The notes under the pieces were generated by a model. That model worked only from the letters and a program-made list of their open reading frames with translations, searched no databases and had not been told where the DNA came from. Of a stretch of 64,000 bases of DNA, positions 1-64,000 are shown piece by piece; position 1 is the first letter of the stretch, and each line of letters opens with the position of its first letter. Source of the DNA: Candidatus Latescibacterota bacterium (GTDB taxonomy: Bacteria; Latescibacterota; UBA2968). Where the stretch lies: positions 5,472,001 to 5,536,000 of the forward strand of contig OZ242311.1 of NCBI GenBank assembly GCA_965207885.1. Reading direction: 5' to 3'. Position numbers and translations under genes: made by a program.

Positions 1-187
1 TCAACCCAACACCAATCGCCAGGCCGCAACCCGCCCCCATCAGGAGGTAGTCGTGTTCACTAGTAATGGCATAGCCAAAAGGAACGACAACAATGGCAAT
101 GCCGACCGCAACCCGTACAGCCTGCCAGATCACGCGGATCAGGCCCAACAGCGACAGGCGACCCTCTGGAAACTGGATAATAGGCAT
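1..187 (-). CDS. Partial hydrophobic membrane protein (runs off the window start)
   Basis: Manual translation from ATG at 187: MPIIQFPEGRLSLLGLIRVIWQAVRVAVGIAIVVVPFGYAITSEHDYLLMGAGCGLAIGVGL..., open to position 1; GGGAG SD upstream. Confidence 0.6.
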   Translation of the reverse strand, partial: MPIIQFPEGRLSLLGLIRVIWQAVRVAVGIAIVVVPFGYAITSEHDYLLMGAGCGLAIGVGL

Positions 188-228
188 TGCGAGACACTCC
201 CTTTAATTAGCGCGTGGCCAAAATAATC

Positions 229-1032
229 TCATCCTGCAATCACCTCTCGCAGGTGGGCAACCGCCAGTCGGATCACCTCTGTATCGTCGCACGCATTCAA
301 ATCCTTGCCTTCAAAAACCACCGAAACCGTGCCATTGAAGTCCACATCCTTCAGGATCTGAATAATCCGCGGATAATCCAGCCACGCCTCCTCCCCCGTA
401 TCGATCTTGTAAAACTTGGCCCGAACGTGGGACGTATATGGCGCCGTCTGTTCCATAAACGCATAGATATCCACCTCTGGATCCGGCACCCCATGGTTCC
501 GCGCGGGCGATCCGACCCACTGTCCGGTGTCCATAATAAGCGTAAAATTTTCTCGATCTGTCTGTTCCAGAATCCGCAGCACATCTTCCCCTGTAGAAGG
601 ATGGTTCTGTAGCCCTACGGCGATCCCCTTCTCTGCGGCATAATCGGCCGCATCCTGAAAACACCGAATCTCCCGCCTCTGCGCTTCGGCTTCTTCCAGC
701 GGGGCCCCACAAAACAGCCGAATCATGGGCGCACCTATAAACGCCGCCGTATCCACATCTGCTCTGACCTGAGCCAGTTTCTCAGCCAGATCCACATCGG
801 ACCCCACAAAATGCCCACCCGAAGCCAGATACCCGATTGACAGCCCGTATCGGAGACACCGCATCTTCACCTCGAGCAAGTACGCCGGTTGCTTCGACCG
901 GAATCCGCGCCCGCTGTGGAAATCGATCACATCCAGCTTCAGTTGGTACGCCAGTTGAATATAGCTCTCCACACTCTCCAGACGAGGCGGATCATCCTTC
1001 CCAAACATCGAAGCGTAAACACCTACTTTCAT
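229..1032 (-). CDS. Sugar phosphate isomerase/epimerase (xylose isomerase-like TIM barrel)
   Basis: IRLFCG, GLQNH, MDTGQW, HVRAK and VVFEG motifs typical of AP-endonuclease-2/IolE barrels. Confidence 0.8.
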   Translation of the reverse strand: MKVGVYASMFGKDDPPRLESVESYIQLAYQLKLDVIDFHSGRGFRSKQPAYLLEVKMRCLRYGLSIGYLASGGHFVGSDVDLAEKLAQVRADVDTAAFIGAPMIRLFCGAPLEEAEAQRREIRCFQDAADYAAEKGIAVGLQNHPSTGEDVLRILEQTDRENFTLIMDTGQWVGSPARNHGVPDPEVDIYAFMEQTAPYTSHVRAKFYKIDTGEEAWLDYPRIIQILKDVDFNGTVSVVFEGKDLNACDDTEVIRLAVAHLREVIAG

Positions 1033-1047
1033 AGCAAACCTCTCAAT

Positions 1048-1425
1048 TCAGGCGTGATCGGATTCGCGCCGAAACAATTGCAGGAGCACATCATTCGGCC
1101 CCTTAAAAAAGCTCAACCGGATATCGGTTCCCTCGGCGTCGAAAGGCTCCACGGCAATATCCACGCCCTTGTCCTCGAGTTCCCGGGCGCTGTCGTCAAC
1201 ACTATCGACCTTAAAGGATATGTGGTGAAAGCCCACTTCTGCGTCCATGGTCTTTTGGGGCATCAGCTCCAGAATGATATCTCCGGCCTGCAAAAAGACG
1301 AAATCCTCGTCATCCTCGTTGTGAAAGCGCTCAATTTCCACCAGGCCCAGAGTCCGGGTATAAAACCGCACGGCCCCTTCGATATCGTCGCTGACCAGGG
1401 CAATTTTATGGATATTGTCGATCAT
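1048..1425 (-). CDS. VOC (glyoxalase/methylmalonyl-CoA epimerase-like) family protein
   Basis: 125 aa; IHKIALV, LELM, FHHISFKV and FFKGPNDVLLQL motifs. Confidence 0.8.
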   Translation of the reverse strand: MIDNIHKIALVSDDIEGAVRFYTRTLGLVEIERFHNEDDEDFVFLQAGDIILELMPQKTMDAEVGFHHISFKVDSVDDSARELEDKGVDIAVEPFDAEGTDIRLSFFKGPNDVLLQLFRRESDHA

Positions 1426-1483
1426 GTCCTTCTCCTGTCGTTAGGATCGAAAAACCCTCAATCTTATTTTGGCTACTGCTACT

Positions 1484-2491
1484 TCAAACATTCCACACCC
1501 GCTCGAATAAATTCATCCAATTTCCGCCCAACAGCCTGGTGATATCCTCGGCGCTGTACCCGCGATTGACGAGTGCCTCAGCCAGATTGGGAAACTCCGC
1601 CGGACTGTCAATTCCCTTCGGTTGAAAGCTCAGTTCGGTGTATGGCACCGAGCCATCGGCAAAAGTCGAGGGAAACTTCGTACCCTGCTGCGAACCGATA
1701 TAATGCCAGAACTCGAGCGGCTGATCGTGCGTGGAATCCGTCCCAATAGCCACGTGATCAATGCCGATCCGCTCAACCATATCGTCGATAGCATCGACGA
1801 AATCCTCGACAGTCGAATCGAATCCTTTGGGAAGAAAATGGGCATAAGACGTGGCACCCACAACGCCCCCCTTTTCGGCGAGCAACTTGAGCGCATCCTC
1901 TTCCTTGTTCCGCGGATGACCGCAAAAACTGCGCGCATTGGCATGGGTAATGGCGACTGGCTGCTCGGACATCTCAATAGCATCCATCGTCGTTTTCGGA
2001 CCGACATGCGACAGGTCAATAACAATACCGAGCCGGTTCATTTCGCGCACCGCATCCACGCCAAAATTACTCAGACCGCCATCGGTTCGCTCCCAGCAAC
2101 CGCTACCCAGCAAATTGGTCTCGTGATAGGTCAGTTGAATCACCCGCACGCCGAGGGCGAGAAACAGCCCCAGGCGATCCAGCTCGTTTTCTATGGGCGA
2201 AGCATTCTGAAAACTGAGAATGATCCCAGTTTTGCCCTGCTCTTTGGCGGCATAAATATCGGCCGTCTCTTTCACCTGCAAAATATCATCGCGCTCGCGA
2301 AAGCGCCGCATCCACGCCGATAGATGCGCCATCGTCTGCAAAAAATTTTCCCACGTAGCCACCGTGGCATTGATCGCGGTAATATTGCCAGCTCGCAAAC
2401 GCCTGAACACCGCATCGCTCTCCCAGTTGCTAATGCTCAGGCCATCTATCACAATCGCCTCATCGTAGATCTTCCTCGCGTCCGTACTCAT
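1484..2491 (-). CDS. Membrane dipeptidase family (peptidase M19)
   Basis: IQLTY, MNRLGIVIDLSH, THAN, HPRN, DHVAIGTD and LLGGN motifs. Confidence 0.9.
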   Translation of the reverse strand: MSTDARKIYDEAIVIDGLSISNWESDAVFRRLRAGNITAINATVATWENFLQTMAHLSAWMRRFRERDDILQVKETADIYAAKEQGKTGIILSFQNASPIENELDRLGLFLALGVRVIQLTYHETNLLGSGCWERTDGGLSNFGVDAVREMNRLGIVIDLSHVGPKTTMDAIEMSEQPVAITHANARSFCGHPRNKEEDALKLLAEKGGVVGATSYAHFLPKGFDSTVEDFVDAIDDMVERIGIDHVAIGTDSTHDQPLEFWHYIGSQQGTKFPSTFADGSVPYTELSFQPKGIDSPAEFPNLAEALVNRGYSAEDITRLLGGNWMNLFERVWNV

Positions 2492-2506
2492 CAGCCTGTT
2501 CCTCCA

Positions 2507-3607
2507 TCAATAATCCGACACTGCCCCATCCCGGAGCCTCGCATTCGGCCACTCGAATGGACGCGCTGGACTCTTACCCACTTCAATTGCGCGCGCTTCA
2601 TTGACCTCAACCCCCAGCCCGGGTCCCTCGGGCAACGACACATAACCTTCGTCATCCATTTCCCAGGTCTTAATCGCCACATCTTCGGGAAGCACACCCG
2701 CGTACCCCTCGTGAATCAAAAACATCGGCACCGACGCCGCCACATGCAGACTCGCCGTCAAACCCAGATGGGACATCGTGCAATGCGGCGCAATGGGAAC
2801 AAAATGCGCTTCGGCGAGTGCAGCCACCTTCTTCATCTGGGTAATCCCCCCACCGTGACCGCAATCCGGCTGAAGCACATCAATCACCTGCGCCTCCAAA
2901 ATCTCCCGCACCTCCCAGATCGTTCGATCCCGCTCACCCGTCGCAAGGGGCACCGGCACCATCTCGCGGACCTTCTTCATATTCTCTATATTCCCCGGCA
3001 CCCACGCCTCTTCCAAAAACAGCAAATCATCGGACTTCAAATAGCCCGCAAACTGCCTGACCAGAGGCGGTGGCAAACAGCTATGTGCATCAAACATCAC
3101 GGCACCATCGTGCCCCACCTTCTCCCTCGCATCTTTAATCTTCTGAACAATTGCCTCAATCTCGGCAGGCGTACCCGCAAAATACTGGGCACCGCCCGGC
3201 CCCGTCTTAATCGCCTTTGGACTTGGATACATCCATATCTTGTCCCGACACGGACCGCCCAACAGGCGATACACCGGAACCCCGTGCAGCTTCCCACAGA
3301 TATCCCACAGCGCCATATCAATCGCGGAAATCGTGTGAACCATCAGACCGCCGTTGCGGATATTGCGATGTGCGCGGAACATCCGCTGCCAGAGGTGCTC
3401 CGTACGCGTGGGATTCTCTCCAATAATCAACTCGGAAAGCGACTCTGCAAGCGCGCAAGTCACCTTTGTATCCATATTATTGATCTCACCCCAGCCCGTA
3501 ATCCCGACATTCGTCTCGATCTTGACATACCCCTTCACCCCAATCGGTATCGCAGTCAAATCCGCAACGCGAATACGCGATGCTCTGTCTTCGTGATCAT
3601 TGCTCAT
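2507..3607 (-). CDS. Mandelate racemase/muconate lactonizing family, galactonate dehydratase-like
   Basis: SAIDMALWDICGK, FDAH, LEE, ATGER, QPD and APH enolase-superfamily motifs; start moved to ATG 3607 (GGAGG SD). Confidence 0.85.
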   Translation of the reverse strand: MSNDHEDRASRIRVADLTAIPIGVKGYVKIETNVGITGWGEINNMDTKVTCALAESLSELIIGENPTRTEHLWQRMFRAHRNIRNGGLMVHTISAIDMALWDICGKLHGVPVYRLLGGPCRDKIWMYPSPKAIKTGPGGAQYFAGTPAEIEAIVQKIKDAREKVGHDGAVMFDAHSCLPPPLVRQFAGYLKSDDLLFLEEAWVPGNIENMKKVREMVPVPLATGERDRTIWEVREILEAQVIDVLQPDCGHGGGITQMKKVAALAEAHFVPIAPHCTMSHLGLTASLHVAASVPMFLIHEGYAGVLPEDVAIKTWEMDDEGYVSLPEGPGLGVEVNEARAIEVGKSPARPFEWPNARLRDGAVSDY

Positions 3608-3764
3608 ACATACCTCCCGTAGAAGTGTAACGCGCATACTGTGGTCGAACAGCTTGACCAAACAGAGTGTAATTTAGCGTTTGAAAAAAAATATGGTATC
3701 TTTATTTTACCATGCCAACGACACGCGAGTAGAAAGCACCAAACTTTACCCGAGAAATAATAAA

Positions 3765-5588
3765 ATGACCTGTGCAACACTGTCAGTAAAAACGCGCCAA
3801 CAACCACCCGACTGGGCCGTGCGTCAGCGCCAACTAATAGCGATAATGGACCGCGCTGCCCACCCTTTTGTCGAACACAGCACCCGGTCGGACGGCACCC
3901 TGATCCAACGCACGGTATGGACGAGCATGGACGGCACGGACAACGGCTATGAGGCCTTCCTCTCCTTCCCCCTCTTCTATCTGCTGGGCGGTGGCGATCA
4001 CATCCACAGGATCGCCCGCAAAGAGTGGGACGCCATCACCTATCAATACGCCAACTACGGCACAGTGGATCGGGAATTCGTCACGGGCTTCGACTGGTTC
4101 CACCACTCCGAGAGCTATACCTACATATACTATCTGGCCATGGCCGACCCCAAAAACCACATTGACCGCACCCGCGCCCTGCGCTACGCCGCCATGTACA
4201 CTGGCGAGGATCCGCTGGCACCCAACTGGGATACCCAGCACTGCATGATCCGCTCGCCCCTCAACGGCAGCAAAGGACCGCGCTTTGTAACCACCCAGAC
4301 CGATTGGGACTACCACCGCCCCATTCTCTCCGGGTACCTCGCTCCGTATGAAGACATAGAAGGTGCTGACAGTTCTGACCCCCTCTTCAAGGTCGATTGG
4401 ACCGACGACCGGATCTTCACCCGGGTACTCGACCAGATCAATCAGCGCATGACCCGCGGCGACGTGCCCCTCAACCTGAGTGCCACCAGCCTGATTACCA
4501 ACGCGTACCTCTACACAGGCGAAGACAAGTACCGGCAGTGGGTACTGGATTATTTGCAAGCCTGGGAAGCTCGCTGCGCCGCCAATGATGGCATCATGCC
4601 CGACAATATCGGTCCCAACGGCATCATCGGCGAGTTGATGGACGGCAAGTGGTGGGGCGGGTACTACGGCTGGCGCTGGCCGCATGGCGCGCGCAATATT
4701 GTCGAGCCGTCCCTCGTGGCTGGCAGTTGCGCCCTGCTCATGACCGGCGACATGTCGCATCTGGACCTGGCCCGCTCACAACTCGATATGCTCTGGGAAA
4801 ACCGGCGCAAGGAGAACGGTCAGATCCAGGTACCAGCACGTCACGGCAACCGTGGCTGGTTCGACTTCCGCCCGCCCGATCCCTATTTGTACATCCACCT
4901 GTACTACCTGAGCCAGAGCGCCGAGGACCTGGCCCGTCTCGATGAGATCTTCCCGGGACGCAAAGGCTTTGCGGGTCTGCCACCCGACTGGGGCGCTGCC
5001 AAGGCTGGTATCTGCCCCCCAAAAGCCTGGTTCGCCTTTACCGAAGGCAAAAATCCTGCCTACCTCGACCAGGTCTTCGACTCGACCTATTCCAGCATCT
5101 GCCGCAGCCTGGAGCGTTTGGAAAGCGATGACAGCGACCCGGAAACGCGCGAATGCTACCACTTCCAGAAACTCAATCCAGTGCTACCCGAAGCCCTCAT
5201 CCAAATGGCCATGGGCACGCCTGCGGCCATATACAACGGCGGCATGCTACAGGCCCACCTGCGCTATTTTGACCCGCAACGCCACCGCCCGGGACTGCCC
5301 GAACACATCGCGGCTCTGGTTGACCGGGTCAGCGCCGACCAGGTCAGTGTATCGCTGGTAAATACCGATCCGGTGGAGAGCCGAGCCGTACTGCTCCAGG
5401 CCGGTTCCTTTGGCGAGCACTGCTTTACCCAGGCCCGCCTCGAAACCCGTGAAGACGCGGACCAGTCCGTCGAAGTGAACGGCAAATATCTCCAGGTACA
5501 TCTGGGTGCAGGTGCTCAGGCACGCCTGCACCTGGGACTGAAGCGCTTTGCCTTCCAGCCCTCCTATGCCCTCCCACCTTTTAAGTGA
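3765..5588 (+). CDS. Conserved hypothetical protein, aromatic-rich, possibly an alpha/alpha-toroid enzyme
   Basis: About 607 aa ORF with strong GC3 codon bias; no motif recognised with certainty; start taken at ATG 3765. Confidence 0.6.
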   Translation: MTCATLSVKTRQQPPDWAVRQRQLIAIMDRAAHPFVEHSTRSDGTLIQRTVWTSMDGTDNGYEAFLSFPLFYLLGGGDHIHRIARKEWDAITYQYANYGTVDREFVTGFDWFHHSESYTYIYYLAMADPKNHIDRTRALRYAAMYTGEDPLAPNWDTQHCMIRSPLNGSKGPRFVTTQTDWDYHRPILSGYLAPYEDIEGADSSDPLFKVDWTDDRIFTRVLDQINQRMTRGDVPLNLSATSLITNAYLYTGEDKYRQWVLDYLQAWEARCAANDGIMPDNIGPNGIIGELMDGKWWGGYYGWRWPHGARNIVEPSLVAGSCALLMTGDMSHLDLARSQLDMLWENRRKENGQIQVPARHGNRGWFDFRPPDPYLYIHLYYLSQSAEDLARLDEIFPGRKGFAGLPPDWGAAKAGICPPKAWFAFTEGKNPAYLDQVFDSTYSSICRSLERLESDDSDPETRECYHFQKLNPVLPEALIQMAMGTPAAIYNGGMLQAHLRYFDPQRHRPGLPEHIAALVDRVSADQVSVSLVNTDPVESRAVLLQAGSFGEHCFTQARLETREDADQSVEVNGKYLQVHLGAGAQARLHLGLKRFAFQPSYALPPFK

Positions 5589-5617
5589 TCTACAGCCTGT
5601 TTTTCTGAGATATTCAC

Positions 5618-6847
5618 ATGAGCCGATTATACTACAGCGAAGAGGGGCGGGTAATGCCATCTCTTTGCGAAGAATTAACGATTTTTCGGCGGGCGCACAA
5701 AACGCTCACACTGCCCGCGACAAACGCGCCGGGAACAGTTTATATACTCGCCCGACCCTATCCGGAAAACAACGCGCCCTTGCGGGTCTCAGTAAATGGT
5801 ACGGAAGTTGCCGCGCTAAAACCAATGCGACCCGGATCCTATTCATGGTATGAAATATCGGTATCAGAACTGAAAGAAGGCGAGAACACCTTTGAACTGT
5901 GGACCGACCACACGGCAATGGCAGGCTGGTCACTTGCAATGGAAGCGGGACATCCCGCGCCGGATAGCGCGGTAAGCGATGATGGCGGGCAGACCTGGCG
6001 CAGCGAGCGAATGGGATATTTGAACGCAGTTCTGGGTGAATACGTCATTCGGGTCAGATTGGCTGAAGGAGAAGATCTCCCACCGCCCCCTATGATATGG
6101 GAAAACGCGGATTCACCCAGATTTGAATCCCTGAGACAAATACTGCCTCCTGCTGCACGCGATGAAGGACCGCTAATCAAACGAGTACGCGCACTATCGG
6201 CCTGGCTGGCATCCAGTTGGGAACACACCAGTTCGGCAAGAGCAGAACAGTACGCGCCGTGGGATGCCGAAACCCTATTGGCCTGGGCTCCGGGACAGAT
6301 TGGACACAATGGAAAACGGCCAGTGGCAATGTGTGTACACTACGCAGCGGCATTTGTGAGTTGCGCGCAAGCTATCGGCATTCCAGCCCGATGTGCAGCA
6401 TTGACAGAAGCGGTGAACAGCTTCAATGGACATTTTGTAGCGGAAGTCTGGTTCGATCACCTACGCAAGTGGGTAGTGGTAGATCCGAATACGGACGCGC
6501 TATTTATAGAAAATGGGATACCGATGTCAATGGAAGAAATACAGGCCACGGGGAAAAATCTAAAAACACATATCGAATACGGGCGGGGTACAGAGTTCCA
6601 GCGCACCTTTCCTCACATCGTGGAATTTATGCGGGAAAATTTGGAAAAGGGAGTTTGTTTTCAGCACCGGAGCGTCTGGTTCAGAAGCGACCTACTGGAA
6701 CATCCCGAGTTTTCACCACCAGCGCACGGATCGCTGAGCTATTGTGAAACCGGCCTGGTGTGGGAACAGCGAGACAGGGAAACGGGATTCGGAATGTTTC
6801 CCCATTTTGGAAATGAGGACTATTTCAACGCAGCACCTATCAGGTAG
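5618..6847 (+). CDS. Transglutaminase-like domain protein
   Basis: Cys-His-Asp pattern: AMCVHYA, GHFVAEVW, WVVVDP. Confidence 0.75.
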   Translation: MSRLYYSEEGRVMPSLCEELTIFRRAHKTLTLPATNAPGTVYILARPYPENNAPLRVSVNGTEVAALKPMRPGSYSWYEISVSELKEGENTFELWTDHTAMAGWSLAMEAGHPAPDSAVSDDGGQTWRSERMGYLNAVLGEYVIRVRLAEGEDLPPPPMIWENADSPRFESLRQILPPAARDEGPLIKRVRALSAWLASSWEHTSSARAEQYAPWDAETLLAWAPGQIGHNGKRPVAMCVHYAAAFVSCAQAIGIPARCAALTEAVNSFNGHFVAEVWFDHLRKWVVVDPNTDALFIENGIPMSMEEIQATGKNLKTHIEYGRGTEFQRTFPHIVEFMRENLEKGVCFQHRSVWFRSDLLEHPEFSPPAHGSLSYCETGLVWEQRDRETGFGMFPHFGNEDYFNAAPIR

Positions 6848-7613
6848 AGCCCGGAGCGATCACATTGGGCCGACTGCCAACCGCCGGGGCACCCATAATC
6901 CGTCGTTGCTGTGGCGTGGGTTCGAAATAGTTCGCCGGGTCGTAGGACGCCTGATGGTTGGCCATGTGTCCCGGATTGAATTTGTAGAGAAAAGCACGCC
7001 GTTCGTGGGTACCGCGCCAACCCTTCGTTCCATGGGTCAAAGCCTCGGTAAAAATGACCGCATCGCCTGCATCCACCTCGGGTTGTACCACATAGGGCGG
7101 CACCCTCTTCAGCGTACGCACATCCTCTGGCAAATTCTGAGGAAAATTGCCCTTGTGGCTACCCGGAATACATACAAACCCACCATCTCCTGCCCTGGCT
7201 GGAGCCAGCATAAAAGTCACGACAGTTAGACCCGTCCGCACCTGCCCATCCAGATAGTGGAAGTACCGATGCGTACCCAGTTCCGGCAGACCGTGCAGAT
7301 TCCCGCTATCACTACCGGCATTCATGAACATGGCATAATCGTGGTCAATGCGGAATTTGGGACCGAGAAACTCCGCCAGAACCGGCACAATTCTCGAGTG
7401 ATCGATCAACCGCTGGCAGGCTGAATCCCAACGGGAGACATATCGGACATTGCGAATGCCGCGGCGCTCCTTGGAATCGTTGCCGTCCGAGTAATCCCTG
7501 GGATACACCCGATCCGAAACCTCGTTCAGCTCATCTACCTCCTCCTGCGTCAGCACGCCGCGGAGCACCAGATAGCCCTGCAAATCGAACAAGTATCTCT
7601 CTTCGTCAGTCAT
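6840..7613 (-). CDS. PhyH-family Fe(II)/2OG dioxygenase with an atypical proximal motif
   Basis: ERYLFDLQGYLVL, GGFVCIPGSH, GDAVIFTEALTHG, ERR; start ATG 7613. Confidence 0.85.
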   Translation of the reverse strand: MTDEERYLFDLQGYLVLRGVLTQEEVDELNEVSDRVYPRDYSDGNDSKERRGIRNVRYVSRWDSACQRLIDHSRIVPVLAEFLGPKFRIDHDYAMFMNAGSDSGNLHGLPELGTHRYFHYLDGQVRTGLTVVTFMLAPARAGDGGFVCIPGSHKGNFPQNLPEDVRTLKRVPPYVVQPEVDAGDAVIFTEALTHGTKGWRGTHERRAFLYKFNPGHMANHQASYDPANYFEPTPQQRRIMGAPAVGSRPNVIAPGST

Positions 7614-7623
7614 ACAATTCCCC

Positions 7624-8385
7624 TCATTTATACTTCGCCCGGTGTTCTGGCAAAGAACCATCGTCCTCTGGCTCGAACCCTATCAACTCCCGCGCATTGG
7701 ACAAATCCCACTTCTCCTCACCACCTCGAGACACCCCGTAGAAAATCTCAAACTTCAAATCTTCTACCTCAATACACCGCCAGGTCATCTGAGCGATATC
7801 CCGAGGACTAAACCAGCGGGACTGCCCCGGCTCATAATCCCGCCCCGGTTCATCCAGCCCATTGAAATTGGCAATCCGCAAACAGAACACCCGGATCCCG
7901 TACTGATCGGCGTAAAACCGTCCCAGAGCCTCTCCAAACGCCTTGCCAGCCCCGTAAATCCCATCCGGACGCACGGGTTTGTCCGGCATCGAACGAATGC
8001 CCTCCTTCTCGTTCATACCAGTCACATGATTCGTACTCGCATAGACCACCGTTGGCACCCGATTAATCCGCGCTGCCTCGTAGATATTGTACGTCCCCTT
8101 CATATCCACATCAAACGTCACCTGTGCCCTCTGTGCATTCGGCATCCCCTGCCAGGTTCTAAAAAGAGCCAAATGGGCAATTGCATCCACCCCGGCGGCG
8201 GCCTCCACCATAGCCTCAAAATTGGAAATATCCGAAACCACCACCTCGTCCTTCTCATCCACATCGTCCGGAATCTGAGAGTGAAACATCAACCGAAAAT
8301 CGTACCGGTGTCGCAGATGTTTTCGCAGCGCCGTCCCAATCTTGCCCGCTGCCCCTGTAATCAACAACTTCTTGCGTTCTGCCAT
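7624..8385 (-). CDS. NAD(P)-dependent epimerase/dehydrogenase, uronate dehydrogenase-like
   Basis: TGAAGKIG, YASTNHVTG and the YxxxK motif YGAGK. Confidence 0.8.
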   Translation of the reverse strand: MAERKKLLITGAAGKIGTALRKHLRHRYDFRLMFHSQIPDDVDEKDEVVVSDISNFEAMVEAAAGVDAIAHLALFRTWQGMPNAQRAQVTFDVDMKGTYNIYEAARINRVPTVVYASTNHVTGMNEKEGIRSMPDKPVRPDGIYGAGKAFGEALGRFYADQYGIRVFCLRIANFNGLDEPGRDYEPGQSRWFSPRDIAQMTWRCIEVEDLKFEIFYGVSRGGEEKWDLSNARELIGFEPEDDGSLPEHRAKYK

Positions 8386-8564
8386 ATCGAATAATCCTTT
8401 TCAAATTAGTATTAAAAACCAGTATCGCCCTCATCTCCTAAAGTCGTGACCCCAGAAAAATAAATCAAGCAGAAACCAAATCGGAAGCGATCATTTTTTG
8501 ATTGCCCTGGGGGTTACATCCGACTTTCTTGTTCCCGGAACTTCTTCCTCGAAAGGTGATCACC

Positions 8565-10556
8565 ATGAACATACAAAGACATCCCGACCACGCAAAAGTA
8601 CAGGCTCAATACGTGACCTACCTGCGGGAAAAACTCGCAGCACTCCCCGAACAGCGGATCAGCGACGCCTTCCCCCGCACCCGGGAAGAATGGGAAACTC
8701 ACACCGCCAAACTGCGCCCCATCCTCCGCGCAATCTTCGACTTCCCCGAAACCAGCAGCCCCCTCTGTCCCCGCACAGTCGGGAAAATCGAAAGAGACGA
8801 CTTCACCATCGAAAAAGTCATCTACGACGCCGAACCGGGATCCTCTGTACCCGCCCACCTCTTCCTGCCAAAAGGCGTAACCTTTCCGGTCCCGGCCCTC
8901 ATCTTTCCCAGCGGACACGGCGGAAGCAAAAGCGCGTTCTACAACCACTACGCGGGCCAGATCTACGCCAAAGCGGGCATCATCTGCCTGATCCCCGACC
9001 CTGTGGGCGAAGAAGAACGGGACGAAGAAAACCGCCCGGGAATACGCGGTCACCGTCTGGACTTTAGAATTGACCGGTGCTTTGAAGTGGGCCGCTCAGT
9101 CATCGGCAAAATGACCTACGACATCACCCGCGGCATCGACTACCTCTGTATCCGTCCCGAAGTAGATACCGATCAAATCGGCTGTGTGGGCCACTCGCTC
9201 GGCTGCACCATCACTATGAACGTCCTCTGCACGGACGACCGCCTGGCCCTCAGCCTGCCCGCCTCCTGGGTAACCCATTTTGACTACATCGTCGGCGACC
9301 TGAGCTGCGAATGGCGTCCCTATCGCCTCAAGCATTATGTTGATATGCCGGAACAAATCGCGATGGGTGCCCCCCGATGTGCCACACTCATCCTCGCCGG
9401 AGAATGGGACTATCCTCCCCATGCGTATCGTGGGCTACTGGAAACCTGTCGGCAAGTACAACGGGTCTATGACATTTGCGACGCTGCGGACCGGTTCGAC
9501 ATCCACATCACTCCGAAAGGTGGCCACCGGCCCTACTTCCTCAACAAACCCGCCTTCGCCTGGGTGGAAAAACACCTGGGCATGCCGAAATTCGACGCAG
9601 AAGCAGTACAAAAACTACCAGAAGTCTATCTGGGAGATTGGACAGACGCCCACGGAATCGATATCGAATCGGGCTATAAGAGCCACAAGCACTACGCAGG
9701 AACCGCAGTCGTCGATATAGATGTGGCACCAGTACCGACCGACGAACTCGCCTGCTTGCCGCCGAAAGGCTATGAAGCACCGGAGTTCGCGATGCGGGGC
9801 TGGATGGCATCCATCTTGAAAGGATTACCGCCCGAGTTGGAAATACCGCAGGAACTGGAAAATTGGAAACGCGAGCAGATAGCCCTCCGGGACACAGTGG
9901 CAAAAATCCTCGCAGTACCCGAAAACAGACCGCGCATCTCACCCGAAACCATCCGAACCTTCGAGGAAAATGAATTCACTGGAGAAGAAATTCGCTACGG
10001 CGCCCTCGGCCTCTCATCCTTTCTATTGACGCCAAAGCATGCATCAAAAAATACAGCCCTCTATCTCCACCAGAGCCGCACCAAACAGGGCGCCCTGCAA
10101 ACAGGTGAAGTGCGGCACCTGATAGCTTCTGGCACAACCGTCCTCGCCCTGGATTGTGTCGGCATGGACGACAGCGGCATGCTACTGGGAGAACCATCGA
10201 CAACGGCCAACGTACAGCACGTAATCGAAGCACTGGACCTCCTGAAACAGAGGGGTATTCATCAGGCAGCGTGCTATGGATACGTCGATGACATCGCCCT
10301 GTACGCGGCGATCCTGGACAACCGAATATCCGAAATTATCCTCGGTTCCAGAGGGGGAATTGAGCCACACCACCAGCAGCGCTACCGGCAGGAAGGCGTC
10401 GTACCCTACATCTCTCGACATATCGGGCGACCGGGACTCCTCTCACTCCTTGCCCCCCGGCCACTCACCGTAAAAATTGTAGAAAGAGAATTGGATCAGG
10501 CACAGAAAGTTTATAGCCTGTACGGCGCAGAAAACAGACTCAGAATTGTGGAATGA
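8565..10556 (+). CDS. Alpha/beta-hydrolase, acetylxylan esterase/dienelactone hydrolase-like, two domains
   Basis: GHSLG nucleophile elbow, RGIDYL..RPEVD, GGH; degenerate second domain; start ATG 8565. Confidence 0.75.
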   Translation: MNIQRHPDHAKVQAQYVTYLREKLAALPEQRISDAFPRTREEWETHTAKLRPILRAIFDFPETSSPLCPRTVGKIERDDFTIEKVIYDAEPGSSVPAHLFLPKGVTFPVPALIFPSGHGGSKSAFYNHYAGQIYAKAGIICLIPDPVGEEERDEENRPGIRGHRLDFRIDRCFEVGRSVIGKMTYDITRGIDYLCIRPEVDTDQIGCVGHSLGCTITMNVLCTDDRLALSLPASWVTHFDYIVGDLSCEWRPYRLKHYVDMPEQIAMGAPRCATLILAGEWDYPPHAYRGLLETCRQVQRVYDICDAADRFDIHITPKGGHRPYFLNKPAFAWVEKHLGMPKFDAEAVQKLPEVYLGDWTDAHGIDIESGYKSHKHYAGTAVVDIDVAPVPTDELACLPPKGYEAPEFAMRGWMASILKGLPPELEIPQELENWKREQIALRDTVAKILAVPENRPRISPETIRTFEENEFTGEEIRYGALGLSSFLLTPKHASKNTALYLHQSRTKQGALQTGEVRHLIASGTTVLALDCVGMDDSGMLLGEPSTTANVQHVIEALDLLKQRGIHQAACYGYVDDIALYAAILDNRISEIILGSRGGIEPHHQQRYRQEGVVPYISRHIGRPGLLSLLAPRPLTVKIVERELDQAQKVYSLYGAENRLRIVE

Positions 10557-10572
10557 GAATACACCCCTCATT

Positions 10573-11412
10573 TTACTGCGCGGAAAAACTGGCCCAATTC
10601 TCTTCAACACGCGAAGTATCCGTTCTACCACAAAAAACAAACAACCGATACCTGCTTGCGGTCGTCTCTCCCTGTGCCAGCATCCAGGGACCAGCAATAC
10701 AGCGGCTGGGCACAATGCCGAGTTGCCCGTCAACGCGCCAGGGATTGGGGTATTCGGGATTGGTGGGATGATCCATCATCGCGATGCCTGCCCAGTCAGT
10801 GCGACCTTCGATGGGAATGGAAACAGAAACCCATTGTGCGCGTTGTCCTTCAGCGTCGCGATTGGTCTGACCCTCACTGTTGATGGCCTCGCCACCGAGA
10901 TCTCTTTTATAAGGCATTCGAAGAAAGAGACCACCGTAGGCGTATTCTCCAAAGGTAAGATCAATTGATGCGGTAAGGGACCATGTGATATCGATATCGT
11001 ACGTATCGCCCTGATCGTTGAAAGACCAGGCCTGTATTTCGGTGAGCATAGGCGCACCATCGGGATCTCGCCATCCGCTGGTAACAGTCCAGGTAGCAGT
11101 GTTATTATGCACACCTGCATTGCTAATCGGGTCGGGGTGAAAGGTCCCATCCTGATCTTTGCGCCGCTCCTGTAATCCCTCTGTCCAGAACCCAACCCCG
11201 TTGACCTCGTTGAGACCCACATAAAGACCGTGCTGCCAGGGATGGTGCGAGGGGGTATCTTCGGTGAGAATGCCATTGCCATCGGGCGCCACAATGGGAT
11301 GAATATAGGCGCGAGTATCAGCTCTGGCGCGCTGAACGAGAATGGGATCTTTTTGTTCGCTGCGGAATATTTCAACGCGGTCTGGTATTCCCTTTTGTTT
11401 GAGCTCAGTCAT
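10573..11412 (-). CDS. DUF6807/'PmoA'-family beta-sandwich protein
   Basis: YIHP...G..LT, HPWQHGL, FW, YGGLFLR and MMDHPTN motifs; start ATG 11412. Confidence 0.7.
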   Translation of the reverse strand: MTELKQKGIPDRVEIFRSEQKDPILVQRARADTRAYIHPIVAPDGNGILTEDTPSHHPWQHGLYVGLNEVNGVGFWTEGLQERRKDQDGTFHPDPISNAGVHNNTATWTVTSGWRDPDGAPMLTEIQAWSFNDQGDTYDIDITWSLTASIDLTFGEYAYGGLFLRMPYKRDLGGEAINSEGQTNRDAEGQRAQWVSVSIPIEGRTDWAGIAMMDHPTNPEYPNPWRVDGQLGIVPSRCIAGPWMLAQGETTASRYRLFVFCGRTDTSRVEENWASFSAQ

Positions 11413-11461
11413 TATTCTCCTCGGTTTAGTGAACAATTCAGGTGTTGGAAAACGCGAATTT

Positions 11462-12043
11462 CTATAGCCTTTCGGGCAAATCAACACCCGCAAACCCCGC
11501 CATTTGCGCGACCATGCGATAGGTCAGCCCCCACAGCGCGGGACGATTGGCACCGAGCAAATCAATAGCTGGCATATTGTGCCAACCTTCGAGATTGAGC
11601 CTCTGCCACCGCGTGGAATCGGCGAAATGTGCAAAAGGCGTCCAAAAAACATCGCGTACCTCGTCATTGGGCGCAACTTCAACGCCTTCAAAAATCGCAT
11701 AAACAAAACAGGCCACCTGGATGGGCAGCGTCGCACCCGTGACATCGTCCAAACGACCGAGATACTGCGCGTTGCTCAGATCGAGACCGAGTTCCTCGCG
11801 GGTCTCGCGTTCAGCCGTGTATTTGAGATCCGAATCATCGGGTTCGGCTGTCCCACCGGGAAAAGCGATATGCCCCGACCATGGGTCTGTCGGATGTGCG
11901 GCACGCTCGATAAAGAGAAGATAGAGATCATCCCGTCGCGGATGAAAAACCGCAGCAACAGCCGCCTGCGTCTTATCCGTTTCCGAGCGTGTATGGGGTT
12001 GATACGTCGATAGGGCTGCCGCAATCCTTTGAAAGGTATTCAT
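11462..12043 (-). CDS. Nudix CoA pyrophosphatase
   Basis: WSGHIAFPGG, Nudix box ending TAERETREELG, WGLT. Confidence 0.85.
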   Translation of the reverse strand: MNTFQRIAAALSTYQPHTRSETDKTQAAVAAVFHPRRDDLYLLFIERAAHPTDPWSGHIAFPGGTAEPDDSDLKYTAERETREELGLDLSNAQYLGRLDDVTGATLPIQVACFVYAIFEGVEVAPNDEVRDVFWTPFAHFADSTRWQRLNLEGWHNMPAIDLLGANRPALWGLTYRMVAQMAGFAGVDLPERL

Positions 12044-12056
12044 TCTGCACTCACCG

Positions 12057-12572
12057 TCACGTCAGTTCACTCATCCGAAACAGCGCGCGAAGTTCAATAC
12101 CCTCTTTGGCGAGATTCTCTGTGCCACCGGACTCGCGGTCAATCACACATATCGCCTGTGAAACGCGCGCACCGAGATTGCGAAGGTCCCGAGTGGAAAG
12201 AACAACCTGCCCGCCAGAAGTGACCACATCTTCAACAACCAGCAGATTCTTACCAGATATATCAACACCTTCAGCCAGTTTGCAAGTCCCATAAGTCTTA
12301 GCTTCTTTTCGCACAAAACACGTGGGCAGCCCGGACAACTGAGAAAGCATAGTCGCAAGGGGCACGCCACCGAGTTCGAGACCAGCGAGAACATCTGTAT
12401 TATCGGGAATCAAAGGCTGGAGATGCGCGGCGAGTTCGCAGAGAAGTTCGGGACGGGTTTCAAACTGATACTTGTCGAAATACTCGGTCGCAATCGCACC
12501 CGAGCGCAACGTAAATTGCCCAGTCAAATGAGAAGTCTGATAAATGCGATAAGCGAGTTCCGATCGGGTCAT
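12057..12572 (-). CDS. pyrE: Orotate phosphoribosyltransferase
   Basis: GQFTLRSG, YFDKY, RKEAKTYGT and the PRPP loop VVEDVVTSG; start ATG 12572. Confidence 0.9.
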   Translation of the reverse strand: MTRSELAYRIYQTSHLTGQFTLRSGAIATEYFDKYQFETRPELLCELAAHLQPLIPDNTDVLAGLELGGVPLATMLSQLSGLPTCFVRKEAKTYGTCKLAEGVDISGKNLLVVEDVVTSGGQVVLSTRDLRNLGARVSQAICVIDRESGGTENLAKEGIELRALFRMSELT

Positions 12573-12643
12573 CGTGTAGAATCTCCATAAAAATGTTAAC
12601 AATAGAACACTACCTGAGATATATGCAAGGAAATGCAAAGAAT

Positions 12644-13045
12644 TTATGTGAGCCAATTTTCAACCTGAAGATTTGTAATCCTCTGAAAGTGTCTTTCATT
12701 ATTCGTGACCAAACCAAATCCATGAACCAGTGCGGATGCTGCGATCAATATATCCGCATCGCCAATTAATTCGCCACGCTTACTCAAATCGGCATAAATA
12801 TCAGACGCTCTTGATATGATCGCATCAGAAAGTTGAATGATCGTGCTTCTTAAACACAATTGTTCAAAAGTCTCAAGCTGTCGATGTGCATCTATGGCCT
12901 TTAGACCACGAAGAATTTCATATCGCGTAATGATTGAAAAATGAAACCGCTGGTGCTCTTGCAGATAAGTACGACTCTTTGGAATAACGATGGGATTTCG
13001 ACGCATTATAGCAGAAAGAATATCTGTATCTAAAAAAAATGCCAT
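12644..13045 (-). CDS. vapC: PIN-domain VapC toxin
   Basis: LDTDILS, YEILRG, DILIAASA and LVTNNERHF motifs; visibly lower GC than the flanks. Confidence 0.9.
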   Translation of the reverse strand: MAFFLDTDILSAIMRRNPIVIPKSRTYLQEHQRFHFSIITRYEILRGLKAIDAHRQLETFEQLCLRSTIIQLSDAIISRASDIYADLSKRGELIGDADILIAASALVHGFGLVTNNERHFQRITNLQVENWLT

Positions 13046-13401
13046 TACTTCAGGCTCTCCCCGAAAAAGTCCCTGCGCTCTGTGGCGACTTTCTCAATTT
13101 CATCAATTTCATCGTCTGTAAGTCCATCATAAACCTGTCCAGCCAATTCCAAAAGGTCCTTGAAATTCTCTTTATCAAAATGTGCATACTCAATTTCTTT
13201 CAGGAGAGATTCTTGGGCAAGGTCTAAAAATACTTGTGCTTGTTCGCGGCTTACCGAAGGAAATCCATCTAAGAAATCTTCGAGGCTGTCGCCTGCTTTG
13301 AGATGGTCAACCAGTGACTTTATGGGTACGCGCGTACCCTTAAAAACAGGTGTGCCCCCAAGAATTTTTTTATTACAGGTGATAATGTGATCGCATTTCA
13401 T
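13045..13401 (-). CDS. DUF433 antitoxin-like protein with an acidic C-terminal extension
   Basis: ILGGTPVFKGTRVP...FLDGFPSVSREQA; its stop overlaps the vapC start. Confidence 0.8.
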   Translation of the reverse strand: MKCDHIITCNKKILGGTPVFKGTRVPIKSLVDHLKAGDSLEDFLDGFPSVSREQAQVFLDLAQESLLKEIEYAHFDKENFKDLLELAGQVYDGLTDDEIDEIEKVATERRDFFGESLK

Positions 13402-13433
13402 TTTTTTCTCCTTCAATTTTTTCCAGTAAAACA

Positions 13434-14975
13434 TTACGGCTCTATCAACTTGTAGAACTCTATCGCCCCATTGACAATGCGGTTGATAACCGCACTCTTG
13501 GTCGTATGTCGGTTTTCGTCATAGCCAGAGATAAACGTTGCCCCACTGTAGTCCCTTGTCGCCGCAATCTCATCGCGAATCGCCATTGGCGTCAACGCAT
13601 CGGTGCGACGCATCGCTTGGACTACCAACCTCAGGGCATCATACCCCAGTGCAGCCGATCCATCGGGCGCAACGCCAAACATTGCCGTGTACGCATCAAT
13701 AAAACGGTGGGCGTCTTCACTCAAATCGCCCGGTGCGACTTGAGACGAAAAAAAACCGCTAAAAAAACTTCCCTCAATAAACGCGCTACTCGTGGTAAGC
13801 AACTCTGCATTATGCCATGAATCGCCTCCGAGAAAAGTCGCTGTCAGGCCAAAATTTTGTCTTGCCTGCTGAACCAGCAATGGAATATCGACAACGGAAC
13901 CGGGAATAAAGACCACATCTGGCATAGATGAGGTGACAGCGATCAGTTGCGAGGCAAAATCGGTCTCCCCCGACATATAGAATTGATGCGCCGCAACATG
14001 GCCCCCAAGCGCGCCAAAATTATCCACAAAGGTCTGCGATAAGCCCTCCGAATAAATACTTCCGCGCTCCGTGAGCACCGCAACGCGACCCGCGCCCAAC
14101 TCTTGAATGGCAAATTCAGCCATCACCTTGCCCTGAAAATCGTCTGTAAAAGCCGCCATAAACACAAAATCACCTGCAGTAGAGACGATTGGATTGGTCG
14201 CATTGGTCGTCATCATTGGTATCCCATAGCGTTGTGCAATTTCCCCGACAATAACTGCCTGGCTCGAGCGGTTAGGGCCAACAATTGCCAATACCTTCTC
14301 CTGAGTAATCAATTTCTCTGCCAGTGCTGCAACGTATTCGGTCTCACTTATATTTTTTTCAGCGAGTTGTTCTATGGGTACACCGCCATCGATGAGTTCT
14401 ATGGGCACACCGCGCACACCCCCCTCTTCGTTGAATTGGAGAGCCGCCAGAGTCGCCCCATCCAGACTGTTTTTTCGGTATGTGCCATATATAAAGCCGA
14501 TTTTGATTGCATCCCCGGGTTGCGGTATCCGCATGGGGGAACCCATCACACGCATCCTTCCACCAATGGGCAAATTGAGCATCACTTCATACCCGCCATT
14601 GATCGGAATACTCGACCATGAACCGATCTCTCTCCCATCTATCGACGCACGCGCTTGATAATAACCCGTCACATCGCCCGATGCAATCTCCACACGCGCC
14701 CGACCATTCTCATTCGTCACCCCCGACCACTGATAATCTGCCACCTGCCCTGCAATAGAACGCGAAAAATCCACCTTCGCCCAAATCACAGGTGCGCCAT
14801 CTCGAAGCACAGTCGCCACCACCACAGCATGCGACGCACTCGTCTGCACAGCCAACTTACTCAGCGGACGTCCAACCTGCTCCTCTCCCTCTACCATCTG
14901 CGACTGCATCACCTGCTCGCCGCCACAGCCCCACATCACCCCTATCGCTAACACACAAAAAAAACCTCGCAACAC
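13434..14975 (-). CDS. Lipoprotein: N-terminal Ig-like module fused to a LivK/LivJ-type ABC substrate-binding domain
   Basis: Lipobox VMWGC; IKIG, AIVGP, FTDDFQGK, YSEGL, TDFASQL, GGDSW and AALGYDA motifs. Confidence 0.8.
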   Translation of the reverse strand: MLRGFFCVLAIGVMWGCGGEQVMQSQMVEGEEQVGRPLSKLAVQTSASHAVVVATVLRDGAPVIWAKVDFSRSIAGQVADYQWSGVTNENGRARVEIASGDVTGYYQARASIDGREIGSWSSIPINGGYEVMLNLPIGGRMRVMGSPMRIPQPGDAIKIGFIYGTYRKNSLDGATLAALQFNEEGGVRGVPIELIDGGVPIEQLAEKNISETEYVAALAEKLITQEKVLAIVGPNRSSQAVIVGEIAQRYGIPMMTTNATNPIVSTAGDFVFMAAFTDDFQGKVMAEFAIQELGAGRVAVLTERGSIYSEGLSQTFVDNFGALGGHVAAHQFYMSGETDFASQLIAVTSSMPDVVFIPGSVVDIPLLVQQARQNFGLTATFLGGDSWHNAELLTTSSAFIEGSFFSGFFSSQVAPGDLSEDAHRFIDAYTAMFGVAPDGSAALGYDALRLVVQAMRRTDALTPMAIRDEIAATRDYSGATFISGYDENRHTTKSAVINRIVNGAIEFYKLIEP

Positions 14976-14992
14976 AAAAACCTCCTGACACC

Positions 14993-15829
14993 CTATGTCT
15001 CAAACCGCGCCCACGCAGTCACATGCGGCGGCAAGAGAAGCGGGCGTTTCGACACCCTGATCTCTTCCCAAATCCGATCTGATAGTGTATCCACATCGAC
15101 CTCTTCAGCAGTCGCAATTCCAAACTCCTCCATAAGCGGAACCAGACTGCGAAAGGCGTTGGCAATAAAATCGTACCCAGCCCACGATTCTGCGCCCCCC
15201 AATGGCGCCACAAAATGCAAAATAGGCGCAGACAAACCGGCATCCAAAAACGTGCGATGGAGATCCATGCCCATTTCAGTATGCGCCCCTGAATGTTGAA
15301 ACACTGCAATTCCCCATTCAACCAGCTTGTTCATAAGCGGCGTATCTGAACGAGAAATCGATACATAAGGCGTAAAATCCACCTCCTGAAAAGCGACAAT
15401 ACCCCCCGGGCGCAAGTGCCTTGTGAGTTGTTTCAACGCCTCTGAGGGATCAGACATATACATAAGAACGAGGCGCCCGACCACCGCATCAAAGCCTCCC
15501 TCCACATCCAGGGTTCGGGCATCCCCCGCTATGAATTGAATATTTTCAAAACCCAGTTCTCTCACCCTCGCCTGGGCTGTCTCGAGAATCGCCGCATTGA
15601 CATCCACACCCACGACTTCCCCCTCTGCCCCGACCAACTCGGCTGCCGCCATCGCAACATCTCCGGCGCCGCTCCCCACATCGAGAACCCGCATCCCGCT
15701 AACCAGACCCGCCTCCTGAAAAAAACGCAGCGTCACAGCCTCGTAGAGTTGTGACTGCTGAATCAAACGCTCCGTCTCTCCTCCACTGCGCCCCATCGTA
15801 TATCTCGGATCGCTATTCAACTCGCTCAT
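14993..15829 (-). CDS. Class I SAM-dependent methyltransferase
   Basis: VLDVGSGAG, FDAVVGR and LRPGG motifs; start ATG 15829. Confidence 0.85.
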   Translation of the reverse strand: MSELNSDPRYTMGRSGGETERLIQQSQLYEAVTLRFFQEAGLVSGMRVLDVGSGAGDVAMAAAELVGAEGEVVGVDVNAAILETAQARVRELGFENIQFIAGDARTLDVEGGFDAVVGRLVLMYMSDPSEALKQLTRHLRPGGIVAFQEVDFTPYVSISRSDTPLMNKLVEWGIAVFQHSGAHTEMGMDLHRTFLDAGLSAPILHFVAPLGGAESWAGYDFIANAFRSLVPLMEEFGIATAEEVDVDTLSDRIWEEIRVSKRPLLLPPHVTAWARFET

Positions 15830-15968
15830 GGCACTTCCTCCTTTTGTGATATTCCCTTTGTGACATCCTCTGAATTTCAAAAAAATTACAACTTTGAGCA
15901 AATAAAAAACACCGTGACAGCCACCCAATAATTAGTTAAATTTCAGCCAAATATAAGGAGAAATACAC

Positions 15969-18881
15969 ATGTCATCTCGACTATTTTTCGTTCTTTGTCT
16001 CTCTTTCAGCATCCCCATTTCGGCCTTTGCCCAGCTCACCATCAAAGGCACAGTCACCGACGAGCGAGGCGAGAGTCTGCCAGGTGCCAATATCATTGTC
16101 ATCGGCACAACAACTGGCACGAACACCGATGCCCAGGGCAATTTCGCGCTGTATTTGTCAGAGCCAGAAGCGGAAACCACTATCGAAGCGCGTTATGTGG
16201 GCTACAAATCCGCCAGACAAACCATTCGCCAAAACAGCGGCCTTACGGAAGTCTCTTTTCAACTCGCCGTAGATGTCTTGCAATTCGATGAAATCGTCGT
16301 CACAGGTCTTTCCGTTGCAGCCAGCAAAAAACAACTGGGAAATGCCATTTCCACCCTGACCGTTCGCCAATTGGAATCGACTGGTGCCACATCCCTCGAC
16401 AAAGCGTTGACCGGTAAATTAGCCGGTGCGCTCATTCAACAAAATTCGGGCAATCCCGGCGGCGGCGTAACCATCCGATTGCGCGGAACCGGTACCGTCC
16501 TGGGCGATGCCGACCCCCTCTATGTGGTAGATGGCGTCATTGTGAACAACGACTCACCAGAACTCATTCGACTCGGCGGCGGATCGCAAAACCGCCTCAT
16601 CGATCTCAACCCAAACGACGTAGAACGCATTGAAATCGTAAAAGGCGCAGCAGCAGCAGCCCTTTACGGATCGCGCGCAAACAACGGTGTCGTGCAAATA
16701 TTTACAAAACGCGGCACTCAGGGCAAGCCTCGCATAAACTATACCTATGGTCTCTCAACGTCAAAAATACGCAAAACACTGCCAGTAAATCGGGCAACCG
16801 TTGACAATAGGGGAAATAAAAATTCCGACGGCTCCGATGTCCAGCGCTTTGACCATCAGGACTTCATCTTTAGACGCGCTGCGGGAATGGAGCACTATGC
16901 GTCGATATCGGGAGGGTCTGGCAATACCCGTTATTTTGCCTCCGGGTCCTATCTCGCCGATCAAGGCGTGATTGAAAACACATTGTTTCGGCGGATCAGT
17001 GCCCGAACGCGCATCGACCAGAATTTGTCGAACTGGTTGGCCTTATCTGTGGGAGGAAATTTCGTATTTAGCAAAAGCAATGACATCCCCAACGGCGGGC
17101 TAAATTCGAACTACGGCGCGATGACGGGTTTTATTTTTGGTCCCAATACCTATAATCTCACGCCCGACCCCGAGACCGGTACTTATCCGGACGACGGCAT
17201 TCTCGCCAACCCCCTTGAAGTCATTGATCAATATGATTTCACGCAAGAAATCACGCGCTATATTGGAAGTGCCCAGCTAAATGCAACCCCGCTATCTGGA
17301 TTGAGCATTGACTATACTCTGGGCATTGATACCTACGATCAGACGGCCATCGCATTTATCCCTACCGGCACCTCTGCGCCGGGCCTGGCAAATGGCTTTT
17401 CTCGAAGAGCCGTATTCGATTTTCTGCAACTCAACAATGACATCAACCTCAGATACCAGCGGGACATATTTCCCAATGTGCAATCGACCACGCGAATCGG
17501 CGGAACCCTGCAATACGAAAAAGGGGGAAATTTTAGCGCAGAAGGCAGAAATCTGAGTCCCGTTGCAGAAGTCGTATCGAGCGGTGCAAATGTCGTCGCG
17601 GGCGAAACCAGGAGCAAAAGGGTCATTTATGGCGGATTTATCCAGCAAACCTTTGGGATCGCCAACCGTCTTTTTGTCACGGCTGCCGCCCGCATCGACG
17701 CCTCCTCGGTCTATGATGCGGATAATCGCTGGCAATTTTATCCAAAAGCGAGTGCCTCCTATCTCATTTCAGATACGGGCTTCTGGCAAAATAGCGCACT
17801 TCAAAACATCTTTTCAGACTTCAAATTGCGAGCCTCCATAGGCACTTCAGGAGGTCAAACAGCCATTGGGCCGTATGACCGCCTGACCAATTACAATGCA
17901 TCCTCTTATGACGGCAACCCCGGCCTGGTGCCCAGCACACAACTCGGCGGAACGATCAAACCCGAAAGACAGCGGGAAATTGAAATAGGGACGGATTTTA
18001 GTCTCCTGTCCAATCGCCTGGGCATAGAACTGACCTATTACGATCAGCGCATCGAAGACTTGTTGCTATTCCGCACATTATCCCCCTCCACAGGTCATTC
18101 GCGTGCCCTGCAAAATGTCGGCACCATGGACAATACCGGGTTGGAATTCCTCGTGCGCGCGATTCCGCTCGCACGCCCCAATCTCCGCTGGGAATCGACC
18201 TTCACGTATTCGACCAACAGAAACAAAGTCGATGGTATTGAGGGCGGGCGATTGATCATCCCAAATTCGTTTTCCCAGGTCTCGGCCATCAACGGCGAAC
18301 CCCTCGGGGTTTTCTTCAGCACGGCTTTTGAACGCGATGCCCAGGGCAATATCGCAAACGACGAAAACAATCTCCCGATACAAGCGGCTGATCGCAAAAT
18401 TATTGGCGATCCCAACCCGGACTTTACCGCTTCATGGATCAATCAGATCGCCCTGGGGCAAAACTGGTCATTTCGCATGCAATGGGACGCCATCATAGGT
18501 GGCGATTTATTCAATTTTACCAGACGCCTGGCCGCATTGAGCGCATTCGGCGTTTTAACAGACTACGAACGCGAATTAAACGGCGAACTCCCCTCTGGTT
18601 ATAATTCGCGGGTTTTCCGAATTTTTGAACAATGGATCGAAGATGGATCCTTTGTGAAATTGCGCGAACTATCCGCGTCTTATCGCTGGCAGCCCCAATT
18701 TTTGGGATTGAGCAGCATTCAATTGAGCCTCATTGGCCGCAATTTGCTTTCCATAGACGACTACAGCGGTTACGATCCGGAAACCAACATCGCCGGACAG
18801 CGCACCGCAGTGCGCGGATTTGACTTCGTAGAAGTGCCCATCCCGCGCAGTATTGCATTCCGTATAAGTTTGAACTACTAA
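15969..18881 (+). CDS. susC: SusC/RagA-family TonB-dependent receptor
   Basis: Signal peptide, carboxypeptidase-regulatory N-domain, PLYVVDG, IEIVKGAAAAALYGSRANNGVV, aromatic C-terminus. Confidence 0.92.
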   Translation: MSSRLFFVLCLSFSIPISAFAQLTIKGTVTDERGESLPGANIIVIGTTTGTNTDAQGNFALYLSEPEAETTIEARYVGYKSARQTIRQNSGLTEVSFQLAVDVLQFDEIVVTGLSVAASKKQLGNAISTLTVRQLESTGATSLDKALTGKLAGALIQQNSGNPGGGVTIRLRGTGTVLGDADPLYVVDGVIVNNDSPELIRLGGGSQNRLIDLNPNDVERIEIVKGAAAAALYGSRANNGVVQIFTKRGTQGKPRINYTYGLSTSKIRKTLPVNRATVDNRGNKNSDGSDVQRFDHQDFIFRRAAGMEHYASISGGSGNTRYFASGSYLADQGVIENTLFRRISARTRIDQNLSNWLALSVGGNFVFSKSNDIPNGGLNSNYGAMTGFIFGPNTYNLTPDPETGTYPDDGILANPLEVIDQYDFTQEITRYIGSAQLNATPLSGLSIDYTLGIDTYDQTAIAFIPTGTSAPGLANGFSRRAVFDFLQLNNDINLRYQRDIFPNVQSTTRIGGTLQYEKGGNFSAEGRNLSPVAEVVSSGANVVAGETRSKRVIYGGFIQQTFGIANRLFVTAAARIDASSVYDADNRWQFYPKASASYLISDTGFWQNSALQNIFSDFKLRASIGTSGGQTAIGPYDRLTNYNASSYDGNPGLVPSTQLGGTIKPERQREIEIGTDFSLLSNRLGIELTYYDQRIEDLLLFRTLSPSTGHSRALQNVGTMDNTGLEFLVRAIPLARPNLRWESTFTYSTNRNKVDGIEGGRLIIPNSFSQVSAINGEPLGVFFSTAFERDAQGNIANDENNLPIQAADRKIIGDPNPDFTASWINQIALGQNWSFRMQWDAIIGGDLFNFTRRLAALSAFGVLTDYERELNGELPSGYNSRVFRIFEQWIEDGSFVKLRELSASYRWQPQFLGLSSIQLSLIGRNLLSIDDYSGYDPETNIAGQRTAVRGFDFVEVPIPRSIAFRISLNY

Positions 18882-18891
18882 GGGAAAAAAT

Positions 18892-20196
18892 ATGAAATCG
18901 AGTCGCCTGTATATTCTCCTGGCATTGCTGCTCTTTTTTACACAAGGTTGCGATTTAAACATAACAAATCCAAACCAGGCAGTGGAAGAGCGCGTTTTAA
19001 CCACCAGTGACGGCATTATCGCACTCGCCATTGGCATGCAACGAGATTACGCGAGTCAGAATGTCGATTCATACATTCGTCATCCGGCAATTACAAGCCG
19101 CGAATTTGCGGCAAACACGACCTTTGCCAACCTCATACAATTAGAGGATGGCCTCAACGCATTGTCTGGCGCAAACAGCGGTGTCAGCGCGATCTGGTTC
19201 GAATCATACCGCGTCATCGGAATAGCCAATGATTTGATCGACAGCGCGCCCAATGTGCAACTATCAGAAGGTACGCGCAGCGGCATTATTGCACTCTCTC
19301 AACTTTACAAAGCGATGTGTCTGGGGTTCGTCGCACAGGCTTTTGAACAGGCACCAACAGATGTACAGGCCGATGGACAGGCCACTTTCCAGCCGCGGTC
19401 TGAGGTATTTGCCGAAGCGATTCGGTTGCTGGACAACGCGCTCCAAACCATCTCGGCTACGCCACCATCTGCTCAATTCAACTCAGATATCCTGGGACAG
19501 GGATTCGATCTCTTAAATACGATTCACGCTTACCGGGCGCGCTATAACCTGTTCGCGGGAAATTATCCAGCCGCACTTGAAGCCGCCAATACCATCGATC
19601 CCTCGGCAACATCTGTCTATACTTATGACGCCGACAATCAGAACCCCATCTACAACCAGGTTTTTGTTGCGGATGATTATGCGCCAAGAGATAATTTCGG
19701 AACGCTGGTCACAGACAGCAACGATGCGAGACTTGCATTTTATCTCATGCCAAATGACCGCCTGAGCAATCCCAACACTTTGCCTATTGAAACGCTATCC
19801 GGCTTTTGGAACACCGCCACATCGTCCATCCCGGCATATTTGCCCGGCGAAATGGCTCTGATACGGGCAGAGGCAAACGCAATGATGGGAAATATCACAG
19901 GAGCGATCACCGAAATAGACGCCATCCGCACAAAAACACCCGATCGTGATCCCCTTGGCATTGGGGCATCGCTACCACCCTACAGCGGTCCACAAACCGT
20001 CGAGGCCGTGACAGAAGAGATCTTTCGGCAGCGCAGAGCGGAATTATTCCTGAACGGTACTGGATTGGAAGACAGCCGACGTCTCGGTCAACCCGGTCCC
20101 TCATCCGACCCCTTTGAGCGAAATCGAAATTTCTATCCCTATGCCGACCAGGAGCGATTAAACAACCCCAATACGCCTTCCGATCCCGCAAATTAG
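18892..20196 (+). CDS. susD: SusD/RagB-family lipoprotein
   Basis: Lipobox TQGC; EMALIRAEA, IR and QRRAELFLNG motifs; 10 bp after susC. Confidence 0.88.
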   Translation: MKSSRLYILLALLLFFTQGCDLNITNPNQAVEERVLTTSDGIIALAIGMQRDYASQNVDSYIRHPAITSREFAANTTFANLIQLEDGLNALSGANSGVSAIWFESYRVIGIANDLIDSAPNVQLSEGTRSGIIALSQLYKAMCLGFVAQAFEQAPTDVQADGQATFQPRSEVFAEAIRLLDNALQTISATPPSAQFNSDILGQGFDLLNTIHAYRARYNLFAGNYPAALEAANTIDPSATSVYTYDADNQNPIYNQVFVADDYAPRDNFGTLVTDSNDARLAFYLMPNDRLSNPNTLPIETLSGFWNTATSSIPAYLPGEMALIRAEANAMMGNITGAITEIDAIRTKTPDRDPLGIGASLPPYSGPQTVEAVTEEIFRQRRAELFLNGTGLEDSRRLGQPGPSSDPFERNRNFYPYADQERLNNPNTPSDPAN

Positions 20197-20212
20197 CTCC
20201 CCATCAAAACAA

Positions 20213-20250
20213 AAACAGAGAGCCGCGCAAAATAGCACAGCCCTCTGTTT
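20213..20250. terminator. Imperfect hairpin between convergent susD and RND genes
   Basis: AAACAGAG...CTCTGTTT inverted repeat. Confidence 0.5.
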
Positions 20251-20277
20251 GGGAGAGAAGTGGTTCTATGACCCGTT

Positions 20278-23200
20278 TTAATCCGCAGCCTGAGCCGGGT
20301 CATCCCCCCATCGCTCAGACCTCTGGAAACTCACCGCGGCAATCCGTTTCAATGACCCGCGCAAATCATCCAGTAAAACGTAAAACAGGGGAACCACAAA
20401 TAGCGTCAACGCCGTTGACACAATCAGCCCGCCCATCATCGTAATCCCCAGCGGCGCGTAGGGCATTCCCATCATCGTACTGCTGCCAATCGCCATGGGA
20501 AACAACCCGAACACCGTCGTGCAGGTCGTCATCAAAATAGGGCGAAAGCGATTGTGACCCGCCGCCATAATTGCCGCCGCGCGATCCATACCCGTCTGGC
20601 GCAACCGATTGATCATATCGACCAATACAATCGCATTGTTGACCACCACCCCAATCAGCACAATCGCCCCCACATTTGACATAAAATCCATCGTCGTACC
20701 CGTCAACCACAACCCCCAGTACACCCCCAAAAACGAAAATGGAATAGAAAAAATCACGGCAAAAGGCAAAATAACCGACTCAAACAACACGCCCATCAGC
20801 AAAAACACAAACACGACCGCCATAATCACGGCAAATGTCATCGCCTGACTTTCCCGGCTGTATTGCGAATGCCGCTCGCCTTTGTTCCACTCATACCCCC
20901 TCGGCAGCGTGAACCCCTCCATCACCCGATCGACCTCCTGATACAACCCTTCCACATCATCTTTGGTCGTATAAACGCGCACGCGCAACCGATTGCGACC
21001 ATTATGCCTGAAAATATGTCCTGGACCTTTGGCCACTTCAAAAGTTGCAAAACTCGACAAAGGCAGCTTTTCACCCGAATCGGTCACAAACATAAAATTC
21101 TTCAACTGCACCAGCGACTGCCGGTCGGATTCATCCAAAATCAGTTGCACATTCACCTCGTGATCATCCGTCTGAAACCGCGGCAAAGTCGCACCGCGCA
21201 GTTGATATGCCAGCGTGCGGCTGATCCGCTCTGCCGGAATACCGTGCTTTTTCGCCTGTGCGCGGTTCACGCGAATGCGAATCTCGTCTTTGCCAAACTC
21301 CAGATCGCTTTGCAAACTCGTCACCGATGGAATCTGCTGCAACCGCCGCTCCACTTCCCCCAGCATATCTTCTAATTTTTCGAAATCAGGACCGTACAAA
21401 TACACGCCCACATAGGGATCTCTCCCACCCGAATTTCTGGATTCCACAGCAACCCGAAATCCCACATAGCGCGGCACCTCCTTATTCAACTCGTCAATAA
21501 TCTCTTGTCGCGTCATCCACCGCTCAATAGGCAAGCCGATCACTCCACCTGCCCAGCGATACACAGCATACCACCACTCTTGATGGGGATCCTCCTCGAG
21601 ATTCATTCGCAAATTGATATACCCACGCCGAAAATACGTCATAACATTTCTGATTTTATACCTATCCCGACGCTCATTTACATACACTTCCAGATCGCTC
21701 GCAATTTTATCCATCTCTTCCAGCGAAAAATTTCTGGGACCATACATGCGAATGGTCACGCGATTCGAAGAAAAACGCATCTGATCGGTCTTCTTCACAT
21801 TCTGATATGGAAAATAAATGGTGGCAAACAAAACCAGCACCACGAGAAACGCATCTCGTCGATGGTGAATAACCCAGTTCAAACCGCGCCGATAAATGCG
21901 GCGGACAAAAGCGATGGACTTTGGATCTGACCGCACAACCGCATCGCCAAAGCGCTGGGCAGCCAGGGGAATAAACAACAGCGCCACAAACAGAGAAGCC
22001 ACCAGCGCAAACACCACGGGCATCCCAATTTTCGACAGCAGAAACTTCATATCAAAGCTGTCATTCATCAGCATCATCGGCAAAAACACCACCACAGTGG
22101 TCAGCGTCGCCATCGTAATCGCCAGCCCCACCTCGCTGGCCCCGTGTATAGATGCACCGCGCGGCTCTTCCCCCTCTGCCCGCAAGCGATAAATATTCTC
22201 CACAATCACAATCGCATTATCCACCACCATACCCACCCCCACCATCAACCCCATCATCGTCAACAAATTGAGCGACCAACCCATAAAATAAAGCACGGTA
22301 ATCGTCATCATCACACACAGCGGAATGGACAGCGTAATCAGTGCCGTCATACGCAAAGCACGCAGAAAAAACAACAACACCAGCGCCGCAAACAATCCGC
22401 CCCAAAGGCCCGTAACTTTCAAATTGTCCATCGAATCTTCTATCAGCTTGCCCTCGCTGTAAAACAGGCGAAACACCGCAGGCGTATTGGCCTCAATCTC
22501 CTCCATTTTGACCACAATGCGCTTGCACAAATCGACGATATTCTCACCCGACTCCTTATACACATCCAAACCCAAATTGCGCTGCCCATCCACGCGCCAC
22601 ACCCGGTCTCTCGGCGGCGCAGCATACACCACATCAGCCACATCCTTCAGACGCACCTGCGCACTGCTATAACGGCCCTGAACAACAATATCCTCGATCT
22701 CCTTCAGGCTTTGATAATGCGCCAGAGACCGCACGTAAAACCGCTTACCGCCCTCCTGCACCTGACCGCCAGACAGGGAAAAATTGTCCTGCTGCAACGA
22801 CGCCACAAGCTCGTGGGTTTCAATACCGTGCGTCCGCAACCGCTCTTGATCCACCAGAATCAAAACCTCCTTGTTCTCAAACCCCCACACGCTGGTCTTT
22901 GCCACACCATCGACCCGCTCAATAGGATCGAGAACATGGGTTTGAACCCATTGCTCCTTATCGACAATATCCTCCGGAATAGATAGCCCCGTCCAGATCA
23001 CCTCGGAATCGGTTTCCTGATTCCACGAATACACCTTGATCTGATCGCGCACTTCCTCGGGCAAATCGAGCCTGGCGTGCTCGAGCCGATCTGCCACGCG
23101 AACATACGCCTCGCGCATATCCGTGCCCCGGTGAAATTTCAACTCAACCCCTGCCCACGGATCGCCGGCAAAAGCGTAAATATCGCTGAGTTCTCTCACC

Positions 23201-23448
23201 GTACGCATATGTCGTTCCATCGGCAGCGCAATGGTGTTAAACCGCTCTTGAACCGACGCATTTTCTGTGGCCACATCCACCCAAAACCGATTCCAGTCAT
23301 TGCCCGACGCCCAGGCCTGAATGGGAATGCGCCAATAAGCCACCAGCCCAATCACCATCAACCCCACCAAACACATCGTCACGGTCACCGGCCTCGTCAC
23401 CGAAATCCTGGGTAAAAGCGATGTTCTCTTCTCATTCTTCTCAACCAT
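20278..23448 (-). CDS. RND efflux permease (AcrB/AcrD/AcrF family)
   Basis: 1056 aa; RPVT, GMVVDNAIVIVEN, GVVVNNAIVLVD and RFRPILMT motifs. Confidence 0.92.
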   Translation of the reverse strand: MVEKNEKRTSLLPRISVTRPVTVTMCLVGLMVIGLVAYWRIPIQAWASGNDWNRFWVDVATENASVQERFNTIALPMERHMRTVRELSDIYAFAGDPWAGVELKFHRGTDMREAYVRVADRLEHARLDLPEEVRDQIKVYSWNQETDSEVIWTGLSIPEDIVDKEQWVQTHVLDPIERVDGVAKTSVWGFENKEVLILVDQERLRTHGIETHELVASLQQDNFSLSGGQVQEGGKRFYVRSLAHYQSLKEIEDIVVQGRYSSAQVRLKDVADVVYAAPPRDRVWRVDGQRNLGLDVYKESGENIVDLCKRIVVKMEEIEANTPAVFRLFYSEGKLIEDSMDNLKVTGLWGGLFAALVLLFFLRALRMTALITLSIPLCVMMTITVLYFMGWSLNLLTMMGLMVGVGMVVDNAIVIVENIYRLRAEGEEPRGASIHGASEVGLAITMATLTTVVVFLPMMLMNDSFDMKFLLSKIGMPVVFALVASLFVALLFIPLAAQRFGDAVVRSDPKSIAFVRRIYRRGLNWVIHHRRDAFLVVLVLFATIYFPYQNVKKTDQMRFSSNRVTIRMYGPRNFSLEEMDKIASDLEVYVNERRDRYKIRNVMTYFRRGYINLRMNLEEDPHQEWWYAVYRWAGGVIGLPIERWMTRQEIIDELNKEVPRYVGFRVAVESRNSGGRDPYVGVYLYGPDFEKLEDMLGEVERRLQQIPSVTSLQSDLEFGKDEIRIRVNRAQAKKHGIPAERISRTLAYQLRGATLPRFQTDDHEVNVQLILDESDRQSLVQLKNFMFVTDSGEKLPLSSFATFEVAKGPGHIFRHNGRNRLRVRVYTTKDDVEGLYQEVDRVMEGFTLPRGYEWNKGERHSQYSRESQAMTFAVIMAVVFVFLLMGVLFESVILPFAVIFSIPFSFLGVYWGLWLTGTTMDFMSNVGAIVLIGVVVNNAIVLVDMINRLRQTGMDRAAAIMAAGHNRFRPILMTTCTTVFGLFPMAIGSSTMMGMPYAPLGITMMGGLIVSTALTLFVVPLFYVLLDDLRGSLKRIAAVSFQRSERWGDDPAQAAD

Positions 23449-23528
23449 CTATATCCTCCGAATGGTATCCCATCTCTCACCTCTCACCTATATAGACACA
23501 CCCCAGAACCATCCGGTTTTCTTTTGGG

Positions 23529-23555
23529 CAAAAAAAAATCCGCATATGCGGATTG
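23529..23555 (-). terminator. Intrinsic terminator after the aspartic protease gene
   Basis: AATCCGC-ATAT-GCGGATT stem followed by a U-tract on the minus strand. Confidence 0.6.
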
Positions 23556-23603
23556 TAGAATTCATAAATAATTTTTAATGTCCTATACCTCAGCTCACTA
23601 ATC

Positions 23604-23981
23604 TCACCGAGAACTATCAAGCCTCGCTAAAAGCATCGGCAAAGACCGAAGTTCTCGTCTCAGAGGATCCAGAACATAACCCAGAGCTTCAAGAGTAACA
23701 ACGCCCAGGAGATTGCTATCGCCGGGTTCACCAAAAATAACAGGTGCTGCACCCAGATGTTCTTTGTAGCGAAACAGCGCATCGCCCAACTCGCGTTCAA
23801 TTTGATCGCCATTTGCCAGCGTAAAAGTTCGACGAGAATGCGGCTGAATACCCAATGCCTCAAGAACAGATCGCTGGACCACGGAATAGACCGCACCTGA
23901 GTCAATCAAAAAATGCTCGGTCTGAAAGTCCTCTGAGCGAGCGGGATTGGCGATATCAATGTCGAGAAATACGAGTCCCAT
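23604..23981 (-). CDS. Clan AA (retropepsin-like) aspartic protease
   Basis: FLIDSGAVYS and LLGVVTLE motifs. Confidence 0.85.
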   Translation of the reverse strand: MGLVFLDIDIANPARSEDFQTEHFLIDSGAVYSVVQRSVLEALGIQPHSRRTFTLANGDQIERELGDALFRYKEHLGAAPVIFGEPGDSNLLGVVTLEALGYVLDPLRRELRSLPMLLARLDSSR

Positions 23982-24037
23982 ACTTTTAATAATATCCTAT
24001 TTTTTCATCTGAGTCAACCGCGTGTGTTTACATTTCC

Positions 24038-24826
24038 CTACGGCGTGCCCCTTCGCCCGCCGCCATCCATATAAATCGAACTCCCAAACACATAAGAACA
24101 CGCCTCAGACGCCAAAAAAGCAACGACATTGGCGATCTCTTCAGGCTCGGCCATGCGCCCGGCGGGCAACTCCGCGCCCAGATCTTTGAGCACTGACTCG
24201 ACATCTCGCCCCTCGCGGTCTGCCCGCGCCTTTTGCTGTGAGCGTGCGCGAGGCGTATTCGTCAGCCCAGGACAAACCGCATTCACCAGAACACCATCGC
24301 CAGACACCGCATCGGACAGCGCGCGCGTCATATTCAAAATGACCGCATTGGCCGCCCCCGTCGGAATATTGCCCCGCGTAGGACTCGTGCCCGCGCCACC
24401 CGCGACATTGACAATGCGCCCCCATCCACTTTCTCGCATCAGCGGAATCACCAGTTGCGCCATCCGCAAATAACTATAGCTCTTCAATTCCAACGCCTCG
24501 CTAATCTGCGCCACATCTAAATCCAAAATATCGGCATTGCACGCAGCCCCCACATTATTGACCAGAACATCCACCCCTCCAAACGCATCTATAGCCTCAT
24601 TCACCACCACCTCGCAATTCTCTCCCAGCATCAAATCGACCGCAACCGCATGCCCTTCTCCACCTGCTGCATCGATCTCGGCAACCACCGCATCCAACGT
24701 CTCCCGTGTACGCGCCGCAATACACACACGCGCCCCTTCCCGCGCCAACGCCAGCGCGCAGCAACGCCCAATCCCCTGACTGCCACCCGTAACAACCGCC
24801 CGTTTTCCTCTCAATCCCAAATCCAT
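24038..24826 (-). CDS. SDR-family oxidoreductase
   Basis: TGGSQGIG, LVNNVG, VNAVCPG and MDGG motifs. Confidence 0.88.
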   Translation of the reverse strand: MDLGLRGKRAVVTGGSQGIGRCCALALAREGARVCIAARTRETLDAVVAEIDAAGGEGHAVAVDLMLGENCEVVVNEAIDAFGGVDVLVNNVGAACNADILDLDVAQISEALELKSYSYLRMAQLVIPLMRESGWGRIVNVAGGAGTSPTRGNIPTGAANAVILNMTRALSDAVSGDGVLVNAVCPGLTNTPRARSQQKARADREGRDVESVLKDLGAELPAGRMAEPEEIANVVAFLASEACSYVFGSSIYMDGGGRRGTP

Positions 24827-24838
24827 CTCACACCCCGT

Positions 24839-25618
24839 TTATTCAATTTCCCCTCGGATCCCATCCCACTCTCGCCAAATATCCATAAACACATCCTTGC
24901 CGTTCTCCCCGATATCGACATGCCTTGCCCTGAAAATCACGGCATACCGGATATCTGGACACGCATTAATCGCCGCCGTGTGAATAATCTGATGATGCGC
25001 CAGAATAAGATCGCCAGGCTCGCCGGTCAACTGCACCGGCCCCTCGGGCACCGTCACATCGGGCATATAATTCAACAAAATCTCATGCCCTCTTTCCCGA
25101 AACACATCCTCCATCACATGATGTGACTTTGGCCAAACCGTAAAATTGCCGCAGTACGACGCGGGCACATCATCCAGATACACCACAGCAAAAGCCGTAA
25201 AATCCCGACTATAACCGCTCTCTTCAACCGTCCCCCTCAAAAAATCGCGCGCCTTTGCAATCCCATCCAGATGACCACCCGTTCGCAATGGCGGACCCGC
25301 AGTCGCGAGTTCGGGATCCCGTTGCGGCGTTCCAACCCCCGCGGGAAAATTCAGCTTCACAGCACCGTGGCCCTGGCGTTGCAAATTCCCCTTGCCCAAA
25401 GCCGATTCGAGCAATGAAAACACCGGCGTCTCGTTAAACATATCCGTAATCACCGGCATCGCGCGAATATCCCCAAAAGAACGCCTATCGCCCTTCCCAA
25501 TCTCCGCATTAATCGCCTGCCGCGCCGCCTCCACCATCACCCCTGGCACAGCCCCTTCGATTTTCAAAAAACCCTCTCTGTAAAATTCCAACTTCTGAGA
25601 CTTCGTCAGTTCCATCAC
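24839..25618 (-). CDS. PhyH-family Fe(II)/2OG dioxygenase
   Basis: HLD...H triad; GNFTVWPKSH. Confidence 0.85.
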   Translation of the reverse strand: MMELTKSQKLEFYREGFLKIEGAVPGVMVEAARQAINAEIGKGDRRSFGDIRAMPVITDMFNETPVFSLLESALGKGNLQRQGHGAVKLNFPAGVGTPQRDPELATAGPPLRTGGHLDGIAKARDFLRGTVEESGYSRDFTAFAVVYLDDVPASYCGNFTVWPKSHHVMEDVFRERGHEILLNYMPDVTVPEGPVQLTGEPGDLILAHHQIIHTAAINACPDIRYAVIFRARHVDIGENGKDVFMDIWREWDGIRGEIE

Positions 25619-25625
25619 ACTCTCC

Positions 25626-26387
25626 TCACGGTGACCACAGACCCCAATCTTCCGTCTTCTTCCAGCGGGTCTGACATCCTTGGCAAGAGCAAAAATACCG
25701 CATCATCCAGCGCGGATGCCCACCCACATTTGCCGTGCCATTATGTCCAAACAAATAAGTAAAAAACAACACATCCCCGCGTTTTGGCGTTAACTCAATC
25801 GGATCGCCCAAATCCAGCCTGGGAATATCCCGATTCAGGTGAAACAGGTATTTGTACTTTTCTCGATCCGACTCTGCAAGCGCGAGAATCTTTCGATGCG
25901 AACCGGGAAAAATCGCCGTCCCACCCCCTTTATGTTTCACATCGCTCAAAAATACCAGACTCGCAATGCGATAAGGACCGGGAAACGTCTCGTGCATGTG
26001 TTCTTTGGGAATGCCATCGACGTGCGCCCTGGGCAAAGACCACTCTCCATTGACCGGAACTTTATTCTGCGTGTGAACCGCTTCAGGTGGATGCACATCA
26101 TCTTCGCCGATCAACTCAGCCGTCGCCTTCAAATAGTGCGGCGTTACACAGGCCATCAAATCCCGATCGCGAAGACCGTTGAACACCGACAGTCCCCGCG
26201 CAGCCTGAAAACCATCAACACCTTCGGGTTTTCGATGCCAGGTCTCAGGCTCATCCGGCACCATACCCATAATCCGCCACATCGCCTCTTCTGCTCTTTC
26301 CGCCACATCTTCGGGAATCAAACCCGACGCCAGAAGATACCCATCTCTTTCGTATTGCGCGCGTTGCGCCTCCGTCAAAACACCCAT
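25626..26387 (-). CDS. PhyH-family Fe(II)/2OG dioxygenase
   Basis: HVD...H triad; GGTAIFPGSH. Confidence 0.85.
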   Translation of the reverse strand: MGVLTEAQRAQYERDGYLLASGLIPEDVAERAEEAMWRIMGMVPDEPETWHRKPEGVDGFQAARGLSVFNGLRDRDLMACVTPHYLKATAELIGEDDVHPPEAVHTQNKVPVNGEWSLPRAHVDGIPKEHMHETFPGPYRIASLVFLSDVKHKGGGTAIFPGSHRKILALAESDREKYKYLFHLNRDIPRLDLGDPIELTPKRGDVLFFTYLFGHNGTANVGGHPRWMMRYFCSCQGCQTRWKKTEDWGLWSP

Positions 26388-26407
26388 GGGATTCCTCCAT
26401 CAATCCT

Positions 26408-27268
26408 TCAATTCCACGACGTCACACCCAACAACTTCTCACCCAATTCCGTCAACTTCGCCGGCTCCTGCGTCTTGTGTTCCCAATCCCTCGGATCACC
26501 CGGCCAGCGGGGCGTGGGCCTGCAATCTCGCCATGCCTGAATGCGCTCTTCCCGCTCTGCCTCTCCCCGACCCTCTGCCGGCGACATCGTAATATACTGC
26601 GCCAAACGGGGCCTATCCGAGCGATTGTGCCCATTGCCGTGTGCCAGCAACCGATGCCAGATCAAAAGATCGCCCGCCCTGCCCGGAATCGACTTCACTT
26701 CCAGATCATCCAGATTGGGTCGCCGGGGATCGCGATCCTCTGGCTGCGTCTTGACCCACTCCTCAAAAATATTATTAAACCCCGGCACACACTGAAACCC
26801 GCCCTGATCCTCTGAAGTATCCGTCAAATACAACACCCCCTGCACCCCAAAAGGCACTTTGGGCACAGACGTATCCGTATCCCAGTGAATCATGCCCTCA
26901 TTTTGCCAATCGGGTTTATCCGCCCGCGAAGGCGGCTTCATATTCGCGCGATCCAGGGACACCCACAACTTTTCCGTACCCCAAATTTCGGAAAACGCCT
27001 GATGCAAGCGGGGATACTGCCGGTTATCCCACAACGCCTGATGCTGGTAAATCTCCACCATCCCCGATGCCGCAATCATCGAACACGGATTCCCGCGCGT
27101 ATAGGGTTTGTACTTGTACCAATCCTCCGGATTATCGCGATCCATCTCCAAAAATGTCCAGACCGTATCCACCATCGCATCCAAATTTTCCTGCGGCACC
27201 GCATTGTGTACCACCACATACCCATTCTCCCGCCAAAAATCCCAATCCTTCTCGCTCAAAACTGGCAT
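26408..27268 (-). CDS. PhyH-family Fe(II)/2OG dioxygenase
   Basis: HWD...H triad; GGFQCVPG. Confidence 0.88.
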   Translation of the reverse strand: MPVLSEKDWDFWRENGYVVVHNAVPQENLDAMVDTVWTFLEMDRDNPEDWYKYKPYTRGNPCSMIAASGMVEIYQHQALWDNRQYPRLHQAFSEIWGTEKLWVSLDRANMKPPSRADKPDWQNEGMIHWDTDTSVPKVPFGVQGVLYLTDTSEDQGGFQCVPGFNNIFEEWVKTQPEDRDPRRPNLDDLEVKSIPGRAGDLLIWHRLLAHGNGHNRSDRPRLAQYITMSPAEGRGEAEREERIQAWRDCRPTPRWPGDPRDWEHKTQEPAKLTELGEKLLGVTSWN

Positions 27269-27303
27269 CTTTGTTCTCCTTTTCTTTGAAGTACTCCCCG
27301 CAC

Positions 27304-27364
27304 CTTCACCCTTCTCACTTCACCCTTCTCACTTCACCCTTCTCACTTCACCCTTCTCACTTCA
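27304..27364. repeat. Tandem 14-bp (2x7) repeat CTTCACCCTTCTCA, about 4.4 copies
   Basis: Units start at 27304, 27318, 27332 and 27346; the array overlaps the stop of the upstream gene. Confidence 0.9.
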
Positions 27365-28245
27365 GCCCCCGCAGTCTTCTCCGCCACCTTAATCGACGCT
27401 GTCTGATCTTCATCGCCCAACCCCATCCCCATCGCTATAGTCTGAATCTGATACGCAGCTGCGCCCATCAAATTTGTCGCCCCCAGTGAAGCGGCCATCT
27501 GTGCAGCCAACCCGAGATCCTTATGCGACAATCTCAGCTTAAAATAGGGATCAAAATTTCGCACCAGGGCGCGGCGCTTAAAACTCCCCTGCAAATGCGA
27601 CGAATTTGCAGCCGTATTCGACATCACATTCCACAACACACCCACATCCAATCCCGCGGCAGCACCCATCGCAAAAGCCTCACCCAACAGCGTAGCAACC
27701 GAACACGACACCAGATTATTGACCAGCTTAGTCGTCACACCCATGCCCAACTCACCACAATAAAACTGCTCATCGCCCAGAGTATCCAGCACATCTTGCA
27801 CAGACGCCACCACATCGGCATCGCCGCCAATCATCAGCGTCAATCCACCCCGTGCCGCATCTGCCGGCCCCTTGCCCACGGGCACATCCAGCATATACCC
27901 GCCCTTTTCCGCTATAACCCTGCCAACCTTGCGCGTCGTATCCGGGTCAATCGAACTCATATCAATATAAACCTGCCCCTCCGACAACCCGGAAACAATA
28001 CCATCCGGTCCCAAAGCGACTTGCTCAACAGCCTGTGGCGTCGGCAGCGAAGAAATAACAACCTCCGACTGCTCGGCAACCGCCCGGGGCGTATTCACCC
28101 CCGTAGCCCCCTTCTCCTGCAAAACCTGCACCGCTTCATCGCGCAAATCGTGAACCGCAACATCATAGCCATTCGCAACCAAATGACTCGCCATCCCACC
28201 ACCCATCATCCCAAGCCCCACATATCCCAATTTTCGTTTCACCAT
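27343..28245 (-). CDS. Beta-hydroxyacid dehydrogenase (3-hydroxyisobutyrate dehydrogenase/tartronate semialdehyde reductase family)
   Basis: GLGMMG, DMSSI, DVPV, KLVNN and KDL motifs. Confidence 0.88.
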   Translation of the reverse strand: MVKRKLGYVGLGMMGGGMASHLVANGYDVAVHDLRDEAVQVLQEKGATGVNTPRAVAEQSEVVISSLPTPQAVEQVALGPDGIVSGLSEGQVYIDMSSIDPDTTRKVGRVIAEKGGYMLDVPVGKGPADAARGGLTLMIGGDADVVASVQDVLDTLGDEQFYCGELGMGVTTKLVNNLVSCSVATLLGEAFAMGAAAGLDVGVLWNVMSNTAANSSHLQGSFKRRALVRNFDPYFKLRLSHKDLGLAAQMAASLGATNLMGAAAYQIQTIAMGMGLGDEDQTASIKVAEKTAGAEVRRVK

Positions 28246-28268
28246 CTCACCTCTTCAAATGCTAAATG

Positions 28269-28742
28269 TTAATCATCTCTCGGAGCCGGATGGATCGGAT
28301 CCACCCAATACACCTTCTCCGGCTCTTCAACAACCGGAATATCCAGATTCACCACCACAGGCTCCTGATCGCTGCGCACCAGCACGCACTCCAAAGGCTC
28401 ATCCGCACTGGCATTGATCTCCTGATGCGGCACATAGGGTGGCACATAAATAAAATCACCCGGACCCGCCTCTGCCACATACTCCAACTGATCGCCCCAC
28501 CGCATGCGCGCCCTCCCGCTCACCACATAAATCACACTCTCCAGCGCCCCGTGATGATGCGCCCCGGTCTTTGCATTCGGATGAATCTCAACCGTACCCG
28601 CCCACAGCTTCTCGGCCCCTGCACTCGCGCGATTAATCGCCGCCGCCCGGGTCATCCCCGGTGTCTGTGGCGTATTAAAATCCAACTGATCGCCCGTCAC
28701 CACCCGCACCCCCTGATTTCGCCAATCCTTATTTTCTGACAT
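28269..28742 (-). CDS. Cupin domain protein
   Basis: HHHG..E and GDFIYVPPYVPHQE motifs. Confidence 0.88.
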   Translation of the reverse strand: MSENKDWRNQGVRVVTGDQLDFNTPQTPGMTRAAAINRASAGAEKLWAGTVEIHPNAKTGAHHHGALESVIYVVSGRARMRWGDQLEYVAEAGPGDFIYVPPYVPHQEINASADEPLECVLVRSDQEPVVVNLDIPVVEEPEKVYWVDPIHPAPRDD

Positions 28743-28762
28743 AACACCTCCATCCAGAGCGC

Positions 28763-30229
28763 CTATCCAATCGCCTCGCGCTCGCGCCAGCGATACATCC
28801 GCAAAGCCGGATCATTGGTCTCCACCATCCACTGCTGCAACCGCACCTTTAATCGCGCCAGATCATCGGCATAATCGGGATCATCAATCACATTATTCAT
28901 CTCATGGGGATCGTTCTTCAGATCGTACAACTCGTCCTGCCCCGTCAAATTGCACCCGTATTTCAAATCTCCCATACGCAGCATCTTCATCGACGTAGCC
29001 ACATTGCCCAAACCCAAAAACTCGGTCACCACAGCATCCCGCCAGTCCGTCGCCTCACCGCGAACAAGCGGCAAAAGCGACGCACCGTGAATCGCATCCC
29101 CATCGTAATCTCCACCAGCTAGATCCAAAATCGTGGGATACATATCCGCCAGCGAAGCAAACTCTGAAATGCGCGCTCCCGCATGCGAACCATCCGGCAG
29201 CCGGATAATCATCGGAACATGATGCGTCTCTTCAAAATGATGCCACCCCTTATCCAGCAACCCCCCGTGACTGCCCAGCGTCTCGCCGTGATCCGCCGTA
29301 AAAATCAGCACCGTATTGTCCAATTCCCCACTCGCCTTCAAATAATCGTACAACCGACCAATCTGACTGTCAATCATCGACACCCGCGCATAATAATAGC
29401 GCACCGCCATCGCCCAATCTTCCCACGTCAAATTCTCCTTATCCCAGTGAATCTTCAAATGATGCGGACCGGGAATCTCCCGCGAGGGCCACTCGTAATT
29501 TCCCCACGGCGGAATCTCCACATCCCGATACCAATCCACAAACTCTCCCGTCGCGTGATACGGCCCGTGCGGTCCCCAAAAATTCAAACTGATAAAATAC
29601 GGCAAATCGCGCTCCCGAAACGACCTGCTCATCTCAATCACATTATCCACCAGATAAGCCGGCACAGAAGCCTCAGTTGGTACAGTCAACTCACCCACCC
29701 CATTGCGGACCATCGTAGTCGCCTCAGCCCAGGGCTTCACGCCCGGCTCATAACCCTTTGCCCGCGCCCATGCCCGATAATCCGAATAACTCGAACCAGC
29801 CCCGCCGTGCCCGGCAAAATCCTGTCCTTCATATCCGATACGCGAAGGTGAAGATGGCCTATTCGACCCCTGAAATGTCTGCGTCTTCTCAGAACCGAGA
29901 TGCCACTTCCCCGTATATCCCGTCCCATAACCCGCCGCTTGCAGACGCCGCGACAAAAGTTCGGGCCGGTCCTCCAACTCGTGAACACTACACCCCACCT
30001 CGTGGATATTTGACGTAATGCCATGGGTATGCGGATACACACCCGTTTGCAGCGTCCCCCGCGTCGGACTACACACCGGATAAACCGTATAAGCATTCTC
30101 AAACAACACGCCCTCTGCTGCAAGGCGGTCAATATTCGGCGTACGACAAGGCGTCTCGCCATAAGCTCCCACGCCCGACAGACGATGTTGATCGGTCAAA
30201 ATAAAAATAATGTTGGGCCTATCAATCAT
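28763..30229 (-). CDS. Cys-type sulfatase (S1)
   Basis: RPNIIFILTDQ, CSPTR, GKWH and ADHG motifs; no signal peptide. Confidence 0.92.
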   Translation of the reverse strand: MIDRPNIIFILTDQHRLSGVGAYGETPCRTPNIDRLAAEGVLFENAYTVYPVCSPTRGTLQTGVYPHTHGITSNIHEVGCSVHELEDRPELLSRRLQAAGYGTGYTGKWHLGSEKTQTFQGSNRPSSPSRIGYEGQDFAGHGGAGSSYSDYRAWARAKGYEPGVKPWAEATTMVRNGVGELTVPTEASVPAYLVDNVIEMSRSFRERDLPYFISLNFWGPHGPYHATGEFVDWYRDVEIPPWGNYEWPSREIPGPHHLKIHWDKENLTWEDWAMAVRYYYARVSMIDSQIGRLYDYLKASGELDNTVLIFTADHGETLGSHGGLLDKGWHHFEETHHVPMIIRLPDGSHAGARISEFASLADMYPTILDLAGGDYDGDAIHGASLLPLVRGEATDWRDAVVTEFLGLGNVATSMKMLRMGDLKYGCNLTGQDELYDLKNDPHEMNNVIDDPDYADDLARLKVRLQQWMVETNDPALRMYRWREREAIG

Positions 30230-30242
30230 ACAATCGCTCCAC

Positions 30243-30271
30243 TTGACCTATAATCATTGAATGGTTATCGT
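30243..30271 (+). promoter_or_regulatory. Putative sigma70 promoter of the XRE gene
   Basis: TTGACC-N17-TATCGT. Confidence 0.45.
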
Positions 30272-30312
30272 TTAATATGAAAAATTGCTCAGAAATAGGA
30301 GACCATAAGACC

Positions 30313-30549
30313 ATGAATATCTTTGAAACCAACTGGTATCGAGATATAAAGTCTAAAATCATCCCTGGTGACAACCTTAGAATCTATCGCCAAAATCACA
30401 ATATGACTCAGGCCGAATTGGGCCGAAAATTGGGCAATATACCCCGTCAGCATATTTCCAACATGGAACGGGACCTACGCACAATCAGTCTGAAAAATGC
30501 GCGCAAATTAGCCGTCATCTTTGACGTATCTCCCGAGAAATTCATCTGA
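30313..30549 (+). CDS. XRE/HigA-like helix-turn-helix protein
   Basis: LRIYRQNHNMTQAELG...ISNMER; AGGAG SD favours ATG 30313 over 30277. Confidence 0.8.
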   Translation: MNIFETNWYRDIKSKIIPGDNLRIYRQNHNMTQAELGRKLGNIPRQHISNMERDLRTISLKNARKLAVIFDVSPEKFI

Positions 30550-30570
30550 ACTTTGTATCCAATGTACCCA

Positions 30571-31332
30571 CTACATCCCCTCCCAATACTCCCACATATC
30601 ATCTGGTGTCTCAAACTGCAACTCATTCCAATTTTTCCACTTAAACCGCGTAAACAACCCCATGCGGATATTGCGACTGCAATTCTTACTCGCGCTGTGA
30701 ACCATCAAACCGTGCCAGAAAATCACCGTACCTGCAGGACCTGTGATCTCCATTGGATCGGGCAAATCAATAATCGTCCCCATGTGAATCTGAGTGGCTG
30801 GCTCACTGGGATCTAAAAACTGGCGGTTCACGCTCAGCAAAGAATGCGACTTAAAATAATCCGCCATCTTCGCATGCGTACCGGGCCACACGCAAAATCC
30901 ACCCGAGCGAGGCTTGATATCACAGAGATAAACGGTTGCGGCAATCGTAAAACCAGCCACCGTCAAATCCTTTTGCCCATAGCCATCCACATGCCCCCCT
31001 GAAGGCTTTGACCACTTATCCGCACCCGTGGGATAGCGGAACAACGGCGTCGGCTCAGCCCACTCGGTCAGCCGCCCTTTGCCCGCCATCTCTTCGGCCA
31101 TATCAAACACGCCGTAATCATACACAATAGATCGGTGCAACATCGGATCACTACTCTCGGGCTTTTTCGGCTCGGCATTCACCCACGTCTGCGGATCGCA
31201 GCGATCTGCCCAAACACCGTGCCACAGGCCATCTACAGCGCGCTCAATCAAATCCTCGGGCAAAACATCCCGCTTAACCAGATACCCATTATCTTTAAAA
31301 AACTGTTTCTCATCATGAGTAAGTAACCCCAT
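30571..31332 (-). CDS. PhyH-family Fe(II)/2OG dioxygenase
   Basis: HVD...H triad; GGFCVWPGTH. Confidence 0.85.
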   Translation of the reverse strand: MGLLTHDEKQFFKDNGYLVKRDVLPEDLIERAVDGLWHGVWADRCDPQTWVNAEPKKPESSDPMLHRSIVYDYGVFDMAEEMAGKGRLTEWAEPTPLFRYPTGADKWSKPSGGHVDGYGQKDLTVAGFTIAATVYLCDIKPRSGGFCVWPGTHAKMADYFKSHSLLSVNRQFLDPSEPATQIHMGTIIDLPDPMEITGPAGTVIFWHGLMVHSASKNCSRNIRMGLFTRFKWKNWNELQFETPDDMWEYWEGM

Positions 31333-31393
31333 GATACACTCCCTTTATACAAAACGCTTACCAATGATATCAGATTATGCTATCATCTAAACA

Positions 31394-31738
31394 ATGAACA
31401 AAATGAACACTATGACACATAAAGGATATGCTGCTCGTATTGAATACAGCGACGAAGACCATTGCTTTATTGGTCACATAGCGGGCATCAACGACATCGT
31501 GGGTTTTCACGGCGATTCGGTTGCACAACTGCGTACTGCATTTGAAGAAGCAGTGGAAGATTATCTCGAAACCTGTGAAAAATTAAATCGCTCTCCACAA
31601 AAGCCCTATTCTGGCAATCTAATGTTGCGCCTTCCCCCAGAAGTTCACGCAGCAATTGCCACAGCTGCCGAAGTCAGTGGCAAAAGCATCAATCAATGGA
31701 CAACCGATACACTCGCTGATATCCTGCAGACATACTAA
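31394..31738 (+). CDS. hicB: HicB-family antitoxin (orphan)
   Basis: MTHKGYAARIEY, FEEAVEDYL and the RHH segment KPYSGNLMLRLPPEVH...SINQW. Confidence 0.9.
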   Translation: MNKMNTMTHKGYAARIEYSDEDHCFIGHIAGINDIVGFHGDSVAQLRTAFEEAVEDYLETCEKLNRSPQKPYSGNLMLRLPPEVHAAIATAAEVSGKSINQWTTDTLADILQTY

Positions 31739-31740
31739 CA

Positions 31741-32595
31741 CTAAGCCGCCACGGCTTTCTCACCCAAATGCGCCTCAATCCACGTCTTCAAAGGCACATC
31801 CTCGGGTTTGGGCGACGTATATCCAAAACCACCTGAAGGACTCGCCCCCAACAACTGTCTGCGAATGGGATCGCTACGCTCCAAAAAATGATCCACCGTC
31901 ATATTGTCGCGGGGTCGCAACCAGCGGTAGCTATAGCCGTAAAACAGCGTACGCCTGGGCGAATTCCAATAATTGGTACTGCTCGAATGCCAGATACGCC
32001 GATCAAAAAAAACCGCACTACCTTTCGGCACACACACCTGCATACCGCCCTCGGGCATTTCTGAGCGACTTTCGCCCGGAAACACATTGCCCAGATGCGA
32101 ACCGGGGACCACAACAAAATTCCCGCGACCAGGCTCTGATGCATCCGTCAAAAAGAACGCCACCTTCAGCGAAATCCTCGGACGCGGATTCGTCTCAATA
32201 TCGAGATTGAGGCGACCGCTATCCTGGTGAAATCCAAGCCCCGGACCATCCTTCTCAAGCGACTTTCCCGGACCAACAGGAGGCGTCACAATCATATGAG
32301 AATGATAAAGCTGAATATTCCAATTCAGCAACCCCCATACCTTTGGAAAAGTCTTATACCAATCGAGCAACTCCAAAAACAAATCATCCTGCCCGATAAA
32401 ATCCAGCATATTCGACCGCTGATCTGGCCCCATGCCCTCTCGCTCTCGATACGCGCCATCCACCCGATCTACAACCGGCACCAACTCATCCACCAGATCC
32501 TCTGGCAACACGCTCTCAAGAATAAAAAACCCATCGCGTTCAAACTTCAACCGCTCCTCTTCGGTCACACAATAATCCAGACATCTCGCGTCCAT
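31741..32595 (-). CDS. PhyH-family Fe(II)/2OG dioxygenase
   Basis: HQD...H triad; GNFVVVPGSH; start ATG 32595. Confidence 0.88.
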   Translation of the reverse strand: MDARCLDYCVTEEERLKFERDGFFILESVLPEDLVDELVPVVDRVDGAYREREGMGPDQRSNMLDFIGQDDLFLELLDWYKTFPKVWGLLNWNIQLYHSHMIVTPPVGPGKSLEKDGPGLGFHQDSGRLNLDIETNPRPRISLKVAFFLTDASEPGRGNFVVVPGSHLGNVFPGESRSEMPEGGMQVCVPKGSAVFFDRRIWHSSSTNYWNSPRRTLFYGYSYRWLRPRDNMTVDHFLERSDPIRRQLLGASPSGGFGYTSPKPEDVPLKTWIEAHLGEKAVAA

Positions 32596-32666
32596 AACAC
32601 AAGCCTCCTCTAACTCTGTGTGAGTGGAAAACCCCTCTCCCAATTCTCCCACACCTGCACATCAAC

Positions 32667-33560
32667 TCATACAACCTCCTCTTCAAGCTCTGCCAAACGC
32701 GCCTTCTGCTCCACCAGCATGCGCTCTCGCTCGCGGCGGAACTCCGTATAATACCGCTCTCGCTTGCCCGTAATGCGGTAATCCAATCGCTCGACACCCA
32801 GCGCCCTCAACACCACTCTCTCCACCAGTGAAAAATCATCGGGATCCTCGCGATTGAAATTCATAGGCTCTTTAAACGCAACCGGAGGATTCGTAATAAA
32901 CCGCGGACGCCCCGAAGGATTTGGCGCAGCAGAATGCAACATATACGGATGAATCAGATACACCTCGCCTGCATTACCCGTCGCCTCGACAAACTCCTCA
33001 CATCCCTCAATCATCTTCCCAAACGAACCCGTCGGTTCCAGACCCTCGGGATGATCGTACAAAAACCGCGCAACTTTAGGAATCGAATCCGGCGCGAGAT
33101 ACGTACCGCCGCTATTGGGCAACACATCATCCCAAACCACAACCGTCAACAAACCCTGCTCTGGACTATCCAGAAAATGCCGGAAAAAATTGCCATCCTT
33201 GTGCCATCCCCCATGCTTTGCCGACGGAACATAGGGATCATCGGCATCTTTGTGGAAATTAATAATAAACCCATCCCCCCACGAAGGCTCACCCTCAATG
33301 CGCTCTGCCCCGCCCATCACATCGCATATCCCATCCCATGCTTTTGGCGCGAGATCGGCAACTGCCCGCCGATTCATTGACGGCATGTGAATGCGATCTT
33401 CGACCCAGGTCGTGGGATCATCCCTGTCATACCCCAAACGCAGATATGCCAGATCGAGCCAATCCTGAATCTCCGCCTTCTCAAAACACCCCTCTATCTT
33501 CACATATCCCTTCTCCACAAAATGCGCTGCCTGCGCGTCTGTCAATACCTTGAATTCCAC
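32667..33560 (-). CDS. PhyH-family Fe(II)/2OG dioxygenase
   Basis: WHKD...MLH triad; FLDSPEQGL. Confidence 0.88.
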   Translation of the reverse strand: MEFKVLTDAQAAHFVEKGYVKIEGCFEKAEIQDWLDLAYLRLGYDRDDPTTWVEDRIHMPSMNRRAVADLAPKAWDGICDVMGGAERIEGEPSWGDGFIINFHKDADDPYVPSAKHGGWHKDGNFFRHFLDSPEQGLLTVVVWDDVLPNSGGTYLAPDSIPKVARFLYDHPEGLEPTGSFGKMIEGCEEFVEATGNAGEVYLIHPYMLHSAAPNPSGRPRFITNPPVAFKEPMNFNREDPDDFSLVERVVLRALGVERLDYRITGKRERYYTEFRRERERMLVEQKARLAELEEEVV

Positions 33561-33571
33561 ATCAACCTCCT

Positions 33572-34492
33572 TTACTCAACCTTCAAATGCTTAAAAAAGA
33601 ACGCCAACATCGCCTGATTCGCATTCCCCGGCGGTGGCGATCCCATCTTCGGCAAATACATCTCCACCTCCACACCCGCTTCATCGCACCGCTCTTTGAT
33701 CGCAATTGAATGTTTGGGATGATGAACATAATGACCGCGATTTTGGGGCACCCCACCCCTTTGACTACAAAACAAAAACACAGGTGGATCGTCTTTAGTA
33801 ATCAACCCGCGCATATCCACATCCGCCCGAATCTGTTTGCCCTTTTCGGTCTCAGCTTCATCAAACGTAGCCAGACCGTAAAACGAGACATCCCTCGAAT
33901 AAAAATTCTCAGCAGGCAAACCGAGCACAGACTCCCATTGAAATATATCATAGGAAAACTGACCATTGCGAGACCCCGCCGCCACAATGCGCGAAGACTG
34001 GCGAAGCACGGGATCTTCACTATCGGGATCGGCCAGATCATCGTGAAAAGCCAGCCACATCGAAGTCCCCGCACCGGCAGAGCCACCATAAGAAGCGATG
34101 CGTTTGGGATCGACGTGCCACGCCTCGGCATTGTACCTGATAAACTGCACTGCCCGCGCCGCATCGCGCAAAATATCCTGTATGGGTGCAGTATTTTTAA
34201 ACCTGTAGTTAATCGCCGCAAATGAAACGCCCTTTTCCAAACAAGTCTCAACAACCACACTGCCGCGAACACCCCTTTTATTACCACCGACAAACCCACC
34301 CCCGTGAATAAAAATCAAAACAGGTGCTGGCGCATCCGACTCTGCCCTCCAGAAATCCAGCACATTGCGCTCATAAGGTCCATAAGCCACATTCTCCAGC
34401 GTGGGCGGCGTCCCTTTTCTCTCAGCCTCCTGAGCATATACACCTGTTGCCCCGATTAAAATGAAGCATAAAATCCATCTTCCAACGCGCAT
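33572..34492 (-). CDS. Secreted alpha/beta-hydrolase (HSL-like esterase)
   Basis: Signal peptide; HGGG and GGSAG motifs. Confidence 0.85.
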   Translation of the reverse strand: MRVGRWILCFILIGATGVYAQEAERKGTPPTLENVAYGPYERNVLDFWRAESDAPAPVLIFIHGGGFVGGNKRGVRGSVVVETCLEKGVSFAAINYRFKNTAPIQDILRDAARAVQFIRYNAEAWHVDPKRIASYGGSAGAGTSMWLAFHDDLADPDSEDPVLRQSSRIVAAGSRNGQFSYDIFQWESVLGLPAENFYSRDVSFYGLATFDEAETEKGKQIRADVDMRGLITKDDPPVFLFCSQRGGVPQNRGHYVHHPKHSIAIKERCDEAGVEVEMYLPKMGSPPPGNANQAMLAFFFKHLKVE

Positions 34493-34507
34493 TGCTTCCT
34501 CCTATTC

Positions 34508-35344
34508 CTAAACTTCAACCGTCCACGGAACCTGCTCGGGCGTCACCCCGTGCTCCTCTGCCCAATCGGTAAGCGGATACGTATTTGGCCTCGCACTCAA
34601 GTTGGGATTATCGCTCAACTGCACATCCAGAAGTTGCTTCTCAATATCGCTCAAATCTGCGATCACGTCATCATCTAAATTCCCCAAATAAAAACCATTC
34701 CGAATCCAGCTATAACTATACCCAAAAATAACCACCCTGGACGTGCGATGGCTCAAATTCGGCGACTTGGTGTGAAAAATGCGATTCTCAAAAAACAGCG
34801 CATCCCCCGCCTTACACACCGGCTGCACTACCTCGGGCGGATCCACTTCACCTCTCGGAATACCCAGCGGTTCATTGAGCACATGACTCCCCCTCGCAAA
34901 CCGCGTAATCCCCGAATCTGGTCCCGGAAAATCCGTCAAACAATAACACACCTTAATCCCAACACACGGCTGATACGCATGCCCGATCTCCTGCGTAATC
35001 CCAATATCCCGATGCCAGGAACGCATCGGCTCCGTCGTCTCGGCATCCTCTGGATCCTTGTAAATAATCGCCGTATTCTGCAAATGAATATCTGGACTCA
35101 AAAGCTGAATCACCAGAGGCACTGTCCCCGAATGGGCAATCAAAGAACGAAATACAGGCTCCTCCACTATCCCATCTCGAAACTGCTTATACGCCCTTCC
35201 CCTATCATCATAAAACGCCATCATCGCATCACACGCATCCGTCAACCGCGCGATTTCCTCAGCCCCCAGAACATCCTCCACCACCAGATATCCCTCCGCA
35301 TCAAAAAACTCCCGCTGCTCATCGCTCAACTTTACAAAATCCAT
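34508..35344 (-). CDS. PhyH-family Fe(II)/2OG dioxygenase
   Basis: WHRD...IFH triad; GSH. Confidence 0.88.
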   Translation of the reverse strand: MDFVKLSDEQREFFDAEGYLVVEDVLGAEEIARLTDACDAMMAFYDDRGRAYKQFRDGIVEEPVFRSLIAHSGTVPLVIQLLSPDIHLQNTAIIYKDPEDAETTEPMRSWHRDIGITQEIGHAYQPCVGIKVCYCLTDFPGPDSGITRFARGSHVLNEPLGIPRGEVDPPEVVQPVCKAGDALFFENRIFHTKSPNLSHRTSRVVIFGYSYSWIRNGFYLGNLDDDVIADLSDIEKQLLDVQLSDNPNLSARPNTYPLTDWAEEHGVTPEQVPWTVEV

Positions 35345-35372
35345 AATAACATTCTCCTTCTCACTTCATCCT

Positions 35373-36113
35373 TCACACTTCCCAATATTCCCACATATCA
35401 TCCGGCGTCTCAAACTGCAACAGATCCCAATTTTTTGTACTCATGCGACTCACCAGAGCCATCCGTATCTGATCGCTGCAATTCGACGTACCGCTGTGAA
35501 CCATATACCCGTGCCAGATACACGCAGTCCCTGCTCGTCCGACCAACTCAACAGGTTCATTCAGATCGAAAATGCGGCCCATATCGCGCTCGACAATGCC
35601 GCCGGGATGATGCATATTGAGACCCAGCAGGGAATGCGACTTGAAAAATTCAGCAACAGCCTTATGACTACCGGGCCACAGTGTAAAACCTCCGCCACGC
35701 GGCGCCACATCACTCAGATAAACCGTCACACCAATCGTAAACCCCACGGTTGCCTGCTCGCTCTTATTATAACCATCCAGATGTGGTAACTTGATCGCCC
35801 ACTCATCGCTGCCACTGGGATACACCAGAATGGTCGAAGGATCGGCATCATCGCTCAAATCGCCAGCCAGTTCCCTGCACATCGCAAACAAATCCGTTTC
35901 GTAAAGCGTTGCGCGAATCGCGGGATGATCCCAACAATCTGGACTCCGCGGCCCGGCATCCACCCAGGTCTGTGGATCATAGCGATCTGCTTCAATATAA
36001 TGCCAAAGCGTATCGACCGCCCCTTGAATTTGACCCTCACTCAACATATTGTATCGAATGAGATAGCCATTTTCCACAAAAAAAGTTTTATCTTTAGCTG
36101 TTAAAAGTGACAT
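35373..36113 (-). CDS. PhyH-family Fe(II)/2OG dioxygenase (paralogue of 30571..31332)
   Basis: HLD...H triad; start set at ATG 36113 by N-terminal similarity to the paralogue. Confidence 0.85.
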   Translation of the reverse strand: MSLLTAKDKTFFVENGYLIRYNMLSEGQIQGAVDTLWHYIEADRYDPQTWVDAGPRSPDCWDHPAIRATLYETDLFAMCRELAGDLSDDADPSTILVYPSGSDEWAIKLPHLDGYNKSEQATVGFTIGVTVYLSDVAPRGGGFTLWPGSHKAVAEFFKSHSLLGLNMHHPGGIVERDMGRIFDLNEPVELVGRAGTACIWHGYMVHSGTSNCSDQIRMALVSRMSTKNWDLLQFETPDDMWEYWEV

Positions 36114-36137
36114 ACCAACCCCTTCCGGAGATTCATA

Positions 36138-37460
36138 ATGACCAGACAACCCAACATCCTCTTTTCCATGTGCGACGACCAGCGACACGACTGCATGGGA
36201 TGTGCGGGACATCCCTTCATCGACACACCTGCTATGGACCGCCTCGCCCGTGAAGGCATCCGCTTTGCCAATGGCTTCACCGCCATACCCCTTTGCGCGC
36301 CCAGCCGCGCCAGCCATCTCTCCGGTGTTTATCCTCACACCCACCGGGCAGCACACAATCGCGCACCGATTCGCCCCGATCTCATAACCTGGCCCGAACA
36401 ATTACAAAAAGCTGGATATCGCACGGGCTTCTTTGGAAAAATACACTACGGAACCGAAGGCATTGACCTGCCCGGCGGAGATCCCAAACCCGGCTTTGAA
36501 CACTGGGTCAGTTTTCGCGGTCAAGGAGACTACGAAGACCCGATCTTTATCATCGACGGTGAGGAAGTCAAACACCAGGGATACAACACCGACCTCCTCG
36601 CCGATTACGTCGAACAATTTCTCGACCAGGACGACGACCGCCCCTGGGCAATCTGCCTGTGGTACAAAGCCCCTCACGGACCCTTCACCCCACCGCCGCG
36701 TCATGCCCATGCCTATTCCGACAACGAACTGCCCAAACCCAATGCCCTGGGCGCATCTCGCGATGGCAAAGCCAGAACCCTTCGCGAACGTCCTTACAAC
36801 TTCGAAGACAACGAACGCTACGACACCTTTATGCGCAACTACGTGCGCACCGTGCGCGGCGTAGATGATGCCCTGGGCCGGGTACTCGACAAAATTGACA
36901 CCATTGGACAAACCAACAACACACTCGTCGTACACACCAGCGACCACGGCTACTTCCACGGCGAATTTGGCCTCGGCGACAAACGCTGGATGTATGACCC
37001 ATCCATCCGCGTACCCTATCTCATGCGCTATCCCGACCTCATCGCCAACCCCGGTCGCGTAGAACACACCGACGTAATCAGCCTCGACATCCCGGCAACC
37101 ATCATGGACGTATCCGGTCTCGGCGTGCCCGATCACTACCACGGCCGCTCCCTGAGACCACGCCTGACCGACGAAGGCGAACTACCTCGAGAAGACCTCT
37201 TCTTCGAATACTTCAAAGACCCGCCCTATCCGTATTTCCCAACAATGGTCTGCTTGAGAACCCAAACCGAAAAACTCATCCACTACATCCGCGAAGGCGA
37301 AGGCGACGAATATTACGACCTCGTCAACGACCCCGACGAATACACCAACGCCATCGCCGACCCCTCTTATGCCCATCGCGTGGCCGACATGCAAAAACGG
37401 CTTTCAGACGCCCAGGAACGCTTCGCATTCACCGTTCCAGACCTCTCGAGCCAGTACTAA
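36138..37460 (+). CDS. Cys-type sulfatase (S1)
   Basis: QPNILF, CAPSR, SDHG and DKRWMY motifs. Confidence 0.92.
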   Translation: MTRQPNILFSMCDDQRHDCMGCAGHPFIDTPAMDRLAREGIRFANGFTAIPLCAPSRASHLSGVYPHTHRAAHNRAPIRPDLITWPEQLQKAGYRTGFFGKIHYGTEGIDLPGGDPKPGFEHWVSFRGQGDYEDPIFIIDGEEVKHQGYNTDLLADYVEQFLDQDDDRPWAICLWYKAPHGPFTPPPRHAHAYSDNELPKPNALGASRDGKARTLRERPYNFEDNERYDTFMRNYVRTVRGVDDALGRVLDKIDTIGQTNNTLVVHTSDHGYFHGEFGLGDKRWMYDPSIRVPYLMRYPDLIANPGRVEHTDVISLDIPATIMDVSGLGVPDHYHGRSLRPRLTDEGELPREDLFFEYFKDPPYPYFPTMVCLRTQTEKLIHYIREGEGDEYYDLVNDPDEYTNAIADPSYAHRVADMQKRLSDAQERFAFTVPDLSSQY

Positions 37461-37480
37461 CTTCCATTAAAGGAACACAC

Positions 37481-38980
37481 ATGACCGAACGCCCCAACCT
37501 CCTGCTCATCACAACAGACACCCAGCGCTGGGACACCCTCAACTGCATGGGCAGTTCGTTTGCCCATTCACCACACGCAGATCGCCTCGCAGCCGAAGGC
37601 GTCATGTTCACACAGGGACACACGCCCTCGCCCGTATGCAACCCCTCGCGCAGCAGCCTCATCACCGGCCTGCACACCCCCATACACGGCGTATGGGAAA
37701 ACGGCATGACCCGCCTCACCCACTTCCCAACCCTACCCGACCTCCTCAAAGAACAGGGATACACCAACATCATGGTCGGCAAACAACACTTTGGACAAAC
37801 CCCCGACACCTTCGACATCATCATCGGTCAGGACGACTACAGAGAATACATCCCAAAACACGGATTCACACCCCAGGACTGCCACAAACAGCCCACACCC
37901 GTACCCGAAGAACACTTTCTCGACACCTTTTTCGCCAAACAAACCATCGAACAAATCGACAAAGTAGTTAAGCGCGATTCGGGTCCCTTCTTTGCCTTCT
38001 GCTCATTACCCGCGCCGCATCCACCCGAATGTCCACCGGGCGACTGGCTCACCTTTTACGACAACTGCGACAACCTGCCCGACCTCAATTACACCCACCG
38101 CGAAGAACAAAACCAGCCCACACACACCAAACGCCTGCTCGGCATCAAACCCGAAAACGAATGCCATCCGGGTGAAGACCCAAACACCATCAAATACTGG
38201 CGAGAAGCCATTGGCCGCATCTACGACCCGCAATACCGCGACACCATCATGGAACTCCGCAAAACCTATTATGCGTATGCCGCGTACTGCGACGCCCTCC
38301 TCGGTCGCATCCTGGACTACCTCGACCAGAATAACCTCCGGAAAAACACCCTGATCATCTTCACATCAGATCACGGACAGCAATTCTTCGACCACGGCTT
38401 TAACGACAAACACAACTTCTACGACGAATCCTGGCGCGTCCCCTTTATCATGAGCATGCCCGGCACCCTTCCGCAAGGAGAAACGCGCGACTTCGCCATC
38501 TGGAACGACATCACCACGACCCTTCTCGCGGCCGCCGGCACCGAATGCCCCTCCATGCAGGGCTTCGACCTCTTCACCCCACTCGCCAGAGGCGAACAAT
38601 CCCCCCGCCGCTGTGCCGTTGCCACCCTCTACAAATCCTGCGCCGTCGCCACCAAACGCTGGAAACTCGATTACTTTTTTGAAGAAGACGAAGGCCGTCT
38701 ATTTGACCGCATCAACGACCCCCAGGAACAAAACGACCTCTACGACCAACCGGACCATCTCGAAATCCGCAACGAACTGCGCCACGCCCTCTTATCCTGG
38801 CGCGGCGACATCGCCGACCTCAAAACCGTCCTGGAAGGCACAACAAAAAGCAGGGGACCAAACGCCCGGGGATACACCACCGTAGCCCCTCGCATTGCCC
38901 CACATACCCATCAAATGCGCGGCACCGATGCCGAACAGCGCCTCAATGAAAAATGTGAACGGATAGACGAGATGGGGTAA
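37481..38980 (+). CDS. Cys-type sulfatase (S1)
   Basis: RPNLLLITTD, CNPSR, GKQH and SDHG motifs. Confidence 0.92.
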   Translation: MTERPNLLLITTDTQRWDTLNCMGSSFAHSPHADRLAAEGVMFTQGHTPSPVCNPSRSSLITGLHTPIHGVWENGMTRLTHFPTLPDLLKEQGYTNIMVGKQHFGQTPDTFDIIIGQDDYREYIPKHGFTPQDCHKQPTPVPEEHFLDTFFAKQTIEQIDKVVKRDSGPFFAFCSLPAPHPPECPPGDWLTFYDNCDNLPDLNYTHREEQNQPTHTKRLLGIKPENECHPGEDPNTIKYWREAIGRIYDPQYRDTIMELRKTYYAYAAYCDALLGRILDYLDQNNLRKNTLIIFTSDHGQQFFDHGFNDKHNFYDESWRVPFIMSMPGTLPQGETRDFAIWNDITTTLLAAAGTECPSMQGFDLFTPLARGEQSPRRCAVATLYKSCAVATKRWKLDYFFEEDEGRLFDRINDPQEQNDLYDQPDHLEIRNELRHALLSWRGDIADLKTVLEGTTKSRGPNARGYTTVAPRIAPHTHQMRGTDAEQRLNEKCERIDEMG

Positions 38981-38989
38981 ATTAAACGC

Positions 38990-39024
38990 AAAAAACTCGA
39001 GTACCCTTCGGCACCCGAGTTTTT
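38990..39024. terminator. Bidirectional intrinsic terminator between convergent genes
   Basis: AAAAAACTCGAGT...ACCCGAGTTTTT. Confidence 0.7.
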
Positions 39025-39045
39025 CACTTGAACCAGCGCATCTAT

Positions 39046-40851
39046 CTACCGGTATTGAAACTCCGGCGATCCTATCAACATACTCACCACCTGCATATCT
39101 TTGCGCTGAGCATCTGCGGGAATCATCTCCTTGACCTCTGATGCAATAGCACTGGTATCTTGCGCTGGCAACAGCAACTTGCTATACATCGCCAATGCCT
39201 CTTCCGTCGTTGGCACGAGCGCGTTCTGCCTGGGCAACTGCTTCAGTACAACCCCCCCAATCCTGCCCATCGCCAGACGCACGCCAAAATTCCATCGCGC
39301 GATCAGCGTACCCGAATTTGCCCACGACTCGGCATAATCCGGAAAACCCGTGGGTGGCTCATAACCATACAGCGGCTCGCCCATGCGATAAAACCAGCCC
39401 ATCATCGGCTGTGGATTCTTCACATCGGCTTCCAATGCGCGAAGAGAACTCACCGCCAGCTCAAACGGAGACTTCATCTTGCTCCGCTTCTTCGCCTCTG
39501 CCCAAAACTCGCGGGATTGCGCCAACGTCGCCATCACAGCAGCGATATCCCCATCCGTCTTGCGAAATGTCTTTGCCATCCGCTTGACCAGCGCCTCGGG
39601 CGGATTGTCATTGATAAACCGACGCGCCAGCTTCGTAGAAATAAAATGCGCAGTTGAAGGGTGTTTGGTCAGCATATCCAGAACGCGCTCACCCTCTTCT
39701 ATGCCACCCCCTGCCGGGAACTTCTCACCCAGCACCACCTTGGCCTTTTTATCGTGCCAGGCATTGCGGAATAGAAATTCACCCTGGCGAACGAGATTCT
39801 TATTGCCATTGGCAATTGCCTTATCGGTATTCTTGCGGCCATTTCCATAAGGCATCGCAGTCCAACCCGTCAACACACGCGCAACCTCCGTAACATCACG
39901 CTGCGTGTATCCACCATCCACGCCCAGCGTGTGCAACTCCATCAACTCGCGGGCATAATTCTCATTCAAACCATACTTGCGTCTTGGAGGTGTCTTCGGC
40001 TTCGCAACAGGCTTCGGAGGAGCCTTTGCCATCTCACCACCCATCATCTCGCCACCCATCATACCACCATCCATACCGCCATCCATACCCATCTCACCCG
40101 ATGCCATCTCCTTCACAGGCTCAGGCTTTGGTTGATTCCTCGGCGGTGGCGTTGCCATACGCGACTGGGCATTATCCAGATAGTGCAACATCGCGGGATG
40201 CTTGGCTGTCGCACCCAAAATCACGCGGAACTTACCCAGCACATTGGGACGAATCGCATCGCGCTCATAGGTAAGCACGCGACTGCGCGCGCCCCCATCG
40301 CGCGTGGTCACATTGAAATGATTAAACCAGAAATCCGTCAGCACCTCGGCGAGTTGGTTCTCGCTATACACAGCCCGCATCACTTTCTGACTCCGAAGCT
40401 CCTGATTAAAAAGCGCGCCATAGGGACGCAACCCGTGCTCCTCGCGATACGCTTTCATCTTTTCCCGCATCTCTTTGAGAGGCGTCGTCGCCGGATCCAT
40501 TACCCCTTCTCTTTTCATCTGATTGCGAAGTTGACCATCTGGCATATAGATCTCGGCTATTTGTAACTGCGTCATTTTCAACGCTGGAAATGCTTCCAAT
40601 CGCTTGTCCAACTCAGCATCTGGCAAATTGCCAGCCAACTGTTGAGCCAGCCACTTCTCGAGACCCGTCTTTGCCACTTTTTCCACTTCACCAGGCCGAG
40701 GCCCAAAGGCAAAACGCTCCAGAAGATACGCTGCAGCCTGCTCCTTACTCAGCCCTTCTTTTTTATAGGGCAATTTCAAACCGGCATCCGCTGTAGCACC
40801 TGCAAGCAACGCACCACAGCACAAAACGATAAGTGAAAAACGAAATATCAT
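39046..40851 (-). CDS. DUF1800 family protein, copy C
   Basis: Signal peptide; FWFNHFNV, HPAMLHYLDN, NENYARELMELHTLG and SPEFQYR motifs. Confidence 0.9.
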   Translation of the reverse strand: MIFRFSLIVLCCGALLAGATADAGLKLPYKKEGLSKEQAAAYLLERFAFGPRPGEVEKVAKTGLEKWLAQQLAGNLPDAELDKRLEAFPALKMTQLQIAEIYMPDGQLRNQMKREGVMDPATTPLKEMREKMKAYREEHGLRPYGALFNQELRSQKVMRAVYSENQLAEVLTDFWFNHFNVTTRDGGARSRVLTYERDAIRPNVLGKFRVILGATAKHPAMLHYLDNAQSRMATPPPRNQPKPEPVKEMASGEMGMDGGMDGGMMGGEMMGGEMAKAPPKPVAKPKTPPRRKYGLNENYARELMELHTLGVDGGYTQRDVTEVARVLTGWTAMPYGNGRKNTDKAIANGNKNLVRQGEFLFRNAWHDKKAKVVLGEKFPAGGGIEEGERVLDMLTKHPSTAHFISTKLARRFINDNPPEALVKRMAKTFRKTDGDIAAVMATLAQSREFWAEAKKRSKMKSPFELAVSSLRALEADVKNPQPMMGWFYRMGEPLYGYEPPTGFPDYAESWANSGTLIARWNFGVRLAMGRIGGVVLKQLPRQNALVPTTEEALAMYSKLLLPAQDTSAIASEVKEMIPADAQRKDMQVVSMLIGSPEFQYR

Positions 40852-40874
40852 TGCAAACCTCCTTGAAAAGCATC

Positions 40875-40904
40875 CGCAGATGAACGCAGATGGACACAGA
40901 TAAA
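40875..40904. repeat. 10-bp tandem repeat, CRCAGATRRA x3
   Basis: cgcagatgaa cgcagatgga cacagataaa. Confidence 0.7.
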
Positions 40905-40945
40905 AGGCAACTATATGAAGCTATCATAAAAGTTAAAAAAACCCA

Positions 40946-40979
40946 TTCTGGACGCCTGCTTAGGGCATGCAGGCGTGAC
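40946..40979 (-). repeat. REP-like palindrome (GTCA...TCCAG type)
   Basis: Minus strand reads GTCACGCCTGCATGCCCTAAGCAGGCGTCCAG; same frame as the elements at 56011 and 59464. Confidence 0.65.
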
Positions 40980-41015
40980 AAGATTACTGACGCTGTGCCT
41001 TATTGCACATGGAGT

Positions 41016-42770
41016 TTATCGGTATTGAAATTCCGGTGATCCTATCAACATACTGATCACCTGAACCTCTTTGCGTTTGGCATCATCTGGAATCGTCTCT
41101 TTGACCTCTGAAGCAATAGCACTCGTATCCTGAGCCGGCAACAGCAACTTGCTATACCTCGCCAATGCCTCATCCGTCGTCAGACCATCGCTATCTTGAG
41201 ACAATCGCTTCAATGCAATCCCTCTAATTTTGCCCGTAGCCAGATGGACGCCGAAATTCATTCGCGCGATCAGCGTACCCGAATTTGCCCACGACTCGGC
41301 ATAATCCGGAAAACCCGTAGGCGGCAAATAACCATACAGCGGCTCGCCCATGCGGTCAAACCAGCCCATCACCGGCAACGGATTCCGTACATCCGCTTCC
41401 AATGCGCGAAGAGAACTCACCACCAGTTCAAATGGCGACTTCATCTTACTGCGCTTCTTCGCCTCTGCCCAAAACTCGCGAGACTGCGCCAGCGTAGCCA
41501 TCACAGCAACGATATCCCCATCCGTCTTGCGAAATGTCTTCGCCATCCGCTCGACCAGCGCCTCGGGAGGATTGTCATTGATAAACCGACGCGCCAGCTT
41601 CGTAGAAATAAAACGCGCAGTTGAAGGGTGTTTGGTCAGCATATCCAGAACGCGCTCGCCCTCTTCTATGCCACCACCTGCCGGGAACTGCTCACCCAAC
41701 ACCACCTTGGCTTTTTTGTCGTGCCAGTCTCTGCGGAACACAAATTCGCCCTCGCGAATGAGTCTTTTACTTCCCCTGGCGATTTGCTTCTCGAGATTTT
41801 TACGCGCATTGTTATAAGGCATCGCAGCCCAACCCGTCAACACGCGCGCAACCTCGGTAACATCCTGCTGCGTGTATCCACCATCCACTCCGAGGGTGTG
41901 CAACTCCATCAACTCGCGGGCATAATTCTCATTCAAACCGTACTTGCGCCTGCGTTGTGGAGGGGTCTGCACCTTCGCCATGGCCTCGCCGCCCATCATA
42001 CCGCCATCCATACCCATCTCACCCGATGCCACCTCCTGTTTGGGCCTGGGTTGATTCCGCTGTGATGGCGGCGCCATACGCGACTGTGCATTATCCAGAT
42101 AATACAACATCGCAGGATGCTTCGCCGTCGCACCCAAAATCACGCGAAACTTGCCCAGCACATTGGGACGAATCGCATCGCGCTCATAGGTAAGCACATG
42201 ACTGCGCGCCCCACCATCGCGCGTGGTCACATTAAAGTGATTGAACCAGAAATCCGTCATCACCTCAGTGAGCTGATTCTCGCTATACACAGCCCGCATC
42301 AGCTTCTGACCCTTCAATTCCTTATTGTAAAGCGCATTCTGAGCACGCAACCCGTGCTTCTTGCGATACGCGCTTATCTTTTGATTCATCTCTTTGCGAT
42401 CCATCTTTGCGGCATCAATCGCGCCCTGCCTCTCCAGTATTCTGCGAATTCGCCCATTCTGCACATAGATTGCCTGCATTTCAGCCTGCGTCATCTTCAA
42501 CGCGGGAAACGCTTCCAATCGTTTGTCCAGCTCGGCATCCGGCAAATTGCCAGCCAACTGCTGAGCCAGCCACTTCTCGGGACCCATCTTTGCCACTTTT
42601 TCCACTTCACCTGGCCGCGCACCAAAAGCAAAACGCTCCAGAAGATACGCTGCCGCTTGCTCCTTATTCAGCCCTTCTTTTTTATAGGGCAATTTCAACT
42701 TAGCATCCGCCGCAGCCCCAGAAAGTAAGGCACCACAGCACAAAACAATTAGCGCAAAGCGCAATATCAT
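41016..42770 (-). CDS. DUF1800 family protein, copy B
   Basis: Same motifs as copy C; start ATG 42770 with GGAGG SD. Confidence 0.9.
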   Translation of the reverse strand: MILRFALIVLCCGALLSGAAADAKLKLPYKKEGLNKEQAAAYLLERFAFGARPGEVEKVAKMGPEKWLAQQLAGNLPDAELDKRLEAFPALKMTQAEMQAIYVQNGRIRRILERQGAIDAAKMDRKEMNQKISAYRKKHGLRAQNALYNKELKGQKLMRAVYSENQLTEVMTDFWFNHFNVTTRDGGARSHVLTYERDAIRPNVLGKFRVILGATAKHPAMLYYLDNAQSRMAPPSQRNQPRPKQEVASGEMGMDGGMMGGEAMAKVQTPPQRRRKYGLNENYARELMELHTLGVDGGYTQQDVTEVARVLTGWAAMPYNNARKNLEKQIARGSKRLIREGEFVFRRDWHDKKAKVVLGEQFPAGGGIEEGERVLDMLTKHPSTARFISTKLARRFINDNPPEALVERMAKTFRKTDGDIVAVMATLAQSREFWAEAKKRSKMKSPFELVVSSLRALEADVRNPLPVMGWFDRMGEPLYGYLPPTGFPDYAESWANSGTLIARMNFGVHLATGKIRGIALKRLSQDSDGLTTDEALARYSKLLLPAQDTSAIASEVKETIPDDAKRKEVQVISMLIGSPEFQYR

Positions 42771-42783
42771 TGCAAACCTCCAT

Positions 42784-42822
42784 AAAAAAACTCGAGCGCC
42801 ATACTTCGACACTCGAGTTTTC
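42784..42822 (-). terminator. Terminator-like hairpin between DUF1501 and DUF1800-B
   Basis: AAAAAAACTCGAG...CTCGAGTTTT; similar to the hairpin at 38990. Confidence 0.6.
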
Positions 42823-42901
42823 TTTCCTGAAGCGGTGTAAACTGCACACGCGCAACACAACGTGTCAGTACAGCAGTTCAAATGAGTGGTCAATAATGAC
42901 T

Positions 42902-44167
42902 TTACGTCATCACCTTAAACCGCTCACCTTCCCAACCCGGGAACATCGCAATATCATGGGAACGATCGATATTCAGATGCTTACCAGCCACATCGGCAAA
43001 CACAGAACGGAAATCCGTCGTCACGGGCAAATCGCGCCGATCTTCGAGCGCATCTTTCACCAATAGCTCTGGCACATCCCCGTGGACCTTTCCACCAGCC
43101 ACGTTATTCCCCAGCACAAACAGACACGACCCGCGGCCGTGATCCGTACCCAGGGAACCATTCTGATGTACTGTGCGACCAAATTCCGTCATCGTCATCA
43201 GCACCACATCGTCCTGATACGTACCCAGATCCGTCCAGAATGCCGCGATAGCCTTGGACATCTCATCTGCTCTGCGCTGGAAAGAACCCGTCGTTGTGCC
43301 TTGTTGCACATGGGTATCCCAGCCGCCGGTCTCGGTAAAGGCAACCTCAAGCCCCACATCCGACTTGATCAGCAATGCGATCTGTTGCATCCTGCGACCC
43401 AATGCCGTACTGGGATATTCTGCGCCTTCAACGGGCTTGTAATCCCTCACACCGATCTTTTCCAATAACTCAATCGCATCAAAACTCTCCCGGCTCACCC
43501 TCTGAACCAGGCGTTTGGCACTCCGCGCATACATCGCCTCAAACCCTTCCTCCACCTGCTCGGCCCCCTGATCATTCGGCATCTGAATGCCAAAGGAACG
43601 CAGATCATCCACTGCAATCGAAGGCTCCTTCCCATAAAATGCGCGCGGCAATGCTCTGGTCAATGCCACAGACCGGAAGGGCGTACCCTCGTGCCCGAGC
43701 AGTCCAACAGCCCGATTGAGCCAACCCGTCCGCGTACCTTTCACACCAGGCGTCCCATTTTCCATATAATCCTGGGCGTCAAAGTGCGACCGCGTCTTAT
43801 TCGGCGAGCCTACGCCGTGTACAATAGCCAAACGGCCTTCTTTGTACAGCGGTGCCAACTCCGCAAAAGAGGGATGCAATGCAAAACGACCATCCAGATC
43901 CGTCAACTCGTTTTTTGGATCGGTCAGGTGCATAAACAAATTGGGGCGCGCCTCGACAAGCGCCGTATCGTTAAATGGCGTCACCGCCATCAACCCATCC
44001 ATAGCCCCGCGCTGGAAAATCGTCACCAGCACTTTGCGACGGCTGTGTGCCAGCGGATTATTCGCAGCATCAGCCGCGCGGCTCAAGAACAGCGGCGTAC
44101 CCCCAAACGAGGCCGAAAACAATGCCAAACCGCTGCCCTTCATAAATGCTCTTCGAGTCCATTCCAT
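42902..44167 (-). CDS. DUF1501 family protein with a twin-arginine signal
   Basis: TRRAFMK, FQRGAMDG, RSHFDAQ, GGWDTH, TEFGR and GTDHG motifs. Confidence 0.92.
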   Translation of the reverse strand: MEWTRRAFMKGSGLALFSASFGGTPLFLSRAADAANNPLAHSRRKVLVTIFQRGAMDGLMAVTPFNDTALVEARPNLFMHLTDPKNELTDLDGRFALHPSFAELAPLYKEGRLAIVHGVGSPNKTRSHFDAQDYMENGTPGVKGTRTGWLNRAVGLLGHEGTPFRSVALTRALPRAFYGKEPSIAVDDLRSFGIQMPNDQGAEQVEEGFEAMYARSAKRLVQRVSRESFDAIELLEKIGVRDYKPVEGAEYPSTALGRRMQQIALLIKSDVGLEVAFTETGGWDTHVQQGTTTGSFQRRADEMSKAIAAFWTDLGTYQDDVVLMTMTEFGRTVHQNGSLGTDHGRGSCLFVLGNNVAGGKVHGDVPELLVKDALEDRRDLPVTTDFRSVFADVAGKHLNIDRSHDIAMFPGWEGERFKVMT

Positions 44168-44188
44168 AACGCTATCTCCTTTCCGAGT

Positions 44189-45991
44189 TTATCGGTATTG
44201 AAATTCCGGCGACCCCAGCAACATACTGATCACCTGAACCTCTTTGCGTTCGGCATCATCTGGAATCGTCTGTTTAACCTCTGATGCAATAGCACTCGTA
44301 TCCTGTGCTGGCAACAGCAACTTGCTATACCTCGCCAATGCCTCTTCCGTCGTCAGACCAGCGCTCTCCTTGGGCAATTGCTTCAATTCAATCCCCCTAA
44401 TTCTACCCGTAGCCAGATGGATACCAAAATTCATTCGCGCGATCAGCGTACCTGAATTTGCCCACGACTCGGCATAATCCGGAAAACCCGTAGGCGGCAA
44501 ATAACCATACAGCGGCTCGCCCATGCGGTCAAACCAGCGCATCATCGGCTGTGGATTCTGCACATCGGCTTCCAGCGCGCGAAGAGAACTCACCACCACT
44601 TCTAACGGCGACTTCATCTTGCTGCGCGTCTTCGCCTCTGCCCAAAACACACGGGACTGCGCCAATGTAGCCATCACAGCAGCGATATCCCCATTGGTTT
44701 TGGTAAAGGTTTCTGCCATCTCATCAATCAGATCATCTGACGGTGCATCGTTTACAAACCGACGCGCCAACTTGGTCGAAATAAAACGCGCGGTTGAAGG
44801 GTGTGCGGTCAGCATATCCAGAACGCGCTCACCCTCTTCTATGCCACCACCTGCAGGGAACTTCTCACCCAACACCACCTTGGCCTTATCGTCGTGCCAG
44901 GATTTGCGGAACACAAATTCGCCATCGCGAATGTTATTCATATTGCCCCTGGCCATTGCCTTATCGATATTTTTTCGCCCATTGCCATAAGGCGCCGCAG
45001 CCCAACCCGTCAACACGCGCGCAACTTCCGTAACATCACGCTGTGTGTATCCACCATCCACGCCCAGGGTATGCAACTCCATCAACTCGCGCGCATAATT
45101 CTCATTCAAACCATACTTGCGCCTGCGTGGCGGAGGGGTCTGCGCCTTAGCGGGAGCCTTTGCAGGAGCTTTCGCCATCTCACCACCCATATCACCATCC
45201 ATACCACCATCCATACCACCATCCATACCCATCTCACCTGCTGCCACTTCCTTCTTTGGCTCAGGCTTTGCCTGCTGCCGCTGCTCTGGCGGTGCCATAC
45301 GCGACTGTGCATTATCCAGATAATACAACATCGCAGGATGCTTCGCTGTCGCACCCAAAATCACGCGGAACTTGCCCAGCACATTGGGACGAATCGCATC
45401 GCGCTCATAGGAAAGCGTGCGACTGCGCGCCCCACCATCACGCGTGGTCACATTGAAGTGATTGAACCAGAAATCCGTCATCACCTCAGTGAGCTGATTC
45501 TCGCTATACACCGCCCGCATCAGCTTCTGACCCTTCAATTCCTGATTGGAAAGCATACCATAAGGACGCAACCCGTGCTCCTTGCGATACGCGTTTATCT
45601 TTTCATTCATCTCTTTGCGGGGCGTCTTCGCGGGATCGATCAACCCCGCTTTCGCCACCATTCTGCGAATCCGACCATTTTGCACATAAACTGCGGCCAT
45701 CTCTTCCTGCGTCATCTTCAGAGCGGGAAACGCTTCCAATCGTTTGTCCAACTCAGCATCTGGCAAATTGCCCTTCAACTGCTGAGCCAGCCACTTCTCG
45801 GGACCCATCTTCGCCACTTTTTCCACTTCACCTGGGCGCGGACCAAAGGCAAACCGCTCTAAGAGATACGCTGCAGCCTGCTCTTTACTCAGCCCCTCTG
45901 CCTTGTAGGGCAGTTTCAATCCGGCCTCCGCTGGAGCTACCGCAAGCAACGCACCGCAGCACAAAACAGCGAGTGCAACACGCAATATCAT
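44189..45991 (-). CDS. DUF1800 family protein, copy A
   Basis: Same motifs as copies B and C; start ATG 45991. Confidence 0.9.
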   Translation of the reverse strand: MILRVALAVLCCGALLAVAPAEAGLKLPYKAEGLSKEQAAAYLLERFAFGPRPGEVEKVAKMGPEKWLAQQLKGNLPDAELDKRLEAFPALKMTQEEMAAVYVQNGRIRRMVAKAGLIDPAKTPRKEMNEKINAYRKEHGLRPYGMLSNQELKGQKLMRAVYSENQLTEVMTDFWFNHFNVTTRDGGARSRTLSYERDAIRPNVLGKFRVILGATAKHPAMLYYLDNAQSRMAPPEQRQQAKPEPKKEVAAGEMGMDGGMDGGMDGDMGGEMAKAPAKAPAKAQTPPPRRRKYGLNENYARELMELHTLGVDGGYTQRDVTEVARVLTGWAAAPYGNGRKNIDKAMARGNMNNIRDGEFVFRKSWHDDKAKVVLGEKFPAGGGIEEGERVLDMLTAHPSTARFISTKLARRFVNDAPSDDLIDEMAETFTKTNGDIAAVMATLAQSRVFWAEAKTRSKMKSPLEVVVSSLRALEADVQNPQPMMRWFDRMGEPLYGYLPPTGFPDYAESWANSGTLIARMNFGIHLATGRIRGIELKQLPKESAGLTTEEALARYSKLLLPAQDTSAIASEVKQTIPDDAERKEVQVISMLLGSPEFQYR

Positions 45992-46028
45992 CGCAACCCT
46001 CCTTGAAAAATTCCCCAAAGGGAATGGC

Positions 46029-46130
46029 ACTGTGAATATTTACATATTTACATATAAAATATATCACAGTGCCTAATGGATCAATAAAATTATACAATTT
46101 TATACAACAATTATACAATTTTATACAATT
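46029..46130 (-). promoter_or_regulatory. AT-rich promoter/operator region of the DUF1800 operon
   Basis: Four TTATACAA boxes about 10-11 bp apart; CACTGTGA...TCACAGTG inverted repeat; TATAAT on the minus strand. Confidence 0.55.
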
Positions 46131-46162
46131 CTCTCTTCTCAGAACAAAACGGGCTTCAACAA

Positions 46163-47500
46163 TTACCCTTGATCGAACAAATCTGCCGGAACGGGCTTAA
46201 CAACAATCGAGTCAACCCCAAATCCCTCCAGTTGCTGGGGATTCAGTGGGGCTTGTCTGTACTGCAGGATATAAGACGCACCGCCCTGTATCAGATTCAC
46301 AGTCAAAATATCGCCCTCTTTGCTGAAATCCACATCAGACGCCGTCACATAAGTCAGGCTCGTGCCATCTTGTGAACCACCTCGCAGTTCGCCATTGAGT
46401 ACGGGCAAGCCATTCTGAATCACATATCCCGCACGTCTGTTGAAGAATCGGGATTCATCGTCATGCGTGGAAAACCCAAGCGGCCTGGCAAACGTGATCT
46501 CCACCAGACCCTGTTCGATGATCACGCCATTTTCGATCAAAGGATCATGCACGCCATCGGCATGCTCATGGCCAGATGGTGCACGGTGGCGAGGGCTGCT
46601 ACGCTCCAGAACAGGGAACCACTGGATGTCCAGTGTAGCCGGAATACTCGGGAATGGCGCTTCGGCATCCATCCACGTGCCATTGAGGTGAGCATCAGCC
46701 AACGACCATGTGCCAGAATACGGCGGGTCATGGGGAGCCAGTTCTGCAACCACATCAGCAGGGGGTTCATAAATGCCATAGCGTATGCCATTACCGTCCT
46801 CCACGAACATCATCATGCGATGGGGGCGAGGATCTTCCCAGGGCCATGGACTCTGGAAACAGATGGCTGTTCGGTTGTTGCGATTTTGAAACGAGCGATT
46901 GTCTGGCCTCTGATTGTTTGGGATGTTAATGCGAACGCGCCCATTACCCAGCACCCTCACACGGCTATCCTCATCGGCTCCGGGCAGCAAGCGCAACAGC
47001 CTGTTAGGCTCGTTCAATGCATCAGACGCCTCATTCAGCGGAAACGGGCTCGTGTAGTTGTTGCGTATATCATTGGGGAATTCACCGGCCAGCGGCAACC
47101 TGGGACCGCTCTGCCAAATATAAAACGAACCGAATGATAGCCTGGAACGCTCTCGATGATTGCGAGCAAATTCAACGCGAAGTTGATCCCGCGTGGCCCG
47201 TGATGTACGCCAATAATGCCGCACGGTTTTTTCATACGTCACAGAAGCCATTGGCGGTGCTGCAAGCGGTGGATTGTACACAAATACCACCGTGCCATAA
47301 TCCGATGCCGCTGCTGTAAAAATGATATGCCGGGGCGTACCCTGAGGCGGATCGCCGACATCTATGGCACTACCCCCACTCGTCCCTGAAATCAGCCGAT
47401 AGCTGCCGCGCCACTCCTCGGCAGGCTCAGTCGGGATATCGCGAGTACATCCCGCTGTACCCAACACGCCAATGAGACAAAATAATAAAAATTTACGCAT
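46163..47500 (-). CDS. Hypothetical lipoprotein
   Basis: Lipobox TAGC; 445 aa; no family recognised. Confidence 0.7.
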   Translation of the reverse strand: MRKFLLFCLIGVLGTAGCTRDIPTEPAEEWRGSYRLISGTSGGSAIDVGDPPQGTPRHIIFTAAASDYGTVVFVYNPPLAAPPMASVTYEKTVRHYWRTSRATRDQLRVEFARNHRERSRLSFGSFYIWQSGPRLPLAGEFPNDIRNNYTSPFPLNEASDALNEPNRLLRLLPGADEDSRVRVLGNGRVRINIPNNQRPDNRSFQNRNNRTAICFQSPWPWEDPRPHRMMMFVEDGNGIRYGIYEPPADVVAELAPHDPPYSGTWSLADAHLNGTWMDAEAPFPSIPATLDIQWFPVLERSSPRHRAPSGHEHADGVHDPLIENGVIIEQGLVEITFARPLGFSTHDDESRFFNRRAGYVIQNGLPVLNGELRGGSQDGTSLTYVTASDVDFSKEGDILTVNLIQGGASYILQYRQAPLNPQQLEGFGVDSIVVKPVPADLFDQG

Positions 47501-47520
47501 TTTGTGATTCCTCCTGTCGG

Positions 47521-47606
47521 CGGGCGACCACGAAGGTCGCCCCTACAAGCGTCGGGACGGCACAGGGGCCGTCCCCTACAGGCGGGCACGGAGACACCGC
47601 CCCTAC
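47521..47606 (-). repeat. Three tandem GTAG-type REP palindromes
   Basis: Minus strand: GTAGGGGCGGTGTCTCCGTGCCCGCC, GTAGGGGACGGCCCCTGTGCCGTCCC, GTAGGGGCGACCTTCGTGGTCGCCCG. Confidence 0.85.
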
Positions 47607-48613
47607 TAGAACGTTCCCGAAAGCGTCAAACGCAACGGTCGCTCTCTAATTGCACCGCCGATATCGCTATACGAAACATCCACACTTATCTCGCGCTCTT
47701 CGCTCACATTGAGATTTATACCCGCCCCCACGCTCCAGGTCTCCACATCGTACCTGAACTTATAACCGGCGCGGAGTGCCAGCATATTTTGTATCCACAA
47801 CTCACCGCCAATGTGATCGCGCTCACCATAGTCGCGGAAAAACACATGCTCATAAGCAGTCGTCAGATAAAGCGGATCGCCCTGCTTGCCAAGCAATTCC
47901 ATTGCAATGGCCAGATTGTAGTAAAACGGCAGGCGATAATCCTCGGTCAGCACTTCTTTATTCCCACCCAGGTTGCTCATGGTCATGCCCACGCGCAGAC
48001 TCTTGAAACCCGTGTAAAAGAGCGTACCAACATCAAATGTCGTGGAACTCACATTGACAATGTGAATCTGAGACCGCACATAGCGCAGGCGGAAACCCAT
48101 CGAAAACTTATCGGTCAGTTGCTTGGCAAAAGACGCCGCAACGGAAAAATCGCCGAGCTTGATGTTCCGTCCCGTGCCATTGGGTTGCAAGGGCGTGGTC
48201 TCTTCTACATCGGGATAGTTAAACGAGCGAAAAGCGACACCCACAACGCCTATGGGAATGCGATAGGCAAAACCCGCAGCCCCCATCTTGGTGCCCACCA
48301 GCCACTCGTTATAAGAGGCCAGATATGCCATATTGTCGATATGCACCAGCCCGGCTGCATTCTGGAATATCGAGTGAATATCTCGCGACGTGCCCACATT
48401 GGCGTCGGCCATACCCGCCAGGCGCGCAGACGCCGAAATCTTCAAAAGCGCGAAGCCACTGCGCGCAATGCGGTTGCCCTTATCGCCTTCCGAGCGATAA
48501 TGCGGTTCTGTCAATACGGGCGGCAGATTCTGAAGGCTTGTCTCTTGTTGAGCCATGGCACTTTGAGGGCTGAGAAAAAGCGCGATAGCTGCTATCCAGA
48601 TCAAATGTTTCAT
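47606..48613 (-). CDS. PorV/PorQ-family outer-membrane beta-barrel (T9SS shuttle-like)
   Basis: Signal peptide; LLKISASARLAGM...FQNAAGL N-terminal motif; LALRAGY; terminal Phe; start ATG 48613. Confidence 0.8.
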   Translation of the reverse strand: MKHLIWIAAIALFLSPQSAMAQQETSLQNLPPVLTEPHYRSEGDKGNRIARSGFALLKISASARLAGMADANVGTSRDIHSIFQNAAGLVHIDNMAYLASYNEWLVGTKMGAAGFAYRIPIGVVGVAFRSFNYPDVEETTPLQPNGTGRNIKLGDFSVAASFAKQLTDKFSMGFRLRYVRSQIHIVNVSSTTFDVGTLFYTGFKSLRVGMTMSNLGGNKEVLTEDYRLPFYYNLAIAMELLGKQGDPLYLTTAYEHVFFRDYGERDHIGGELWIQNMLALRAGYKFRYDVETWSVGAGINLNVSEEREISVDVSYSDIGGAIRERPLRLTLSGTF

Positions 48614-48640
48614 AATTTGCTCCTCAATAATGACCAATGA

Positions 48641-51382
48641 TCAATTGACAATCACAAACAGACCCTTCTGGATCTGCCCCAAACTCTCGGGATGGTGCGA
48701 TTCAATCGCCCAGATGTACGTACCGGCATTGAGACGACCGCGCGTATTGGCATTCAAACCCACCGTGTGCGTATCCCACTCGATCTCGCCGCGCGCCACA
48801 GGGCGCCCCCGCTGCGGATCGAGTGTATCAAAGGTATCACGCCAGGCCAGATCACCCGTTAGCGTGTAAATGTACAGCGTACACCTGCTCGGCACATTGA
48901 TCCACCGGATGCGAGGTGCCCCATAGCTGTGTTCATCCCTGCCCTGTACCCAGGGATTGGGCACCACCCTGATCGGCAGCGACATGGACTCATTTTCATG
49001 GTTGAGCAATGCAGAGGTCAAACGCGGCACAATGCCATTGGGGTGCCACCGATACTGATTGCGCTCATCCGAGTGTCCGGTTTCCAAACCCTGCTCATCA
49101 AACGCGCGCACAGAATAGTGGTAAATAAAACCGAGATCGGGTTCTGAATCAGTAAACCTGTAGGTGCCCCAGCGGAAAGGACCATCGATCTCAATACTGT
49201 GAGGTTCCTCCAGACCTTCTGCCCAGGGTTGATTGTCAAAAGAAGCACCCGGGGGTGCATCTGAGGGCAACTGGCGTTCGCCTTCGGAACCCACAGCCTT
49301 GGGAATCGTTGCCAGCAATTTCCACGGACCAACCCGCATAAAATCAGAGCGATAGATCCGATAACCCAGCACATCGGGACGACCCAGATCCGGATCGATC
49401 GCCGTATCGGCAACGCCCGACCAGTCCACTTCGATATGTCCATCCAGGTTCGTCAGCGCATTGACCTTCACATCGGGCGGCTGGTTAAGCCCGTCAAAGC
49501 CCAGATCATACAGCTTTTGCGCTTCATTGCCGTGTGCATAGATCGCTTCCAGACCCAATTCCAATTCGTTGACCTGGCCCTGCTGCTGCCAGTTCCACTC
49601 GTAGGGACGCGCATAATTCTCGGTATCCATGCGATATTTGGCTGAATTGGACCCCATCCCCGCCACATAGGCGATCACGACTTTGGCCTTGTCGCCGGGA
49701 CCCAGGGTATAGGGACCGTAAACCTGTGCATCGATCCACGCACCCAATTCCTCATTGTCGTGGTGCTGCACCATGCGGTCTGTATCATTTTCCCCGAGCA
49801 CACCGGCAGCATCGCTGTAGATGTCAAACAACTGATTCTCGCCGTGCGTACCCCCATGCGGATCATCGCCTAATGCCGAAGAATACATGCGCCACCTGAA
49901 CACGGTGTGGGGCTGTGGACCTTGCGGCTTCACATAACCGCCTTTTCGATCCAGTGCATTGTAGGGATGGTCAGACGTACCCGTTGCAATCGGCATCATC
50001 CCGATATACTGCGGAGAGAGCAATGTGCCATCTTTAATATTGGACGATGACACATACTGATGCTGTGCGCGGGATCGGGTATAAGGCTCCCCGTAGTCAT
50101 TCCACAGGCGGGCAACGGCATCGCCATCATATACATAAGTCAGATGCATCGGCGCGCCCTTGTAGTTGTAGGCATATTCCGGATGATCGTAATTATCCGC
50201 CTGTGTATAGCGCCAGTAGTCATCTTGCGTCGAGGGCTGAATGAGCCTCCACGCCGCCGAGTTTGAACCGCCAGCCGGCACCCACTCAGAACCGGTCTGG
50301 TTGGGGACAAATCCGTTCTTGACCACGATATAGACTTCGTCGAGTTGTTTGGGATATCCGGCATTTGCCTTGCCATCGCCATCTGTATCGCCATTATTCC
50401 AGAACTCGATCTCCGTGAGCAAAAAGTCATCGTAATCACCCGTGGTCATAATCGAAGACTGCTTGCCTTTGGGAGTTGGCACGGGGATCATTACGTCATT
50501 ATCCGTGCCTGGCGCGGAATACGCATGGATCATCCGCTTCACCGTAATGCCCGAAGCCTGTGCCCAGCCCGTCACCATTGTATTCTCACTGAACAACTCG
50601 GGAGATAAACGCGGATCATTGGGCTTGACGCCATTTGACCGCATCTGATTCAACCCGGCGCGCACCCTTTTGTAGGACGACACCAGCATCTCCTTAAACG
50701 CCTCTTTGTTCAGGGGATAAAACCCATAGCCCCAGTTGTAATAATCCATTGGCTCCACTTTGTCGGGACCAGGTGGAAAACGGTATTGTGCCAAACCACC
50801 AAACCCCGTAGCGGGACCATACTGGAATTCCACAGCCTCGCCATTCACAAAATGGGACTTGATCTTCATATTTCTCATGCGGGGCCAGTAACGTGCGGCA
50901 CTCTGTCCGTAATTGAACAAATTAAATGGTCCCCCGCGCCATACAGACCGCCAGATCGATGCAATGCCTTCGATATTATTGCGCGGATTGTGCTGGATCG
51001 GAAAAATATCTGCGGACGGCTGGCGGGGACCCCCCTGAGATACAAATTTGCGTCCATCGTCTGTGCGCGCCATCACCCACATGCCATTGCCCCGCGAATT
51101 GTCTGGCCGATTCACGCGGTTCACAAGGCCCGCCCGATAGGTCGAGGTCCACCGCCCGGGATAAGACATGCCCACTTCGACGCCAAAGGTGCTGCCACCA
51201 TCCAGCGAGTGCCCCAGTGTGCCATTGTTGCGCATCGACAACCAGAGTTTTCCGCGGTTGGTCGTGCGGCGGCGCGTGCGTTGCTGCGCTTCGGCATCGA
51301 TAATCATATACAATTCCGATGCACCCCAAAACACCACAAAGGCGAGCAACACCCGCGTAACACTTTTGAATATCCGTTGCAT
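48641..51382 (-). CDS. Large secreted protein with an FN3-like domain and a T9SS-type C-terminal sorting domain
   Basis: Signal peptide; GYRIYRS...YHYSVRAFD; IRVVPNPW...CTLYIYTLTGDL...WD...AGTYIW...GLFVIVN. Confidence 0.75.
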   Translation of the reverse strand: MQRIFKSVTRVLLAFVVFWGASELYMIIDAEAQQRTRRRTTNRGKLWLSMRNNGTLGHSLDGGSTFGVEVGMSYPGRWTSTYRAGLVNRVNRPDNSRGNGMWVMARTDDGRKFVSQGGPRQPSADIFPIQHNPRNNIEGIASIWRSVWRGGPFNLFNYGQSAARYWPRMRNMKIKSHFVNGEAVEFQYGPATGFGGLAQYRFPPGPDKVEPMDYYNWGYGFYPLNKEAFKEMLVSSYKRVRAGLNQMRSNGVKPNDPRLSPELFSENTMVTGWAQASGITVKRMIHAYSAPGTDNDVMIPVPTPKGKQSSIMTTGDYDDFLLTEIEFWNNGDTDGDGKANAGYPKQLDEVYIVVKNGFVPNQTGSEWVPAGGSNSAAWRLIQPSTQDDYWRYTQADNYDHPEYAYNYKGAPMHLTYVYDGDAVARLWNDYGEPYTRSRAQHQYVSSSNIKDGTLLSPQYIGMMPIATGTSDHPYNALDRKGGYVKPQGPQPHTVFRWRMYSSALGDDPHGGTHGENQLFDIYSDAAGVLGENDTDRMVQHHDNEELGAWIDAQVYGPYTLGPGDKAKVVIAYVAGMGSNSAKYRMDTENYARPYEWNWQQQGQVNELELGLEAIYAHGNEAQKLYDLGFDGLNQPPDVKVNALTNLDGHIEVDWSGVADTAIDPDLGRPDVLGYRIYRSDFMRVGPWKLLATIPKAVGSEGERQLPSDAPPGASFDNQPWAEGLEEPHSIEIDGPFRWGTYRFTDSEPDLGFIYHYSVRAFDEQGLETGHSDERNQYRWHPNGIVPRLTSALLNHENESMSLPIRVVPNPWVQGRDEHSYGAPRIRWINVPSRCTLYIYTLTGDLAWRDTFDTLDPQRGRPVARGEIEWDTHTVGLNANTRGRLNAGTYIWAIESHHPESLGQIQKGLFVIVN

Positions 51383-51402
51383 AAGCTAACTCCTTATTAA
51401 AT

Positions 51403-51443
51403 AGCGGTCAGCAATCGGCGTTTCCCGCTGACTGCTGACCGCT
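51403..51443. repeat. Heptamer-built intergenic hairpin without a U-tract
   Basis: AGCGGTCAGCAATCGGCG-TTTCC-CGCTGACTGCTGACCGCT. Confidence 0.65.
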
Positions 51444-51448
51444 GAGCT

Positions 51449-54400
51449 TTAGAATCTCGCTCTCAAACCAAAGTGAAACTCGCGAGGTGAATCCTGCTGG
51501 CGCAGATAATCACCCACATCGCCATAAGTGATATATTCGGGATTGTCCGGCAATGGCGTGTAAATCACACCCCATTCCACGTATTCAGCCCCCACTTCCA
51601 CCAGCTGATTATCCACGCGATAGCTGATGTGCGGGTCTTTCTGATTGAACAGATTAAAGGCTTCGAAGAAAGCCGTCACGCTCGCGCGCCTGTTAAATCT
51701 AAATGTCTTCTCAAAATTGATATCTGTGCGCGTGTGAATCGGGCCATTGTAGAACCCTTCGCCGCCTCTTCCCGGCGGTGAATAGAAAAACCTGCGCCCC
51801 GTGAACAGGCGATACACCGCATTCAGACGCAGATTTTCAAACGGATGGAAACCCACAAACCGCGGACCAAATTTTCCGGGCGACGAAAACATAAAGGTCA
51901 CCGTGCCGAAATTGGTTCGGTTCAAATTGGCGGGCCGAAACTCCTGAGACTGGTTGTTGCGCTGTAACCAGGTTGCGGCACCTTTGCCGTCCCAGTTGAT
52001 CAGGCTGTTTTCTTCATCCAGCGACCAGTTATTCACTCCTGTCCCCATTTCGAGTAGCTCAACCCGGTTGATCGCCTGGTTGCCAAAAGCCCGTGCCCGC
52101 TCAAAGCGCGTAATACCATCCATGGCTCGCGGGAACTCTTCGCCCGTATCGCTGCCATTGACGATACCGAGACCGGCAACACCATCGCCAACAAAATCGC
52201 CATCGCCATTGGAATCGTGTGTCCACTCATACCAGTAATGCGTCAAAAAGTTGCCATCGTTGTCGATATAGCCGGCATAATTGCCAAAGTTCGACGGATT
52301 CTTGGTCGCCAGTCTGTCTGGAGAAATATAGTGACTGCCGCGAACGCCCGAGTTGCCATTTTCGACCCACTGCACATTGTAGGCAATCGTGAACGCCGTC
52401 ATGTAGTTGAATTTCTTTTTGACCGACAACTCAAAGCCGCGCGTGTCCCGGTTATTCGTCTGACCCGATGCCCGCACGGTTCGGTTGTGCTGCAAACCCT
52501 GCTCCTGAATCCCGTAACCACCACCGCTGCGGCGGAAGACCTGTTGCTTGTAATACGCCGTCAAACCCGCCGTGTAATCCGTGATGAAGTTCCAGTCTGC
52601 ACCCACTTCAAAACTCGTGGTCACCAGCGGCTTGATCTTCGGCCAACCCCACTGCCCCGCATCCACAACATCCAGTGAGTTGTTTACCTCAGACGGGTCA
52701 ATCCGACCATTCTGGTTCAAATCCAGAAACTCCTCTTCGGTGCGGTAACTGTGAGAGAAGATCCACCAGAACTGCTCGATCTGTTCAAACTTGCCAAAGG
52801 TGAAGTGCATCGCACTGCTCTCCGTAATCGGATGGGATACACCCACGCGCGGCGAAAAGACCTGGATTGCTTGCGGGCGATAGGTCGGAATATTCTCGAC
52901 CTTTGTCGGATCGTGATATCTGTAAAACGGAATAAAATGTTCTGCCTGCGGCATCTCGGTATTCGGGCTCCAGCGCAAGCCGCGCAAGCCCACGTTCACC
53001 ACAATTCCTTCAAACTCCATTTTGTCCTGGAAATACACGGCATACTGGCGCGGCACTATGCCGACCTCGGGATTGTTAAACTGGCTGTAATACTGCTCAA
53101 CCAGGCCCCTGAAGTCGTTTTTGTTGCGAGAGAAACCCCAGTTGTCGTAGAACAAAAAGTCAATACCCGCTTTGATGAAGTGTCCCTTGGTCACCTGGCT
53201 CGAATAATCGACCTTGAGCTGATAGCGGTCGCGCTTTGAATTTGTCCAGTTCACCACCGGGCGGCCAACGTAATACCAGCCAGAGTCATTGCCAATGCCC
53301 GGCTCGACATAAGGCTGGTCTGTATTGAATGGCACTTCCGTATTCACTTCAGATGTGCGTGAATACGAGAACCGAATTTCGTAAAAGGTGCGCGCCGACA
53401 GCGTATGCGTCAAAGACGCGTAATTTAGAAAATCGCGCGTGCGCCGCTTGCCAGCCCCCGAGTATTCGGAAGGCACAAAGAGATTGCGACCGGAAGAGTT
53501 CATATTCTTGCGCGCACCCTGTTCAATGCGCCGAATAACGCCCGCATTGTACCGAGAACGCTGATTGAACAGAGAACCGTAGTTAAATTTGACGTTATTA
53601 CCCGGGCGATACGTCAGCTTGAAGTTCGTGCGGTTGTTGGGCAATGATACCGCCGTGGGTGCGGGAAAAGCCGACGGATTGCGATTTGCCGAAGACGTCA
53701 CCGTGAAGCCAATTCTTCTCATAATCGGACCGCCCAGCATTGCTTCGGCGCGGCCACCCCACACACCCGTGTAATCCTGACGCTCGTGAACCTTGCGCTG
53801 AACATCGTCGGCGGCAAACTGAGGATCCCTTATCTCTCCCGTCTGATTGTCGTGCCCCAATATCCCATCGGGACCGGGATACCACGCCTGCAAGTTTTCC
53901 CACTCGGGATTGCCCCACTGCATCCTGCCGCGATGCACGGGTGCTTCATACACATTTGCCCCCCAGTGCTTTTGTCCAGGCGGCGTAATGCGATATTCGC
54001 CCCTGCCCGTGTACCTCTGACCACCTTCTTTGGTCACCACGGAGACGACAGAACCCGCATTGCCATACTCCGCATTCATCCCACCAGTCAACACCGTCAG
54101 TTCCTGCACGGCACTCGTGTTCACGCCCTGAAAACGCGTAAATCCGGCGCGCGCATCGTTGTTCACCACGCGCACCCCATCGACCATATACGCCGTCTCC
54201 CAGAAGTTACCACCGCGAACACTCTCCGCCTCGTCGGGGGTCACGCCCGCCTGCAACTCCACAAAATCCGACATCTCGCGCACAATTGGCAAAGACTCGA
54301 TTTCTTCTGCCGTAATGACTGCTTTGCTCTCCGTTTTGTCGTGCTCCACTGGCGGACGCTCTGCAACGACGATCATCTCGTCCAATTCGAGCGTTTCCTC

Positions 54401-54724
54401 CCGCATCTGGAAGTTCACCGTCGTGGTATGGTCAACATTGACCACCACACCCTGGCGAATAGATTTTGTGTACCCCATCATCACCGTTTCAATATCATAG
54501 GTTCCCGGAGGAATATTGATGATGAAGTATTCGCCCTCCCCATCGGTGATCCCGGCGCGTTTCACGCCATCGATATCGATCACCACATTGGCACCGGGCA
54601 ACGGATCACCTGTAGCCTCAGTGACCCGCCCACTGATTTTACCCGTTGTGGCCGCTTCTGCCAATCCGGTACTGATCGCCAGCGCGACCAGCAGACCCAG
54701 ACAACACAATAATCGCTTACTCAT
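51449..54724 (-). CDS. TonB-dependent receptor (non-SusC type)
   Basis: TTGKISGRV N-domain, VRGG...YMVDG, TGGMNAEYG, YFQDKMEF, SPRVGVSHPI; terminal Phe; start ATG 54724. Confidence 0.9.
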   Translation of the reverse strand: MSKRLLCCLGLLVALAISTGLAEAATTGKISGRVTEATGDPLPGANVVIDIDGVKRAGITDGEGEYFIINIPPGTYDIETVMMGYTKSIRQGVVVNVDHTTTVNFQMREETLELDEMIVVAERPPVEHDKTESKAVITAEEIESLPIVREMSDFVELQAGVTPDEAESVRGGNFWETAYMVDGVRVVNNDARAGFTRFQGVNTSAVQELTVLTGGMNAEYGNAGSVVSVVTKEGGQRYTGRGEYRITPPGQKHWGANVYEAPVHRGRMQWGNPEWENLQAWYPGPDGILGHDNQTGEIRDPQFAADDVQRKVHERQDYTGVWGGRAEAMLGGPIMRRIGFTVTSSANRNPSAFPAPTAVSLPNNRTNFKLTYRPGNNVKFNYGSLFNQRSRYNAGVIRRIEQGARKNMNSSGRNLFVPSEYSGAGKRRTRDFLNYASLTHTLSARTFYEIRFSYSRTSEVNTEVPFNTDQPYVEPGIGNDSGWYYVGRPVVNWTNSKRDRYQLKVDYSSQVTKGHFIKAGIDFLFYDNWGFSRNKNDFRGLVEQYYSQFNNPEVGIVPRQYAVYFQDKMEFEGIVVNVGLRGLRWSPNTEMPQAEHFIPFYRYHDPTKVENIPTYRPQAIQVFSPRVGVSHPITESSAMHFTFGKFEQIEQFWWIFSHSYRTEEEFLDLNQNGRIDPSEVNNSLDVVDAGQWGWPKIKPLVTTSFEVGADWNFITDYTAGLTAYYKQQVFRRSGGGYGIQEQGLQHNRTVRASGQTNNRDTRGFELSVKKKFNYMTAFTIAYNVQWVENGNSGVRGSHYISPDRLATKNPSNFGNYAGYIDNDGNFLTHYWYEWTHDSNGDGDFVGDGVAGLGIVNGSDTGEEFPRAMDGITRFERARAFGNQAINRVELLEMGTGVNNWSLDEENSLINWDGKGAATWLQRNNQSQEFRPANLNRTNFGTVTFMFSSPGKFGPRFVGFHPFENLRLNAVYRLFTGRRFFYSPPGRGGEGFYNGPIHTRTDINFEKTFRFNRRASVTAFFEAFNLFNQKDPHISYRVDNQLVEVGAEYVEWGVIYTPLPDNPEYITYGDVGDYLRQQDSPREFHFGLRARF

Positions 54725-54803
54725 GTACGACCCTCCATAAAAAATGGTGAGTGGGATCATCCAGTTCTCCACGCCCTCCCGTGTGAAAAACTGAATCTCT
54801 GTT

Positions 54804-55619
54804 TTACTCGAAATAATATTTAAAACTCACGCCAGCATCCACCGTACCTATCGGAAACGCCTTATTCATTCCCCAGGCAGTCAATGGATTGACCTCGCCA
54901 AAAACGAGATTGTAGCGCACGCGAAAATCAAGCCCATACGAAGACCCCAGCGATCCCTCAAAACCCGCACTCACGGGAATCGTCCACGCTGTGCGCGTAT
55001 CCTCTGTGGGTTCCTTCCCATACAATAACACCTGGCCATTGACAATCAGACCAATGCTTTTCTTTTGCGCTTCGGTCATAGCCGAAGCATCTAAGTCCGG
55101 ACTGCCGGGATACACCAGCAGAACTCGCACGCCGCCGCGATCCACCTCTTCTGGAATATTGGGATTGGTTGGGATAATCAAGCCGTGCTTCACCCTGTGG
55201 CTATAATCGTAAAACCCAAGGCCCAAACCCAGATAAGGCGACCACTTCCGGTCGGACATTGTCTCGGCATTTTCCCTGAAGAACCACAGCCAGTTTGAGG
55301 CCACGCTATTCCAGGTCATCTCCGAATCCGCATCGGGACTTGGAACTTGACGACCTCTATATTCAAACGTGCGCCCGGGAAGATTTGAATTTCGGAACTT
55401 CGAGTAGTGATACTCCACCTCTGTGGTCAAACGCGGAGAAACCACATAACTCACATTCAAACCGTACTTCAAATCACCAGCGTACCAACCGCTCAAAGAA
55501 GCCGTCGGCTGGTGATAGCTCAGCAATCCGCCAATAGCCCACAGGTCTGCATCGCGGGCATCAACGGAAGATACAGCAAATAAGAAAACCCCGGCATACA
55601 AAGCTAAAAATCTTTTCAA
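54804..55619 (-). CDS. Small outer-membrane beta-barrel protein
   Basis: TTG start with AGGAGG SD; signal peptide; SPYLGLGLG; C-terminal VSFKYYFE. Confidence 0.7.
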   Translation of the reverse strand: MKRFLALYAGVFLFAVSSVDARDADLWAIGGLLSYHQPTASLSGWYAGDLKYGLNVSYVVSPRLTTEVEYHYSKFRNSNLPGRTFEYRGRQVPSPDADSEMTWNSVASNWLWFFRENAETMSDRKWSPYLGLGLGFYDYSHRVKHGLIIPTNPNIPEEVDRGGVRVLLVYPGSPDLDASAMTEAQKKSIGLIVNGQVLLYGKEPTEDTRTAWTIPVSAGFEGSLGSSYGLDFRVRYNLVFGEVNPLTAWGMNKAFPIGTVDAGVSFKYYFE

Positions 55620-56010
55620 AAGTGCCTCCTTTGGTTTGGGGTGAGCAAAAAGAGAGGATAGTATAATGCCGAATAATCGGCAAGACAAGCGTTTTTTAAA
55701 GCACATGGCAAGCCCAATCAGGCTTCCGGAAAAGCATCCAAAACCGTGTTGAAAATCGAGAATCTTTTTGAGTTTTTTGTACGGAATTACATATATTTCA
55801 TTTTAAAACAATAATTTATGGAAATTACGAATTCCAAAAACTTATGAAATATAACACGAAAAATAAGAATTTCTAAAACATCATATTAAGGCGTAAGCAA
55901 ATAGAAATAAAAGAGTTAAAACAACCTTGTCAACGAAAAGTTTGTTAAAAATTGTAACAGGCCAGTCGTTTGGATTCATAGAACTCACTGGTCTTGAAAA
56001 AAATGACAAC

Positions 56011-56052
56011 CAAAACCTTCTGGATCGCGGCTCAAAAGCATGCCGCGATGAC
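56011..56052 (-). repeat. REP-like palindrome, near-identical to 59464..59505
   Basis: 40 of 42 nt identical by eye; the two differences lie in the loop. Confidence 0.85.
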
Positions 56053-56058
56053 GGACAC

Positions 56059-56082
56059 GGGCGAGGCATGCCTCGCCCCTAC
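56059..56082 (-). repeat. GTAG-type REP palindrome
   Basis: Minus strand reads GTAGGGGCGAGGCATGCCTCGCCC. Confidence 0.8.
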
Positions 56083-56095
56083 ATTGATGGTAAGA

Positions 56096-57091
56096 TTAAC
56101 GCATTTTCAAAATCCGGTTGATCTCTGCTCCACTCATTTTCCTTTCAAAACGCGGACCGTATTTGGCGACAACGCGCGAGGAAACATAGGTTGCGAGCCT
56201 CGCAGCCTGAGCCGCATCGTAACCCCGGGTCACAGCAAACAAATACGCCCCGGCAAACGAGTCGCCCGCGCCATTGGTATCCACAGCATTGACCTCAAAA
56301 CCCGGCGCATGCAACACATCGCCACCGTCGCAAACCCGGGCGCCATCAGCACCATACGTCAGAGCCAAACCGCCCACGCGTTGTCGCAACGCGTCAAAAG
56401 CCTCATCCGTTGTCTCGGCACCCGTGAATATCATGCCCTCATCCTCATTGCAAAACAGCATATCCACGCCCGCATCGACCAATGCCGTCATCCTATCCTT
56501 AAAAGCGGCCACAATAGACGGATCGCTCAGGGTGAGCGCGACCTTTGTACCGCGCTCCTGCGCTATCTTTTGCGCTGCCTGTGCCGCTTCAAAGCCATCG
56601 TCTGCCGCAATTAGATAACCCTCGATATAAATAAATTGGCTATCGGCAATCACACCACCCTCAACCTGCGCCACACCAAACGTACTCGTAATCCCCAAAA
56701 ATGTATTCATCGTGCGATCTGCATCCTCCGTAATCATCACCAGACACTTGCCCGTAACCCCTTCCCCGCGATGTGAAGGATTACACGCCACCCCCGCGGT
56801 ATTGAGATCGCGAAGATAAAACGCGCCATCTGCATCCTCAGCCACCTTACATCCGTAATAGCCCCTCCCACCACAATTGGCCAGCGCGATCATCGTATTG
56901 GCTGCCGAACCGCCCGACGAACGCGCCATCTCCTTCCCGCCCAAAGCATTGATCAACGCGCGCTGGCGATCTCCGTCAATCAGCGTCATCACACCCTTGT
57001 CAATCTCCATCGCCTCAAAAAATGACGGATCAACCCGAAACTGGATATCCACCAGCGCATTGCCCAGCCCATATACATCGTATTGACGCAT
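56096..57091 (-). CDS. PfkB-family (adenosine-like) kinase
   Basis: GNALVD, SGGSAANT, DRTM, NEDE and DTNGAGD motifs. Confidence 0.88.
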   Translation of the reverse strand: MRQYDVYGLGNALVDIQFRVDPSFFEAMEIDKGVMTLIDGDRQRALINALGGKEMARSSGGSAANTMIALANCGGRGYYGCKVAEDADGAFYLRDLNTAGVACNPSHRGEGVTGKCLVMITEDADRTMNTFLGITSTFGVAQVEGGVIADSQFIYIEGYLIAADDGFEAAQAAQKIAQERGTKVALTLSDPSIVAAFKDRMTALVDAGVDMLFCNEDEGMIFTGAETTDEAFDALRQRVGGLALTYGADGARVCDGGDVLHAPGFEVNAVDTNGAGDSFAGAYLFAVTRGYDAAQAARLATYVSSRVVAKYGPRFERKMSGAEINRILKMR

Positions 57092-57190
57092 GACTTCTCC
57101 TCTCTCAATGTAATACCCACCTCAATCAAAAATTAAAATTAAAAACTGATATTACGCAATACTCAAGTACAGAGCGGCACAATTCACATT

Positions 57191-58498
57191 CTACGGATGC
57201 AACCTGTTGGGGGTGCGGGACAAAAAAGTCGTCTCGCGCACAGAGGGCAACCCGAGCATAACCATAAGCAAACGCGACAGACCAAAACCAAATCCCCCGT
57301 GTGGCGGACATCCATACTTAAAAAAATCGAGATAAAACTGGATAACCTCTAAATCCAGCCCTTTCTCTCTCGCTTGTGCCCTCAGAAAATCGGGACGGTG
57401 CTCACGCTGCGCGCCCGTGGTAATTTCCACACCGCGATAGAGCAGATCAAAGCTCCTGGTCAACGCAGGCTGTTCTGGGTGAAGCATGTGGTAAAATGGC
57501 CGCACAGATACCGGGTAGTCTATCACAAAGACATAATCGCAACCCCGGGTTTTGCGGATATATTCACCGAGCAGACGCTCGCCCTTTGGATCGAGGTCGC
57601 CTTCTCGATCTGGCGCGTGACCCTGTTCGTACAACACCGCCAATGCCTCGGCCATCGCGATCCGCGGAAAAGGCAGTACTGGCACCATGAGTTCAACATC
57701 GTAATTTTCCGCAATAGCGTCACCGTGTCTTTCGCTTACTGTGTAAATGACATGTTGCAGCCATGCTTCTTCAAATGCCATCACATCCTCGTGACTATCA
57801 ATCCATGCGATCTCAACATCCACACTGGTAAACTCCGTCGTATGGCGTGAAGTAAATGAAGGATCAGCGCGAAAAACGGGCGCAATCTCAAACACGCGAT
57901 CAAAACCAGACGCCATCGCCATCTGTTTGTAAAACTGAGGCGATTGCGCCAGATAAGCTGTGGAATTGAAATACGGCAACGCAAACAACTCCGCTCCCGA
58001 TTCACTGGCTGTACCCATCAGTTTGGGAGAATGTATCTCGATAAAATGATTCTGCATCCAGTACTCGCGCATCGCCCATTCAACAGTAGTTTGTATCTCA
58101 AAAATCAACCGATTGCGCGGAACGCGAAGATCGAGATGCCGCCAATCCAGCCGATGGTCAATACCCGATGCACTTTCGGAAAACGGATCCAAAGGCAACG
58201 GCGCTTCAGCTACATTGACAACACTCAGTTCCTCAAGCTGAATTTCAACACCACCCAGACGAACACCTATATTTTCGACAACACGTCCGCTTATAGTTAC
58301 CGCCGATTCTCGCGTAAGAGCAGAAACCCGCTCTGCCAACGCCCCTGTCTTTTCATGCACGACCTGTACACTTCCCGTGCGATTTCTCAAAATGAGAAAC
58401 TGGACATACTTCTGGTCGCGCAGGGTATGCACCCATCCGTGAAGGGTAACGGTTTGGCCGATATATTTGGAAAGTTCAGATATTGCGATGTATTTCAT
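57191..58498 (-). CDS. aspS: Archaeal-type aspartate-tRNA ligase, probably non-discriminating (Asp/Asn)
   Basis: About 435 aa with no GAD insertion; GWVH, YLAQSPQFYKQ, RHTTEF, GAQREH and PPHGGFGFG motifs; start ATG 58498 with AAGGAG SD. Confidence 0.9.
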   Translation of the reverse strand: MKYIAISELSKYIGQTVTLHGWVHTLRDQKYVQFLILRNRTGSVQVVHEKTGALAERVSALTRESAVTISGRVVENIGVRLGGVEIQLEELSVVNVAEAPLPLDPFSESASGIDHRLDWRHLDLRVPRNRLIFEIQTTVEWAMREYWMQNHFIEIHSPKLMGTASESGAELFALPYFNSTAYLAQSPQFYKQMAMASGFDRVFEIAPVFRADPSFTSRHTTEFTSVDVEIAWIDSHEDVMAFEEAWLQHVIYTVSERHGDAIAENYDVELMVPVLPFPRIAMAEALAVLYEQGHAPDREGDLDPKGERLLGEYIRKTRGCDYVFVIDYPVSVRPFYHMLHPEQPALTRSFDLLYRGVEITTGAQREHRPDFLRAQAREKGLDLEVIQFYLDFFKYGCPPHGGFGFGLSRLLMVMLGLPSVRETTFLSRTPNRLHP

Positions 58499-58525
58499 GA
58501 TAGACTCCTTTTGGTTTTCAGGCAC

Positions 58526-58561
58526 AAAAAAAGCCCGTTGTCGTATTTTTCGACAACGGGC
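58526..58561 (-). terminator. Intrinsic terminator (attenuator) in the aspS leader
   Basis: GCCCGUUGUCG-AAAAAUA-CGACAACGGGC-U7; perfect 11-bp stem; U-tract ends 27 nt before the aspS ATG. Confidence 0.9.
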
Positions 58562-58591
58562 ACTTTACTCTACATGCTGGCACAAGACGAC

Positions 58592-58681
58592 CTATGCCGG
58601 TCCAGCCCGTCGCCGGATCGGATTATTATCGTCATTATTATTGCCAGAGAATTGAGCGATTTGGAAATAGTGTATATGCAT
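58592..58681 (-). CDS. Putative Asn/Asp-rich attenuator leader peptide, 29 aa
   Basis: MHIHYFQIAQFSGNNNDDNNPIRRRAGPA*; codons AAT AAT AAT GAC GAT AAT AAT at 58642..58622. Confidence 0.85.
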   Translation of the reverse strand: MHIHYFQIAQFSGNNNDDNNPIRRRAGPA

Positions 58682-58686
58682 GGTAT

Positions 58687-59424
58687 TTATCCAGTTTTTC
58701 TCCCGCCAAAAACAGCCAGTTCAAACAGCTTGAAATAACAATCTACATCTGAAAAACCAATAGCTCTGAGCCATTCGCATTGAGCTTCAACAGACGCGAG
58801 AATATTCGCCTGTTTGTCATCGCGATAATAATAAGCCCGCGCGATTTCATCGCGAGAAGCATTTGGATCTCGCCGCGTAACAGAATCGTAAAGCGCGTCA
58901 ATAAAGCGATCTGCAAAACGCGACTCAACCCACTTCGACGGAGAGCGAACATGCTCGACATTGACAAACACGCCATTGGGAGAAAGCAGATCAAAAATCT
59001 CGCCATAAACTTCGCGCTTGCGTTCATCGCTCTGATGATGAATTGAAAAACCCGATACAATCGCGTCATAAGGCGCGTCATCTGCAACCAGACTGAGCCA
59101 ATCGGACGTTGCATAATCGCCAATAACAAAACGGTGCTGTGAAGCCGTTTCCCCAAACCGCTTCTGCGCAGCCTCGATCATAGCCTCAGAAAAATCTACA
59201 AAAACGCCGCGTGCATCCGGGTGGTATTCAATAACCGCGGCGCCGAGTATGCCATCCCCACACCCCAGATCGAGCACAGTATTGACCCCGTGATCATCCG
59301 CATTAATCACCCGGCACATAACGGCAATCTGCTCATCGGACAGCGGAATTGCCTGCCGAATATTCTTGAGATATTTCTGCGCCAGATCTCGCGCCTGCCA
59401 GGCTGTATCTTTGCGTTTGCTCAT
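58687..59424 (-). CDS. Class I SAM-dependent methyltransferase (CmoA-like)
   Basis: VLDLGCGDG, VDFSEAM and YDAIVSGFSIHH motifs. Confidence 0.85.
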   Translation of the reverse strand: MSKRKDTAWQARDLAQKYLKNIRQAIPLSDEQIAVMCRVINADDHGVNTVLDLGCGDGILGAAVIEYHPDARGVFVDFSEAMIEAAQKRFGETASQHRFVIGDYATSDWLSLVADDAPYDAIVSGFSIHHQSDERKREVYGEIFDLLSPNGVFVNVEHVRSPSKWVESRFADRFIDALYDSVTRRDPNASRDEIARAYYYRDDKQANILASVEAQCEWLRAIGFSDVDCYFKLFELAVFGGRKTG

Positions 59425-59463
59425 AAAAATTCCATTTCTCAGCTTTTAGCGGTCAACGGTCAA

Positions 59464-59505
59464 CAAAACCTTCTGGATCGCGGCTCAACACCATGCCGCG
59501 ATGAC
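59464..59505 (-). repeat. REP-like palindrome, second copy
   Basis: Minus strand reads GTCATCGCGGCATGGTGTTGAGCCGCGATCCAG; flanked by heptamer-like repeats. Confidence 0.85.
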
Positions 59506-59551
59506 AACCTCCCTTCATACTTCACACTTCCTACTTCACACTTTCCCATAT

Positions 59552-61132
59552 TCAATACCCCACTGCCAGACCATCCTTGCGGGGATCGGAAGCCGCGCAA
59601 TAACCGTCGTCCAATTTATAAATGAGTTGACCTCCGCCATATCCAATAGCTGGTGGAATTTGGATATCGTGCCCGCGGGCGCGAAGATCGTCCAGCACAC
59701 CGGCATCCACACCTGGCTCAATACCCACGCTCAAACCGCCAAAAACCTGCCACCGGGGCGCATCACACGCAGCCTGTGGATTTTGACCATAAGCAAAAAT
59801 CCGAATCATCATCTGCGCGTGACCTTGCGGCTGCATGTGCCCACCCATAACGCCGAAAGACATCACCGGTTGGCCCTCTCGGGTCGCAAACGCTGGAATA
59901 ATCGTATGATACGGTCGCTTGCCCCCATCTACGCGATTGGGATGGTCCTCCGTCAAAACAAAACCCGCACCCCGGTTCTGCATACTAATACCCGTATCCG
60001 GAATCACAACACCAGATCCAAAACCCATATAATTGGACTGAATAAACGAAACCATCATCCCATCTGCATCTGCCGCCGTAAGATAAACCGTATCCCCACG
60101 CGGCATGCCAAAAGTGGGCATCCCTGCCCTTTTCAGATCAATCGACCTCGCGCGTTGCGCCAGATAATCCGGATCGAGCAATTGCGCGAACTCAATATCC
60201 CGCGTACCCGGATCAGACACGTACCTGTGCGTATCCGCATACGCCAACTTCATCGCCTCAATCTGAAGATGTAAACTATCCGCCGAATCAACAGCATACC
60301 CGGACAAATCCCAATTCTCCAGTATCCCCAGCGCAATCAGTGCCGCAATACCCTGACCATTCGGCGGAATTTCGTGCAGCGTATAACCCCCAAAATCCAT
60401 CGTCATTGTATCCACCCAATCTGTCCGATGCTCCGCCAGGTCTTCTTCTGTCATCGCACCGCCAGTGCGTTTTGCATGCGCAGCGATCTTCTCTGCCAAA
60501 TCTCCCGAATAGAACGCCTCTCCTCTTGTCTCCGCAATCCGTTCAAGCGTGCGCGCCTGCGCGCCACACACAAATTTCTCTCCAATTTTCGGCGCGCGTC
60601 CCCCGGGTGCAAAAGTCGCCATCCAATCGGGCATATCGCCGTAATTATACACAGCCTGTGCCCAGCTATGCCCGGTAATAGGCGAAACTACAAAACCATC
60701 GCGGGCATAGTGAATCGCGGGTTCAAACAACGCCTCAAACGGCAACACGCCAAACCGCTCTGAAACCTCGGCCCATGCCGAAACACAGCCAGGCACAGTC
60801 ACGGCATCCCAACCGCGCTGAGGCATCAGAGTGTGCGCTGCAAATAAATCGGGCGACCACGCTTTTGGGGAACGCCCCGATGCATTGAGACCGTGTATTT
60901 GCTCGCCATCCCACAAAATGCAAAACGCATCGCTACCTATACCATTCATATTGGGTTCAACAACCGTAAGCGCCATGGCTGTTGCCAGAGCTGCATCTGC
61001 GGCATTGCCACCTTTGAGCAACATCTGCAACCCCGCCTGAGCGGCCAGAGGTTGAGAAGTCGCAACCACATTGCGCGCCATAACCGGCATGCGTTGTGAA
61101 GAATACGGAAAAGACCAGGATAATTCGGGCAT
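59552..61132 (-). CDS. ggt: Gamma-glutamyltransferase family (cytoplasmic, YwrD-like)
   Basis: TSQPLA, GGNAADA, catalytic Thr in DTVY, PYHTIIP, GVMGG and SDPRKDG motifs. Confidence 0.9.
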   Translation of the reverse strand: MPELSWSFPYSSQRMPVMARNVVATSQPLAAQAGLQMLLKGGNAADAALATAMALTVVEPNMNGIGSDAFCILWDGEQIHGLNASGRSPKAWSPDLFAAHTLMPQRGWDAVTVPGCVSAWAEVSERFGVLPFEALFEPAIHYARDGFVVSPITGHSWAQAVYNYGDMPDWMATFAPGGRAPKIGEKFVCGAQARTLERIAETRGEAFYSGDLAEKIAAHAKRTGGAMTEEDLAEHRTDWVDTMTMDFGGYTLHEIPPNGQGIAALIALGILENWDLSGYAVDSADSLHLQIEAMKLAYADTHRYVSDPGTRDIEFAQLLDPDYLAQRARSIDLKRAGMPTFGMPRGDTVYLTAADADGMMVSFIQSNYMGFGSGVVIPDTGISMQNRGAGFVLTEDHPNRVDGGKRPYHTIIPAFATREGQPVMSFGVMGGHMQPQGHAQMMIRIFAYGQNPQAACDAPRWQVFGGLSVGIEPGVDAGVLDDLRARGHDIQIPPAIGYGGGQLIYKLDDGYCAASDPRKDGLAVGY

Positions 61133-61150
61133 AGATCTGCATCTCCTATA

Positions 61151-61612
61151 TCAATTCAAAGTGATTTCTTTTTTAACATCATTCATCAAATCATCGCTAT
61201 CAACAGGTGCGCGCAACGGCTCTGTAAAATTCAGCCGATACCCATTGGGATCTATCACAATAACCTCGCGCGCATTCCACGGGCGATCGTGCGGACCGGA
61301 AACCTGGACATTGCCATCGCGTCGCACCCGTTCCGCAATCGCATCAACCGACTCGCGCAACACTGTAAAATTGAGCGTAACGCCCGCACCCCTTATGGAT
61401 GCTATCAATGAGTTTGGTCCCTCCTCCATCAGAATCAAATCCGCATGAGGAGCCCAGCGCAAATGCGACATAATGGGATCGCCCTGGGCACCTGGCATCT
61501 GTGAAATTAGAGAAAAACCGAGCGTATCGCAATACCACCGCGTAGATATATTGAGATCGTGAACCATCAGAGTTGTATAGGACGGCATCTGGTAGTCGAA
61601 ATCGGATTCCAC
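61151..61612 (-). CDS. VOC (glyoxalase/bleomycin-resistance) family protein
   Basis: WYCDTLGF and DRPWNARE...DPNGYRLNF motifs. Confidence 0.85.
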   Translation of the reverse strand: MESDFDYQMPSYTTLMVHDLNISTRWYCDTLGFSLISQMPGAQGDPIMSHLRWAPHADLILMEEGPNSLIASIRGAGVTLNFTVLRESVDAIAERVRRDGNVQVSGPHDRPWNAREVIVIDPNGYRLNFTEPLRAPVDSDDLMNDVKKEITLN

Positions 61613-61653
61613 CTTGCATGTCCTTTCTCCCCAAAGGGGTAGTAACCACCAAC

Positions 61654-61686
61654 AAAAAAACCCGCCGAAGATGCTTCGGCGGGTTC
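61654..61686 (-). terminator. Intrinsic terminator upstream of the VOC gene (putative attenuator)
   Basis: GAACCCGCCGAAG-CAU-CUUCGGCGGGUUUUUUU. Confidence 0.85.
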
Positions 61687-61718
61687 GTTTTTACAAGACT
61701 CATTTGCATTTAAGTCTA

Positions 61719-61898
61719 TCATCTCATTTTGAACCCGCCAATAATATTTTTATCATTACCCGTGAAAACCGCGAGATTCGATCCACCATCCGGGCACACA
61801 TGACCAGTGGCACGGATAAATGACATCTGCGCAGTTGCACTGATAGCGCAGTCATCCATCATTTGCAGGGTATTATACTGGTGGGTTACAAAAATCAT
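61719..61898 (-). CDS. Putative 59-aa leader peptide (uORF)
   Basis: MIFVTHQYNTLQMMDDCAISATAQMSFIRATGHVCPDGGSNLAVFTGNDKNIIGGFKMR*; GAGAG SD-like sequence; lies between a promoter and a terminator. Confidence 0.55.
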   Translation of the reverse strand: MIFVTHQYNTLQMMDDCAISATAQMSFIRATGHVCPDGGSNLAVFTGNDKNIIGGFKMR

Positions 61899-61942
61899 AT
61901 TACACTCTCAACTGTATCTGCAAACAGAACCGAACGATGCAG

Positions 61943-61971
61943 AAGATATATTGGGAATTGATCAAAGTCAA
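61943..61971 (-). promoter_or_regulatory. Putative sigma70 promoter
   Basis: TTGACT-N17-TATCTT. Confidence 0.65.
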
Positions 61972-61985
61972 GCGGGTTTTTCGCG

Positions 61986-62780
61986 CTAAGGTCGCTTCCG
62001 ATGAAACATGAGATCGGCAAACGCGCCCGTCACCTTACTACCCGTATTATCCGAATCAGACATGAGATATACGCGCACAACTTCTGCGGGTTCTTCATCG
62101 GGATAAAATCGCTTGAAATCCCGATAAAAATTGCGCGACTCCCCAACCCATTGATTCACATTTTGATCCCCGCTCTCGGCAACAATGCGATACCACTTAT
62201 ATTTCACAATTCCCAGCGCAACAGACGTCACCTGTGTCAGCGAAGTCTCTTCGGGTATGGTCCGCGTCCAGAGATAGGCAACCTCCCGCAGCTTCCCTCT
62301 GGTATTGAGAACCGAAATACCGATCTTAGCTGCAAAATCATCGCCCGATTTCTGAATCTTGCCTTTGTGATCTGCCGTACCGCTATCATCAATCGTATTG
62401 CTGACCCGCCAGCGCCATGAAATATAGGGATACTCAGTTGCAGATATGAGATCATACTGCCCCTGCGCCTGTTCGCGGACATCCTTCCCAAAGCTCCTGG
62501 GTGGTCGGTCACAGCGCTTGATCCAATCCTGACTGCGATCAATTGACAACGCCGTGCCATTCTTTGTCGGCACCTGCCAGAAAAGTGCCGCCGCATGATC
62601 GCTGCGAATCGCAAACACGCCATCTCGATGTTGCCCAGTAACATTCTCGCCGCAATCGTCCCAATCGCGTCGCAACCAATCGCCTCCCATATCTACGGCA
62701 ACACGATCCTGCGCTTGCACAACACACGGGAAAATTAAAAAACCTATCTTGAGCAAATTCCAAAAAATATTACGAATCAT
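61986..62780 (-). CDS. DUF3047 domain secreted protein
   Basis: Signal peptide; YPYISWRWRV, DDFAAKI, WVGESRN...DF and MSDSDNT motifs. Confidence 0.8.
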   Translation of the reverse strand: MIRNIFWNLLKIGFLIFPCVVQAQDRVAVDMGGDWLRRDWDDCGENVTGQHRDGVFAIRSDHAAALFWQVPTKNGTALSIDRSQDWIKRCDRPPRSFGKDVREQAQGQYDLISATEYPYISWRWRVSNTIDDSGTADHKGKIQKSGDDFAAKIGISVLNTRGKLREVAYLWTRTIPEETSLTQVTSVALGIVKYKWYRIVAESGDQNVNQWVGESRNFYRDFKRFYPDEEPAEVVRVYLMSDSDNTGSKVTGAFADLMFHRKRP

Positions 62781-62926
62781 ATCTACCTTTTGTTGAAATA
62801 TTAAAAACTGATTAGAACCGATCTTCGCGTGTGAATCAAATTCACACCTGTTGCGAAAACACCACAGACAAGCGCGGTTTTAACGGAGATTTTATTCATT
62901 ATACGCACAAATGCAAGTTTCATACC

Positions 62927-62959
62927 AAAAAAAAACGCGACGGGAAAAAACCCGTCGCG
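62927..62959 (-). terminator. Intrinsic terminator after the Spy/CpxP-like gene
   Basis: CGCGACGGG-UUUUUU-CCCGUCGCG followed by a long U-tract. Confidence 0.85.
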
Positions 62960-62987
62960 CTTATGCGATCAAATGGCAAATAGAAAA

Positions 62988-63686
62988 CTACATCTCTGAT
63001 GACTCTTCACTGTGGTGTTCGGACTTCTCTTTCATCTCGGACTTCTCCTGCGTCTCAGATTCTTTTTTCATCTGATCGCGATCTCCACCTCGGCGGCCTC
63101 TGAAACCTGGACCACCGCGACCTCTGAACCGAGGACCATCGTTATCTCTGAACCCAGGACCACGGCCTCTGAACCCAGGTCCCCCACGGCCTCTGAAACC
63201 TGGACCACCGCGACCTCTGAACCGAGGACCATCGTTATCTCTGAACCCAGGACCACCGCGACCGCGAAAACCCTCGCGTCCTCCTCGGCGCATCTCACCG
63301 AGCTTCTCCTTTTGTTCAGCAGTCAGCAATTTTCTAACATCTATATTGTGCTGAATCTCGCGCGCCATAATTTTCCCCTGCGCCGCCGTCACCGCATCGA
63401 CCTTAGCCTGAATATCCGAAGCCGATGGATTGTCCTGCTTCCGAATCTCACCCAAATCGATCCGCGCTTTCGCATGTGCCGCGCGCAAATCGACCATCGC
63501 CTTTTGATGGGCAGAACGCAGATCAGACATCTTTTCCTTCTGCTCATCCGTCAACTCCAGCGCCGCCATACCGCGCATACCGCGGCGTTGGCCCCTTTGA
63601 GCTTCTGCCTGTTTCACAAAAGCGACACTTCCAATAATTCCAATAACGAAAATACCGATAACTGCGTAGATAATTTTGCGTTTCAT
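62988..63686 (-). CDS. Spy/CpxP (LTXXQ) family periplasmic protein with a Gly/Arg/Phe repeat tail
   Basis: Signal peptide; LELTDEQ and LLTAEQ motifs; repeated GPGFRGR units. Confidence 0.85.
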   Translation of the reverse strand: MKRKIIYAVIGIFVIGIIGSVAFVKQAEAQRGQRRGMRGMAALELTDEQKEKMSDLRSAHQKAMVDLRAAHAKARIDLGEIRKQDNPSASDIQAKVDAVTAAQGKIMAREIQHNIDVRKLLTAEQKEKLGEMRRGGREGFRGRGGPGFRDNDGPRFRGRGGPGFRGRGGPGFRGRGPGFRDNDGPRFRGRGGPGFRGRRGGDRDQMKKESETQEKSEMKEKSEHHSEESSEM

Positions 63687-63808
63687 GATACCAACTCCTC
63701 ATAGTTAAACAGCAGTTTCCCAGCATACTATCTGCTTGTAGTAAAAAATCGAACAACCCTCGGCTGTGTTCAGGCCGGCATCTGTTCACAACTCGAAAGT
63801 CGCGAGTC

Positions 63809-63862
63809 AGAAGCTGTCTTAATCCCCCCAGAGAATACATCGGGATTTTTAAAACAGCTTCT
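63809..63862. repeat. Short inverted repeat, possible MITE relic
   Basis: AGAAGCTGTCTTAATCCC...GGGATTTTTAAAACAGCTTCT; one end overlaps a TAG stop. Confidence 0.45.
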
Positions 63863-64000
63863 ATGGTGGGCCCCTACGGGAACCGGGTGGACGGTCTCCC
63901 GGGGGACCTCGGCGGCCGCCACCTCGGCCGCGGAATCCTTGACGTTTATTTTTTTCCTCAAATTTTGCAAACTGCTCAGGCGTGAGAATCGTCTTCAACT
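63861..64000 (-). CDS. 3' end of a second LTXXQ-type protein with an RGG tail (partial)
   Basis: Manual translation: ...LKTILTPEQFAKFEEKNKRQGFRGRGGGRRGPPGDRPPGSRRGPP*. Confidence 0.7.
   Translation of the reverse strand, partial: LKTILTPEQFAKFEEKNKRQGFRGRGGGRRGPPGDRPPGSRRGPP

Follow-up and report, generated by a model that had tools for sequence, protein, structure and literature searches.

Gene control by leader-peptide attenuation is described in textbooks, yet the amino acids for which it is known are few, and the examples come chiefly from Proteobacteria and Actinobacteria. The classical attenuators of Proteobacteria control trp, his, thr, leu, ilv and pheA, and E. coli pheST provides an example among the aminoacyl-tRNA synthetases. 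Saad et al. in 2012 reportedly described, to judge by the title, T-box control of the genes of tRNA-dependent asparagine synthesis in Clostridium acetobutylicum. A histidine leader that precedes hisS paralogs in bacilli is mentioned in the available text of another report (PMC2965389). In Deinococcus radiodurans and Thermus thermophilus asparagine is supplied by a second, archaeal-type aspartyl-tRNA synthetase (AspRS2) acting together with GatCAB, according to the accessible portion of PMC4206432. As for ribosome arrest, the accessible portions of two papers (PMC12992588, PMC10987492) identify RAGP as the core through which SecM and the B. subtilis peptide YwcI arrest the ribosome, and report that it supports arrest also in the contexts of ApdP and ApcA; the published RAGP-dependent arrest was observed in cell-free systems from E. 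coli or B. subtilis.

The aspS2 locus and its genome

The locus described here belongs to Candidatus Latescibacterota and comes from a MAG of 6.23 Mb (genome G000). The original prediction had viewed it against the background of Firmicutes, where T-box control would be expected; given the actual host, this expectation does not apply. Its observation that no T-box is visible agrees with the Rfam search, which returned no T-box match at 57500..59500 even at E up to 10. At gathering scores no Rfam family was matched in the window (the whole 64-kb stretch of DNA analysed), nor in nine related loci, where no leader family was found either. The features of the locus are as follows:

58687..59424, minus strand: SAM-dependent methyltransferase gene, the upstream neighbour (context only, outside the switch)
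58592..58681, minus strand: leader uORF of 29 codons plus TAG, ORF translation MHIHYFQIAQFSGNNNDDNNPIRRRAGPA*
58622..58642, minus strand: regulatory codon run AAT AAT AAT GAC GAT AAT AAT (N N N D D N N)
58598..58621, minus strand: peptide block P-I-R-R-R-A-G-P, with RAGP at 58609..58598
58586..58633, minus strand: predicted protector (1:2) hairpin, basal part GACGAU/GUCGUC, apical part CCGAUCCGG/CUGGACCGG
58605..58615, minus strand: antiterminator 5' strand CGGCGACGGGC (R-R-R-A codons)
58526..58561, minus strand: intrinsic terminator, with 5' arm 58561..58551, loop 58550..58544, 3' arm 58543..58533 and U-tract 58532..58526
58510..58505, minus strand: Shine-Dalgarno (SD) sequence AAGGAG of aspS2
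58498, minus strand: start codon ATG of aspS2
57191..58510, minus strand: aspS2 including its SD, coding for a 435-aa putative archaeal-type non-discriminating aspartate--tRNA(Asn) ligase

The whole attenuator element is self-contained and spans ~160 nt. The 29-codon uORF with its seven Asn/Asp codons, the perfect 11-bp terminator with U7 before the aspS SD, and the 11-nt antiterminator pairing (9 Watson-Crick, 2 G-U) had all been part of the original prediction and were recovered at the positions listed. In G000 the ATG of the uORF lies 5 nt past the methyltransferase stop codon, and just a weak SD-like GGA precedes it; for several members of the genus no SD was recognised for the uORF, and clear SDs of the GGAG type occur in the lineages of family f2 and elsewhere. 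The one sigma-70-like promoter match in the region is on the opposite strand, and none was located for the leader.

The assignment of aspS2 to a non-discriminating AspRS, claimed previously from the sequence, is upheld by the two NCBIfam equivalogs with curated cut-offs for aspartate--tRNA(Asn) ligase, NF003483 (493.4 bits, cut-off 353) and TIGR00458 (399.2 bits, cut-off 368.4), both of which its product exceeds. The AsnRS and bacterial AspRS models score below their cut-offs, the bacterial aspS models aligning in two split stretches only. Pfam analysis reveals the tRNA-synt_2 and OB anticodon domains, and the length of 435 aa agrees with the ~430 aa of archaeal-type enzymes, which are devoid of the bacterial insertion domain. 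By its family membership, AspRS2 would charge tRNA-Asn with aspartate, and the genome context agrees. G000 encodes also AsnRS (490 bits), GatB and another AspRS of the bacterial type, present in a 594-aa frame adjoining hisS, beside which AspRS2 is, by gene content, an accessory enzyme. The sole tRNA-Asn(GUU) of this genome carries U1-A72. AsnA is present in none of the 21 genomes of the genus, and AsnB scores above the cut-off in 4 of them, G000 not included; since G000 has neither AsnA nor an above-cut-off AsnB, AspRS2 and GatCAB are probably its sole asparagine route. Within the genus asnB is missing from 13 of the 14 aspS2-positive genomes and also from 4 of the 7 aspS2-negative ones, a distribution that is only suggestive, the genomes being related rather than independent.

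Distribution and base pairing of the leader

The aspS2 leader was found in 11/11 Latescibacterota loci and in none of the 69 loci titled as other taxa (e.g. Chloroflexota, Solirubrobacterales). Among the 168 genomes of the phylum that were searched, 29 possess aspS2, and 24 of these have the RAGP leader. G022 and G089 exhibit degenerate motifs, and their aspS2 matches hold in-frame stops; G079 has a distal leader devoid of RAGP, and in G064 and G067 no leader was found within 600 nt of aspS2. A DNA pattern coding for PI(R/Q)RRAGP matches 32 times in the 168 genomes and its reversed control twice; aspS2 loci account for 24 of these 32 matches, and one is an orphan. In G012 the leader and the terminator persist, and aspS2 is gone.

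Alignment of the upstream regions of relatives, a check proposed together with the original prediction, reveals that the uORF and its Asn/Asp run are conserved. The uORF, the terminator and the antiterminator recur before aspS2 in three families, the orthologous uORFs (29-46 aa) comprising those of 25 aligned loci as well as of G086, G088 and the metagenome locus L195, with lengths conserved at either 29 aa or 43-46 aa. Metagenomes were scanned, mainly as a negative control, with a pattern coding for NPI(R/Q/H)RRAGP, which retrieved 47 stretches; the single genuine leader among them, L195, precedes an aspS2 (78% identity). The six-frame translation of G000 (12.46 million codons) contains five runs of at least 7 Asn/Asp residues, of which four are poly-D.

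These comparisons bear on the possibility of a hairpin that does no more than end transcription of the methyltransferase gene, next to a uORF that is a chance frame, as might be suspected from the 5-nt distance between the methyltransferase stop and the uORF in G000, and from the retention of leader and terminator without aspS2 in G012. Coincidence does not account for a leader that stays with aspS2 where the sequence further upstream differs (G015, G002, and the genomes of f2 and f3) and often occurs in tandem duplicate, yet is missing at 69 homologous genes of other phyla. Moreover, the run in the leader is the only one of its length in G000 that contains Asn, and 46 of the 47 metagenome stretches lack an N/D-rich, short-tailed leader context, the remaining one being that before aspS2. 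A chance arrangement seems extremely improbable and is already contradicted by the comparative data.

The terminator stem has 11 perfect pairs, 8 of them G-C, a loop of 7 and a following T7, and the hairpin by itself is predicted at -19.7 kcal/mol. The antiterminator, formed by CGGCGACGGGC and the terminator 5' arm, has a duplex energy of -19.6 kcal/mol. Across 25 leaders 97.5% of the cells of the terminator are paired, with compensatory double changes at 5 pairs; for the antiterminator in alignment A1 the value is 89.7%, compared with 28-54% when the partner is slid, and double changes occur at 3 pairs, among them GC<->AU (53/123) and AU<->GC (57/119) in 5 sequences each. The covariation score of either helix was reached by 0/500 shuffles (slid controls, 28-56%). 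Thus both helices covary across three families, as a search for covarying helices had been expected to reveal.

The protector hairpin presents a more complex picture. As had been proposed, it is contained in the minimum free energy (MFE) fold of the G000 leader (-63.1 kcal/mol, z = -4.9, with 0/200 shuffles as stable), and the predicted folds place the protector state of G000 at -38.4 and the forced antiterminator at -34.3 kcal/mol. As a general feature it is not predicted: it occurs in the folds of just 4/12 modelled lineages (G000, G001, G023 and G077, with 45 nt of 5' context, the prediction for G023 changing with a longer 5' context in a partial run), and in the remaining 8 the antiterminator forms by default. 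RNAalifold applied to the 25 leaders returned only the terminator and a mini-stem of 3 bp that does not vary, with no conserved protector. According to these models, all of which are thermodynamic predictions, the classic four-segment attenuator would apply in some lineages at best. Folding constrained by a ribosome footprint, another check proposed initially, yielded a uniform result, namely that a ribosome on the Asn/Asp codons is predicted to free the antiterminator in all 12 lineages: with the A site at the first or the fourth of these codons the antiterminator (10-12 bp) is part of the MFE structure in 12/12, and with the A site at the last Asn codon 6-7 bp of it are left.

Regulatory codons, sister leaders and the C-terminal peptide

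The richness in Asn and Asp is preserved in all lineages, with synonymous swaps between AAT and AAC and between GAT and GAC. In every lineage listed the ~12 codons that precede P-I include 3-8 Asn and 1-3 Asp, and the segment takes forms such as NNNDDNN, NPDHNNDEHN, NLNPNPNDDNN and NPNSNFDNC. The N-terminal part of the uORF is not conserved between families, and no indels occur between the Asn/Asp run and RAGP across the three families. Within G000 we found no further RAGP or Asn/Asp leader, either with a peptide regex or with a scan for N/D-rich short ORFs and T-runs, and no Asn/Asp leader before asnS, the bacterial aspS or gatB; R1, a covariance model of the 3' module, gave one strong match and 13 weak partial ones in this genome.

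In other genomes R1 revealed sister attenuators. The leader of thrS has 9-10 Thr among its last 30 residues and that of valS 7 Val in 30, the ilvB leader is rich in Val/Leu and the asd leader in Lys/Thr. In family f4, N-rich (Asn/Asp) leaders precede a second AspRS gene of the bacterial type at 27/30 loci by reading and at 29/30 according to a looser scripted filter. We also found an Ile-rich leader in G127. In the thrS leaders the antiterminator strand of the same RNA module is read in a different frame, and therefore the CGN-rich strand must be constrained at the RNA level. The aspS2 leader is, as judged from these sequences, one member of a class-wide attenuator family, which shares a CGN-rich antiterminator/terminator module and differs in the regulatory codons. 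This family is previously undescribed in Latescibacterota and absent from Rfam.

The independent covariation of terminator and antiterminator, together with the different reading frame in the thrS leaders, would also suit a switch on which a protein, tRNA or small molecule acts in trans at the level of the RNA, and for which translation of the uORF is irrelevant. However, over the eight codons of the C-terminal block variation falls on third positions and indels are absent, which indicates that the frame is read; the enriched codons match the downstream gene for several specificities, and neither the T-box nor any other Rfam family was matched. We regard such a switch as very improbable.

The C-terminal P-I-(R/Q)-R-R-A-G-P is strictly conserved, and the numbers of variable columns at the first, second and third codon positions of the eight codons of PIRRRAGP are 1, 2 and 8, respectively, with the full sets of four Ala and four Gly codons in use in the block. 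This free variation of third positions indicates selection on the peptide. Among the 24 orderings of R, A, G and P, RAGP is the rarest in the G000 ORFs of at least 200 aa (6 occurrences, compared with a median of 28). In 25 of the 26 leaders listed it lies 1-4 codons ahead of the stop; the exception is G026, whose uORF has no nearby stop, so that only a halt at RAGP would keep the ribosome from translating across the terminator. The motif is missing from sister leaders, from the first copies of tandem pairs and from the f4 AspRS leaders (which end e.g. in DGA*, RWP* or LRVF*), and therefore attenuators of this family do not need it.

Conservation of the block as peptide invites two further interpretations. 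One is a small protein that acts in trans, e.g. by binding AspRS2 or GatCAB, for which there is a parallel in the trans-acting leader peptide peTrpL, reported in a source available in part. What is conserved, however, is only ~8 C-terminal residues and a compositional Asn/Asp stretch, with an N-terminus that differs between families, and the conserved codons lie within the antiterminator strand or directly next to it; a function of this kind is hardly credible. The other is a ligand-sensing arrest peptide similar to TnaC or SpeFL, in which the conserved nascent chain would sense asparagine or aspartate present as free amino acids in the exit tunnel and stall the ribosome, and this stall, not tRNA charging, would set the choice between terminator and antiterminator. 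The conserved leader length is in its favour, as is RAGP itself, a known arrest core in a field where cofactor-dependent arrest peptides exist, according to the accessible text of PMC12992588. Yet the Asn/Asp segment maintains its composition and not its sequence, as would be expected of codon sensing more than of a binding pocket, the first copies and f4 leaders without RAGP stay N/D-rich, and the sister leaders obey the codon-gene rule for Thr, Val and Val/Leu; we therefore consider ligand sensing very unlikely.

We favour the reading of the aspS2 leader as a ribosome-mediated (leader-peptide) transcription attenuator of the accessory AspRS2, with a probability of roughly 0.8. The original prediction of an attenuator similar to those of trp, his and pheST, with Asn/Asp codons as the readout for what AspRS makes, thereby gains support from the covariation, from the folds of all 12 lineages and from the codon-gene matching of the sister leaders. 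The switch would operate in the direction that low levels of charged tRNA turn aspS2 on. A ribosome would translate the 29-codon uORF as the leader is transcribed. With plentiful Asn-tRNA(Asn) and, to a lesser degree, Asp-tRNA(Asp), it would reach the end of the uORF and cover the R-R-R-A codons, i.e. the antiterminator strand, so that the 11-bp terminator could form and transcription would end 28 nt before the aspS2 start. With poorly charged tRNAs it would stall at the N-N-N-D-D-N-N codons, leaving the antiterminator strand free to pair with the emerging 5' arm of the terminator, and the polymerase would enter aspS2. In a leader with no ribosome on its Asn/Asp codons the protector hairpin, in the lineages where it is predicted, would sequester the antiterminator strand. 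The extra AspRS2 would provide more Asp-tRNA(Asn) for conversion by GatCAB into Asn-tRNA(Asn).

A separate and more tentative proposal concerns RAGP. That it keeps the ribosome over the antiterminator strand while the terminator is being made has, in our estimate, a little less than an even chance, and we are somewhat more hesitant about the wider notion that this SecM-type arrest motif was recruited as the OFF-state clamp of an amino-acid-sensing attenuator. A ribosome that has passed the hungry Asn/Asp codons would then be parked on the antiterminator strand with Gly in the P site, and lineages without the protector would terminate only thanks to this arrest. An argument from geometry, according to which nothing other than arrest at RAGP could mask the antiterminator in the 46-aa leaders, was not retained as decisive: at the stop codon a ribosome would be placed between the antiterminator strand and its partner, with only a short linker on either side, and should likewise impede their pairing. 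Geometry does not demand arrest, as such a ribosome may already block the helix sterically. If the clamp exists, it would make the leader a two-state attenuator, with the antiterminator as the default and the terminator formed only under a parked ribosome, and its peptide the first arrest peptide of an aminoacyl-tRNA synthetase gene to act through the formation of an intrinsic terminator. The leader would then belong to a modular family that is spread across the phylum and fills the role of the T-box in Firmicutes.

Relation to known systems

In the literature searched we found no Asn/Asp leader on aspS, and the original prediction likewise named no experimentally characterised one, although such a uORF might be among the RAPP-like uORFs listed in the supplements of PMC10987492 and PMC12992588; the search yielded no arrest-peptide-enforced terminator either. 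The accessible text of PMC4833913, PMC1262725 and PMC2965389 contains no aspS, asnS, asparagine or aspartate term.

As in the classical attenuators, the uORF of the aspS2 leader has successive codons cognate to the product and is followed by an intrinsic terminator, whose 5' arm also takes part in the antiterminator; the position of the ribosome would pick the helix, and in the genus of G000 a 1:2 protector is also predicted. Unlike them, it has the specificity of Asn with Asp, its target is an accessory, putatively non-discriminating AspRS, and it comes from an uncultured phylum; moreover, most aspS2 leaders lack a predicted protector, possess the conserved C-terminal RAGP and commonly occur in tandem copies. 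It would thus add an Asn/Asp-specific attenuator on the enzyme that starts tRNA-dependent asparagine synthesis, with the cell sensing Asn-tRNA(Asn), the pathway's own product, and Latescibacterota would use one modular design for aspS2, the second bacterial aspS, thrS, valS, ilvB and asd.

The T-box case of C. acetobutylicum, as its title presents it, is similar in that tRNA-dependent amidation is placed under a sensor of tRNA charging, but there the RNA binds uncharged tRNA, whereas here a translating ribosome would do the sensing at Asn/Asp codons. With respect to gene content, G000 resembles D. radiodurans and T. thermophilus, as portrayed in the available portion of PMC4206432, in possessing AsnRS, a bacterial and an archaeal-type AspRS, GatCAB and a U1-A72 tRNA-Asn without asparagine synthetase; leader-peptide control of the extra AspRS is not described in that portion.

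With SecM, YwcI and the RAPP-like arrest peptides ApdA, ApdP and ApcA, as far as the accessible parts of PMC10987492, PMC12992588 and PMC10951299 present them, the leader has in common that a small ORF upstream of the gene carries RAGP close to its end, conserved as peptide; Ile precedes the motif in SecM (...GIRAGP), as it does in the aspS2 leader (...PIRRRAGP). It differs from this group in that the 29-aa G000 leader has no long hydrophobic stretch, and hence no SecM-like export, signal or membrane segment, and in that the downstream gene is neither sec nor yidC. A chain of 29 aa would lie wholly inside the tunnel, and therefore its release by pulling is unlikely. The output of the SecM group is SD exposure, whereas that proposed for the aspS2 leader is the formation of an intrinsic terminator. 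Attenuation at hungry codons has been studied separately from intrinsic arrest peptides, and the conserved RAGP would provide a testable link between the two fields.

The leader of the accessory AspRS gene

In the Candidatus Latescibacterota window the accessory gene aspS2, encoding the aspartyl-tRNA synthetase AspRS2, is preceded by a small leader ORF (uORF) and a terminator, arranged as follows.

Elements of the aspS2 leader (window positions), with the basis of each in brackets
58681..58592, minus strand: uORF encoding MHIHYFQIAQFSGNNNDDNNPIRRRAGPA followed by a stop codon (translation)
58642..58622, minus strand: seven Asn/Asp codons, the N/D run (uORF reading)
58615..58605, minus strand: antiterminator strand CGGCGACGGGC (11-nt pairing with the 5' arm of the terminator)
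58561..58533, minus strand: terminator hairpin, perfect 11 bp, loop of 7 (terminator prediction)
58532..58526, minus strand: T7 directly after the terminator hairpin (sequence)
58510..58505, minus strand: SD AAGGAG (sequence)
58498, minus strand: aspS2 ATG, start of a 435-aa protein (sequence)

The original prediction had named the uORF with its N/D run, the terminator with T7, the SD and the 11-nt antiterminator pairing; all were found in their places, and the observation is therefore confirmed in every detail. The whole leader folds at -63.1 kcal/mol (z = -4.9), a value equalled by none of 200 shuffles. In this genus the uORF itself has a weak SD. A pfkB-family sugar kinase gene (56096..57091, minus strand) lies about 100 nt downstream of aspS2 and is possibly co-transcribed with it. 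Elsewhere in the window, also on the minus strand, we noted a gamma-glutamyltransferase-like gene (59552..61132; 340 bits, just below the cut-off of 358) and a weak partial match to the SusC/RagA TonB-linked family (51449..54772; 52 bits vs a cut-off of 368).

AspRS2 is an archaeal-type aspartate--tRNA(Asn) ligase (NF003483, 493 bits, cut-off 353; TIGR00458, 399 bits, cut-off 368), and the AsnRS and bacterial AspRS models scored below their own cut-offs on this protein. The source genome (6.2 Mb) also encodes AsnRS (490 bits), GatB and, downstream of hisS, an AspRS of bacterial type (594-aa frame), and its single tRNA-Asn(GUU) has U1-A72. AsnA was found in none of the 21 genomes of the genus, and AsnB exceeded its cut-off in four of them, the source genome not being one. 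aspS2 is an accessory gene, present in 14/21 genomes of the genus and 29/168 of the phylum. The comparison with T-box-controlled aspS genes of Firmicutes, with which the leader had been introduced, is not applicable, because near-identical loci belong to Candidatus Latescibacterota.

Distribution and conservation of the leader peptide

Leader ORF, terminator and pairing are kept in all 14 aspS2 copies of the genus, and the same elements accompany aspS2 copies of other genera whose proteins are 62-69% identical. In the set of the 80 best homologues from 185,579 species genomes, the leader is present at 11 of 11 Latescibacterota loci and at none of the 69 loci of other taxa (e.g. Chloroflexota, Solirubrobacterales). 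One candidate that passed a loose filter (L067) is merely the end of a longer ORF and was rejected. A DNA pattern for the conserved C-terminal block PI(R/Q)RRAGP gave 32 matches in the 168 genomes of the phylum (reversed control, 2), 24 of them at aspS2; 31 were examined, and six looked like chance matches inside other frames. One of the 32 is an orphan leader with its terminator in a genome that has lost aspS2 (L134, G012:C19:2408-5430); its core is identical to that of the source genome, and a different terminator-like hairpin comes after it.

The RAGP leader occurs in 24 of the 29 aspS2 genomes, a count drawn, like the others, from related and hence not independent genomes. The motif reads PIRRWRPP in G022 and PIRRRRHP in G089, two members of one genus in which the adjoining aspS2 matches hold in-frame stops; in G079 a distal leader precedes an ABC-transporter operon whose last gene is aspS2, and no leader was found within 600 nt of aspS2 in two genomes from other classes. 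R1, a covariance model of the 3' module, found further RAGP leaders in G088, where the following ORF starts like AspRS2, and in G086, on a short contig where no aspS2 was seen. The aspS2 matches that are in pieces or interrupted by in-frame stops are L019 (G022), L117 (G089), L020 (G023) and L021 (G040); RAGP persists in G023 and G040 despite this damage, and the motif has decayed in G022 and G089. In some members of the genus (L004, L007, L012, L134) an insertion of about 110 nt parts the upstream methyltransferase gene from the uORF; it contains tandemly repeated short units resembling ACGAATAGACG and a GC-rich hairpin that lacks a U-tract.

Across A1, our alignment of 25 leaders from three families, there is no indel from the N/D run through RAGP, and the flanks are rich in them. 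The eight codons of P-I-R-R-R-A-G-P have 1, 2 and 8 variable columns at codon positions 1, 2 and 3, respectively, and all four Ala and all four Gly codons are used. The antiterminator helix does not include the third position of Ala or the codons for Gly and Pro, and RNAalifold detected no conserved pairing of these beyond an invariant 3-bp mini-stem. Because related leaders upstream of thrS read the same antiterminator sequence in another frame, the Arg codons are probably conserved for the sake of the RNA, and Ala-Gly-Pro for that of the peptide. Asn codons outnumber Asp codons in every lineage (3-8 Asn, 1-3 Asp), consistent with an enzyme that has Asp-tRNA(Asn) as its distinctive product. 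In L015, L021 and L111-L113 (genus g6/g8) His codons occupy many positions of the N/D run (up to 4), and a Tyr codon occupies one. These are NAY codons without exception, the kind read by the queuosine-modified tRNA set.

Antiterminator, predicted folds and the RAGP motif

In A1 the antiterminator helix is paired in 89.7% of cells, falling to 28-54% when its partner is slid by 1-3 columns, and double changes occur at 3 pairs, of which GC<->AU (alignment columns 53/123) and AU<->GC (57/119) are each found in 5 sequences. The terminator is 97.5% paired, with double changes at 5 pairs among the 25 leaders. The antiterminator covariation score was reached by 0/500 shuffles, which is not a probability because the sequences are related; the argument is carried by the slid controls and the compensatory changes. 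Both the N/D-rich uORF and the covarying helices that an alignment of related aspS upstream regions was expected to reveal are present.

Transcripts from 12 lineages were folded thermodynamically up to a point before the 3' arm of the terminator exists. A ribosome whose A site holds the first or the fourth codon of the N/D run gives a predicted MFE structure with a 10-12-bp antiterminator in all 12, in agreement with the stall-dependent switch originally proposed; when the A site has reached the final Asn codon, 6-7 bp of the helix are left. The original prediction also held that a protector hairpin sequesters the antiterminator strand. Such a hairpin is predicted to bury this strand in the absence of a ribosome in the genus of the source genome (-38.4 vs -34.3 kcal/mol for the antiterminator in the source genome itself) and in two other lineages, but 8/12 lineages are predicted to form the antiterminator by default. 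No protector is predicted for f2-type leaders such as L111 and L114. From these folds we infer that a ribosome stalled on the Asn/Asp codons would permit read-through into aspS2, and that one at the end of the uORF would cover the antiterminator strand and lead to termination.

RAGP itself may act by arresting the ribosome and keeping it parked over the antiterminator strand until synthesis of the terminator is complete, a tentative proposal to which we give somewhat less than an even chance. [quoted passage not shown] In 25 of the 26 leaders listed RAGP lies 1-4 codons before the stop (in G026 the frame continues for 57 codons, through the terminator), and among the 24 orderings of R, A, G and P it is the rarest in source-genome ORFs of at least 200 aa (6 occurrences vs a median of 28). 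Counting against such a role, the first copies of tandem leaders, other members of the attenuator family and the AspRS leaders of family f4 do without RAGP; several RAGP-less leaders end in Pro-stop. Tandem attenuators were seen at L016, L017, L116, L019 and L117, where a first leader, N/D-rich and equipped with an antiterminator and a terminator of its own, stands upstream of the proximal RAGP leader, ending in ..NPDSNPNNYGIQWRDLVLP, ..SNPNPNRDNSGTQRRDRL or ..NSDNDDEES before the stop.

Related attenuators and known systems

R1 was built on 14 RAGP leaders and 3 first copies, from the Pro codon to the terminator. It gave 383 matches in the 132 genomes of the class, 113 of which were matched at E up to 0.01, many weak matches being partial and terminator-like. 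About 26 were inspected; they have in common a CGACGGCGGG-type antiterminator and the terminator, and differ in leaders and genes.

Genes downstream of sister leaders (NCBIfam scores)
thrS, 647 bits: leader ...ETTTPGTTTPVTGT...
valS, 1003 bits: leader with 7 Val among the last 30 residues
acetolactate synthase large subunit, 739 bits: Val/Leu/Gly-rich leader
aspartate-semialdehyde dehydrogenase, 445 bits: Lys/Thr-rich leader
bacterial-type AspRS (G106), 802 bits: leader MTSRHKHAAHAFSNSDSNNNPAIRARWRWP before the stop

The genes downstream of two further leaders, one Ile-rich (G127) and one Lys/Asn-rich (G095), were named by eye only. The class-wide family of leader-peptide attenuators at L226-L247 (G036, G039, G077-G081, G092-G095, G106, G127, G149-G151, G164-G166) has the module CGACGGCGGG ... 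ACCCGCCGUCGA-loop-UCGACGGCGGGUUUUUU, and its regulatory codons vary by gene (thrS, valS, ilvB, asd, metG-like, ABC-transporter operons and others); none of these attenuators matched Rfam.

The sole leader that R1 found in the source genome is that of aspS2. A partial match in the window (61655..61698, minus strand; 26.5 bits) spans only model positions 45-93 and corresponds to a terminator-like hairpin, similar in sequence, that lacks the leader part. Elsewhere in this genome, three paralogous small ORFs, near 1388824 (+), 5336059 (-) and 1888705 (-), share MTTRRKLTL.NG.ID..G and an acidic tail PPLPFPDDDDWDDFEQ, each being followed by a T-run. A poly-Asp pair (D8 and D7, 339 nt apart) occurs twice on the plus strand, at 126398/126737 and 6226018/6226357, about 6.1 Mb apart; this points to gene duplication or to a repeat close to the end of the contig.

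Across 76 f4 genomes, about 34 places hold a second AspRS paralog of the bacterial type (L259-L288, e.g. L263, L244), which shares 61-100% identity with its G106 counterpart and about 44% with the housekeeping copy. N-rich leaders of three recurrent types (MTFRHKHTARAFSHNNDDNNPAIRARWRWP, MMTRQNDRTQNNNNPLAPLRVF and ..VDNNGDNNNQGNNNRTSAGGTATAG, each before a stop) precede it at 27 of 30 loci by reading and at 29 of 30 by a looser scripted filter, and G106 has two of these types in tandem. An accessory AspRS, here of a different enzyme type, is thus again associated with an Asn/Asp leader, an independent replicate of the idea first proposed for aspS2.

Leader-peptide attenuation is a classical mechanism. 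Our literature search, which did not extend to supplementary lists of RAPP-like uORFs, found neither an Asn/Asp leader on aspS nor an arrest motif used in this way to force termination; it also found nothing on attenuators in Latescibacterota. By the account in PMC2965389, leader-peptide attenuators were known in 2010 only from Proteobacteria and Actinobacteria, to which that study joined a further case, a His leader upstream of hisS paralogs in bacilli. The gene set of the source genome is that described in PMC4206432 for Deinococcus and Thermus, where an extra archaeal-type AspRS, together with GatCAB, makes asparagine on tRNA.
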